DNA from: Octopus vulgaris
Lineage: Eukaryota
Length of the DNA stretch: 64,000 nt
Assembly (NCBI GenBank): GCA_951406725.2
Contig: OX597815.1
Coordinates: forward strand, 200,694,001 to 200,758,000
Direction: 5' to 3'
Shown here: piece by piece, positions 1-64,000 of the stretch
Layout of the letters: each line of letters begins with the position of its first letter
Numbering within the stretch: position 1 is the first letter of the stretch
The notes under the pieces: model-generated
What the model was told of the DNA's origin: nothing
Databases searched by the model: none
The model's input: the letters and a program-made list of their open reading frames with translations, nothing else
Made by a program: the position numbers and the translations under genes

Positions 1-251
1 TGTTCTAGAGATTGTACGTAAATAAGGTAATAACGTGTGCTTGTACTTATACACACATTTGCACGTGCATGTATATATGTAAATATATAGGTGTATATAT
101 ATAGAGATAGATAGATATATGTGTGTGCTGTACATATATCTATCTCTCCCTCTCTCTCTCTCTCCCTCTATATATATATAGTATATATATATATATATAT
201 AAATATATATGCATGTATATATCTACATATATATTCACACACATATCACAC

Positions 252-310
<59 letters not shown>

Positions 311-346
311 ATATATGGTAGAAATATATATATATGTTTATATACA

Positions 347-405
<59 letters not shown>

Positions 406-993
406 AATATATATATATTTCTACTATATATTATATATAGATACATACATATATATATATTTGCAAACAGCACACAAATCCGTTGAGTCTAACCAAAATG
501 CAAGAATTTTCACTAAGAGGCCAATAACATTTATGGAATAGATAAACAGTTCTTTAGAGCGAGTTTAGTGAGTTCTTTCTTTTACCTCTGAAATCTGCAG
601 ACTTCTTTTCCTGAGTTCTTTTCTTCACCCCAATGTTTTGTTTTCTATCTTCTTTTTGTATCTCATTTTTTTTCGACTGATACTTCCGAATCTATGGTCC
701 TCTTCTGCTTCTTTACGTTGCCAAGTTCACACTCTTTTTGCAGTCAGTTCAAGACCGTTCACTCTTCGCGCTGACTGCCGAAACCAACTTCATACTCTAC
801 ACCACATACTGTGTCAACTGTTCCATACAATATTACCAGGCAACATCACTCACATCGACTGCTTCATATGTACCGCTTGGCACCAACTACTACATCAAAC
901 CGTTCAAATCGGTCTCTCTCACACATGAACGTCGCACATGGATTTCCAGTCCGAATTTTTAACCACCTGTTCAAATTGGCTTCCAGCGCAAAA

Positions 994-2855
994 TTTATTT
1001 TTTAATTAACCACTAGGGTCAAAACACTGATGGGACAGCACAAGGACATACAAAACGAAGAAGAGGGGAAAAGAATAAAATCGAATTAATAATGAAAATA
1101 AGAATATATGAAAAGATGGAATGACGAACGATCGAGATCCACTCCCGAGCTGTCACATTGAACCATTAATTACTCACAATGTTCCAATGTCAAGCACTTT
1201 TCAAAAATCAATGAAACCACGTACTCCAAGATGTCGTTGTACTCCACTTCAAGAGGCAATGCATCTATGCACAACTCTCTGTATATATCGGTAATGTCCG
1301 GCCCGAATTTTTGTTTTAGTCTTTTGAAATCCCTTTCGTCCACCAGCACACACTTCAAATAGGCAGTAGAGTCTTCTAAATTTACCTTTATGGTAGACTT
1401 TAATCTTTAAATTTCTCTAACCAGTTTGCTGTTTCTTTAATCGCATGACAAATTTAATCTCTTTTTCCCTAGGTTTTGCGTGTGTTTCTGTGGAAACCAT
1501 TTTAGTATTAGTGGCGGATGGGGCTGGAAGGGGATTGGCATCTGATTTGGGAGGACTGGCTAAAGCGGGGATTGGAGGTACTGGAGCGGGGGTAGGGTGA
1601 GGACTGGAGTCTGGGTAATGAGCTCTTCCCCTTTCTTCTTCTTTTACCTTCTGTCACCGTCGACCAATCCTTGTTTTCTTTCTCTTGTTTCTCTATCTTT
1701 TATGTTCCTTCAGTCAGTGGAGGTGCTTTTACTTTTTCGCCGGGGCCAACTAGTGGTGTTAATACTGGTAATGGAGAACAGTCTGCTGTAATCTGAACTT
1801 TCTTACCTCACGTGAAACATTGCGGTCTCCTACCCACTACTTACACTCTCAATTGTCTGTCTTGGCCTATCCAAATGTTGTAAACTATGTTCTCTAGCAC
1901 TTCTGGGGGAGGCTTGGATAATCATTTCAATCCTTTGTTCTTGCCAGTTGCGTTGAGAGACTTTGATAATTCGAAGGACGGAGAATTTATCCTTTTCCCC
2001 ATTATAATAACTGCTACAATCCAGCCAACCTCCACGTCCAGCTGTATCTCCTTCACTCTTACCCTGGAAGCTCGTCTCCCAAGGTAAGTTGTGAGGAGCG
2101 CCACCTCTGCCGTATTTATGGAGACCATACAATAATACTTGACTCTTTCTTCTGTTTCGAACCGCACCTCCACTGTGGCGAACTTGCTTTCTCTCGTAAC
2201 GTATGTTATGTCTTTCCAAATGTATTTCAGACATGTTTATATTTCTTTCTTTCATACAATCTCTATCCTATTCTTTTTCCAAACACAAAGGTTTATACAA
2301 TAATACTTGGCTCTTTCTTCTGTTTCGAACCGCACCTCCACTGTGGCGAACTTGCTTTCTCTCGTAACGTATGTAATGTTTTCCAAATGTATTTCAGACA
2401 TGTTTATATTTCTTTCTTTGATACAATCTCTATCCTTTCTTTTTCCAAATACAAAGGTTTTGAACACAATTATTTCTTTTTCCACTCAATGGCTTACTTC
2501 CTTTGGCGGGCTCACCAGATTTCGTGCGCTTCTCTTTTTATTAAGTCTTTAAATTTCTCGAACTCTTCCTTACTTACTTTACCTCCTCTCACGAATTACC
2601 AGTCACTGCTGCAAAACTCTTTTCTCCCTTCACCTTGTCCATGCTATCAAAGCATCCAAACAATTCCTCCTGAGAGGACTCTAAGTCGGAATGCATCTAC
2701 ATAAAAACACAACGCTCTTCCCATTAAACCAGTGGAAAAATAAAGGTACCAATAACAGCATTTTTCAACATGATTTTCAAAAATAACACTAACTGTTGGG
2801 GAAAAAACTTCTACGTTATGGGACTAGCACGAACTCACTCGCCACGCGGGCAAAT
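994..2855 (-). mobile_element. Degenerate non-LTR retroelement carrying only a gag-like ORF1 (HAL1/L1-Tx1-like), A-rich 3' end
   Basis: Minus-strand frameshifted reading from ~2695 (MHSDLESSQEELF..KSFAAVTG) through ORF-track pieces 2252-2485, 1922-2173 and 1830-2255 to a decayed zinc knuckle GRRPQCFT*GKKVQITADC (~1780-1830), a Pro-rich tract and ORF 1170-1358. It ends in ..ccctagtggttaattaaaaaaataaa at ~994. No APE or RT was seen. Confidence 0.55.
2127..2460. repeat. Tandem duplication of ~167 bp within the ORF1 relic
   Basis: atacaataatactt..ttttccaaa(c/t)acaaaggttt occurs twice head-to-tail (2127-2294, 2295-2460). Confidence 0.9.
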
Positions 2856-3122
2856 AGTCTTCATAGTACAGGTTTAGCACTGGGGTCGATGTAATCGGCT
2901 TAATCCGTTTGTCTGTCCTTGTTTGTCCCCTCTTTGTTTAGCATCTTGTGGGTTGTAAAGAAATATATACTGTACCGTAAAAGTGCGCCAAAATCATAAC
3001 ACCTACGCTTTAAACAGTCACATGACCACAAAGGAATTAGCTTGTCTTCGCTAACAAAACCTGAGAGCGGTATTCGTACGAGCGGGAAGTTATCTGAATA
3101 TAATTTTTTTTCGTTCGTAATA

Positions 3123-3414
3123 TATATATTAGAAGAAATAAGGTACTCAGTAATCTGGATGGTTTTATATTTACATATTTTTTATTAATATGTCAGATGT
3201 TTTTATAAATCATATATTAACGCTTGCATCTACTCTTGTAGAATCTCCAAAATCTGAAGAACCTACTGAAGTAGATGCAAGCGTTAATATATAATATACA
3301 AAAACATGTGACATATTAAGAAAAATCTGTAAATATTAAACCGTCCAGATTTCTGAGTACCTTAATTCTTCTAATATATAATACCTGTACATCACCTCCA
3401 AACTTTCTAATATA
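3123..3414 (+). mobile_element. Diverged mini fold-back, PLE pseudo-LTR-like, with degenerate HHR-like core
   Basis: Imperfect inverted arms 3123-3234 and 3270-3380. CTGAAGA-acCTAC tgaa GTAGat-GCAAGCGTT at 3254-3285. Short unpaired tail and TA flanks. Confidence 0.65.
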
Positions 3415-4452
3415 TGTGTGTATGTGTGGGCGTGTGTGTATGTATGTATGTATGTATGTATGTATGTATTATGTATGTATGTATGTATTTATGCATGTAT
3501 GTATGTATGTATGTATATATGTATGTATGTATGTAGGTTGGTAGGTATGTAGGTAGGTAGGTAGGTAGGTAAGTAGGTAGGTAGGCGTGAATGTGCAGGC
3601 TGAATGGCTCAGCGGATTGTATGCTTCAATGAGTTCGTCTCCGCATATCGAGGCTATCAGTCATGTTTACAGTAAAACATGTAGCTCTGATTTGTTATCA
3701 AATTTGTCCAAGCTGAAAATTTAAAAAGAAATTAATAAGAAAGCCACTTCTTACTGATCACAGCAGGTCTAGAATGTCTTTCTATTCAGACAGGTGTAAT
3801 ACGGGGTGTTTATATAGCCTGGGCAGTCAATACTAGTATTTTCCCTGAATTTTTGTAAAATGTCTTAGCACCATTTACAGACGCGCTTAGTACATGATAC
3901 ATACACATACTCAGTTGTGAGCACACATTTGTGTATCTATCTATATCTTTATACATCCACGCACTAAGATATAAAAATACATATTCAAAGCTAACTAGTA
4001 TCTGAAAGTATTTCGGCGCCCACGAAAACCCGCCACCAGCGCAGGGATACTAATGTTATAGTAGGTTTTGATCATTGTTTAACCTAAGTGTGTTACACGC
4101 GTCCATCTACTTTGATCAGTAATAATATTATGATAGCTAGAAAAGGTAAAAACATAGTTATTCGGAACAAACAAAATAGTATTACAATGATTGGAAGGAT
4201 TAAGGAGAATAGTAATAATATTATTGTTAACTAATAGTGTTAAGATTCAACAACGTAATACTATTAGACACTGCAACACAAATACTGATCATGGTTTAAA
4301 ATTATATATTGTCTTCGTCTGATAACGTAGATAATGTTAAAAAGAACTCTCGCCGTGAATAGGAACAGACTCTCTAGCGTAAATCACAAAATGCGTCCAC
4401 ACAATACGTATAAACGAAATAAAGATTATTATGAATTGACAAATGTATGTTA

Positions 4453-4715
<263 letters not shown>

Positions 4716-4940
4716 ATATATGTCTATAATTAATTATCCTTTGATATTCTTTTACATTATTTGTTTAATTTTTGATGCTATTTCATTTTTACTTTAATAT
4801 ATATACCGAAATAATTTTTTTTACTCCCAAACGCGTGATAATACTAATAAAATAGCGTCAACAGTATAGATTATCCATGCATTGTAGAAAAATACGTTAC
4901 CGGCCAATCTTTCAATATATATATATATATATATATATAT

Positions 4941-5371
4941 ACTTAACATGAATTCAACACATTAGAAAGAACAGCTTAGGTTCTGTAAACCACAAAAATA
5001 ACGGATAAAATTGTTTAACCCTAGGTTGGATCTTGTTGAAGAAGATCAGACCTTGTGAGTTCCCCCTGACTCGCTAAAAGAAGATCAGAAACCAATTGGT
5101 CCAGGGTACTAGATGGTAAATGTTTTTCATTTCCAAATTTATTCCTGTCGTATTTTATCCGTTATTTTTGTGGTTTACAGAACCTAGCTGTTCTTTTTAA
5201 TGTGTTGAATTCCCGTTAAGTGAATTCCTAATGTGTATAAATATGCACTATTTCATATGACTAATATATAGTCTTCTTGACTAATTTTTTTTTGTACGGT
5301 AGACCACTGGAAATGTAAATTTTGATTGAATATTTTAATTTTAATTACATTCCATTTCCCTTCGATATGAT

Positions 5372-5373
<2 letters not shown>
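4941..5373 (+). mobile_element. Mini fold-back PLE-derived insertion in (TA)n with HHR
   Basis: Arms 4941-5011 and 5152-5221, tail to ~5373, (TA)n on both sides. Confidence 0.75.
5030..5107 (+). ncRNA. Type I hammerhead ribozyme, decayed by C>T changes
   Basis: atcttg TTGAAGA a-GATC..GATC-a GAAA CCAATTG GTC cagggt. Stem I atcttg/cagggt, palindromic stem III ACCAATTGGT, GUC triplet; core C3 is mutated to U. Confidence 0.6.
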
Positions 5374-5416
<43 letters not shown>

Positions 5417-5631
5417 CTCTCTTTATCTTTTCTTGCTATTTTGCTTCAATTGAGGGTGGTGAATCCTTTAATTTCAGTCTAGCTTCACCTTAATTGATAT
5501 AAGGGTTTTTCGTTTGTGTTGAAAATTTCTCCTATAAAAATAGGTCCACAATATATTGTTACTTAGATGTATAAATTTAAGAACCAGCAACGAAATATGG
5601 TTATTTCCAGTTTCTGTTTTCTATATAGTAT

Positions 5632-5726
<95 letters not shown>

Positions 5727-5778
5727 TATATATATATACGTATACATATATGTATATATATGTATACATATATGTATG

Positions 5779-5809
<31 letters not shown>

Positions 5810-6415
5810 ATGTGTGTGTGTGTGTGTGTATATATATACATATGTAGCATGTATGTATATATGTATTAATAGATTCCTGTTGTAATTATGATGTTCAGAT
5901 TATTTGACGAGCCGACTTACCTTATTTGCATGAATTGTAAGTACACAATTTTATACTGTAATGTTGAGCAAACATATTAATGCAAATACGAATGCATAAC
6001 TTCTTGGACACTGAATTGAATATTATATAGAGAAGTTCAGAAACTGCATTAATACAATGGAATTCACGTGCATTGATAAGCCTATAGTCACATCTCCTAT
6101 CTTACTCTATGTATCTGTAAATTTCTGCATATATGCGATTGTGTGTGTGTGTGTGTGGCTAAGTATATATATATATATATATATGTAGTATATATGTACA
6201 TGTTGTTTGTGCCTTCTCGAACCATGCCTGGCTCATAAGGGCCGGTCTCCCGATTGCATTGGCCTATAGGTTCCCAACCTGGATAGGACGCCTGTCCGTC
6301 GCAATTAAGCTGCTTGGTGCAGGAGGAAAGAAGAGAGAGAGAGAGAGAGAGAGTTGTGGCGAAATAGCTATGTAATATTTACATACATGCATACATATAT
6401 TTATATAGATAATTG

Positions 6416-6498
<83 letters not shown>

Positions 6499-6501
6499 TA
6501 A

Positions 6502-6565
<64 letters not shown>

Positions 6566-6566
6566 G

Positions 6567-6600
<34 letters not shown>

Positions 6601-7630
6601 CATGCATACATACATGTACATACAAACATATATGTAAGTCTCGATCTTTTATACTATTCAGTCTAGAGATGGCTGTGGATTGTTTTCGACAATATATGAC
6701 ATCTGTCAACGTGATACACTCATAGAGATTTCTAATTTGCTCGCAAGATGAGGAAATTTTTGTCAAGGAGACAACATATTACATCTATTCAATTACATGT
6801 CTGATATATTATCTTATCGTCGCAATGATAAATTGCACACTCCCCTTCGAAGCGTTCTGAGTGCCCAAAGTCTGAAAATGCAGAGCAATATGAGTTTACA
6901 TATTTAAACTCATGAGCTGCAGAGTAGAGAATATATTGGATAGATATCTCAGTCGATTTTTGTACTCGTCTCCTTTATTTCACCGACCAGGAATAGCAGA
7001 AACTGAAGGTAACCTAGGTTACATTTGGTGTCAGGAAGTGATGGCCCTATGTCAATTTTCTCTGACGTTCTGACGATTAAGATATATGAAAGAATTGAAA
7101 ATATCTTTATTTGCAATGACGCATATTGTGATTTTTAAAGGAACACTGTCATTTCTATCAGTTGTGGAATAATGTTTTCGTGTGTATCACTCGGTGCAAG
7201 TATTTTGGTTATTTGACCTACCATATAATCCGTTTATAATGCAGTTTGATGAAAGAAAATACCGCTAAAAATGTGAAATCTACTGATCATGTACTTGCAA
7301 AACGCAATATTTTATATTTTATATAACTACAATTATTCATATAAACAAACTGACATAAACAGAGGCACAACGATAAATTGTTGCATAGAGAAAGTGATAG
7401 ATAGTGAGAAAAGTAAAAGTTATGAAAAATGAATGAAAAATGAGAGTAGAACAAGCCAAAAAGGGAGAGAGAGAGAAGCAGCGAAGGAAATTGAATTATG
7501 CATACAGTTAAATTGGCAAGTTTTCATTATGTACCAAAATATGTGTAAATATAAAGAAGATTGATGACTATAATAAGCATTCTTATACATATATGCATGC
7601 TCATCTAATACGCATCCATGATTTCCACTT

Positions 7631-7667
<37 letters not shown>

Positions 7668-7689
7668 GCACGCACATACATACATACTT

Positions 7690-7746
<57 letters not shown>

Positions 7747-8359
7747 CATATATGCGCGCGAACACACACATAAAGACACGTACACAGGCACACACACACA
7801 CATGTGCATAAATAAAAGTGTGAGAGAGTTAAATAGATAGCTAATTAACTATTGGAATACATTCGTAATGGAAGACAAAAATCCATTGAGATTTTTATTT
7901 ACTTTTTCTTTTCTGTTTCTAACATACTGGGTATATTTCTAAGAAGCAAAGATAATTCCATTCTTATTCTGTGAATCTAGTCTGGTGCTTTGTATTCGCA
8001 GTACCAGTATTTTATTTAGATAACTGTTAATATTACATTCTTCGTGCGTTAATTCGTTGTGTTGCGAGAGGAAATTGTATGACGTTCATTTTAAAATAAC
8101 TACATTTAAGGAATAACGATTTACTTACTTTGTTTAATTATACAAATGTGTTGTTTTCAGTGATAAGTTTTGGTAATTCTCTAAACCATCATCATTAAGT
8201 TATAGAAATATTGCAAACTTTCTCTAAACGATACACGTTTTATATCCGCAGATACGCCCATACAAAAGATGGAATTGGGCAAAATACTGAAGAAAAATGT
8301 TATATAAACAATCTAATTCAATATATAATTAGGCGCTTTCCGCAGACTGTGTATTTGAC

Positions 8360-8842
8360 ATGATACACATACACACACAAGCACACACACATACACAGAA
8401 ACACACGACCACACACACACACGCGCGCATACACGGAAACACACGAGCACACACACATACACGGAAACACACGAGCACACACACGCACACACATACACAC
8501 ACATACACGGAAACACACGAGCACACACATACACGGAAACACACAAGCACACACACACGCACACACACACACATACACGGAAACACACGAGCACACACAC
8601 GCGCACACACACAAGGAAACACACGAACACAGACACACACACACACACACGGAATACACGGAAACACACGAGCACACACACACGCACACACACACATGCA
8701 CAGAAACACGCGCACACACATACACACACGTGCATGCACCCACATATTCACAAGCAGCACACACACGCACACACACACATACACGGAAACACACGAGCAC
8801 CCACACGCGCACACACACACGGAAACACACACACACACACTC
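8360..8842. repeat. CA-based minisatellite, unit ~ acacacatacacggaaacacacgagc
   Basis: The motif (c)ggaaacacac recurs many times, separated by (CA)n. Confidence 0.9.
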
Positions 8843-9067
8843 GCATACAAGCTCACTCATTCACATCATATGATTTCCCCGCCAACTCAGTCAAATGATT
8901 TAATCTTTACTTTAATTGATTCTTGGGCTACGCATCAACCGCCAGAACAACGCACAGCAAAAAAAGAAACCACGTTGCGTAAATTTATACGATTATTATA
9001 CAAACTCAGTATGATGTATTTATACATTTACATGGTCTTGGTAGTTTACAATACACACACACACACA

Positions 9068-9378
<311 letters not shown>

Positions 9379-9473
9379 AACTCAGTATAATGTATTTATT
9401 CATTTACATGGTCTTGGTAGTTTACAATACACAGACACACAGACACACACACACATATATATATACATACATC

Positions 9474-10069
9474 AGGCGTGTCCTTGTGGTACGAGAATTG
9501 GTTCTCAACTGCATGGAACCAGTGGCACCTTACGCGAGTATTTTCTACTATAGTCCTTGTGAGTGGATCTGGTAGATATATATATGTAATAAGCAGAAAA
9601 TGATCAGTAAAGAAATTGACTACCTTCCGTAATTATATTTTAATACAAAATTTTAACATGGCTTACAGCCGTTTCTTCAACGAATGTCAGACGGTGCCGA
9701 CTGACGTTGGTAGCAGAAACGGCTGTAATACAAAAAAACGTTTTGTAATTAAAAAATAAAAAAGGAACGATATTAATCGACGGTAGTCAATTTGTTTCAA
9801 GATGGAATGTTTTCTCCATTTTCTGCTTATTTGAAATTTGATTCCTGATAAACTCTTGTTTATTCTGTATCCTAAGACCAGATAATGCTTATATATCCAT
9901 GCCCAGGATTAACATAGGTAATTAATTCTAATAGTAATAACGGATATTCTTAATCCCTTAGACAGTTGCTCCAACCGCTAACTCTACTTACCTTTACACA
10001 CACTCACACACACACACGCGCGCGCGCACACACACATATATATACATATATACATACATACATACATAC

Positions 10070-10118
<49 letters not shown>

Positions 10119-10121
10119 TAT

Positions 10122-10174
<53 letters not shown>

Positions 10175-10385
10175 TATATATATGTATATGTGTATGTGTG
10201 TCTGCATTTGCCCCGCCACCATTGCTTGATAACCGATATTAGTGTGTTTATGTTCCGTAACTTAGCGGTTTGGCAAATTGGACCCATAGAATAAGAGCAA
10301 ATGCTGGTGTGGATTTCTTCGACTAGATCCCTTTAAGGTGATGTGGCAGCATGCCTGCAGTGAAATGACTGAAACGCTTAAAACT
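9474..10385 (+). mobile_element. Old SINE family A copy split by a fold-back insertion
   Basis: 5' half 9474-9577 (..ccttgtgagtggatctggtaga) and 3' half ~10195-10385 (..cttagcggtttggcaaa..aaatgactgaaac). Confidence 0.7.
9588..9995 (+). mobile_element. Diverged mini fold-back with HHR remnant
   Basis: Nested inverted blocks aataagcagaaaatg/cattttctgcttatt, aattgactacc/ggtagtcaatt and ttacagccgtttct/agaaacggctgtaa. CTGACG..GAAAC GGCT GTA at 9701-9727. Confidence 0.65.
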
Positions 10386-10391
10386 AAACGA

Positions 10392-10426
<35 letters not shown>

Positions 10427-11169
10427 TAGATATAAATATATATATATATATACACATATATATCACACCAGTATGCCCTATCAGTGTAATACATAAGAGC
10501 ATAGAAGTGTGTGCGTCTGTTGTATGTTTGTGAGTGCACAGTGGTTTGTGTATATTAACTATCAGCAATAACAGAACATATACAACATACAACACTACAC
10601 AAACATGCCAATCGATCAATGCACCCACACACACATGTGCACAGACATACGCATATATATTATATATATATATATACATTATATACATACATATGTATAT
10701 ATCCACATATACACGCACACATACACACACATATATCTTATCATATCATACATATATCGATACATGCAAGCACATAGTTTTCTAAATGTAAGCACGCACA
10801 CACATACACACAGAAACGGATTTATCTGCCGTCTTTTATTATACTGCTGATTATGTTAATTATATTAGAACCAAATTCTTAATATATCGATGCTACACAT
10901 GCTTATAGGAAAATAGTTACTTTCAAATATATGCATTTTCCTATGCATGTATGCATTCACTTACAATCTATTAATGTTTGGTGCATAGATTCCTACGCGT
11001 ATTTACGTTGTGTTTATAGACATAGTGTATATATATATATGTATGTATGTGTGTATGTATGTATGTATGTATGTATGTATGTATGTATGTTTGTATGTGT
11101 GTATGTGTGTGTGTTCATATTCAGTTATTTCTCTATATGATATCTATGCAAATATATATATATATATAT

Positions 11170-11352
11170 ATTTATTATATAGAAGGAGCTTCTACAGGAC
11201 TAGAACTGTTTCATTCAAGAGAAATCTTCTCCTGAAGATTTCTCTTGAATGAAACAGTTCTAGTCCTGTAGAAGCTCCTTCTATATAATAAATTAATTTT
11301 ACTCTGCTATGTATTGAGTACCTTATTTACTGTGGTTAACCCCGAATCAACC
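11170..11352 (+). mobile_element. Perfect 60-bp-arm fold-back in (TA)n with HHR-like core and tail
   Basis: Arms 11170-11229 and 11234-11293 with a 4-nt loop. CTGAAGA-tTTC tctt GAAt-GAAAC at 11232-11255. ~60 bp tail, then (TA)n. Confidence 0.8.
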
Positions 11353-11359
11353 CGGGACC

Positions 11360-11433
<74 letters not shown>

Positions 11434-11465
11434 TACTTACATAGATACATACATACATACATATA

Positions 11466-11515
<50 letters not shown>

Positions 11516-11521
11516 GATATG

Positions 11522-11575
<54 letters not shown>

Positions 11576-13201
11576 GCTAAACATAAACTTGCCTGTGTTC
11601 GCGCCAACGCATACACACGCGTATCCGGTGACAGATAAAAATAGAGTTATTGATACCTATGTAGTTACATTGATATATAGACAGTTAAACATTAATATAT
11701 ATATACAGCGATGTGTAGGTAAATATATAGTGAGATACATAGCTTGACAGATATACAGGCAGCTAATGACATAAATATACACATTGATATGGAGATATAT
11801 GCTGACATAGAAAGAGAGATAGATAAAGATAGAGAAATTTATAGGTAGATAAAATAATAGATTGGTAGAAAAATACACAGATAAATAGATAGAAAGATTG
11901 ATTTGTAGATAGATAGATAGATGGAAAGAAATATATGCGCATATTATCGATAAAAGAATTTAGTTATGATATTCATAGTTATATATATTTCCATATTCAA
12001 AACCAACTCATATGAATTTCCATAGCACACTATTCACACATTCTGATGAAGAGTAATTTGATGTATATATAATGAACGAAATTCCTACACACATTCATAC
12101 ATACATACATGCATACATACGTATATACAGAAACATACACGTGTAGACATACATAATTTCATATTCACTCGCAAGCTTGCGTACAAATACCTTTCACACA
12201 TGCATACAGAAAAAGATGTCCATATGTAAAATTCATCGATAAATACACACACATAAAACACACATGTAATACATAAAGTTATATGATAGATACATATGTT
12301 TTTCTCTCTGTGTGTGCACGCGCTCATATAGACATACATACTTACATGCATGTATATATATATACATATATGTGTGTGTATGCATATGTATACATAGATA
12401 TATATGCATGAATATATGTATAAATAAAATTTATGTATATATGGATGTGTGTGTATGTATAAATTGATAGGTAGATAGGTAAATGCATATATATATATAT
12501 AATTACATAGACATACAGACACATATTCGAAGAGAAAAAGTGAAAAATATATAAACAGAGAGAGAGAGAGAGTTAGTGTGAGTGATTGAGAGAGAGTGAT
12601 TAGGATGGAGAATGACATGAAATTAATATTCAAAAAGATAGTAACAAAATCAGGGAAAAAAAATACTGACAGAGATGCATAGATGTCTTTCATAAAGAGA
12701 CAGCAAGACAGACAGAAATAGATTGGCGATTAATTCCTGAACACACAAGCGTATGCAATTATGAAGTCTCCGACTATCTCATCAGACCTGAAACGATCCA
12801 TTATTTGTCCGTCTCCGAAAGTTTGCTCTTTAATAAACCACTCCTAGTAACTTCAAAGCCGATACTGAGACAGTACACAACAACTTTATCAGCTATTTAA
12901 TGCTCATATTAAAAGCAGGACTTATTATCTTTCATCATTTAATTTTCTTTCAAACTTCTTCGGACACATTTCTAATATAATTTGCAATTTCAATCGCGTC
13001 TTCTTGTTTGACGTATGTCAGGGGAATGTTTACGCTAAATTCTCCATTGACCTAAACTCGATATTTCATAAATGTATTTTTGTTTCTGCTAGCTGGCGAT
13101 TTCAGATTGTCTTCTTGAAGTAAAGTACGACACACCTCTCCTCCTTCTGTCATAATAACCAATAAGCAATGAATTTCGCTGACTTACATTCAACCTAGAC
13201 T

Positions 13202-13233
<32 letters not shown>

Positions 13234-13438
13234 TTGATAAAGAAAGAAAGAAAGAAAAAGAGTCTAACAGAGAGAGGTGAGGCAGAGAAAGCGAGCTATT
13301 GTGCATAATGTAGAATATAAAATATTTATTTTTGGAAATGGAACAAATTATAAAAAAATACCTGACCTTTCCATGGTCGGTGAAATCCATCACCGTCCAT
13401 TAAGCCGTGCTGAGTTTATAGTGAAATGTATGAGAGTT

Positions 13439-13612
13439 AGAGTGGTTGTATACTGTCAACTTAATGTGACAGTCCCGTATGGGAATTACATCACCGCTGT
13501 TTAGCCCTAGGAAGCATCTAACGCTTCCTGTCGATGCTTCCTCGGGCTAAACAGCGGTGGTGTAATTCCCATACGGGACTGTCACATTAAGTTGACAGTA
13601 TACAACCACTCT
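13439..13612. repeat. 80-bp-arm inverted repeat with 14-nt spacer
   Basis: Arms 13439-13518 and 13533-13612, two mismatches seen. Not flanked by TA repeats. Confidence 0.9.
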
Positions 13613-15805
13613 CTCGCTCCACCACCGCTCATGTCTCTTTGAGGCATTTAGAAATTTAATATTTCTGTATGAGAGTTGTTATCTTGTATCTCAAATCAGC
13701 AAAATTCAGTAGTGAAAGTGTGATCGGTGTGTGTATATAAACACTCTCAAGATTCCTTGGTTTGCCAGTAGATAGCATGGAAACATTGGCATCGTAACTA
13801 CGAACAATAATTAGCTTTCGAGGAAAAGCCTTTTTCTGTGAGTTTCGTAAGCGCTCCGTGAACTCTGAAGTTAACTCCACTAGCCTTCTGCTGAAAATCT
13901 TCCCAATGTGTGACAAACGAAAACACATCTACCTACAAGAAATTTCTTAAGACCTAATATTTGGAACGAAAGTCTGAACATGTTGCTTAGTCTGATTTCC
14001 ATGGCTAAGGCACGATATCGGTTATAAGAATTGAATTTTAAGTGAAGAATATCAAAGGAAATCCGGCTTTAGACTAGCATCGTTGAAGCAGTAGATACCA
14101 GGGAATTAGAACAAGTAAAAACACAGATATATAGATACAGGAATAGAGTGAAGCAAGGGAACAGAATGGAAGTATCTATTGTTTCTCGAACTGTAAACGA
14201 TTTCATTTTTATCAGATTTGATGAGGTTCTGAAGATGAGTCTATACGGGGCCAACATAGATAAGGAAAAGCAAGCCATTGCTGAACTCACCTAAGCTTTG
14301 TAAAATGTTAGGAGTTTAATACCGTTCAACTGAATTTTGTAGAGGTGGGAAGTTAGTTGATTACATCAACCACGAAAGGATGGTAAGCAAAGTCGACCAT
14401 GGCAGATTTTGAAGTCAGAACTTGAAGACTGACGAAGTAATGCTAAGTATTTTGTTCCGCGTGCTATTAATTCCAACACCTCGCCGTCAAGAGTTTGCTT
14501 TTAATAACATATGTATTTGGTCGTTGATCTGAAAGTCGGATAGCGATCGACATTGTAAGGGAATGTTTAGTATAATAACGCATAAAGGAAAATACCATAT
14601 TAGCTTCATGAATTAAATTTTCAGTCTAGATTTATCCCACGCAGCCATAAACGCGACAATGATATATATATATTTATAATTTTCTTGTTTCCCTTGGAAG
14701 CTTTTGGTTTTTTCTTAAATTGTAGCAAAGACTAGAGATTTCTTATTTGGCATGGTTATTTATGATGGAAGAAATTAATTGTTTTTGCTAAATATATTTT
14801 GATAAAAATTTTAGTGATCACCTTGTTCCATGTAAGACAGTAATCATTTCTGGAATATTTACATACTAATCGAGACTACGTCCATTACCTTCAGAAACAA
14901 GTGGCTTGACATGATCATACTGTCTTTTCCAAATGTCTTATTTTGTCTCAGTCACAGAACATAGGCAGTAATTCTTGGATATGATGTTACATTTATCAAT
15001 TGCATTAATTTACAACTAAGAAAAATAAAAAGAATAGAAAAATCCAAACAGCTTTTAATTGCACAACTAACTAATCAAACCATCCTAAATTATGAAAACA
15101 ATTTAAAATAATTTAGAAATACAGCTTTGAGCTTATATGGTATTTATGTTGAATATGTCATTTGTGTGTGTGTGTGTGTGTGTGTGTGTTTATGTGTTAA
15201 TGTATGTATGTTTAAACTTTATTAAAATATTCTCCGGTTGATTGTTAGAGGTAAGTAGTATTCTATAAATTAAGAGAGTTGAATGAATACACAATAAGTA
15301 ATTAGTGTTGATACAGCATGGGTGTGTTTTTGTTTGTTTGTGTGTGTGTATGTGTTGTGTGTGTGTGTGTGTGTGTGTGTCTGTAAAATTAAAACAATTA
15401 TTACAAGTAGCGGTAGTGTGGACATAGTTCTCAAAAGATATTAATTTAGATAGCATGTGGAGAGTTGCTATAGACGAGGAGAAAACAATCTGATTGTCAC
15501 TTCTGTGTACAAGAAGAAACACGAAGATAGATATTTTCTTTTATGCATTTCACGACTAAGAGAAATGGAGAAGGTATTTATATTGTCTGGAATTTGAATA
15601 ACTATAGGCTTCAGTAAAAACTGCATGAATTTCAAAATTATACTGGACTTTTGTTTATTAAGATGATGTAAGTGTATGTATGTTCTAGATATACATACAT
15701 ACACACACACATACATACATACACACATATATATGCATGTATATCTGTATGTAATGTAATATAAAATATGATATAATATTACTTGTGTGCGCACACGCAC
15801 ACACG

Positions 15806-15873
<68 letters not shown>

Positions 15874-15948
15874 TTTATACACACACACATATATATATAT
15901 ATGTACATACATATATAATGTAATATAATATACTGATATTACATATAC

Positions 15949-15993
<45 letters not shown>

Positions 15994-15996
15994 TAT

Positions 15997-16405
15997 TCTT
16001 TTATTCTTTAGGTTTTTCATTCATCTGACTGTGGCCATGCTGGAGCACCGTCTTTTAGGACTTATATTTTGTAAGCCTAGTACTTAATCTATCGGTCTTT
16101 TCTGCTTAAATGCTATGTTACGGAAACTTAAACGTACCAATATCGGTGAGGTGCGGGGAAAAGCAAACAATCAAATACACACTCATACATGCACGCACAC
16201 GCGAGCACACACACACATATATACACACATACACACGTATGTATTTTTAGATATACGATGTGCTTCTATCAATTTCCGTCCACCAAATCTACTTACAAGA
16301 CATTGGTCGCCCCGAGGCTATAGTACAAGACATAAGCCCTAGGAGTGAACTCGGAACCATTTGGTTGGGGATCAATCATCTTACCACATAGCTACTCTTT
16401 CGTCT
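15997..16405 (-). mobile_element. SINE family A (diverged)
   Basis: Colinear with the copies at 18546, 26931 and 40590. Confidence 0.8.
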
Positions 16406-16809
16406 ATGTAGCCATATTTTAAATGATCAATACGGGAGACAGTGAGACCTGAAGGTTTTATTTCGAACGAAAATCAGTTCGGCTTACTTATGCACAACTA
16501 CCTAATGAAATGAAATGTACCCCATATTGGGGTTGTGCATGTCATAAAGCGGTTCAATGTTATAAGCTATATATTTTGCTTAAATGTGTGACATGATATT
16601 CTTTGTTCAAAATACGTGCTAGTAGTTCGCCAATGTAATAATAGAGCAGGTTTCGTTCTGTATATTTAGGGAGTGGTTGTTCAAGAATGCGAAAAATAAA
16701 TGTAAAGAATAGATGGGATATTAAAAATGGTTTTAAATGGAAAGGGTCCAAGGTTGCGCAGGACTTTGTCATGCGTGTCATGCGTGGCAATGTGGTCGAA
16801 AATTTGGTA

Positions 16810-16879
<70 letters not shown>

Positions 16880-16924
16880 CATGTATATACATACACAAAC
16901 ACACACACCCATAGATATATATAC

Positions 16925-17012
<88 letters not shown>

Positions 17013-17629
17013 AAAGTCAAAATGCGATAAAATAAGATTAATTATTATCGCCGGTGATCTAGCACAGGGAATATAGTATTCATATATAAGTACGTTAAAA
17101 GGCGAAGTATGTGCAGATACACAGAAGCTTGATAAATTTAGTGAAATGAAAATAAAAACTTTTACTAACTCGGTTCATCTTATATATATATATATATACT
17201 ATATGTATATTAGCTTATATAGGTACATATGACTATACACATACATGCATATGCATGCACGTACATACGCGTAGAATTATACACATTTACATATATAAAT
17301 GCACGCACACACACACACACTGACACACGCACACACGTATATAGACACCAATTTATATGCCGGAGGATTAGTGTTTGTTATTTAATACACTGTTGAGTTA
17401 CTGCGTGTAGACCATTTACAGCTGTGAGTGTAATAGGTTGTTTCTAGTGTATTTTGTGAATGCGAATACTGGGCGTGTATTATTTATTGCTGCGAGGTTG
17501 CCCGTTGTTTGTATTGTCATGGGCGAATGTATATTCAGATCGTGAGATTTTCAGTCCGATTTAGTTAGGATGCGAGAGTGTTTGGGTGTCTGTGCGTTTC
17601 TACTGTATTGGGTGAATTTCGATGTTTTG

Positions 17630-18125
17630 TTATATATGCAACGTGTACCCTTTCGGATAATTTGTTGTAAGTCTTTCTGTAGTTAGTAAAATGGACAACG
17701 ATTCTTCGGAGTACAACAAACACCTGATGGTAAGCGGGTTGTAGGGTTGTGCATCTTCTATATATATAAACGGCAGTTTGTCTGTCTGTGTGTCTGTGTG
17801 TCTGTCAGGTTGTACCCACACCCTGACCACGGCTTTCAACCGATTCTGATGAAACTTGACACATACATAGCCCAATGTCATAATTCAAAACTAACGCAGC
17901 GAAAAGTTTGAAAATTTCCCCCAGTTCTGAAAATAATTGATAAATTCGACATGGGGTCGAGAATCTAAACTTTTTATATGCATTTTTAATGCATTTGTTT
18001 GCTATGTTTTGGCTATAACTCTCTAAAAATGCTTATATAGTTATTTCCCTTACAAACCCGAGCAACGCCGGGCGATACTGCTAGTGTCATATAATTGGCC
18101 AGGTCAGTTCAAAATTAAAGACAAC
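17630..18125 (-). pseudogene. Decayed PLE GIY-YIG C-terminus interrupted by a Helitron
   Basis: Removing 17754-18084 gives FNFELTWPII*HAQPYNPLTIRCLLYSEESLSILL, similar to FKLRWSIIGSAAPYLNNRAGCQLCCVELLNIL in ORF 22087-23241. Confidence 0.6.
17754..18084 (+). mobile_element. Non-autonomous Helitron
   Basis: 5' TC, 3' CTAG, subterminal hairpin cccgagcaacgccggg, inserted at A|T with no TSD. Confidence 0.85.
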
Positions 18126-18210
18126 CTAGCGTACATACACACATATGCATATATACAAATATATATTTATATATATGTGTGTGCGTAAAGAGTTATATAT
18201 ATATATATAT

Positions 18211-18486
18211 AATAAATATTAGGGAATGAATCCAAAATTACAGGGAAAAATCAGATTTAGGGTTAAATCCAATTTTATAGTAAAATATTATATAATATAA
18301 TTCGAGACAAAACCACTATTTTAAAACCAAACAAGGAAAGACTTAATCAATACATAAAATTTTAATATAAATTAAATAAATTAAATAAATAAATAATTTA
18401 TATTTATTTATATTTAATTTATATTAAAATTTTATGTATTGATTAAGTCTTTCCTTGTTTGGTTTTAAAATAGTGGTTTTGTCTCG

Positions 18487-18494
<8 letters not shown>
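18211..18494 (-). mobile_element. Mini fold-back in (TA)n (84-bp arms, tail on left)
   Basis: Arms 18295-18378 and 18411-18494, unpaired tail 18211-18294. Related to the solo copy at 25657. Confidence 0.75.
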
Positions 18495-18545
<51 letters not shown>

Positions 18546-18547
<2 letters not shown>

Positions 18548-18947
18548 TCTTTACTCTTTTAAATTGCTTCAGTCATTTCACTGCGGCCATGCTAGAGCAC
18601 CGCCTTTAGCCGAGCAAATCGACCCCGGGACTTATTCTTTGTGAGCCCAGAACTTATTCTATCGGTCTCTTTTGCCGAACCGCTATGTGACGCGGACGTA
18701 AACACACCAGCATCGGTTGTCAAGCAATGCTAGGGGGACAAACACAGACACACAAACATATACACACACACACTTATATATATATACATATATACGGCAG
18801 GCTTCTTTCAGTTTCCGTCTACCAAATCCACTTACAAGGCATTGGGGCTATAGCAGAAGACACTTACCCTAGATGCTACGCAGTGGGACTGAACCCGGAA
18901 CCATGTGGTTGGTTAGCAAGCTACTTACCACAAAGCCACTCCTGCGC
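18546..18947 (-). mobile_element. tRNA-derived SINE family A
   Basis: Minus-strand head gcgcaggagtggct..gtggtaag with B-box-like ggttcagtccc, internal CA/TA microsatellite, aaaagagt-type tail. Confidence 0.9.
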
Positions 18948-18979
<32 letters not shown>

Positions 18980-19417
18980 TTTCATGTATGTATGCATGTA
19001 TCTATGTATATATAAAATGTCCTGGATTGAAGCGTATCAGGTACTTACATAGTAAAACAAAAAAGGCTGTGTAGGTTACAACACTATCTTGGACAATTTA
19101 TATCGACACATACCCATTAAAGTAAATACGGGCATGGTCTCCAGTAACGCATATAGTCACAAATGGCTGACTGAATACACAAAGAATCATCAAGGTTGCA
19201 CTGCACCTTCTGCAACCTCATCTATATCTAAGTAGATCTGAAAGAACTGCAGCTTTCAAGTTAGGTGGAGGATAAACAATACGAACAGAGAGATTGTTAT
19301 TCAGTACAGCTTTTTCAGCCGTGTGATTTTTTTTATTGATGAGAAAAAGTGTTACATCATGCAAAAAACGTAACAAAGATTTTTATCTGGTGAATACTAG
19401 AAGAAAACATATGTAAT

Positions 19418-19488
<71 letters not shown>

Positions 19489-19796
19489 CTTTGTGTGTGT
19501 GTGTATATCTATCTATCAATCTATCTATCTATCTATCTAGCAATCTTTCTCTCTCTCTATATATATATATGTATATGTATGTATATATATATGTATATGT
19601 ATATGTAATAATGAAGGGTGAAATTAATTAATTTGGAATAATTATCAATTACACCAAGTAGTCTTCGGCATGTAAAAGTCTCATTCGAGGAAAATTTAAG
19701 TAATACTAAGCAATAAGGGTTCAGCAACGAATTGCCTTACCACATACCGAATTTAGAAATAGCAGTCAAAGGGTTATAGATGTATATGTATATATT

Positions 19797-19882
<86 letters not shown>

Positions 19883-19949
19883 TATAACGGGAAGCTTTAT
19901 GAAAATAAACAAAAGACGAAGGCAGGTGGAAAACAAACGAACAATTATA

Positions 19950-20038
<89 letters not shown>

Positions 20039-20075
20039 GATCAAAATAAAATAAAAACATGATGCGAAGGATTCA

Positions 20076-20153
20076 GCGGTACATATGTTTCGGGCCTTTA
20101 TTAGACAGATTTATAACAAAGCATAACGTATGTCTGTGGCCTTCTTCAGCCGC
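20076..20153 (-). ncRNA. Type I hammerhead ribozyme (left arm)
   Basis: Reverse complement of the motif at 24961-25038. Confidence 0.8.
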
Positions 20154-21873
20154 GCACAACAGCTTCCACAAGGACATGTGTTACATCAAAAATTCTTGGT
20201 TGGGGATGCAAATCCTCTCGTTCACGTACGACATAATGCGGCAGCAGCATAGAATTGAAGCGTCCATCTCTTTCCTCTCTCAATGTAGAATGAGGAAAAT
20301 TGGATGTTGAGGTAATGTAAATAAATAAATACATATATAGAGGTGAAGATGGAGGGGCGAGAGTTCGGGACGAGGGATAAAAAATATATATAAAAAGTGT
20401 AAGTATAGAATAATATAAAAATGTAGAGGATAAAGATATAAAGAGTTGTAAGGAGATGTAAAGGGGGTATAAAGAAATATAAAGAAATATAAATAAATGT
20501 AAAGGCATAAGGTTATAAAGTAAAAATAGAAATAGAAATAAAAGTAAAAAAAGTAAAAGAACATGATAAAAACATGATAAAAGTGTAAAAGAATGTAAAG
20601 ATAAGGGATGTATAGAGGTTACGGACCAAGCATGGTGGTCAGGAGATTGATAAAATTTAGTTGTAGAACTGTCAGTAAATCAACAGTTTTGTCTGGGGAC
20701 TTAATGCGTTGTAAATCAGAGCTGATGAGCATTTAATCTGGTTCCTTGAATTAAATGGACTTCTAGTACATACATGTCATCATGGATACATACACCCACA
20801 TACACGCGTACATATACGTCTCCAAGCCTATAAGCATACACACGCACTCGCGTGTAAACACGTACATAAACACACACGCACCCACACGCACGCGCGTACA
20901 CACACATACATACAACAGAATATCCGCATATATACACGGACATTACGCGCGTACACGCTCACATGTATATACGCGCGCCCATCACTACATACACACACGT
21001 ATATGCCCACGCCTCTAGGTCTAGGTATAAGATATTAAAGGATGTGTATAAGAACGTATGTAAAGAATCCCGTACTCGTGTTAATACGCGCACGCACACA
21101 CGGCTGTGTGTCCGTATGTGCGTGCACATATACACTCATATACACACACAGAGACACACGCGCACATGGGTATAGCTATAAGATATCGAAGTATGCATGT
21201 ACATATATGCGCGTGCATATGTATGTATGCGTATACACACGTACGCGGACGCTCGTATATTCAAAAGGTGGATCCATAGGTAAGTAAATAAACATATATA
21301 GAGGTGTAAAGCGATAAGTTAGGGGTAAGAATGAGGGTAAGGGTAAAGATTAGAAATAAAAAATACAGTATAAAATAAGAAATACAATGTAATAGTTAGA
21401 AATGAAATATAAGAATTATAAAAATTATAAGAGTTAAGGTAAGGGATGAAAATGAAAATGAGAATAAATGGAAGTAGAATAAAAGCAAAAATAAAAATAA
21501 AATTAAAGATAAAAATAAATGGAAGTAGGATAAAAGTAAAAATAAAAGTAAAAATAAAAATAAGAATAAAATAAAATAAGATAAAAATATAAATTTGTAA
21601 AGTTTAACATGAGATGAAGGTGGTTGAAAGCTAGAGGTGTGTGTTAAACGTAGGGGCGGGCGGGGGGAACTGAAAATTGGAAGGGTGGGAAGTGGAGTTT
21701 GGTGGTGTGCGTTCAACATCTGAGTTAGAAATGTGAAAGGGTATAGATATGGGGAATCAAAGAGACTACATAGGGAGGATATGGGTGTAGGAGAAGGAAT
21801 ATTTAGGGAAAAGAAGCCATATATGGGAGACAAAATTTGTATATATAGGGGGAAAATGCAGGGAACCGTATAT

Positions 21874-21928
<55 letters not shown>

Positions 21929-22086
21929 TATATATATATATGTATATGTACACATACTTACACGTATGTGCACATACATACGCACACACACACACATACA
22001 CACGCACATATAGGAAAGCGGGATGTGCTGGAGCCGACAGGTTGCACCGGGTGGGAGGAAATTGCATGGGGGAGTTGGTATAAGAC

Positions 22087-23241
22087 CTAAGCATTGTAGT
22101 ATTTGAAAGTATTAATAAGTTTATGTATACAGGATGGTTTGAACTCTGACCTTTTGTTAATAAGATTGTGTTTGTCTTTGAATTTCAAGATGTTCAGGAG
22201 TTCTACACAGCATAGTTGGCATCCTGCTCTATTATTTAAATAAGGTGCAGCTGATCCGATGATGGACCATCTGAGTTTGAAGCCTATGCATTTGTCTTTT
22301 AATTCCCAAATTCTTTTAGAGAGGGAGGTGCTGTTAGCCTTATGTCTATGTCTCAGCGAGGACCGGTGGTTGTAGTATCTGGATTTCCAGGAGGTTGAGC
22401 AACCAATATAGGTGAGTGTGTTAAACTGAGTACTCACCTCACATGAGTATATTACGTTTTTCGCCCTACATGCGCCCTGCAGCGGGCACTCTGATGCATA
22501 TCTGCAGTTGCATTGCATTGCATTATTCGGTCGTGTGCTGCTAATCCCAGGTGGAGGTGTTGCAATACGAGTGGGGGCGTTGGTATCCTCCTGGTTGTTG
22601 ATGGGTGTAGTATTTCCTCTGTTGTGTTGGCGGGTGTTATTACTAACTGTTTGGGTAGTATGGCTGCCAGTCTGGTTATATTGTCTACTGTCTAGATGAG
22701 GGGGGTTCTGTTGGTCGCTATGGTTTGCTCTTGATCTAGCTGTTCTAATATTAATATAGTTATGTTTAGCTATGAGGCAGCTCATGTTGGGCAGGGTAGA
22801 GTAGGAAATCCTAATAGTTTTGTTGGAGAAGATACTTCTATACTTGTGGGTGGGTGGGAAGTTGTTGGAAATTATAGAGAATATTCTCTTACATAACTTA
22901 CCCCTAACTGCTAGGTTGAAAGGTATGTTGAACCATATATATTTGCGTAATCTACTATTATCCCTTCTATTTCTCCTAATAGGATCTATATTGCTCTCGT
23001 CGGGAGGGTTACTATTGTGTGCTGTTCTATTAGTTCGCCTATTTCCTATACGTTGTTTGGAGTTTGAATTAGACTTATCGGTAGTGTGAGTTGAGTGCTG
23101 AGTTCGATTATAATTGGGAGTCTTATGGCCGAAGGACGCTCCCGGTTGGTCTACATATGATATTCTCTGGTTATACCCTGCACTATAGAGGGCCTGGTTG
23201 TAGTGTTGTGCATGTGTGTGTGTGGGTGTGTGTATGTGCAT
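22087..23241 (-). CDS. 5'-truncated PLE polyprotein: end of RT thumb, linker with CxCx5C, and GIY-YIG endonuclease
   Basis: YNQALYSAGY; RKYIWFNIPF..FPPTHKYRSIF..ISYSTLPN; CNCRYASECPLQGAC; VIY..YIG; RYYNH; CQLC.VE; LINKRSE..CIH. No RT core. The ATG comes from the inverted arm. Confidence 0.88.
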   Translation of the reverse strand: MHIHTPTHTHAQHYNQALYSAGYNQRISYVDQPGASFGHKTPNYNRTQHSTHTTDKSNSNSKQRIGNRRTNRTAHNSNPPDESNIDPIRRNRRDNSRLRKYIWFNIPFNLAVRGKLCKRIFSIISNNFPPTHKYRSIFSNKTIRISYSTLPNMSCLIAKHNYINIRTARSRANHSDQQNPPHLDSRQYNQTGSHTTQTVSNNTRQHNRGNTTPINNQEDTNAPTRIATPPPGISSTRPNNAMQCNCRYASECPLQGACRAKNVIYSCEVSTQFNTLTYIGCSTSWKSRYYNHRSSLRHRHKANSTSLSKRIWELKDKCIGFKLRWSIIGSAAPYLNNRAGCQLCCVELLNILKFKDKHNLINKRSEFKPSCIHKLINTFKYYNA

Positions 23242-24960
23242 ATACGGTTCCCTGCATTTTCCCCCTATATATACAAATTTTGTCTCCCATATATGGCTTC
23301 TTTTCCCTAAATATTCCTTCTCCTACACCCATATCCTCCCTATGTAGTCTCTTTGATTCCCCATATCTATACCCTTTCACATTTCTAACTCAGATGTTGA
23401 ACGCACACCACCAAACTCCACTTCCCACCCTTCCAATTTTCAGTTCCCCCCTGCCCGCCCCTACGTTTAACACACACCTCTAGCTTTCAACCACCTTCAT
23501 CTCATGTTAAACTTTACAAATTTATATTTTTATCTTATTTTATTTTATTCTTATTTTTATTTTTACTTTTATTTTTACTTTTATCCTACTTCCATTTATT
23601 TTTATCTTTAATTTTTATTTTTATTTTTGCTTTTATTCTACTTCCATTTATTCTCATTTTCATTTTCATCCCTTACCTTAACTCTTATAATTTTTATAAT
23701 TCTTATATTTCATTTCTAACTATTACATTGTATTTCTTATTTTATACTGTATTTTTTATTTCTAATCTTTACCCTTACCCTCATTCTTACCCCTAACTTA
23801 TCGCTTTACACCTCTATATATGTTTATTTACTTACCTATGGATCCACCTTTTGAATATACGAGCGTCCGCGTACGTGTGTATACGCATACATACATATGC
23901 ACGCGCATATATGTACATGCATACTTCGATATCTTATAGCTATACCCATGTGCGCGTGTGTCTCTGTGTGTGTATATGAGTGTATATGTGCACGCACATA
24001 CGGACACACAGCCGTGTGTGCGTGCGCATATTAACACGAGTACGGGATTCTTTACATACGTTCTTATACACATCCTTTAATATCTTATACCTAGACCTAG
24101 AGGCGTGGGCATATACGTGTGTGTATGTAGTGATGGGCGCGCGTATATACATGTGAGCGTGTACGCGCGTAATGTCCGTGTATATATGCGGATATTCTGT
24201 TGTATGTATGTGTGTGTACGCGCGTGCGTGTGGGTGCGTGTGTGTTTATGTACGTGTTTACACGCGAGTGCGTGTGTATGCTTATAGGCTTGGAGACGTA
24301 TATGTACGCGTGTATGTGGGTGTATGTATCCATGATGACATGTATGTACTAGAAGTCCATTTAATTCAAGGAACCAGATTAAATGCTCATCAGCTCTGAT
24401 TTACAACGCATTAAGTCCCCAGACAAAACTGTTGATTTACTGACAGTTCTACAACTAAATTTTATCAATCTCCTGACCACCATGCTTGGTCCGTAACCTC
24501 TATACATCCCTTATCTTTACATTCTTTTACACTTTTATCATGTTTTTATCATGTTCTTTTACTTTTTTTACTTTTATTTCTATTTCTATTTTTACTTTAT
24601 AACCTTATGCCTTTACATTTATCTATATTTCTTTATATTTCTTTATACCCCCTTTACATCTCCTTACAACTCTTTATATCTTTATCCTCTACATTTTTAT
24701 ATTATTCTATACTTACAATTTTTATATATATTTTTATCCCTCGTCCCGAACTCTCGCCCCTCCATCTTCACCTCTATATATGTATTTATTTATTTACATT
24801 ACCTCAACATCCAATTTTCCTCATTCTACATTGAGAGAGGAAAGAGATGGACGCTTCAATTCTATGCTGCTGCCGCATTATGTCGTACGTGAACGAGAGG
24901 ATTTGCATCCCCAACCAAGAATTTTTGATGTAACACATGTCCTTGTGGAAGCTGTTGTGC

Positions 24961-25038
24961 GCGGCTGAAGAAGGCCACAGACATACATTATGCTTTGTTA
25001 TAAATCTGTCTAATAAAGGCCCGAAACATATGTACCGC
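24961..25038 (+). ncRNA. Type I hammerhead ribozyme (right arm)
   Basis: GCGG CTGAAGA a-GGCC..GGCC-c GAAA CATAT GTA CCGC. Stem I GCGG/CCGC, intact core, palindromic stem III ACATATGT, GUA triplet. Confidence 0.82.
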
Positions 25039-25234
25039 TGAATCCTTCGCATCATGTTTTTATTTTATTTTGATCAATTTACTCCACCACCTACACCACC
25101 AAACGGTATACACAGGTGCTTATAATTATCAAGTACTCACCCTGAATTTCTATACTCAACTCACCTACGTTGTCACTAGGATCTGATCCCACGTAACCGC
25201 GACAACCTTTAGTACTTGATGAACCCAAGCATGA

Positions 25235-25267
<33 letters not shown>

Positions 25268-25593
25268 TACATATTGGTACTAGCGGCGTAGCTCTGGTTT
25301 AAAATGCCATAGTTCTGTCTATTGTTTTAATTGTTACTAATATGTGACAGAGGACATACAGGTTCATCGCCTTTCGTTGAAGAAATCCATCCAGGATTTA
25401 TTCTTTGTAAGCCTAGTATGTATTCTACCGGAGTGTTTTGTCAAATGACTAAGTTACGGGGACTTAACTCAGCAGCATCGGTTGTCAAGCGTTAGTGATG
25501 TTACACACAGAGATACAGACACTCGCACACACACAGCATATATGTATGCGTATATATATATATATATATATACACACACATACATATACATAT

Positions 25594-25656
<63 letters not shown>

Positions 25657-25666
<10 letters not shown>

Positions 25667-25905
25667 ATTAGAGATAAAACCACTATTAGGCAAATCATAC
25701 AATGAAAAACTTAAGCCAATACATAAGATTAATTAATTTATATTATTTAAATATATATGAAAATTATTAAAAAAGATAATTAATTATATTTTTTTTAAAT
25801 CTACGTACATTTTGTGGCTATAACTTCAATTCAAATTACAATTAAATTTGAATTCAATCCAAAAACAATTCAATTTAAAATTATAGTCACTCCTCAGGTC
25901 AAAAA
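25657..25905 (-). mobile_element. Solo PLE pseudo-LTR-like fragment with decayed HHR
   Basis: Left end resembles the 18295 arm. The minus strand reads CTGAGGA-GTGACTATAA..TTATAGCCAC-AAAATGTACGTA, consistent with CpG-decayed GAAACGTACGTA. Confidence 0.55.
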
Positions 25906-26930
25906 TAATAACAATAATAGATAAATAAATACATATTTGTAATAAATAATCAAACAATATTTCTGAAAGAAATAAAAACATGATTCTTCTTATAGATGAA
26001 ATTCCGTTAAGTAAATTTGAAGCTTAAAATGTAGGACCATTTATCACGTTAAAAATCTGAGGTAAAAATAGAGTACATAGATAGAAAAATTCATTCTATC
26101 TGTGAAGATATATTTTAGCTTTGAGAATAATTTTAACGAAGTATAGTATGTCTTTACTGGAAATATATAAGAGTCCAATTAATTAAATTAAAAATGCTTA
26201 GAAGAAATCTAAAAAGAAACCCATGTAATTATTGCTCTCACTTCGTTAGTATGATTAAAACAAGTGAATTGGCAGCCTCACTATGTTGATATAATTCGAC
26301 CGCTAATACAAACCAGCCGTCATTCGAAACGGTGCTGACGATATTTCTTTCGATGCGCCGTTGAATAAAATTTGTATCAATATGGTCACAAATATTTCAA
26401 GTATTAAGATAAGCCGCTCTAAATTTCGAATGTAATACATCATATTTTAAGGCCAAAATTACTTCAGAAAGCCCAGAATGTAAACAAAATTTTTATTTCA
26501 GCAGTGCAAAATAAAAGAATTAATGAAACCGGGTTAGTGTTACATTATTTAGAATTACTGAAGGAATACATTAAAATGCTCGGGAATGCTTGTTGTTAGC
26601 CTAGTTCGTCATTACAAATGAAGTGCGAATCTGCTTTGCGATCAGGAGGCTACAGTGATACTCTCGCCTCCTTACCAGGCAGATTGTCGAGGGCAACATG
26701 AAAGGAAAAATCCTTCCATCAACTCATGTTGTTTCCCAGACTTTTTCCACTTCGAACATACTGTAGTGAAATTCACTGAGATCGTAACAGACTGTGTCAT
26801 CTATTCTAAAATAAAGGCAAAATATTTCCCATGTAGAAATCTCAGTGGAAACAGCTTAACAATGATAGAGAAAACCAACAAACCTTGAACATATAATGTG
26901 AAAAGTTAATATTTCTTACATAATTTTAGG

Positions 26931-27168
26931 TCTTTTGCTCTTTTGCTCTTTTACTTGTTTCAGTCATTTGACTGCGGCCATGCTGGAGCACCGCCTTTTT
27001 AGTCGAGCAAATCGACCCCAGGACTTATACTTTGTAAGCCTAGTACTTATTCTATCGGTCTCTTTTGCCGAACCGCTAAGTAACAGGGACGTAAACACAC
27101 CAGCATCGGTTGTCAAGCGATGTTGGAGGGGGCGGGGGACAAACACATACACACAAACACACACACAC

Positions 27169-27199
<31 letters not shown>

Positions 27200-27363
27200 C
27201 GACGGGCTTCTTTCAGTTTCCGTCTACCAAATCCACTCACAAGGCTTTGGTTGGCCCAAGACTATAGTAGAAGACACTTGCCCAAGGTGCCACGCAGTGG
27301 GACTGAACCCGGAACCGTGTGGTTGGTAAGCAAGCTACTTACCACACAGCCACTCCTGCGCCT
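26931..27363 (-). mobile_element. tRNA-derived SINE family A
   Basis: Full-length copy of the family. Confidence 0.9.
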
Positions 27364-27987
27364 GTCTAATTTTCTTTCTTGTTACTAAGAAGCACTCAAA
27401 GTATTGACCCAACGATTTTCTTGAAGGCAATTTTCATTTTAAATAGCTTAAGAATACATTGTATAATACTGTTCTGTATATATAGTCATTAAGATGTGTG
27501 AAGATCAAGACCAGAACAATTTTAGAAAAGCGCAAAGAGGGAATAGCTTAGCCGTGTATAACAATAAGAACAACTACAGCCACATCAAAAACAAGAATGA
27601 CTATAATACATGAAGTACACGAAAAAATTCATCAAAATATTCTCTTACAATCTCAACCCTCTCTTTCTCTCTTGCTCTCTATCCTACACACTCAGACATG
27701 CACACGTTTGTGTGAGTGTATGTTTATATAAAATCATATATATATAGAGAGAAGAGATAGAAAGAGGGGGACACAGATTATTACACAAATATAAGCAACT
27801 TAGACTATGCATCAACAGAATAGCAACGGTGATAGTAGCAACGACAAGAACAATTAGGAAAATGGAAATTTTAATATAATTGAAATTAAGTCACAAACAA
27901 TCGAGCAAAGATAAAAGGGTTCATTGCAAAGACAGTGACCTACACACTGATACCAATGGCTAAGTGTTGTATAGGTATGTATGTATA

Positions 27988-28112
<125 letters not shown>

Positions 28113-28190
28113 GTATATGTATATATATATGTATATGTATATATATTTACACACACAAATATATATATGTATATATATATGTGTGTGTGT

Positions 28191-28223
<33 letters not shown>

Positions 28224-28305
28224 AATATATATGTATGTATACAAATATACATACTTATATCCTTACATAAATAAATACATACACATAGATAGATAGACAG
28301 ACACA

Positions 28306-28364
<59 letters not shown>

Positions 28365-28854
28365 GTTTGTACTTATGTGTATGACCGCTTACATACCATA
28401 CCTATATACGTAGAAATGTTATTCTCAATATATACTAGTGAATTTCAAAAGTTATTGTTTATAGCAGCGGTCTATTGTTTTCGCCTACAATAAAACTAAT
28501 TGTTTTAGTTGCAGTCGTATCAAATACACCAGGAAAAATTGTATTTGAATATATAGTTCATTCAGTGACAATCAACACACAATGTTGGCTCTTTACGTCT
28601 TTATTATATCTTTGTTTTATAATTTCGTTACTCTTTTTGTATTTTGCTTTCGTATCCGTTCAATATTAATTTGCTTTTATTTTGTATTTCATTTTTTATG
28701 TACACCTTAATATATTGTTCTTTTTTTTTCTTCACTCTTTGTAGAATATACATTATTGGTAAGTAGGTTTATTATATATATATATATATATAAATGTATA
28801 GAGAGATTCATTATATACATTTGTGTGATTCTGTGTCAACGTGTTTATGCGTAC

Positions 28855-28964
<110 letters not shown>

Positions 28965-29242
28965 GTGTATGTATGTATGAATATATGAATATATGTATTT
29001 CAATACAGAAAGAAAGAAGAAAGAGAGACACAGATAGACAGGGAGATGGAAAGATGGGGACAAACTTTTGTATATCATTGTCAGCTCGAATTGTTTTGTA
29101 TTTTTTTTTTCAGGTTTAAATATAACGAATATCAAATCATGAAAATGTTTGAATATCGTATCCTATATTTTATGTGGAGCGCGCGCACACACAGATAATA
29201 GAATAAAATAAAAAAAGAACATTTTCTCGATATATTTATATC

Positions 29243-29358
<116 letters not shown>

Positions 29359-29825
29359 TATATACATATTTATATGTATGTATATATATATGCATCTATG
29401 TATGTATATAAATACATATATATATATATACATATTTTTATGTATATATATATATATATAAATATGTATATAAAGACAAGTATATATATATAAATATAAG
29501 TAATTATATATATATAAGTATGTAGTTGGGTAGTTAAGTAGATATTCATGTGCACGAATAATGAGAAAAACATAAGGATGAGATGTACAGACAAAACTAT
29601 ATGCATCATTGCTATACTTCAATATTTGTCTATATCTTCACTATCATGTATTTACGTTGTTCAATATTTTACCCATAAATATAGCTTAAATTCAAACTAA
29701 ACACCAGTAAAGACAATATTCACGGACACACACACACACACATAATGCCGTTCAAGGTCATTTCAAAGAACATACATACAATTACACGAACACATGTACG
29801 CACACACACACACAATCAAATATAG

Positions 29826-29868
<43 letters not shown>

Positions 29869-30589
29869 TATTCATATACAAAGTTGTACAGATATATAGT
29901 ACTTTATAAATTAGAGCAATTCTCTACTCTCTTCATAAAATAGCTCTCTGAGCCTTTATTTGATGCCTAATTTTCACACCTGTCTATGCATTTGTAGACG
30001 TCTTGTTGATTTGTAACATGACTCGTGAGTAAGATCAGAATTACGTACGCTTGTTAGCGAGGATATCATTTCAGAGGACAGCTCGGTTCCTGGAAGAGAA
30101 CTGACGTATTCCATTTGATGTATGAGCTCTAGGAGCAAATTTTTTTTCCAACATGATTTGTTTTAACAATAAATGTGGCAGGTATGTATTGTTCAGTAGA
30201 CGAATAATTCACAGTCCAAACTTTCATATTACATATTGCTTAAAAAATGTTGACAGGTAAGCAAAGTATTTGAAGTTTTACACTAAAAAATGTGATTTAT
30301 TCTTTATATTCTGATGTATGATTGTTTCTCTACGAATTTTTCATATATGGAATTGTGTTACGTCTGATGCCTCAATTCAGGATACACTCGTCCTTAGATA
30401 TTTTTAGTTCTTTTAGTTACTTGATTCCAGTCATTTTGGATCCACAGTGCGAATGCTATCACCGAGTACTTACATTAAGTTTGCTGTCATAATATTGACA
30501 ATGTTTCCGACCCTCAGTATTTCGGAGCATGGCCACATACAAACAAGAATGAATTCACACACACACACACATATAGAGACAGCTACTTG

Positions 30590-30645
<56 letters not shown>

Positions 30646-30780
30646 TTGGAGGAGGACGGGATAAACTACATGTGTCAGCTTGCTATAAAATCAGCTTGTA
30701 ATTTTACCTTGTCTTTATTGTTAGTGCAAGTTTTGAAGCCTGCAGTTCGATATTAATAGTAATTTTTTTTCAAAGCTAGA

Positions 30781-30960
30781 ATGAAGTTGACAAAGGTGCA
30801 TTTTCGGCACATTTTGCATTATGAGTTCAATAAAGGCAACAACGCAATGGAACGGGCGAGGAATAATAATGCAATATATGGGAATCGGACAATAAGAGTA
30901 AGCCAATGTCAATGGTGGTTCAAGAAAACCGGAGCCAGAAACTACAGCCTAGAAGATGAA
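30781..30960 (+). pseudogene. Mariner transposase N-terminal HTH fragment
   Basis: MKLTKVHFRHILHYEFNKGNNAMERARNNNAIYG..SQCQWWFKK..YSLEDE matches the Mos1/Hsmar-type HTH pattern; truncated. Confidence 0.85.
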
Positions 30961-33900
30961 TATTTAATAAAGTAACATTTAAGCAATCATTGTCTACATT
31001 TGCTGTGTGATTCGAAATCAAACGATTGATTATATATTGCTGTTGTGCTTCCCTACTGCATATGTGCAGACTCATCCCTGCGAAGAAGATTGATCTGGGA
31101 TTAAATATCTCATAATTTTGAAACAAGAGTTTTGTTTCGGTTTTGAATACTAAGAAAGAATCGCTCAAATTAAAGTATATTATTGCCCAACCTATCGTCA
31201 TTACACACATATTTCTTAAATTTTTATATTTTCTTTAGTCAGGAAGGAAGAACCGTCTCCATATTTCTTTCTAGACACGTTTGAGCAATGCGATAAAAAT
31301 CCAATTAATATATGATGGACGTTAGCGGGATGAATAAAAAAAAAAAACATATGAGAACGGGGATTTCTAAATGGATGGAAGTTCTATATTGGGATTGGCC
31401 GTTGAGAGGTGTGTACATTACGGATGATAGTAGGAGATGCAGGATGTGTGGAGATGATATGAAACAAGACAAAACCGATTTTCTCTTCCACCAATGTATT
31501 ACATGAGGATAAAGAATAGGACCCAGCAGGTTAGAGATATTTTGCTGCACCTCAATGATTCCATGAGTAATATGTTGACTTTGCATTTGTGATGATTTAG
31601 AAGATTCTAGTTGCATCTCTTTCCTGTGCAATGCGGGTTCTTCTAATGCTTTCCTGGAGTCGGGAGTAATTATGTCTCGGTGGTGTTAAAGGAGAGAAAG
31701 TTGATTTAATTCACACTCAAAGATAGTCATTAAATTTCTGTTCACATTGTAAGAGCATACTTGGTTTCTCATGTTGATAGAATTTGGATAGGATCAGTGA
31801 GAGAGGAATAAAATATGGCATTGTCCTAGAGTTTTGTGAAGAAAACGGTAAGTCATTTAATGACAACAGAGTCATACGTAAAACTGTAAACTAAGCATAA
31901 GCAATAGAGTAAAGTAAAAAGAGTTAGGGATCAGGACACTGATCAGTTGTCTAGGTTGGCAGGAACTCAATAATTAAACAATCGCAGTCAGGTGGAGCCT
32001 ACATGTTTCCCGATGGTTTTCGTTTGGGCCAAATATCTCGAGAACGGCAACTGATTTATAACTGGTATACGTTATAGGAATATTTGATCATTACATCTAG
32101 CTTTATGAAAGCGGTAGTGATCACAAAAATTCATGATGACGCATTCAAAATAATGGAAGCTGTAGAGTCAATGGCTACATACACAATCTTTAGAATGTTA
32201 GAAGTGAGTGAGAACAATTTTCTCGCACTAATGGTCCATACTGAATATGTCCACAAAGCCAACAGTTTTTTTTTTTATATTTGAAATATATAAATGTAAT
32301 GTAAGATATTCGGGAGAAAATTATGCCTTAAGCAATATGTTTAAGAGCTAAATCGAAATATCTGCTGGTAACCAAATGTGAAAAACAGCACCTTCAAAAA
32401 TTGTCATGGATTGAAACATTAACAACTGGCAATGAAAATTTTATAAGTTTCACAACCGTAATAGAACAGTCTATCATAATTTGTTGCCGCGAAGGAACCA
32501 TTAACTAAACTAGGTAGCATCTTATCTATAGAAAATAAACGCATTTCAATAGAGAAAAATACTTTGTAAATTGTATGTCTCAGTGTAGCGTCAAAACTGA
32601 ATGTATTTTTCACATATACACATAGTAACACCTGTATGGATTTTAGACTAGCGTTCTGTCAATACGATGCCCACGCTACCATTTGCTTCTAAAATACAGG
32701 TGCTATGTTATATTTGGTATGATTCAATGATCAATAATTGCTGAGACTCAATATGTTTACACTCAATTACTGTTCAGCTGCATCGAATTTTCACATTCAT
32801 ATTCGTTTTTATATGCGTATTATGTGTGATTACCAGACAATTAACCTATTCTTGCAACAATAATCACCAATTCTTCTATATTGTTCAATACTGTAGGCAT
32901 TCAGTTGATGAAATCGCAATCGAAATATTTTCCTATGCGATTTCAAATCAACCGTTATCTTTGTATTTTACTGTTTCCAGTCTTTCCCAGTATATTCATT
33001 GTCTATACACAATTTCATCTCCAGCAGAATTTCTTTCATATCGACTTTAGGTATATATATCAAATATTGAGCATATTTCTGTAAATCACTGCAGAACATA
33101 TGATGAAAATAATCCACTTTATTATGAAGACTGTATTAATAATACTGCTACATATTTTATAGATCACAAAATGTTAAAAGCAATGTTTACATCGGTGGCA
33201 TTTGAAATCATAACCTAAACAAACCACATAGAATACTTAGCGCTTAATCATTTTAAGAACAATATAAAATAATAAATAAGGGACAGCACTCAACAAACAA
33301 ATTGTAAATGGCTGGCATATCAATGACATTTGATTGTATTTCCTAAACGCTGTCGAATATTCTCGATATTTATTGGTTGAAGTGCAAACACTGAAGACCA
33401 AAGACATCGAAAACAAGTAAGCCTAGTATTTTGCAAGTACCTTCATAACACAATGAGTCGAAATCAAAGCATTTTCTTTGTTCCCGCCGAATCCCAGAAT
33501 TTACCCGAGAATGTCGCCGTTATTCCACACAAGTAATAACGTAGAGAAAACTGAAGTGGAAATTCTATCGATCACATTATCCGAAAATGTACCTGGCTGT
33601 AAGCGTTTCAAAACATTCCCGACACAAGACTCTTCATCATCGTTTTCCTCTGACTTTGGATTACAGATCGGTCAGAGATGCGATGCAAGAAAACAATAAT
33701 TCACCTTGCTGGTATATTTGTATGTATCAAAATGTCATTTTATATCTGGAAATTTCAAAAGTTGTCGGAGACAGATAAACGTCTGACCAAAAGAATGGAT
33801 TCCTTCCTTCCGCAGGAAGTGGAAGTAATCTTGCTCCAAACCGATTGGAAATACCACGTAGAAATGAAGAAATCTTGCCCATTACAGACGGTTAATATGT

Positions 33901-35274
33901 GTGGTGTCGAAAGTTCCGGCTCGGCGCATTGCAACCACATACATATCCTGTGACCTGATATCAATCCACAGGAAATCTTTCTAGTAACGACATCTCGTAC
34001 AAAACATATATGAAGACTCTAATCTCAATAATATATCGCATGGAACGAGGAAAGAGAGAGAGAGAGAGGGAAAGAAGAGAGATATTGTTGGAGTTAATTG
34101 ATCTATGGCAAGTCGTAGTACCTTTGGAAAATCTTTTACAACCGATTGTCCGCGTCACGTGAAAGTAGTTTCTCATTTCTCTCTATAGATATTGTTTGAA
34201 TAGCATCCACAATTTGCGTCTATCTTTCCAGGCTACATGCATTTTTTCTTGCAGTGGTTTTCACTCTGCACTTATATGATTTTGTTGAATTCTATAAAGA
34301 ACTCCAACTATTCATGTAATTATCTTTCAAGAGATATAGAAATTTTACTTCTATTCATTATTTCTCACAATTTCTATCATTCTTCATTTGTCTCTTTTAC
34401 ATTCTCTCAATCCTTTTTGGGTAGAAATCTTCAAGTAGTTCTGAATATTTCACGTATAACGGCAAGATTTTCCTCTATGCACCACTAGTTAGAACGCTTT
34501 CCACTCCTCACCCACTAATATTAAATCTCCAAGATTTTCATGATGTTACCAAAGACCACAAGTGCCTGATTAACCTTGTAGATCCCTGTGGACCACATCT
34601 CACATGTTATGGTCCTCGTGTTTTATCTACGTGTTTTGTCTTCGCACATATTTCCCAATGGCCATGCCCCTATTCTGCTGGTTTCGAATTATTTATTACT
34701 GTACAGTTCTCTACCTTGTTAATGTAACATGCTTCCTGTCATAATATCGACTTTGATTTCCATTTACTGTTCTTTTGGAAACAGGAAAAATATTTTCTCC
34801 TTTTAACAAGGAGAAGTGTGCCGTTCTTACACATTATGGGATTTCTCCAGGAAGTCATGTTTTGTTAATTACCGATGGAACAAGTTTATCCTCGATGGAA
34901 CTCGACTGGCCGTTCGTTCGAGGACATAAAATACGTAATTCCTCCTCCTACAGCAATTATCGATAATCTAAATGACTTATGCGATGTTTAAGTAGATTAT
35001 TGCTGTTATAACTACTTAAATATGTTTCTGCAACACATATTTATCCCACAGATCGGACTGGGGAAAAGGTCTATTTAATATAAGTTCATACAGATTCACA
35101 CCTTATTCGCTAAATTCTGCAATCTCTGGCGTACTGTTACTGCTGTCTATCCTTCGTACCCCGCTATGATACTCTCTTCCCATAGGATGACATAATGCTA
35201 TCTCCACCGATAAAATCAGACAGAATACCATAAATTCAAACATGTTGCGTTCTCATCCCGATTTTTTAATGGCG

Positions 35275-35406
35275 CTTAATTTATCGACCCCGAAAAGATG
35301 AAAGGCAAATCGACCTCGGCGGAATTTGATCAGAACGTAACGGCAGACGAAATACGGCAACGCATTTCGCCCGACGTGCTAACGTTTCTGCCAGTTCGCC
35401 GCCTTA
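35275..35406 (-). mobile_element. SINE family B, 3'-truncated, flanked by ~65 bp direct repeats
   Basis: Head at 35406. Direct repeats at 35213-35277 and 35406-35470. Confidence 0.85.
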
Positions 35407-35720
35407 AATCAGACACAATACCATCAATTCAAACATGTTGCGCTATCATCCCGATTCTTTAAGTGCGCTTTTCAGAATAGCTATTTATAATTCCTTACAT
35501 TCTCTAGTTTTGATTTAAGAGGAGATTTCGGAAGTTTCAAGAATAATATTTGAGGTGTCCGCTTCATTGAAGCAAAGGTCATCAGAAATCCTCATTGCTC
35601 CAAACTCACCAACGGAAGATGATTAAGTGTAAATGTGCTCGCAAGTGTTTCTGCTGTTATAGTGTCACTGATTTCTACATGATCTACTTAAATTTCATTT
35701 TAATTTCTCGTTTAATTTCT

Positions 35721-35884
35721 CGCACAGGAGTGGCTGTGTGGTAAGTAGCTTGCTAACCAACCACATGGTTCCGGGTTCAGTCCACTGCGTGGCATCTTGG
35801 GCAAGTGTCTTCTGCTATAGCCCCGGATCGACCAATGCCTTGTGAGTGGATTTGGTAGACGGTAACTGAAAGAAGCCTGTCGTA

Positions 35885-35965
<81 letters not shown>

Positions 35966-36180
35966 TTGTGTGTCTGTGTTTGTCCCCCTAGTATTGATTG
36001 ACAACCGATGCTGGTGTGTTTACGTCCCCGTTACTTAGCGGTTCAGCAAAAGAGACCGATAGAATAAGTACTGAGCTTACAAAGAATAAAGTCCCGGGGT
36101 CGATTTGCTCGACTAAAGGCGTTGCTCCAGCATGGCCGCAGTAAAATGACTGAAATAATTTAAAAGAGTAAAAGAGTAAA
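35721..36180 (+). mobile_element. tRNA-derived SINE family A
   Basis: Full-length copy with internal (TA)n(TG)n. Confidence 0.9.
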
Positions 36181-37070
36181 ATAGTTTCATTTTTAAACAA
36201 AATTGAATATAACTTATTCTCCAACGCAAAAACAAGGAATATTATTTAGGAGAGTTAAATAATATCTGAAAGATATTTTCTACATCTGTTTGTAAAATAA
36301 TCCAAAAAGCAAAAAGCAAAAAATAAAACAAAATAAACAAAGAAAGGTATTATCATGTAAAAGATAGTGATAATCCAATCACACCGGAGCGCTCTCCCGA
36401 GTCTTTTATATGTTTCAAACCCCATCTGTAACAGAAGCAACAACAACAATAACAGCAGCAATAGTGATGCTAATATTGGATATAATCCTAATCTCTCTAC
36501 TAGTACAATTATAAGTAATAATTTCGAATCTTCGTACAATAACTGTTGAGGGATTTGTTTTTGAGTTGATATCGCTTACGAATTTGCACATTACTATGTC
36601 TTCGTTTATCAACTCACTTCCAATTATTTTGCGCATAATATCTTTTCCTGGGTTAATATCCTGGACAGAATATATGAATTTGTAAAGAACAAATGTAAAA
36701 TTTCTGTTATGTGGTAAATATAGCAAAAGTTACTGAGCACCAGCTTCTAGTTGCCAAATCTATTTCAAATAGGAAAAAATATTACTCTGAAATTTTTATA
36801 GAACATGAATTGAATTAATATGTAAATTAATCTACACCTTGGTATACTCGGTAAACTTATACTTTCAGATTGTTAATTGATACATATATAAATGGTTAAG
36901 AGTATACATACAAAATGAGAAGTTTAAAAAAATATCTGCTACTGTGTGATAGGGAAACGTATCGCAAGAACAGAACACCCGCAAATATATAAACTGAAAT
37001 TACGGAAGAAGAGGGAGTAGCTAGTATTTTGCTATATAGATTTAAAGTGTCATTCTAAAATGTAGGCAAA

Positions 37071-37466
37071 TCTTTATATATAAAAGTGAAGTTGTGTGTC
37101 TGTCTCCTATGATTTAGATTTCTAACTACTCACACATTTTGCGGTGCAGTGTAACCAAAAGTGGGTATCTTATAGTCGTGATTCATATCGAGCCCTTCTG
37201 GGTATACGCACGCGTCTAGGATGAGTCTACGATTTAAAATAAAAATTTCCATCATTTTCCCCCATTTTTAATGCATTTTGTTGCTATTATATAAGGGAAG
37301 TAACTCTCTAAAAATGTATTATTAAATCTCAGAACGTAAAAAGCTACAGTAACATCCCACCTTTGAGGTTAGCCATATTGAGATGGCTATTATACTTTAC
37401 ATCTCTAAAAATGCTTATATAGTTATTTCCCTTACAAACCCGAGCAACGCCGGGCGATACTGCTAG
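37071..37466 (+). mobile_element. Non-autonomous Helitron
   Basis: 5' TC, 3' CTAG, the same hairpin and last ~64 bp as 17754-18084, A|T target. Confidence 0.85.
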
Positions 37467-38289
37467 TATGGTATAAATCTTCTATAAACTGCATGAGATT
37501 TATAAGCGTGGTAAATGAATAATTCTCTATATTTGTATTTAAGAAATGTACTTCGCCGCGCGCGTGCACACGCACGTACAGAAACATGCACACACACACA
37601 CACTCACGCATGCGCATATATACATCGTACAGACAAAGTTAAATGATTGTTTGCCTATATACATCTATATGTATATGTGACTGGTGCCAAGGTGTATTGG
37701 CCTTTGCCTTCCCCTTGCGTAATATCAGTGGCGTAGAGAGAAGAGGCTGGTATGTATGGGTGACTGTTGGTCTTCCATAAACAGCGATGCCTGGACTTGT
37801 ACATCGGTGGAAAATATCCTAGGTGCAATCCCATGGTCATTCATGACTGAAGGTGATCTTTACCCTATGGAAATATATATATATCTGTGTGCGTGCGTGT
37901 GTGTGTCTGCTGGCGTGTTTGTACACATATTATATACATACGAACATGCATCTATAAATATGTACGCGTGCGTGTATTTAAAATGCCCCGGAGATCTATC
38001 TCCCGAAGTAAATAGCACGTCAGACATTCATTACTGAGATGGTGACAAAGCGCTGAGTTGACGGAAGGGTTAGCACACTGGACAAAATACATTAAAATCG
38101 ACATGGTCTTTAACCATTTCAAGGTCTATAAAAGGTGTACTGGGGTTGAAGGCGATAATTTTCCCTCTTTGAAAAATACTAGCCTTGTGCCGAAATTTGA
38201 AATAATTGAGATCACCTTTGTAAACTCAAAATGTGAATGAAGGCCGTCATGAACGCATCATCATTTCTACAATGTGATAAATATTATGT

Positions 38290-39050
38290 TTTACTCTAAG
38301 AACAAGGGCCGAAATATTGGAGGAGGGGGCCATTAGATTAGATTGAATTCAGTACGCAACTGGTACTTAATTTATCGACCCCAAAAGGATGAAAGGCAAA
38401 GTCGACCTCGGAAGAATTTGAACTTAGAACGTAAAAACAGACAAAATACCTATTTCTATTTCTTTACTACCCACAAGGGGCTAAACACAGAGAGGACAAA
38501 CAAGGACAGACAAACGGATTAAGTCGGTTATATCGACCCCAGTGCGTAACTGGTACTTATTTAATTGACATCGAAAATATGAAGTGCAAAGTCTAGCTCG
38601 GTGGAATTTGAGCTCAGAACGTAGTGGCAGACGAAATACCTATTTCTTTACAAGGGGCTAAACACAGAGAGGACAAACAAGGACAGACAAACGTATTAAG
38701 TCGATTATATCGACCCCAGTGCGTAACTGGTACTTAATTTATCGACGCCGAAAGGATGAAAGGCAAAGTCGACCTCGGCGGAATTCGAACACAGAACACA
38801 GCGGCATACGAAATACCTACTTATTTACTACCCACAAGGGGCTAAACACAGAGAGGACAAACAAGGACAGATACATGGATTAAGTCGATTATATCGACCC
38901 CAGTGCGTAACTGGTACTTATTTAATCGATCCCGAAAGGATGAAAGGCAAAGACGACCTCGGCGGAATTTGAGCTCGGAACTTAACGGCGGACGAAATAC
39001 CGCTAAGCATTTTGCCCGATGTGCTAATGCCTCGGACAAGTCACCGCCTT
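38290..39050 (-). mobile_element. Tandem array of four SINE family B units
   Basis: ~180-190 bp units repeating aactggtactta..atcgac..gaaaggatgaaaggcaaag; a single 5' head at 39050. Confidence 0.88.
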
Positions 39051-40144
39051 AATGTAAAAAATATAAAATGGAGACTTTACCAAGACTATGAGTTACTGAA
39101 TTTAGCTATCTGTTTATACTTGTTACAAAAATCGATCTCATACGACATAGCTGTATTGGGACTCAACACTTTTACCTCAGTTGGTCCTGACTCATGAAAC
39201 ATTAATTGGAAATAAAAGAACACATAAGGAAAATAACATTTAAGTGGAACTTAGATAACATCCTAAGACGTTACCGAGAACCAGGTATATCTTGGTAAAT
39301 CGTAGTCCTCAAGTCGAGTGGACGATGCAGTAAAGTATGACTCAGAAGGCTAATCAAGTTAGTGTTATTAAGTTCATATTGCCTGTGCTAAAAATTGCTA
39401 AAAGCTATCTAAATTATCAAATCTAAATTATAGTGAATATGGACAGAATTGTTTGAAAAGAAGCGAAAAATATTATTAAAACTTTATTAAAATTCGTTAG
39501 CGGAATACTAGTATTGTTAAATAGTGTATTTTGTCATGAAATATTTATTCATATAATTTAACGAGCCTCCTGGTGTCTCTTAATTAGTAACCTCCCGGTG
39601 AACTGAGTTTGCTACAAAGTATCGATTCACATTTAATGTCATTTATTTTCCTGCATACCTTTAATGCACTTGCACAAGTTATGGACATCAAGAGATGTCT
39701 TTTTAACCTCTGCTAAAAATATAGAACCAATGAATCTGATGAAAAGAAAACAAACTCTTTCTATGATTTTGTTGTTGTTGTTACTGTTGTCGATTTTTTG
39801 CTGTTTATCCCCATATCGTCCCTGATCGAGCAGTATTATGATCAAAGGCGTTCCATCCATGATCATACCGATGTTTTAGCAGGTATAAAGAATATTCGTC
39901 TATGTTATCCTATATGTCCTTTTTTTTCAAACGGTAGGGTTAATATGAAAGAGGTTAGACTCATCTCTCTCTCTAGTCGTGCAATCATGCAGACGCTCGT
40001 TTGTTAGTTTATATTAGAGTATGTCAGCGAGAATGAAGGTTGGTGTGCGCTGAGAACGAAGGAAAAGGCTATCGACGATACGATAAAGAGAACTTGCTTT
40101 CAGTTAAAATTTCAGATTATTATTATTATTAGTATTGTTATTAT

Positions 40145-40358
40145 TTTTTTTCTTCTTCTTTCAAATTTGCTTCTATTTCTTGCCGAGCGTCTTACCGACT
40201 CCTAGGGCAAAGAAACTCATAGTATACATTGGTAGGCCGTTAAACCAAACTCAATAGTTCGTTCATTTTTTTTTCTTTTTTCAGGTTAAATTAAAATACA
40301 TGTGCAGTAACAGCTCTCACAGCGACAATGCTCTTCTCAATACGTGTGATGTACCAGT
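40145..40358 (-). mobile_element. R4/Dong-like non-LTR 3' end in (TAA)n
   Basis: Minus strand TGTSHVLRRALSL* then 3' UTR, between (TTA)n tracts. Confidence 0.6.
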
Positions 40359-40360
40359 TA

Positions 40361-40436
<76 letters not shown>

Positions 40437-40441
<5 letters not shown>

Positions 40442-40518
40442 TAGTTTTATTTTTATAGCGTGCTTTCACTTCACTACCGAGCGCAGCTCTGTGTGCCTTG
40501 GGTATGTGCTGTGATTTG

Positions 40519-40522
<4 letters not shown>
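40437..40522 (-). mobile_element. R4/Dong-like extreme 3' end
   Basis: Near-identical to 41424-41510, between (TTA)n tracts. Confidence 0.75.
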
Positions 40523-40575
<53 letters not shown>

Positions 40576-40589
40576 TCTTTCTCTCTTTT

Positions 40590-40989
40590 CTCTTTCTCTT
40601 TTACTTGTTTCAGTCATTTGACTGCGGCCATGCTGGAGCACCGCCTTTAGTCGAACAAATCGACCCCGGGACTTATTCTTTGTAAGCCCAGTACTTATTC
40701 TATCGGTCTCTTTTTGCCGAACCGCTAGGTGACGGGGACGTAAACACACCAGCATCGGTTGTCAAGCAATGCTAGGGGGACAAACACAGACACACAAACA
40801 CACATACATATATATATACATATATACGACAGGCTTCTTTCAGTTTCCGTCTACCAAATCCACTCACAAGGCATTGGTCGGCCCGGGGCTATAGCAGAAG
40901 ACACTTGCCCAAGATGCCACGCAGTGGGACTGAACACGGAACCATGAGGTTGGTTAGCAAGCTACTTACCACACAGCCACTCCTGCGCC

Positions 40990-40990
<1 letters not shown>
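40590..40990 (-). mobile_element. tRNA-derived SINE family A
   Basis: Full-length copy within (TTA)n. Confidence 0.9.
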
Positions 40991-41065
<75 letters not shown>

Positions 41066-41423
41066 GAGTGAGAGAGCAGTTCATGCCATTAAAGTGACAC
41101 TGGGGTAAAATATACGAAGCCCAATATACCCATCATGACTAGCCGTCTGATAAGAGTACACCAGGCACATGCATCACAACAATATGTGCGCGACATGGTG
41201 ATCTCATATCAAGATAAACAGCACATGACCTTGCAGGTGGGGCCCAGTTAGAATTTTCTTCAGGTTGAGTAGCCCATCCCGCTCAAAAGGTCCCTGGATA
41301 AGGATTGTTTAAGGATGCTGAACGAACCACCCATGTTTCCAAAGGTGAATTATCCAAACCTCAGAGAATTTCTTTCAACACATGGCTATGATGCTCCCCT
41401 AGCATCATATTATTATTATTATC

Positions 41424-41721
41424 ATTCAGTAGTTTTATTTTTATAGCGTGCTTTCACTTCACTACCGGGCGCAGCTCTGTGTGCCTTGGGTATGTTCTGT
41501 GATTTGTTGTGATGCTCTGATTGCTATTGTATGGAAAGTGTTCTGCGTAGGATGTGTACAGTGCCTAGTAGTGCAATTTTCTGAATGTTATATGTGTTTG
41601 TAAGTCCTGGTGTTTTTGTTATGTATTTGTCTGAATATTTTTTTATCATGCTTAATGCACCTACTATGATAGGAATTGTTTCTGTTTTTAGATTCCATAT
41701 TCTGGTTACCTCCATTTCCAG

Positions 41722-41722
<1 letters not shown>
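41424..41722 (-). mobile_element. R4/Dong-clade non-LTR retrotransposon 3' fragment (end of restriction-like endonuclease domain)
   Basis: MEVTRIWNLKTETIPIIVGALSMIKK..IQKIALLGTVHILRRTLSIQ*, 5'-truncated at (TAA)n. Confidence 0.8.
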
Positions 41723-41776
<54 letters not shown>

Positions 41777-41791
41777 CATCATCATCATCAT

Positions 41792-41823
<32 letters not shown>

Positions 41824-43557
41824 TCATTGTTATTTATCACCCCTGTCCTCGAAAATATGTTCCTGAAAGAATATAAGACATACATGACTAAGCCAACTAT
41901 TGTTGATATATATATGTCATATGAGAACGGAGAGAATGTAAGCAAATTGTCGTATCAATTTAGATGTTGCTCCTTAGGGCAGCGAAACGATGTAACGGGG
42001 CTACCTTCAACTTATTTTAAGAGCTACAAACATCATTCAAGTCTTAAGTTACGTACCGTATCATGCATCACGTGATTATCAATTATCTGGGATAAACTAA
42101 AACGAAATGATAAAAAGCAAAATACACTCCGTAAATTGTAAGTAGTTTAGTGGAAGACAAATAAATGCAGAGAATCGCAAATTGCCCGTATTGCTGGCAA
42201 GAAAGCCAGAAGTAGAGAAACCCGTTGCTTATCGACTTATCTTGACGCTTTTGGGGTTGGTGCAGCCTGTTCCAGTAAATATTTAACACATTATCGTTCT
42301 AAATATCGCCGTAAATTGCTTTATTCTTCTTGATACGTCCACGACTGGTATTATAAAAGGCAGAAACATGTGAAATGAGAACGAAATACCAAACGGGTAT
42401 TTAGATTCGTCAGTCTAAATTCTCAGTCTAAATTCCACTTGAGACGCGTATATCTTTTTCAAAACTCCATTGCTGATAATCGAAGTACTAATATAATACA
42501 GATATTGATTTACTTCGAATACAGTCTTCCGACAAAATGTGGTTACCTTGTGTAGAAGCCAGAGATCATTGATATAATTATTTTTTCTTCAACTGTCCAT
42601 GCTAAGGAAGTGAGAATGAACACTATAGAGCCAAAGTAACTACATTAGAGCATGAGGTATGTCTTTATTCTCTAAGTTAAAAAGCTGTCGGGGTCGGCTT
42701 GTGAAAGTATCTCCGTTGTAATTAGAAAAGCTTCCTGGGTCAGCTTTACATATTTATTCTTCTGTAATCTCTGCAATAAATAGCAAAATATACAACATTC
42801 AATTCAGTCAACTGTAAACCTACCTTACTAGTTACAATTGGCGATGTGCTTACGTCAGAGTCCAATATTTTGATGCAGGTTGCTATTCATAGTATCTATG
42901 ATATCATTTGACTCAGACGAACTAAAGTATGTAGGCTGGAGATTATATTATTTGAAGAACGTGTCCGTTTCATATTCTGGATTGGATTCGATGGTGTTAG
43001 GTTGATTGATTTTTTTTCTCTGTTGAAAAGGAAAGAAAAGAAAAGCTATTGCAACATTATATGTTAAAGGAATGCATTGATTTCATTGGATATGAAAGAA
43101 ACTAAGTTTATTTCCAGTCTGTTGAAGATATATTTCTCTTTGATCATTCACCTCGTCTTTCTGTAATCTAATGTAAATTGGAACAGAAAATATTTCGCAC
43201 ATGTGCAACACTTTTTGGGTGTAAGACTTAATTTTATCTCTCCCCGCCACTTCCACCACTGCACAAATATATTTAACATGTCCGTGAAGAATGTGTATTC
43301 CGTTCGATTCGAAGGTAAAAACAAGTTTCTTACAATAACCAATTTCATTAATACAGACACATACAGACATGCATTCAGTTTCATACGTTACACTGTATCT
43401 ATGCATAAAGAGAGAAATGGAGAGAAATATATAATGGGTGAAACTATAAGAAGATATAGCAAAAAACATTAACCCTAATATGCACACATACAAATTACAC
43501 AAAAACGCTCAGACACACACATATATATATATAGTGAAAATGTGATTGGAAGAATAA

Positions 43558-43605
<48 letters not shown>

Positions 43606-43790
43606 AGATATTCAAGTGAAAATGAAACAGCGATCCACACATTCAATTTCTATATTTTTATTAATTTTCATATTTCGAGTATGTTATTGGTGTTATATGA
43701 GGTGTTACTTAAATGAAAGAAAAAACAACTTGGATATGCGACCAGATCAAACGGAAATGTATTGAAAGCTATAGAATAACGGTTCTCTCT

Positions 43791-43838
<48 letters not shown>

Positions 43839-43881
43839 GTAACACACACATACACACACCCGCGTTCATACATGCATACAC

Positions 43882-43940
<59 letters not shown>

Positions 43941-45769
43941 TAAACATATATATATCATATATAAATATATATGTATATACATATATATATGCACGCATCT
44001 GTATACATACATGTTTGTTTTGTGTGTGTGTGTGTATACATGAATACACACATATACATATATGCACACACAATATATACATATATTAGACGTGACAGTA
44101 ATTTAGATGTTTTAGCAAATCTGGCTTTTGAAGCTGTGTTGGATGAATACCAATATATAAACAAACTTGGGATCCAACTCGGGAACAAGTGGTTAGAACG
44201 GATACTGTAGTTTATAAAGAATAAAAAGTAAAGAGACGGAGTAAATGTGCCTTAATTTTATATAAATACCTGGGAAAAAGGAAGAGCTAATTTGTTTGTG
44301 GTAATCATTAGGTGCGCAATTTTGTCGCCATATTAAGAAATACTTAAGACAGTGAGCTGGCAGAATCGTTAGCAAGTCAAGATTTAAAATGCCATCAAAG
44401 TCGACATTGCCCTTCATTCTTTCGATGTCGATAAAATAGTTTTAGGCCACCGCAAATCATTCTTCTCCTGTGAGCAATATGGTGATTGTTGATTCTCTGG
44501 AGTTCACTTCCATCAGCGTGTTGTAGCCCACTTGAGTACTTGGGTTGAACTTCCTTGCCTTTTCCCCAACAGTTGAAATCAATATTTGGTAAAGTTTCAT
44601 AGTATTTTACAGAGAATTTATAAAAGGATATTGTTGCAAGCTTAATGCTTTCTTTCAGAAGAAAATCCTTAAATACTTTATAGTTGCAAAGGGGCTGTTT
44701 TTATTTTCGAAAATGAAAAGTATTATTTGTAAAGTACGAAATGAAAAGGGCTACAAAATTTCAATTATACTATTTCGTAGATCTGATACTTATTTTTAAT
44801 TAACTATAAGTCTTATTCTATGAATTATATATGACGGTTAGTAATCATTGTATATTTTCTCCATTTACGGAAGACATAAAATAGCCGCTAAAAATATATA
44901 ATATGGAAAGGATTTATACTACTAATGCACTAAAATGACTGTTAATTCTCTCAAAAAATTCTCTTTACGCTTAAGCAAGAATTCTCAGACATATTATGAA
45001 TAAATAATTTTAGAAAGACAGGGTTATTGAAACATAACTTTAAATCTTAATTATATTTGCTTCCATAATTTCAGTTAAAAGTACTAAAGGAATATAAATC
45101 AATAAAATAAAATATTTTGAAAATTATACTTATTGTATTGTTGAATATGTAAAGAAGCTCTATTTTGATAAATATATTTTATGGCTTTTAACGTTACGTT
45201 CGCAGCAAGCGGTGTAATTTAACAATGCGTGTAAGAGAGAAAATTGGACCTATGGGGTACCGGTGTAATCTTATATATTGTAGTTTAAAATCAATAAAAT
45301 TTATATGTGAAAAATATCAATTGTTATTAAAAGCAATTTATAATACATAAGGCAGTAATAATATTAAATTATATTTAAAAAATAGGTATATTTTGGTTGA
45401 GAATATTAATGGTGAAAATTCAGACACACTACAGGCGGTGCAATAATGAGAGCGTACATGTGGAAATAAATACAGTATGTATTTACAAAACAGTCTATTC
45501 ATTGCTATATGTGAGAAAACAAGATAACTATTTGCCTATATAGTAATTTATTCTTCTCTAAACTACATCACAAATAATAAAAACATACAATGCTTTATTC
45601 ATGTCCAATATACGTCTTTTTGAACGAGCAATACCTATATATAGCATATACTTATACCCACACACATACACATATATATGTATGTAAAATATATATATAT
45701 ATATATATACGTGTCATGCTGTACTATTCGAGGATAAATCCTGTGCACGATACAGGACTACACATGATT

Positions 45770-45900
45770 TGTTAGCTAATCTTCCGGCTCTATGTTCAGC
45801 AGATGTAAGGCATGTTTCACTACCATGCAGCGACGTACATTTGGTGAAATTAGTGTATGCTTGCATCATCGGCACCATTCTTAAGTTGAATCTTTCCATA
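45770..45900 (-). pseudogene. Highly decayed RTE-like RT C-terminal fragment
   Basis: YTNFTKCTSLHGSETCLTSAEHRAGRL resembles the L.GSETW motif. Confidence 0.4.
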
Positions 45901-47009
45901 CTCGTGAGCTGATACGGGTTGGTATTTTAATATCATATCTCCATATTCTTTTAGCGCTCCATATCCGAGATATTAGCAGTCATGTGGCAAAGGCGAAAGA
46001 ACTTCTTTATCTTATCCTAGTATCCTCGTTTCAGCATACAACTTGTTAGCCAACTTGTTATTGGAAGCAGAAGAATAGCTATGAATCAATTATTGCTAGG
46101 ATGTAACAGCTGCATGTACATACAACGGCATAACCGTAATTCATCTTCTACTTTTGTCTTCATCTGAAGTGAGAGGATTAAAGCCCATGCCATATGCCTA
46201 ATACATGGTTAGATCTCCTTGTTATGTTGCCAGAGTAACACGTAAAATGATGTTTCGAAGAGCGTAGGTATGAACGGACAGCCTTGCTTGGTGTCTTTCT
46301 GGCAATAAAATACACATAATACTGCATCTTGTATTTTCTGAGCACAGCGTCCCCTGTTTTCTCTCCGACACTCCCTTTCACCATCGTACTAACGGCATTA
46401 CTATGTTGTCTCCCTCTGTTCTAGACTCATTACACTCCATTGTACCATTCGTCTTCGAAGTATCATATCATGCATTACATTTCTGGTGAGCATTCACGGT
46501 GTAAAGAGTAATGTAAAGGGGTCCCTGTGAACTATTGAAAATGCGTAAGTGACGTCGATGAAAGCGACGCAATTACGTTATTCTTATGCTGGTGATGGGC
46601 GTGGCTTGTATTTGCTGTTGTCATTTTATTTGGGATAACACACAGAGTTAGGAATATGTGGTCTTTACACCGTGAATGCTCACCAAAATTGTAAGGTATC
46701 ATATCATACTTCGAAGACAAGCATAGCACTAGTTCAGTCTACCTTCCAGGGATTCGACAAATTCAAAATAATAGAAAATTAATGCAAATATCTACAAAAC
46801 AGGGAGCGATCAAAAAGGAAATATATCCACAGTTCTGAAACACTTAGAGATTACATACGTTAGAACTTGTACTAACACTCTGGAATGCTAAGAGAAAAAA
46901 TATGTTAATATTATGCCCTAGAAGAGACCTTTCAGAGTAACATAAGTACCGTACTCTGAGATATGTCCATAAAAAAATATAAAACCCTTCCAACCAAAAT
47001 GTCATCTGA

Positions 47010-47120
47010 ATGCATGTGGCAATATATCTCAGTAAGAACTGGGAAAAAAGATCAAAACAAATGGATCTCAAATTAGAAATAATGGGAATGCGGTGCCTCA
47101 GAAGAGTCGTAAACAATTGC
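47010..47120 (+). pseudogene. Highly decayed RTE-like RT C-terminal fragment
   Basis: IYLSKNWEKRSKQMDLKLEIMGMRCLRRVV resembles LYGSE.W...KLE..EMRCLRRI. Confidence 0.4.
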
Positions 47121-47630
47121 TATGATTATTGGTGTTTTGGGAATGATCCAAAAAACACCCAAAGAAATAATGAAAGAAAACTTCAGGACATGCGATTATA
47201 GATAACATATAAAGAATAACAATGCTGCACACCTCATACATCATACAGAGAGCACATTCACTAAAATGAAACAGGACCAAAACAAACGAGAGCATGTGAC
47301 CAGATCAAAAGAGCTCTACAGTCACTCGGTGGTGCAGCGAAAGCACGCAATGAAAATAGCTCTGCTAAGTGATAAAAAAAAAAACAACGACAACAACAGC
47401 AATAATAATAATAATTTCAAATTTTGGTACAGTGCCAGTAGTTGTGTGTGAAGGGAGTAAATCGATGACATCGACACAGTATTAAACTGGTACTTATTTT
47501 ATCGACCCCCGAAAGTATGGAAACTGAAGCGGACCAGGCAGGAATTTGAAGTTGGAGCGTGAATAGGGATGAGATGCCGGTAAGCATTTTCGAGGCATGC
47601 TAAAGATTCTTCCAGTGTTCCGACTTAAAA

Positions 47631-47648
47631 TTGCTACTACTACTACTT

Positions 47649-47721
<73 letters not shown>

Positions 47722-47740
47722 AACAACAACAACAACAACA

Positions 47741-47789
<49 letters not shown>

Positions 47790-47830
47790 ATAATAATAAT
47801 AATAATAATAACAACAACAATGATAATAAT
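47631..47830. repeat. Compound trinucleotide microsatellite (ACT)n/(AAC)n/(AAT)n
   Basis: Directly visible. Confidence 0.95.
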
Positions 47831-48447
47831 ACCTGTATACACGTGGATATGCATGCCTGTATGGTTTTAAAATTACAATATAGAAGAAATGAAAGTTATG
47901 AAATATAATAAAGATAATTTACACAAAGGTGTTGTTTGTAACTAACAAAAAACTTACAATAAATTGAAGATAAATGCAATTCAGAAGATACAACTTAGTC
48001 GCTTTCAATCAATGACGTAGCAAAACATGGCAGAGCAAAATCTTAGAAAATCTTTAGATTTTTGTCTAATAAGAGACAAATATAAACAGCTCTTGACAAC
48101 TGTAAATAAAAAGAGATATATTCCAGATTTAATTTTATTTTAATGATTGAACAACCAGTTTAAAAAGGGAAGTGCTTAAAGAGCTCGAAATAGAAATGAA
48201 ACTGAGTCATGAAATTTCTATAAGTTAGAAATAATATAGATTTTGTGAGCAAAACTTCATAATCATGGACACGTAATTCAGTTTGAAATATCTTCAGTTT
48301 AAATAGCTTCTGTTTAAAAGAAATTATATAGGAAGCTTTCATGGCAGTCAAGAATATCCACTGGTACTTTCTGTGATCCAATGATACAGGAATATCAGAA
48401 CCAAAGCAGAAAATTATTTAGACAAACTGAATGAAAGGTAAACCATA

Positions 48448-48662
48448 TTCTTTTACTCTTTTACTCTTTTACTTGTTTCAGTCATTTGACTGTGGCCATG
48501 CTTGAGCACCGCCTTTAGTCGAGGAAATTGACCCCAGGACTTATTCTTTGTAAGCCCAGTACTTATTCTATCGGCCCCTTTTGCCGAACCGCTAAGTTAC
48601 GGGGACGTAAATACACCAGCATCGGTTGTCAAGCGATGGTGGGGACAAACACAGACACACAA

Positions 48663-48743
<81 letters not shown>

Positions 48744-48903
48744 CGACGGGCCTCTTTCAGTTTCCGTCTATCAAATCCACTCACAAGTCTTTGGTCGGCC
48801 CGAGGCTATAGTAGAAGGCACTTACCCAAGGTGCCACGCAGTGGGACTGAATCCGGAACCATGTAGATGGTAAGCAAGCTACTTACCACACAGACACTCG
48901 TCC
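48448..48903 (-). mobile_element. tRNA-derived SINE family A
   Basis: Full-length copy. Confidence 0.9.
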
Positions 48904-49629
48904 TGGAATCTCAATACTTAAAGACAACTGTAAAGACACGACATAATTTAAATGACACATAAAACAAACAACAAAATAATAAAAGCTACGAAATGTATGC
49001 TTCAATCTGAAGCAAGTTTGAAAAGGTATCTGAAATAAGTCATTCAGTGGTTCTAGTTAATAAAAACCGAACTGTTATATTCGAAGGAAAATAACAGTTC
49101 ACCTACAAACCAAAATTTTGTTTTCAATAGCTAGTTCAATTGGAGAACAGACAATACGTCAACAACAGCAAAAAAGATAGAGGGGAATAGCGGAGTTGAT
49201 GGAATAATAATGGAAGCTGTCCAAAATATGGAACACGGCTCCAAGCAATCGTGAGAAACCTTACCGGGAAAATAATTACCGCAGGTAGTAAAAAGATTAA
49301 CAAACAATGTGTAAGTAACAAAGAATGACAGCCTTTCAATTTACTTTTTAAGATAATTAATGGGGACATAGGGACATGAACAATATATATATAAAAAAAA
49401 AAGTGATGTACAGTAACATAGTGTTTGAATGAGGAAATCCTTTTACAGACTCATTTTATTCTCTAAAACTAAAAAGAAATCGACTAAGAGTAAATTTAAA
49501 TAAAAAAAGGAGAAACTGCTTCTGGGAAGACGTCGAACATTAAATGCAATAATATTGCAATGAATAAATTAAAGTCTAGAAACACAAATACTGCAAAACC
49601 TTACATAGCTCTACAGGATAGAAGGCTAT

Positions 49630-49750
49630 ACAGGAGTGGCTGTGTGGTAAGTAGCTTGTTTACCAACCACATGGTTCCGGGTTCAGTCCCACTGCGTGGC
49701 ACCTTGGGCAAGTGTCTTCTACTATAGCCTCGGGCCGACGAAAGCCTTGT
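49630..49750 (+). mobile_element. SINE family A head only, joined to unrelated sequence
   Basis: caggagtggctgtgtggtaag..aaagccttgtg, then diverges from the other copies. Confidence 0.8.
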
Positions 49751-49992
49751 GGTTAGTTCATTCCACAGTGACGTGTTGTATCATTGAGCAACTCACTTTA
49801 TTTCACGTTGCTCGAGTCCCCTCAGCTAACAAAACTGAGTAGTATATGTATTTCAAAGGGCCGACCTGTGTCACGCTGTATCTCCCTGACACCTAAGTTT
49901 AGAGTACACGAGTCTGTGGAGTGCTCAGCCACATACACGTTAATTTCCCGAGTAGGTTGCTCCGTTCGATCGGATAAACTGGAACACTTGTT

Positions 49993-50203
49993 AAGTTAAG
50001 TTAAGTTAATTTTTTGGCTCAAAAAGCAAAAAGCAAGGCCATGTAGGGGGACATGGAGTTATGTACAAGGAGAGTGTTCATGCAAAGAGTTCAGGCCATT
50101 TCTGGTCAAGAGAGACTTTGAAGCTAGCGGTCGTCGGCATCTTCACTATCTCGTCCGGTAGCGTATTCCACGGATCCGCAACTCGGACAGAGAAAGCCCC
50201 TCT
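49993..50203 (-). mobile_element. CR1-type LINE 3' end with (TTAAC)n tail
   Basis: RGAFSVRVADPWNTLPDEIVKMPTTASFKVSLDQKWPELFA*. Candidate TSD cttgtt at 49987-49992 and 50204-50209. Confidence 0.75.
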
Positions 50204-51154
50204 CTTGTTGTCGTAACCGATGGAGTGTAGTTTGATATCAAAGAAAATAAACAAAACAAAAGACAGAAGGAAATATTATACACTTTTACACTAACGACAT
50301 TTCTATAGAGAGCTCAAAAATGTAATGTTTTCATATCAGTAAAATGTACTAATGTTACATTCACCATTTATTCCTGTATCGTATATTTTCTGTTGCCACC
50401 TACACATTGTTTATTATTAAAATATAAGTAGCTTACGTATTCTTATAGATAGCGTAACGGTAATAATATTTCTTTCTGTCATAGGCACAAGGCCTGGCGT
50501 TTTAGGGTAGGAGTTAGTCGATTACACCACACCATTACCCAACTGGTAGTAACAAGTTTGACCTCGAACAGATGAAAGGCGAAGTCAGGTGTGGTGGAGC
50601 TTGAACTCAGGACCTAAAGACGGACTAAATGACGCCAAACATTTTTGTCATTTGTGCCAGTTCGACACCGTAATGGTAATTGATAAAAATAATAACAAAA
50701 ACAATAATATTAATAGCAAAACAACAAAAATGCCTGTAATAATTTCTGTTGCAATTATTTTTTATCGTTATCATTTTCCAGAAAGTTGGCAAACTGGCGG
50801 AATCGTTAGCATAACGGACAAAATGTATAACGGCATTCCTTTCGGTTTAAACTTTGGAGTTTAAATACCGACGACGTACACTTCGGCATTCGTCCTTTCA
50901 GGGCCGATAAAATAAGCATCAGTTGAGTGTTGTCGTCGATGTAATGGCCTACCTGTTCCAAGCCAAAAATGCAGGCCTTGCGCCAATATCAGATATCATG
51001 ATAATTTTCTTAAACTTTATCATGATAAATTTTTAAAACACATGAATTAGTCTTGCTGTATAGCATTAGCTACTTCATATCTAGCTTCACGGTGACTAGA
51101 AATAATTGCGTAATATCTGAATGCAATATAAATTCCATATCATAATATACGTCA

Positions 51155-51392
51155 CCTTCTTCAAGCCTAGCAAGACTCATGGGCCTGGTTTCCCGGTTTC
51201 TGTGGCGTATGTGTTCCCAGTCCATCGCAGCGTTACTCAAGAAACAGGAAGAAAGAGTGAGACAAAGTTAGGGCGAAAGAGTACAACAGGGGTCGCCACA
51301 CCCCTGCTGGAGCCTCGTGGAGCTTTAGGTGTTTTCGCTCAATAAACACACACACAACGCCCGGTCTGGGAATCGAAACCGCGATCCTCCAA
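51155..51392 (-). mobile_element. Third SINE-like family (related fragment at 6205-6365)
   Basis: Minus-strand B-box-like ggtttcgattccc; tail similar to 6210-6365. Confidence 0.55.
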
Positions 51393-51944
51393 CGATTTCT
51401 GAAAAGTACAGACGTCACTGCACGTTCGACGTTCAAATTTCAGTGTTGTTAATAAGTTGGTAGAACTTGATCTAAATTCAAAAAAAAAAAAATTACATAT
51501 ATCATGTAGTATATTTTTTGAGATACTACTGTGGTTCAGCAAGTGGTGCCATTAATTTTAGAACTAAATCTCATAGGGTTGCTTTATATTACATATACAG
51601 AGTACTGATGAAAAAACAAAACACCGCCCATCCCCCAAAATATATATTTGCAACATTTTCATTCGAAAGTATGTATTAGATATTAATATTGATGCGAAAA
51701 CCCAAATGCTGGGTTCCTCCATATTAAAAACACTGTAGATCTGTGAATTAAGGTTAGAGTGCAGAGAAGGAAAAAATAATACAAAGAAAAACGGCTGAAC
51801 ACAGCATACGTATCAAGAATCCAATAGAGAATAATGAATAATGAGAAATTGTGAAAGGTAAAGTGTACTAGTAAGATATAAGAACTGATTTGCTTTTTAG
51901 CAAATCCTTTTGAACATCTTTCATCAGCCACACACAGTTTTTGC

Positions 51945-52010
<66 letters not shown>

Positions 52011-52051
52011 CTATATATATACATGTATATTAATATATATGCATGTATATG

Positions 52052-52105
<54 letters not shown>

Positions 52106-52146
52106 GTGTGTGTGTGTATATGTATATATGTGTGAATTTATGTATA

Positions 52147-52182
<36 letters not shown>

Positions 52183-52468
52183 TGTATGTATGTATGCATA
52201 GAGTGTTAGGTGTGGTGTAGAGATACTGAGTATTGAGAAAAACGATCGTCAGAATTTGGTGAAAAGATATTTTTATTTATTCATTATTATTAAGTCTTCT
52301 TTCGTTTCTCGAACTCGTCAAATAGAATTTTGTGAATGTACAAATAGCTTGTTCATTTATTTAAAACAGATTTGGTGGGAGGGTTAGAAAAGGAGTACAT
52401 TTTTTTTTATTGGGTGAGGTCCGATCACGCCGAAGAAAGATAGCTAGAAATATAGGTTGATAGGTTGG

Positions 52469-52528
<60 letters not shown>

Positions 52529-52661
52529 CAGATGGATAGATGACAGAGAGAGGGAGAGAGAGAAGAGTATCCCACTTCCTATTTACTACTCACTTATTTG
52601 GTCATTTACCATTGTATTGGAGTGGGTTTAAAGATGGTGTCCTCTTCAAAATAAAAAGAAA

Positions 52662-52828
52662 CAGGCGCAGGAGTGGCTGTGTGGTAAGTAGCTTGCTAAC
52701 CAACCACATGGTTCCGGGTTCAGTCCCACTGCGTGGCACCTTGGGCAAGTGTCTTCTACTATGACCTCGGGCCGACCAATGCTTTGTGAGTGGATTTGGT
52801 AGACGGAAACTGAAAGAAGCCTGTCGTA

Positions 52829-52884
<56 letters not shown>

Positions 52885-53110
52885 TGTGTCGTGTGTATAT
52901 GTTTGTGTGTCTGTGTTTGTCCCCCTAGCATTGCTTGACAACCGATGCTGGTGTGTTTATGTCCCCGTCACTTCACTTAGCGGTTCGGCAAAAGACCGAT
53001 AGAATAAGTACTAGGCTTACAAAGAATAAGTCCCGAGGTCGAGTCGCTCGATCAAAGGTGGTGCTCCAGCATGGCCGCAGTCAAATGACTGAAACAGGTA
53101 AAAGAGAGAG
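52662..53110 (+). mobile_element. tRNA-derived SINE family A
   Basis: Full-length copy. Confidence 0.9.
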
Positions 53111-53332
53111 GTGTGGTGTTGTCATTACTGAAAATATTTTTGCCTTCTTTCTCTAGTTTACCCCTTCTTCCCTTCTTTCTTTCCCCTTTCTTCCTTTTCT
53201 GTTCTTTCCTTCTTTTTTTCCTGTTCCTTTCTTTATTTTCTCTTCTTTGAGTTATATTTAGACTACAAAATGTACTGCCACTGCTTTTCCTTCAAACATT
53301 CAGTTCCGGAGAGAACCCCTTGATGAAGTGCA

Positions 53333-53375
<43 letters not shown>

Positions 53376-53679
53376 ATATGTACTTGTGCGCGCGTGCTTG
53401 TGTGTATATGTGTGTGTTTGGGAACATGTCCATGTTGATACTATGTAATTTCGATGTTTTGCATTAAAAAAACAAAATCACACGTCTTTGAATTCCACGT
53501 TTTTGCATTAGAAAACATTAGTATAACACTTACAAATTAGAAAAACACGCAAAGCCACACATATACACTTCAATATTTACAGAGATGAGAATATGTTTCC
53601 AATATTTGAGTTATATTTAGAATACAAATTGCACTGTCTCCGTTTTTCTTTCAAACACTCAATTTTGGAGAGAATTGTT

Positions 53680-53800
53680 TTTTACTGCTTGGCAGACGGT
53701 CAGACAGTCATTTGAAGATGTTTTTGTTAAATATCGTCATTGATTTTCTTCAATAAAATTTATTGAAAAAAAGCCGCAATAATTATGCACCAACCCGGTA
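53680..53800 (+). mobile_element. Mariner 3' end with terminal inverted repeat
   Basis: ccgcaataattatgcaccaacccggta resembles the reverse complement of the Hsmar1/MADE1-type TIR, ending in TA. Confidence 0.55.
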
Positions 53801-53814
53801 TATACACGATAATT

Positions 53815-54435
53815 ATTCTTAACTATGTATAAGTTCTTTGTGGTGTGTTTCACGATCGCTACTTATATTCTTTGCCCGATGTTTTAGGCACTGAGCAATC
53901 CCTCTCTTTACACTGTATGGATGGTGGGAATTGAAGTTGAGGTATCGTCCAGTAAAGGTCGTCTTGCGGTATACGGATGTTCTGAATCCATACTTGGTGA
54001 GCATTATTAATACGTCCAGGAGTGCCAGATGATTGTCTTTCTTTCCTTTTCCATTGTGAACTGAATGGATGGCTTTATTGAGTTTACCTGATCGAACAGA
54101 ACATGGACATCTTCCTGGTGGAGCCAGAGTATAAAGATGTCCAAGTGCTGTTAGAACATGTGAATTCAATAAAGTCATCCATGCAGTTCACAATGGAAAA
54201 GGAAAAAGACAATCAGCAGGCATTCCTGGACGCATTAATAGCACGCACCAAGTGTCGAAAAATACCTTAGGAATGAGAATCCAGGTTCGAAATTTCCCCA
54301 AAACACCTGATGAAGGCTGGAGGGTATATCAGCCGAAACGTTGTGTTAACAACAAGCAAGATGAGGACAAATATCTGTCAAATGTAAATAATGTAAATAA
54401 CGTACATAATCCCTCATCTCTTAAATATAGAACTG
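53815..54435. mobile_element. Rearranged Penelope/Poseidon-type element: inverted RT fragments plus pseudo-LTR with HHR
   Basis: Minus 53819-54085: DNHLALLDVLI..FRTSVYRKTTFTGRYLNFNSHHPYSVKRGIAQCLKHRA. Plus 54103-54251: DIFLV..DVQVLLEHVNSIKSSMQFTMEKEKDNQQAFLDALIART. Then an HHR region. Confidence 0.85.
54302..54347 (+). ncRNA. Minimal type I hammerhead ribozyme
   Basis: AACAC CTGATGA a-GGCTG gagggtatat CAGCC GAAAC GTT GTGTT. 5-bp stem I, 5-bp stem II, palindromic AACGTT stem III. Confidence 0.82.
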
Positions 54436-55659
54436 TAACAGATAAAAGATACACACCTTACACACACACACATACGCAGAAACACACGCACGAGAGTGTA
54501 TGTGTGTGTGTGTGTCTGTGTATGTGTCTGTGTCAGTGTCTGAGTGTCTATGTGGGTATTAATGTCTGCATGTCGACCAATAAAATCACTTTTATATCAA
54601 ACTGTTGGATTAGACGTAGAAGAAAGAAGACATCTCGGTTTGCATGTCACCAGCCTACACACATTTATGTTATGAGCCAGATACTGTTTTTATTTAAGCT
54701 TATATATCAAAGTAAGCAGTTGAGATGGGTTCCAATTTCCAGCTATTTACACCGGAATCGGCAACGATGAAATTTGTGATTGAAATTTCCCTTGGTTGTC
54801 AGTTACTCTTTCACATTTTACTCATTGCAATTTGGTTTACTTAGTTTCGTTTCCTTGTTATCTAACATTTAATGATTTGAGCTAATTGATTTAAATGTTG
54901 GCTGACGTATTTAGCTGATAGGTTAACTAAGAATATAACTTAAACAAACTGAAATTTAACAAAATCTTTAGTCCGTTACTATATCCGTTCACATGATATT
55001 GAATTTCCGATCACCAACATATATACATACATACATATGTGTGTGTATTTGTGTCTAAGTATATGTGCGCGTTTGTATGTATTAAGGGATGTCATGCAAA
55101 AAAGATAGACACAGATGCACCCTCGGTTGCATCCCTTTTACACACACGACATATATATACATATATAAATAACATTTACAAGCATGTATAAAAGAGGGGG
55201 AAAGGAAACGTTCCGGCTTTAAGGGTCCCGTAACCTGCCTAGTTTTTTTACAGGGTATAGAAAAACTGACGGACTTCTGCAGTGTGTGAAAAAAATCATA
55301 ATTACACTCATCTGCTTGTATTTTCTATTACCCAGTGCCAGGACATTTTCAGTTCCCTTTCTTGTATATGTATAGCACACACACAGTCATGTTTATAGAG
55401 AATGATATAATGTTAAGTAACGTGAAATATGGAATTTTAAACTTCATATTTCCACAAACTTACCATTTCATTTCAGCAACGTAACTGATGACACTTTTAA
55501 AATTTGTTTCGAAATGCACGTTGTTCATCTTTAGATATTCTCTTGGCTTAGCTTTGCTGAAAAAGATTAGGAAGATCTGCACGCTCATTCGTTGCTGATA
55601 AGGCCGATGTGGGATTGACGTATCCGATTTCAATGATGACAGAGATATGAATATCCAAG

Positions 55660-56225
55660 TTCTGATGACGCAGCTGCATTATTTTTTCGCCTCTGATGCT
55701 TGTCTTCAAGAGAAGCACTGCAAGAGATCTGAAGGGGGGAAACACCATCTCTGATGCTATGGCGCCAAGCAGCACGGTCAGTTGTCAGAGTGGACCATTC
55801 ACGATAATCACGATAGTCACAAACGCTAAAGGACTTCTTCAGGCAGTCCTTGTAACGCTTCTTTGGTGCCCAACCCGTGCTGCAGTGGCCAGTGGTGATC
55901 TAACTGTACATGACGAACTTGGTTAGGTGGTCGTCTTTCATCCTGTCCACGTGTCGTGCCCAACGTAGTTGTGTCTGAAGTAAAATGGCTTACATGCAAG
56001 TAACCTTTGCTCGCTTGAGGACCTCAATATTGGTGATGTAGTCGCACCAGTTGATGTAGAGAATGGTACGAAGGCTGCGTTGGTGAAAACTTTCAAGGAG
56101 CCGGAGATAACAGCGGTAGGGGATCCAGGAGTCAGGGCCATATAGGAGCGTTGTGAGGACGACGGACCGGTAGACCCTGACTTTTATGCTGATCTTAAGA
56201 TGCTTATTATTCGACACACGCTTGT
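55660..56225 (-). mobile_element. RTE-clade LINE 3' fragment
   Basis: KVRVYRSVVLTTLLYGPDSW..LESFHQRSLRTILYINWCDYITNIEVL..QLRWARHVDRM..APKKRYKDCLK..DRAAWR. Confidence 0.88.
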
Positions 56226-56242
56226 GTACTATTTACATATCT

Positions 56243-56474
56243 CTTGCTTTACTACCCACAAGGGGCTAAACACAGAGAGGACAAACAATGACAGACAAAC
56301 AGATTAAGTCGATTATATCGACCCCAGTACGTAACTGGTACTTATTTAATCGACCCCGAAAGGATGAAAGGCAAAGTCGACCTCGGCGGAATTTGAACTC
56401 AGAACGTTGCGGCAGACGAAATACCGATAAGCATTTCGCCCGGCGTGCTAACGATTCTGCCAGCTCGCCGCCTT
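56243..56474 (-). mobile_element. SINE family B, full length, with ~17 bp TSD
   Basis: Head at 56474. tgtactatttacatatc at 56225-56241 and 56507-56523. Confidence 0.88.
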
Positions 56475-56504
56475 ATATGTACTATTTTAGGCTCGCCGCC
56501 TAAA

Positions 56505-56770
56505 TATGTACTATTTACATATCAACTTATGTTACTGTTTACCACACGCTTATGGTACTATATACCACATGGTACTATTTACGACATGGTACTATTAACC
56601 ACATGGTGATATTTACATACCAACTTATAGTATTATTTGACACAGTCTTATGGTACTATATACCACATAGTACTATTTACGACATGGTACTATTAACTAC
56701 ATTGTGATATTTACATACCAACTTATAGTATTATTTGACACACGCTTATGGTACTATTTACGTATCAACT
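56505..56770. repeat. Minisatellite of ~17-21 bp (catggtactattta-like) in ~98 bp higher-order units
   Basis: tatggtactatataccacat..tattatttgacac occurs twice, plus partial copies. Confidence 0.85.
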
Positions 56771-57366
56771 AGTAACACACCTGATAACCTTCTACTATGA
56801 AGTCGAGAGAAACTGCCTCTATTTAAACAATAATCGTTCAAACATATAACATCTCTATGATCTATATTCTGCTATATATTCATCCACATAGGAATTTGTT
56901 TGGGTAATAACTGACTGATCATTTGAATTCAGTAATTATTACCATTAAGATAGCTGTTATTCAATATACAATGCTGCTCACGAAGGATCGACTCCACATA
57001 GAACTCCTTAAGGAGGGAACATTTATTATTTATATTGCATTGCACTGCGGCCTACTTCACATATTCACGATGGCGTTATATTAAATATAATAACAACTCA
57101 ATTGTAGATGTTACTGCGAATCATCACAAGAAACTTGTTCTGAAATTGTATTACCTAAACAAGGTTTTATGTTTCCCTTGCGATAGCTTGCAAAAGTAAT
57201 TAACATATATATATACGTATGTATGCGTTTGTCTGTTAGTATGTGTGTAATTGTGTGCAAGTGCGCGGTTGTAATTCAATGTGTGAAAGTGTGCGAGCAA
57301 ACGTGGGTGTACGTGCATGCTTGCGTGCCTCTGTGTGAGAGTGATAGAGTGTATGTGTGTGTGTGT

Positions 57367-57407
<41 letters not shown>

Positions 57408-59088
57408 TGTTTTCGCGCGTATGTGTATTGTCCAAGTGAAAGAGCATGGTCTGAGAATGTGACCTGAAATAGAATTCTAAATAATTAGAAATCACGATTG
57501 TGTGTTGAAGTAAATTATCCACAATTTCCTCTCAAGCACATTCACCAATGGAAACAAGATCTACATTAAATAGACCTCGTTGTCTCTTGTGTAATAAATC
57601 TAATTTCAAACTCGTGGCTGGTTATTTTAGAAAACAATATCTCCTGGATACAATTCGAATTCACTTAGACAACTTTCCAGGAAATGTGCTGATTAGCATA
57701 AAAAACACACATTCCAGAATAATTATTATAAATCTTATAATCGCGATCAATAACATGATCGATACAACTCTTCCGTGTGTTTCTATGAAGAAGCTGAAAT
57801 GTCATTTATTAATCAAACTTTGTTCGCCATTGAAGTCTTGAGAAGTAACTGACCAGATTTCTATAGGGCCTGTCTGGACGTCAAGTTCACAAAGTAAAAT
57901 AAATTACTAAAGTCGAATGTGTATTTGGAATAAAAAAAAGAGTAAAAATCAAAATAGAATAGGATAAGACAGAATTTTTTAATGTCTATTTAGTGTTTTA
58001 TTCGTTTAATGGTCCTGATATCGTTTCTTTAAATAACTTTGCATTAAATAAATAAATACACAAATAAATAAATAAATACGCCACACCAGAATATTGAATA
58101 TTTAAATTACTCTACAGAATTAATGAAGCTTAGAACAACTGGAACTAAGGTCGTTTTTTATTAAATAAATCTCGTCAAAGATTCAGTAATAAATCTGTGC
58201 AATTTGGAATTTTCTATAGTCTCTTAAATAGCTAAGATTATAACTGTGCCACAAAATTTCGAATTATCTAAAACTATGTGATTTTTTTAAACAACGGCAT
58301 TAAATATACTTTGTTTAATAATATGGTTTATATATTTTATTAAAAATATAACATATTTCATGTTACAAGGTAGAATATTTTTCTTTTATGCATAATAAGA
58401 TAACACGAGGAAGTAAAGTATCATTGCTATACTACGAGTAGAACATATAAGATTGTAAGACATTTAAAGTTTAAAACATGTATTTCCTCGTCTTGGCTTT
58501 TAAATATGTTTCGTGTACCAGCTTCTCCTTAGCCATCTTTAGCTAAATGAACTAACTCAGAGAACATTCATACTCAGAGAACAAGTTTTAGGTATTTGTG
58601 ATATATATCGTGTCTAATTTTCACAACATCGATGTAAAAAAAAAAAAAAATATTAATGTCTGCATTTGTTCTTTAATCCGAACATCTCTTATGATTATTG
58701 CCGGCGAGCAGGCAGAATCCTTAACAAACCAGGTAAAATGATAAGCGGCATTTCTGACTTCAAATTCCGCCGAAGTGGACATTGTCTTTTATTCATTCGG
58801 GATGGATACAATAAGTAGCATTTGAGTCCCGTGGCCGAAGTAATGCACTTATGTCTTGCCCCACCCACCAGTTCTACTGGCCTTGTAATAAAATTTGAAA
58901 TCAATATTTTTGGAGTAAGCGTAAGTATTCTCTTAACTAAATGCAATACCTGACTCATAGCTTATATGTTCGTAGTTCGTTGGTTATCACGTTTATTAGA
59001 CATGATAGACGAGGTGCTTTCTTTACTCTACGCCTCCTCACTCAAGGATGTAGATTGCAGTTCGAAAGAACAGTATGTCTATAGCCAT

Positions 59089-59470
59089 AAGCGCAGGAGT
59101 GGCTGTGAGGTAAGTAGGTTGCTTACCAACCACATTGTTCCGGGTTCAGTCCCACTGCGTGGCACCTTGGGCGAGTGTCTTCTACTATAGCCTCGGGCCG
59201 ACCAAAGTCTTGTGAGTGGATTTGGTTGAGAGAAACTGAAACATGCCAGTCGTAAATATGTTTATATGTGTGTGTATGTGTGTTTGTGTGTGTGTGTGAG
59301 TGTGTGTGCGTGTGTGTGACTGTGTGTTTGTGTCTGTGTTAGCCGTTCGGCAAAAGAGACCGATAGAATAAGTACTAGGCTTACAAAGAATAAGTCGTGG
59401 GGTCGATTTGCTCGAAAAAAGGTGATGCTCCAGCATGGCCGCAATCAAATTACTGAAACAAGTAAAAGAG
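59089..59470 (+). mobile_element. tRNA-derived SINE family A (internal deletion)
   Basis: Head and tail are present; part of the 3' half is missing. Confidence 0.85.
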
Positions 59471-60324
59471 TTGCAGTTTTTCCCCGAGCCGAATAGCCTT
59501 GAAAATATACCATCTACTGCAAACTGTGATTGACTAATGCCTTTACACATACACATACGTGTGTATGTATGTATGTATGTATGTATGTATGTATGTCTGT
59601 ATGTATGTATGTATTAATAATTAAATGAATAGGTAATGCTAAAGTAAACACCAGACTAAAAAATGACTGGTCGATAAGATCTATGTAGTGTCACCATATG
59701 GTGGTAATTCATTTATTAAAATCATTAAAATTGTATGATAACCCAATATGAAATTATCAAAGGCCACGGTATTTCTCATTGCTCAACGAACCAATAAACC
59801 AATATATTTTAATATTATTCCGCTTCTTTTTTAAAATTTAATAACTAAAATATAAATTTCCATACATATGTGTTCCTAGAATTCACGTTCGGTATAAAAT
59901 CTCTATACGGTTTTTTGTGCGGAACCTGATTCTGTATGCAGAATTCGATATATTGGACAAAATCTGAGGCAATACATGAGCTCTTTTTTGTAATGGCCTA
60001 TCAATTTCATTTATATTTTAATGGTAAACTATTCAGATTTACGTTTTACATCATGGCTTGAAAAGTGGGTACCAGTATGGTGATGAAACGAGTAAATTCC
60101 AATCGGAAATAGAATGTGTGAAAGTCCCTCTGTTGATGGACTGCAGCGATGTTTGCTTAAAAAAGAGAAATTTTGACTGTAAGAAAATAACGAAAGCAAT
60201 ATTCACTAAAGAAGCACCATAATACAAAGAAATAATTACACGTAAAATATGAAAATTATTAGAATTGGGAATCAAAGGTGAAAGTATTACCAAGTGTCTT
60301 GTAGAAAACCGCCCGGAAGGCAGT

Positions 60325-60555
60325 CTTTCTGCTAGTATAATGTTAACGATATTTACGTAATGTATGTGCTTTGTGTATTGTCCAGTGGCAAGGGTGTATA
60401 CACTGTCAAAAAGCCGGATGTTAAAACACCTTCGAGACTTGTGTTAACACCCGGCGCATTAAGAGTGTATATACTCCACCAGGCTATTGCAGCCACAGGA
60501 AAATACACGGAACTCATACATTAAGTATATGTAGTTGATAATATCTATCATGCTA
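60325..60555. repeat. Degenerate palindrome (MITE-like or old fold-back)
   Basis: Nested inverted blocks aatgtatg/catacatt, gtgtatt/aatacac, tatacact/agtgtata and gccggatgttaaaaca/tgtgttaacacccggc. Confidence 0.6.
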
Positions 60556-60582
60556 GATCTGCTTGTATTTCATATATATATA

Positions 60583-60627
<45 letters not shown>

Positions 60628-60637
60628 GTGTGTGTGT

Positions 60638-61135
60638 AGTTTAAATTTATTGCAAAACAAGACAAAGACAGGTGTATGAACAACAAGCAAGTGTATTTGT
60701 TTGACGCTTGAGAAAAATGATAAAGTCTTTTACGTTTCGTGCATACGCTCTTCAACAGAAAGCAATAGGAGAAGATAAACAGTGAGAGGGAAAACAATGT
60801 AGATTTCAGTGGTCCAGCATGGAGTATTAACTAATAGTAGGATATGAATTTCGCATAAGACTTTCATTACAAACAACATATGTTTCGATCCATCAATCTC
60901 AGTATCTTCTGGTACATTGATAAAGAGACAGATGGGTGGAAACGTATGTTGTACCTAATAAATGTCTATTATGAAATCCTTCTCCTACTATTAATTAATA
61001 CGATTACCCTAACTGCCACTGCAAAGTTCCTGAAATACATCCAACAGAAGAGTACCAAAACTGCGAATAACAGCAAGTAGCATAAAGTGCACTGATAGTC
61101 TACTCAACATTTAAACGCACTAATCGACTTACACC

Positions 61136-61211
<76 letters not shown>

Positions 61212-61391
61212 CATTATAATAATAATTATTATTATTATATACATACATACATGCATATATATATATGTATGTATGCATATGTATATATACATACAGTTTC
61301 TCCCTCATGCTGTTTATCTTCCCTTATTTCTTTATGCTGAAGAGCGTATGCTCGAAACGTAAAATACATTATCGTTTTTCTCACACGTCAA

Positions 61392-61393
<2 letters not shown>
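60638..61393 (-). mobile_element. Inverted pair of PLE pseudo-LTR-like copies, each with an HHR-like motif
   Basis: 60700-60795 (minus) is homologous to 61296-61393 (plus). Motif (C/T)TGAAGAGCGTATGC(T/A)CGAAACGTAAAA at ~60725-60760 and ~61337-61364. Confidence 0.7.
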
Positions 61394-61444
<51 letters not shown>

Positions 61445-61451
<7 letters not shown>

Positions 61452-61786
61452 AAATATTAGAGAGTCAACTTTGAATATGTTAACTCTAGTATGTAATCTG
61501 CATTTTGTTAATGAAGAAACAATTGTACAACATTAATCCATTATTTAGTAGTAGTTTAATTTCATAGCGTTGATTGTGGTGCTATTTCTATGTGGATTTA
61601 TCGTCGGCGACTTTTACCGATCGGACCTATTTCTAGCACTAGAGTTAACATATTCAAAGTTGACTCTCTAATATTTACGGATAAATATGAATTTGTGTCC
61701 CCGGTTTTTTGTGCTAGGTCGCTTGGTGTTAAAATAAGGGTATTATTGAATTAATATCTATAATTTTATTCACCCTCATTATTTAA
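61445..61786 (+). mobile_element. Mini fold-back in (TA)n, 46-bp perfect arms, 3' half of an HHR
   Basis: Arms 61445-61490 and 61638-61683. GAAAC AATT GTA at 61516-61527. The tail resembles the reverse complement of 19607-19660. Confidence 0.75.
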
Positions 61787-61808
61787 TATATATATATATA
61801 TATATATA

Positions 61809-62047
61809 CTTTATTTAAAGCAGCAGAAAATTCAACAAAATCTGTTACTCTGAGTTTCTCGTTGCCGTTCATCAGACAGTTTTTGCTAGATTCTAGCAAA
61901 AACTGTCTTATGAACGGCAACGAGAAACTCAGAGTAACAGATTTTGTTGAATTTTCTGCTGCTTTAAATAAAGCATATTACTCTACCACTGGTATTTGAG
62001 TACTCTTTTTTCCACCTTGTTTCACATTTATGTGTTTACTCCGGTAA
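61809..62047 (+). mobile_element. Mini fold-back in (TA)n, 82-bp arms, HHR in both arms
   Basis: Arms 61809-61890 and 61892-61973 with one mismatch. Tail to ~62047. (TA)n flanks. Confidence 0.88.
61837..61884 (-). ncRNA. Type I hammerhead ribozyme (intact core)
   Basis: aaaaaCTGT CTGATGA aCG GCAA CGa GAAA CTCAGA GTA ACAGatttt. Stem I CTGT/ACAG, GNRA-capped short stem II, GUA triplet. Confidence 0.75.
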
Positions 62048-62048
62048 T

Positions 62049-62126
<78 letters not shown>

Positions 62127-62147
62127 TATATAAATATATGTATATAC

Positions 62148-62350
<203 letters not shown>

Positions 62351-63840
62351 GTGTGTGTGTGCGATGTAACTTGTGTGTTAAATATTCATATTTACTGGGA
62401 AAATTGAATTTGTTTGTAGCTTAGTGTTTGGGGAAAGGTTTTTCGGTGTATAATTGATCAACAATTCATGATAGGACTAAATAACCTAACATTTCTTTAC
62501 TGAAATGTCTAGGTTCGGTAAGAAAACGCATGACCTTGTATGTAAATAGTATCCATTATAACGAACTTTTCAGCAGACATTACTTCCTGAATCAATGCTA
62601 ACGTCTTGTAGTTATACTTTTGTAAATTATTGGTTATTCTATAATCTGATTCCAACACAATTTCGCCAAGTGTTAAATAAATTTCTAGAAATTCTTTTCT
62701 ACTTTTCGATGCCTCTAAGAGAGGAAATAATCTTGAGTATATCCATAGAGATAATTAACTCACTATCTCTCGTTTGGATTATCTGAATTCCTGTTGCTGG
62801 TTGCAGTATATTTTGACAGTTGTAAAGTTTGTTAAACTTTGAAAGAAAATTGCTGCTGTAATGACATAATATTCCGGTTCTATTACTTACATTTTGAGGA
62901 CGGTATAATAAAGATTTTAACCAATAAAAAATACTGGTAAGTCATTATTTTGGCAAAAGCAGCCTAATCGAATATTGGTTTGACCACAATTTCTTGAAGC
63001 GCTCAGTCAGTTGTAATCGATAAGGTTTAAAAAAAAAATAGTGGTCGAAGGTTTGGTAGGCTCCATAGTATTGCTAATGTTAGTGTTAATAAGTAATCTC
63101 ATAATTAATATAACGAAGTCAATTACAAGGTATATTAAATTTTATATTAAGTAGCTTTCGATGTTCTATACATATACAATAAAAATATCTAACAAGTAAT
63201 TTAATTGGTTGGATTTGGTGCAGAATATACCATTAAATCCAAATTAAGCTGACAATTTGATTATAAAGCAATACACTATAATGATTATACACAAACTATT
63301 TCAAGCTTTAGATGTTGATAAGCCATGTGACACAAATAGGTTTTTGAATCGAATATATACAAACATAATTATTTCTAAAGAAAGTATTCCTATATAAAAC
63401 ATTGGTCTCTGCGTAACATTTATGGAAAATCAGGAGAGAATATGACTTAAGATAGAAAAAAATATTTATCTGAAGAATCAGAAGTCATATAATGAAAATT
63501 TTCGATTATGTATATATAGATTGAAAACCCAAATATACAAAAATTTATATGCAAGTCCACGATGAGGGAGAGCTAGGCGCTAAAATAGAAAATATTTGAA
63601 CTCTAAGAATATGTTTAAATATATAGATATGCAAATAGCATGTATATGTGAATGATGTATGTGTGTGCGCGCGAGCGTATAAAGAGGAAGTTAGGTAGAT
63701 AGATACATGCACGCACACACACCGCACACGCGCGCTGGCACACATACACACGCGCGTATATATATATATATTTATGAATGTGTGTGTGCGAGCGGGCATG
63801 TGAATACGTGCATGTTTATATCTACCTAACTTTCTCTTTA

Positions 63841-63885
<45 letters not shown>

Positions 63886-64000
63886 TTCCATGCAGATATA
63901 CCACAAATTCACTAGGGCATTTTATTCCATTATACGTAAATTAGAAGGAAATATTTTGCGTGGCATGGAAGAGCAAGGGAGATTGAGACCGGTTTCTTTG

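Follow-up and report, generated by a model that had tools for sequence, protein, structure and literature searches.

A fold-back Penelope-like element with a single tail in Octopus vulgaris and the one-tail rule of its family

How does a retroelement come to be integrated as two inverted copies of itself, with a tail on only one of them? The question is raised by a fold-back at positions 20035–25235 of the window, the 64-kb stretch of Octopus vulgaris contig OX597815.1 analysed here. Aligning the arms, as the preliminary description had proposed, confirmed that 20035–21906 (minus strand) and 23207–25079 (plus strand) are inverted and differ little (7 substitutions and 3 one-base indels), the arm length being corrected from 1.86 kb to 1,872/1,873 nt. 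All three indels lie within homopolymer runs and 3 of the 7 substitutions in the inner CA tract; an inverted match of 1.87 kb at 99.4% identity is well past chance expectation. Sequence inspection and TRF placed (TA)n target beyond each end, at 19956–20034 left of the tail-less 3' end and at 25236–25274 right of the tailed 3' end. The flanks are unique and carry no inversion.

Arm alignment and family comparison identify the left arm as the 3' UTR of a long copy; its 3' end (start site A) has no tail and terminates ...GATCAATT. Next to it (21907–22086, minus strand) lies the remaining 3' UTR, which is not duplicated and contains CA/TA microsatellites, followed by a 5'-truncated ORF (22087–23206, minus strand) equivalent to about aa 462–836 of 836. 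The right arm is a second, shorter, inverted copy consisting of 3' UTR only, and the two 5'-truncated copies meet head to head in a CA tract at 23204–23212, with about 2 nt of microhomology. The right arm alone extends into a tail, as had been described at about 155 bp; it spans 25080–25235 on the plus strand (156 nt), is followed by (TA)n, and represents unit positions 1–156 of the family 5' UTR, with a start codon at 25231–25233. Such a length is rare in this family, where tails usually measure 70–88 nt. Each arm also carries TCATTC, a putative initiator-like element by the Drosophila initiator consensus, at 20288–20293 (minus strand; unit position 4151, the hotspot of family 5' ends) and at 24821–24826 (plus strand). 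The arm varies in length and, rather than a fixed ~2-kb pseudo-LTR, is a further 5'-truncated copy; the unusually long 3' UTR of the preliminary description stands (2,052 nt, against totals of 1.1–3.0 kb for published Hydra consensuses; PMC8557442). The element as a whole is a dead, non-autonomous, 5'-truncated copy of a young Penelope-like family. The mini fold-backs of the window had been tied to a Penelope-like parent; judged by their sequence they are other families and not derivatives of the element at 20035–25235, because nothing else in the 64-kb window is homologous to it beyond microsatellites. Minis of its own family are found elsewhere in the genome.

The loop frame (22087–23206, minus strand) is free of internal stops and lacks both a start codon and the RT core. 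It holds the end of the RT thumb, two low-complexity inserts, a linker, the endonuclease (EN) and a stop. The CxCx5C linker (22486–22512, minus strand) reads CNCRYASEC, with C replacing Y in the full-length copies shown (CNCRCASEC, aa 696–704). Alignment and predicted fold place a GIY-YIG endonuclease, as first proposed, at 22090–22455 (minus strand). Its VIY...YIG, R, H, E and N are invariant among 87 sequences, and CxxC and CxH motifs (CQLCCVE and CIH, in invariant columns) flank the conserved E and N. The predicted model of the last 143 aa is nearest I-TevI (Z 9.1, rmsd 2.4 Å, 90 aligned). With Foldseek alone the endonuclease reached E 0.1, yet the best 11 rows were all GIY-YIG. Pfam returned no match for the 411-aa frame and only a weak GIY-YIG match for the last 157 aa (E 0.054), and a profile-based PDB sequence search gave 0 matches. 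In the complete 836-aa protein, which includes two disordered inserts (aa 491–544 and 637–691), the predicted RT structure is nearest TERT (E 5e-9).

Both arms contain a predicted type I hammerhead ribozyme (HHR), at 20076–20153 on the minus strand and 24961–25038 on the plus strand, with cleavage predicted from the consensus after 20080 and 25034, respectively. The order GCGG-CUGAAGA-helix II-GAAAC-AUAU-GUA-CCGC occurs in each arm (cores at 20149, minus, and 24965, plus), and the core segments are identical across 143 family hammerheads, with rarer variants also present among the matches listed. Searching Rfam at gathering thresholds gave no match for the hammerheads; the ribozyme call, and with it the intact core reported earlier for both arms, is therefore based on motif layout and family-wide core identity. 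RNA folding of 24940–25236 gave a z of -0.74, and free folding did not produce the hammerhead, a usual outcome with dimer-type HHRs. The base of helix II is bulged or mismatched, a feature also seen in several published Hydra HHRs (PMC8557442). In the window copy the hammerhead is a passenger.

Genome searches returned at least 150 endonuclease matches, many of them 98–99% identical, and full-length copies containing the RT could be recovered as anticipated: an intact 836-aa RT+EN ORF is present in 4 of the 11 loci checked (L021–L024), while the window copy retains only the C-terminal part. The family unit measures 4.4–4.7 kb, of which 1.7–2.05 kb is 3' UTR. Variants in common within the family bear the mark of purifying selection (pN/pS 0.12), which together with the close matches and near-identical arms agrees with the recent activity first suggested. 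Forty of 84 EN-selected copies are fold-backs, ranging from 60 bp to 8 kb, so the size of the window fold-back is ordinary. Most element ends show a 1–4 nt match to the target.

The two arms of a fold-back are each other's closest relatives. Those of the window differ by 0.25%, against 0.88% to the next copy and a median of 3.05%. For a nearest-arm test we set aside 7 of 50 fold-backs that were too short or had no match, and 6 mini rows whose query crossed the palindrome. In the 37 valid rows the partner arm ranked first 27 times and always fell within the top 10%. No gene conversion between arms was detected, with 23 private nonsynonymous changes observed against an expectation of 27.9 based on half the divergence between arms. 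In a fold-back at C4:23.559 Mb both arms have the same novel deletion junction, and in minis the arms stop a median of 12 nt apart (permutation p 0.0002). Such near-symmetric stops would also be expected from snap-back. Derivation of the window arms from two subfamilies was rejected: outside the CA tract they differ at 4 sites, of which 3 are private changes and one is a recurrent CpG-type change (9/124). ADAR editing of the template RNA was likewise rejected, private changes having no A>G excess (70 A>G and 75 T>C).

The distribution of tails follows a strict rule. When the 180 ends from C1 and the greater part of C2 were scored as tailed (T) or tail-less (N), 50/50 outward-facing pairs on these two contigs had one of each (28 TN, 22 NT, 0 TT, 0 NN; p about 9e-16). 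The 84 EN-selected loci, a set having 7 loci in common with the outward pairs, include 33 fully resolved fold-backs, and 31 of these show the same pattern; the exceptions are L033, with two tails and flanks that are also inverted, and L043, with none. Among 62 'monomers', 56 have no inverted remnant and 6 retain a short one, always of the complementary type (6/6). Because the rule is so strict, independent site choice is excluded. Within the EN-selected fold-backs the long arm carries the tail in 16 and the short arm in 15, and of 15 minis, 10 have the tail on their shorter arm. In other families only 5 old cases were available, with mixed results. Inheritance of tail length from source lineages was rejected, tail state not being lineage-bound (38 changes versus 34 shuffled).

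We regard it as likely that the fold-back represents two head-to-head copies primed together, from both nicked (TA)n strands, on one RNA. By the steps that we infer from nicking to joining, the RT-EN protein of the element, probably dimeric, would nick both target strands. One 3'-OH would prime cDNA at site A, the 3' UTR end, which lies 46 nt beyond the point where the hammerhead cuts; the second would do so at site B in the following 5' UTR, usually at +70 to +88 and in the window copy at +156. The A-to-B sequence would be found on one arm only because the cDNAs start at different sites. They would stop independently, their unfinished ends being joined through a short microhomology or with a few extra bases, and the template would have to be uncleaved or re-ligated RNA because both arms cross the cut site. 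In vitro, an anole PLE of the Poseidon type both nicks and extends the two strands, and its RT has two start sites, one at each boundary of the tail, their pairing lying outside that assay (PMC11167929). In minis, twin priming may occur at the RNA's own 5' pLTR junction, with both cDNAs running off near unit 4151. That PLEs integrate by obligate twin priming, one RNP making two cDNAs from a single RNA at both tail boundaries, has in our estimation a little better than an even chance; if true, inverted pLTRs, the one-sided tail and mini fold-backs would be one phenomenon. The window copy requires ORF, 3' UTR and 156 nt of 5' UTR within one template. As none of 18 exact matches to the pre-ATG segment in the assembly has the required upstream arrangement, a hammerhead-cut, circularised RNA is tentatively proposed as the template of such long copies, which we consider possible and rather doubtful.

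An unlikely, though the best surviving, alternative starts from a symmetric or hairpin intermediate that loses one of its tails when the endonuclease trims that end; Craig et al. 2021 suggested EN-mediated resolution and favoured it as the origin of the tail (PMC8557442). AATTT directly precedes both main ends, A and B, and occurs nowhere else between unit positions -150 and +390. This motif fits the 5'-ATT-3' preference of the anole endonuclease (PMC11167929), and DNA trimming could therefore also set ends A and B. Ends trimmed independently would nevertheless give TT and NN pairs, of which the 50 outward pairs include none, and both tail boundaries are RT start sites in vitro (PMC11167929). 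The adjacent tail-to-tail junction expected of a circular intermediate was absent among the family ends surveyed, the only two inward-facing pairs being separate insertions. Less probable again is self-priming or snap-back, in which the inverted arm is copied from a folded-back first cDNA or, as Arkhipova et al. 2013 proposed (PMC3846280), from a folded-back antisense RNA. This published hypothesis would account for near-identical arms with private variants in common, for the near-symmetric mini junctions and for microhomology of at least 2 nt at 19 of 49 junctions. However, a copied arm cannot contain sequence missing from the first, and the window locus, like 15 of 31 EN-selected fold-backs, has the tail on the shorter arm and extra ORF on the longer. 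Tail position thus excludes simple snap-back for half of events. Disfavoured in general, snap-back is refuted for the window event, where each arm has sequence missing from the other. Slightly behind it we place a model in which each protomer carries its own RNA, both RNAs come from a single source locus, and protein geometry couples the choice of sites. Pairing through a palindromic helix III is possible (PMC4209133), and the one-tail rule and near-identical arms would follow if one locus dominated a cell's transcripts, but the rare deletion junction in both arms and the nearly equal 5' positions of mini arms are simplest with one molecule. An assembly or chimeric-read artefact is very improbable given the unique, non-inverted flanks, the single tailed arm, the private substitutions and the same layout at 50 loci on two contigs, even though L033 is a whole-flank palindrome in the same assembly and, in four sequencing runs whose short contigs contain the family at high depth, no contig bridges the window junctions.

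By itself the window locus is ordinary; the one-tail rule is the part that is not, and it offers a direct in vitro test of integration. Published accounts of inverted PLE copies and their tail invoke antisense-RNA self-priming or EN resolution, or offer no explanation. With at least 561 tailed ends, this young family records hundreds of integration events. Since homogenisation between arms was not found, arm divergence can serve to date PLE insertions in the manner of LTRs.

The family has the single ORF, telomerase-like RT and GIY-YIG endonuclease of EN+ Penelope-like elements (L021–L024 and structural models), together with partial tandem (pLTR) or inverted copies, a tail and a hammerhead in the repeat. 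Non-LTR retrozymes, which are non-coding tandem HHR units, were rejected, the element being inverted and containing ORF sequence. Judged by its motifs the family probably belongs with the Hydra clade of Craig et al. 2021 (PMC8557442), as had been suggested from the linker, the C-terminal endonuclease and the target. Shared features are a single ORF, a C-terminal GIY-YIG with CxxC and CxH, the CxCx5C linker (present in 111 of the best 120 homologues), DKT in place of DKG (ADKT, aa 125–128; 105 of the best 120), a canonical HHR close to the 3' end and a bias towards insertion in (TA)n. At aa 39–41, where the clade motif is RWK, the family has RWA, with RW[KR] in 113 of the best 120. By eye, the RT motifs agree with the published alignment, the EN alignment shows no CCHH, and the insertion-in-fingers domain is absent (motif A–B spacing 59 aa, 60 in Hydra-1_Obim). 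The Neptune, Nematis and Penelope-Poseidon clades, marked by DKG, CCHH in the EN and a Cx2-5CxxC linker or none, were rejected. Hydra-1_Obim is distinct, having another hammerhead sequence, RWK rather than RWA, 709 aa rather than 836 with two disordered inserts, and 2.5 kb rather than a 4.4–4.7 kb unit.

Inverted-pLTR Penelope insertions (PMC3846280, PMC8557442) likewise have a head-to-head 5'-truncated copy and one tailed inverted end, the tail running on into the next unit's 5' end, and Penelope-13_HM has an inverted 5'-truncated copy attached (PMC8557442). Their published tails are 30–40 bp and optional, whereas the octopus tail is usually longer and obligate on exactly one fold-back end. 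Poseidon_Ac (Frangieh et al. 2024, PMC11167929) resembles the octopus family in its paired-strand nicking and extension, tail-bounding start sites and AT-rich target, and its HHR cleavage is dispensable. Its start sites lie within the ORF, those of the octopus family lie in the 5' UTR, and target matches at most ends mark the latter; inverted copies go unmentioned in the main text of that study. Head-to-head architecture with a one-sided tail is already published and is common in this octopus PLE family. Twin priming was reportedly described for L1 by Ostertag and Kazazian in 2001, two primers on one RNA producing an inversion whose parts are joined through microhomology. The segment inverted in L1 comes from elsewhere, further upstream in the RNA, whereas in the octopus family the arms duplicate each other because both primers start only ~70–150 nt apart.

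The fold-back at 20035-25235 consists of inverted arms (20035-21906 and 23207-25079) that differ by seven substitutions and three one-base indels when aligned and that enclose a loop of 1,300 nt, with both outer ends of the element adjoining (TA)n. An extension, the tail (25080-25235), is present on the right arm only. In the right arm the 3' UTR is present as a second copy, shorter than the first. The tail is the family 5' UTR and ends two bases beyond the ATG. Both arms carry the layout of a type I hammerhead: a helix I of 4 bp, CUGAAGA, a long helix II whose base contains a bulge or a mismatch, GAAA, and a minimal helix III that is palindromic. Rfam detected neither hammerhead. Both have the dimer-type form that the available text of PMC4209133 describes in animal PLEs. 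The window copy begins at about aa 462; with neither a start codon nor YRDD (aa 357), it cannot be autonomous. The nearest structures to its modelled endonuclease (EN) domain are I-TevI, T4 EndoII and UvrC. Immediately left of the element lies a 70-nt piece of another repeat (19884-19955) with (TA)n on both sides, which may be a tail-only insertion; a similar piece adjoins a hammerhead-like core upstream of L021, a full-length family copy.

A search of the octopus genome with the last 157 aa gave at least 150 matches, many at 98-99%. From these and tail matches, 120 family loci of 6.5-10 kb were fetched (84 for an EN match and 36 for a tail match), and 20 small ones were added later. In natural full-length copies the unit measures 4.4-4.7 kb: its 5' UTR has 151 nt, its ORF encodes 836 aa, and its 3' UTR is 1.7-2.05 kb long and contains the hammerhead cut site, 46 nt before the end. 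The whole ORF is open in 4 of 11 loci checked, and the structure nearest to the predicted model of the full protein is telomerase RT. The 3' UTR had been described preliminarily as rich in microsatellites; TRF arrays cover just 350 of its 2,052 nt, and much of the remainder is low-complexity. Three full-length copies on different contigs (L021, L062 and L064) have an upstream pLTR beginning at the identical unit position 3941. Three tail-less family ends spaced at 8.15 kb (G000:C1:57,296,985-57,313,301) are probably a local tandem duplication.

Four of the arm substitutions, private or nearly so, lie outside the inner CA tract, giving an arm-arm difference of 0.22%, or 0.11% per arm. At 0.0036 per million years, the rate used in the accessible part of PMC13282606 and one that assumes an octopod host, the estimated age of the insertion is about 0.3 My, with a Poisson range of 0.08-0.8; this is an upper bound, since sequencing errors are counted among the differences. 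Shared ORF variants have a pN/pS of 0.12 versus 0.50 for singletons, so several source copies have been active.

As an object the fold-back is not very unusual. Fold-backs make up 40 of the 84 EN-selected loci, and outward pairs of ends on contig C1 and most of C2 (n=50) range in span from 60 bp to 8 kb, with a median of 0.67 kb and nine of at least 4 kb. Published work already describes inverted copies tailed at one end, among them a Hydra-clade case (PMC3846280 and Craig et al. 2021, PMC8557442, each as far as its available text goes). The 156 nt tail is rare, most family tails being 70-88 nt; two other loci, L152 and L127, have tails ending at the ATG. Within the window, the small fold-backs share no common sequence with this family, to which the preliminary description had tied them; small fold-backs of this same family are located elsewhere in the genome.

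The interest lies in a family-wide one-tail rule. Exact end patterns found 561 tailed ends and 662 tail-less matches, some double-counted, while reversed-pattern controls found 0. Among the matches listed, the range shared by both patterns holds 99 tailed and 81 tail-less ends, and there all 50 outward pairs combine one of each, where independence predicts about half. The rule is obeyed by 31 of 33 resolved fold-backs among the EN-selected loci, a further seven having an incomplete arm. Of the exceptions, L043 has no tail and L033 (G000:C10:27.04 Mb) has two, with at least 200 nt of identical flank on either side forming a larger palindrome, the product of a secondary inversion or else of misassembly. 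Tail state is not passed down along the family tree. At L061 (G000:C2:132.25 Mb), which has an internal deletion (unit 1103-4072 missing), the inverted partner is the tail alone, and its 5' UTR carries a rare allele in common with the window's tail.

For 27 of the 37 valid comparisons, the arms of a single insertion are mutually the nearest sequences; in all 37 they fall in the top 10%. In the unduplicated ORF, private nonsynonymous changes amount to 0.20%, matching half the arm divergence (0.19%), so the arms were identical at insertion and were not homogenised afterwards. A fold-back at C4:23.559 Mb (L145-L147, G000:C4:23,559,1xx-23,559,7xx), tailed at one end and not at the other, has an identical novel deletion junction in both arms. 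Its arms each contain repeats of a deleted unit of 240 nt, composed of the hammerhead 3' flank and unit 1-195, a pattern that copying around a small circle or successive template jumps might leave. In 15 small fold-backs the arm stops lie a median 12 nt apart.

In Frangieh et al. 2024 (PMC11167929, available portion), a Poseidon protein nicked both target strands, extended each of them and started reverse transcription at two sites bounding the tail; hammerhead cleavage was unnecessary, and the protein is predicted to be a dimer. Inverted copies are not treated in its main text, to the extent accessible. Put together with the end-pair and arm counts, these in vitro results make twin priming the simplest account: both target strands would prime on one RNA, one strand at each of two start sites, and the two cDNAs would then be joined at their unfinished ends. 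The junctions (n=49) show overlaps of at least 2 nt in 19 cases and of 1 nt in eight, blunt joins in six and added bases in 16. Against this account, both main ends come right after AATTT, which is compatible with EN trimming. Independent trimming, or two independent RNAs, would give pairs with two tails and pairs with none. Snap-back is unable to place the tail on the shorter arm, and among EN-selected fold-backs the long arm bears the tail 16 times and the short arm 15 times. In the literature searched, we found no statement of a strict one-tail rule or of twin priming for PLEs.

The window insertion needs a single RNA carrying the ORF, the 3' UTR and 156 nt of 5' UTR. The pre-ATG segment has 18 exact matches in the genome, none with upstream family sequence beyond about unit 2608 except the window's own arm, which hints that the source was either a circularised RNA or a tandem locus, the latter missing from the assembly or altered within the matched pattern. 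Among tail-selected 5' ends (unit 3400-4189, a selection that left out starts past 4189), 18 of 33 fall within 4140-4170, at TCATTC, a putative initiator-like motif.

Other features occur in the window. At 60694-61398 two copies from another hammerhead family stand head to head (cores at 60755 on the minus and 61337 on the plus strand); the left end reaches about 115 nt further than the right, which adjoins (TA)n. Hammerhead-like cores of unrelated families are found at 11180-11290, 54307 and 5036, respectively within a short palindrome, behind an imperfect palindrome at 53992-54253 and in a fold-back at 4942-5220. Six short inverted repeats (3123-3380, 9625-9767, 13439-13612, 18285-18506, 46451-46718 and 61448-61680) have no homology to the element, several with (TA)n adjoining one side. 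TRF also reports 3.5 tandem copies of a 184-bp unit at 38350-39001, presumably resembling a SINE.

The Hydra clade is defined, in the available text of Craig et al. 2021 (PMC8557442), by DKT, RWK, CxCx5C, CCHH loss, CxxC/CxH, an HHR and (TA)n targets; the family has all of these but RWK, which is RWA here. The database proteins nearest to it show only about 30-44% identity and have the Hydra-clade motifs in common. The published octopus family Hydra-1_Obim, as far as its accessible description goes, has a different hammerhead and is 2.5 kb long, against 4.4-4.7 kb for the unit here, so the two families are distinct. The element is real and, by its motifs, a new member of a Hydra-type family in an arrangement already known.
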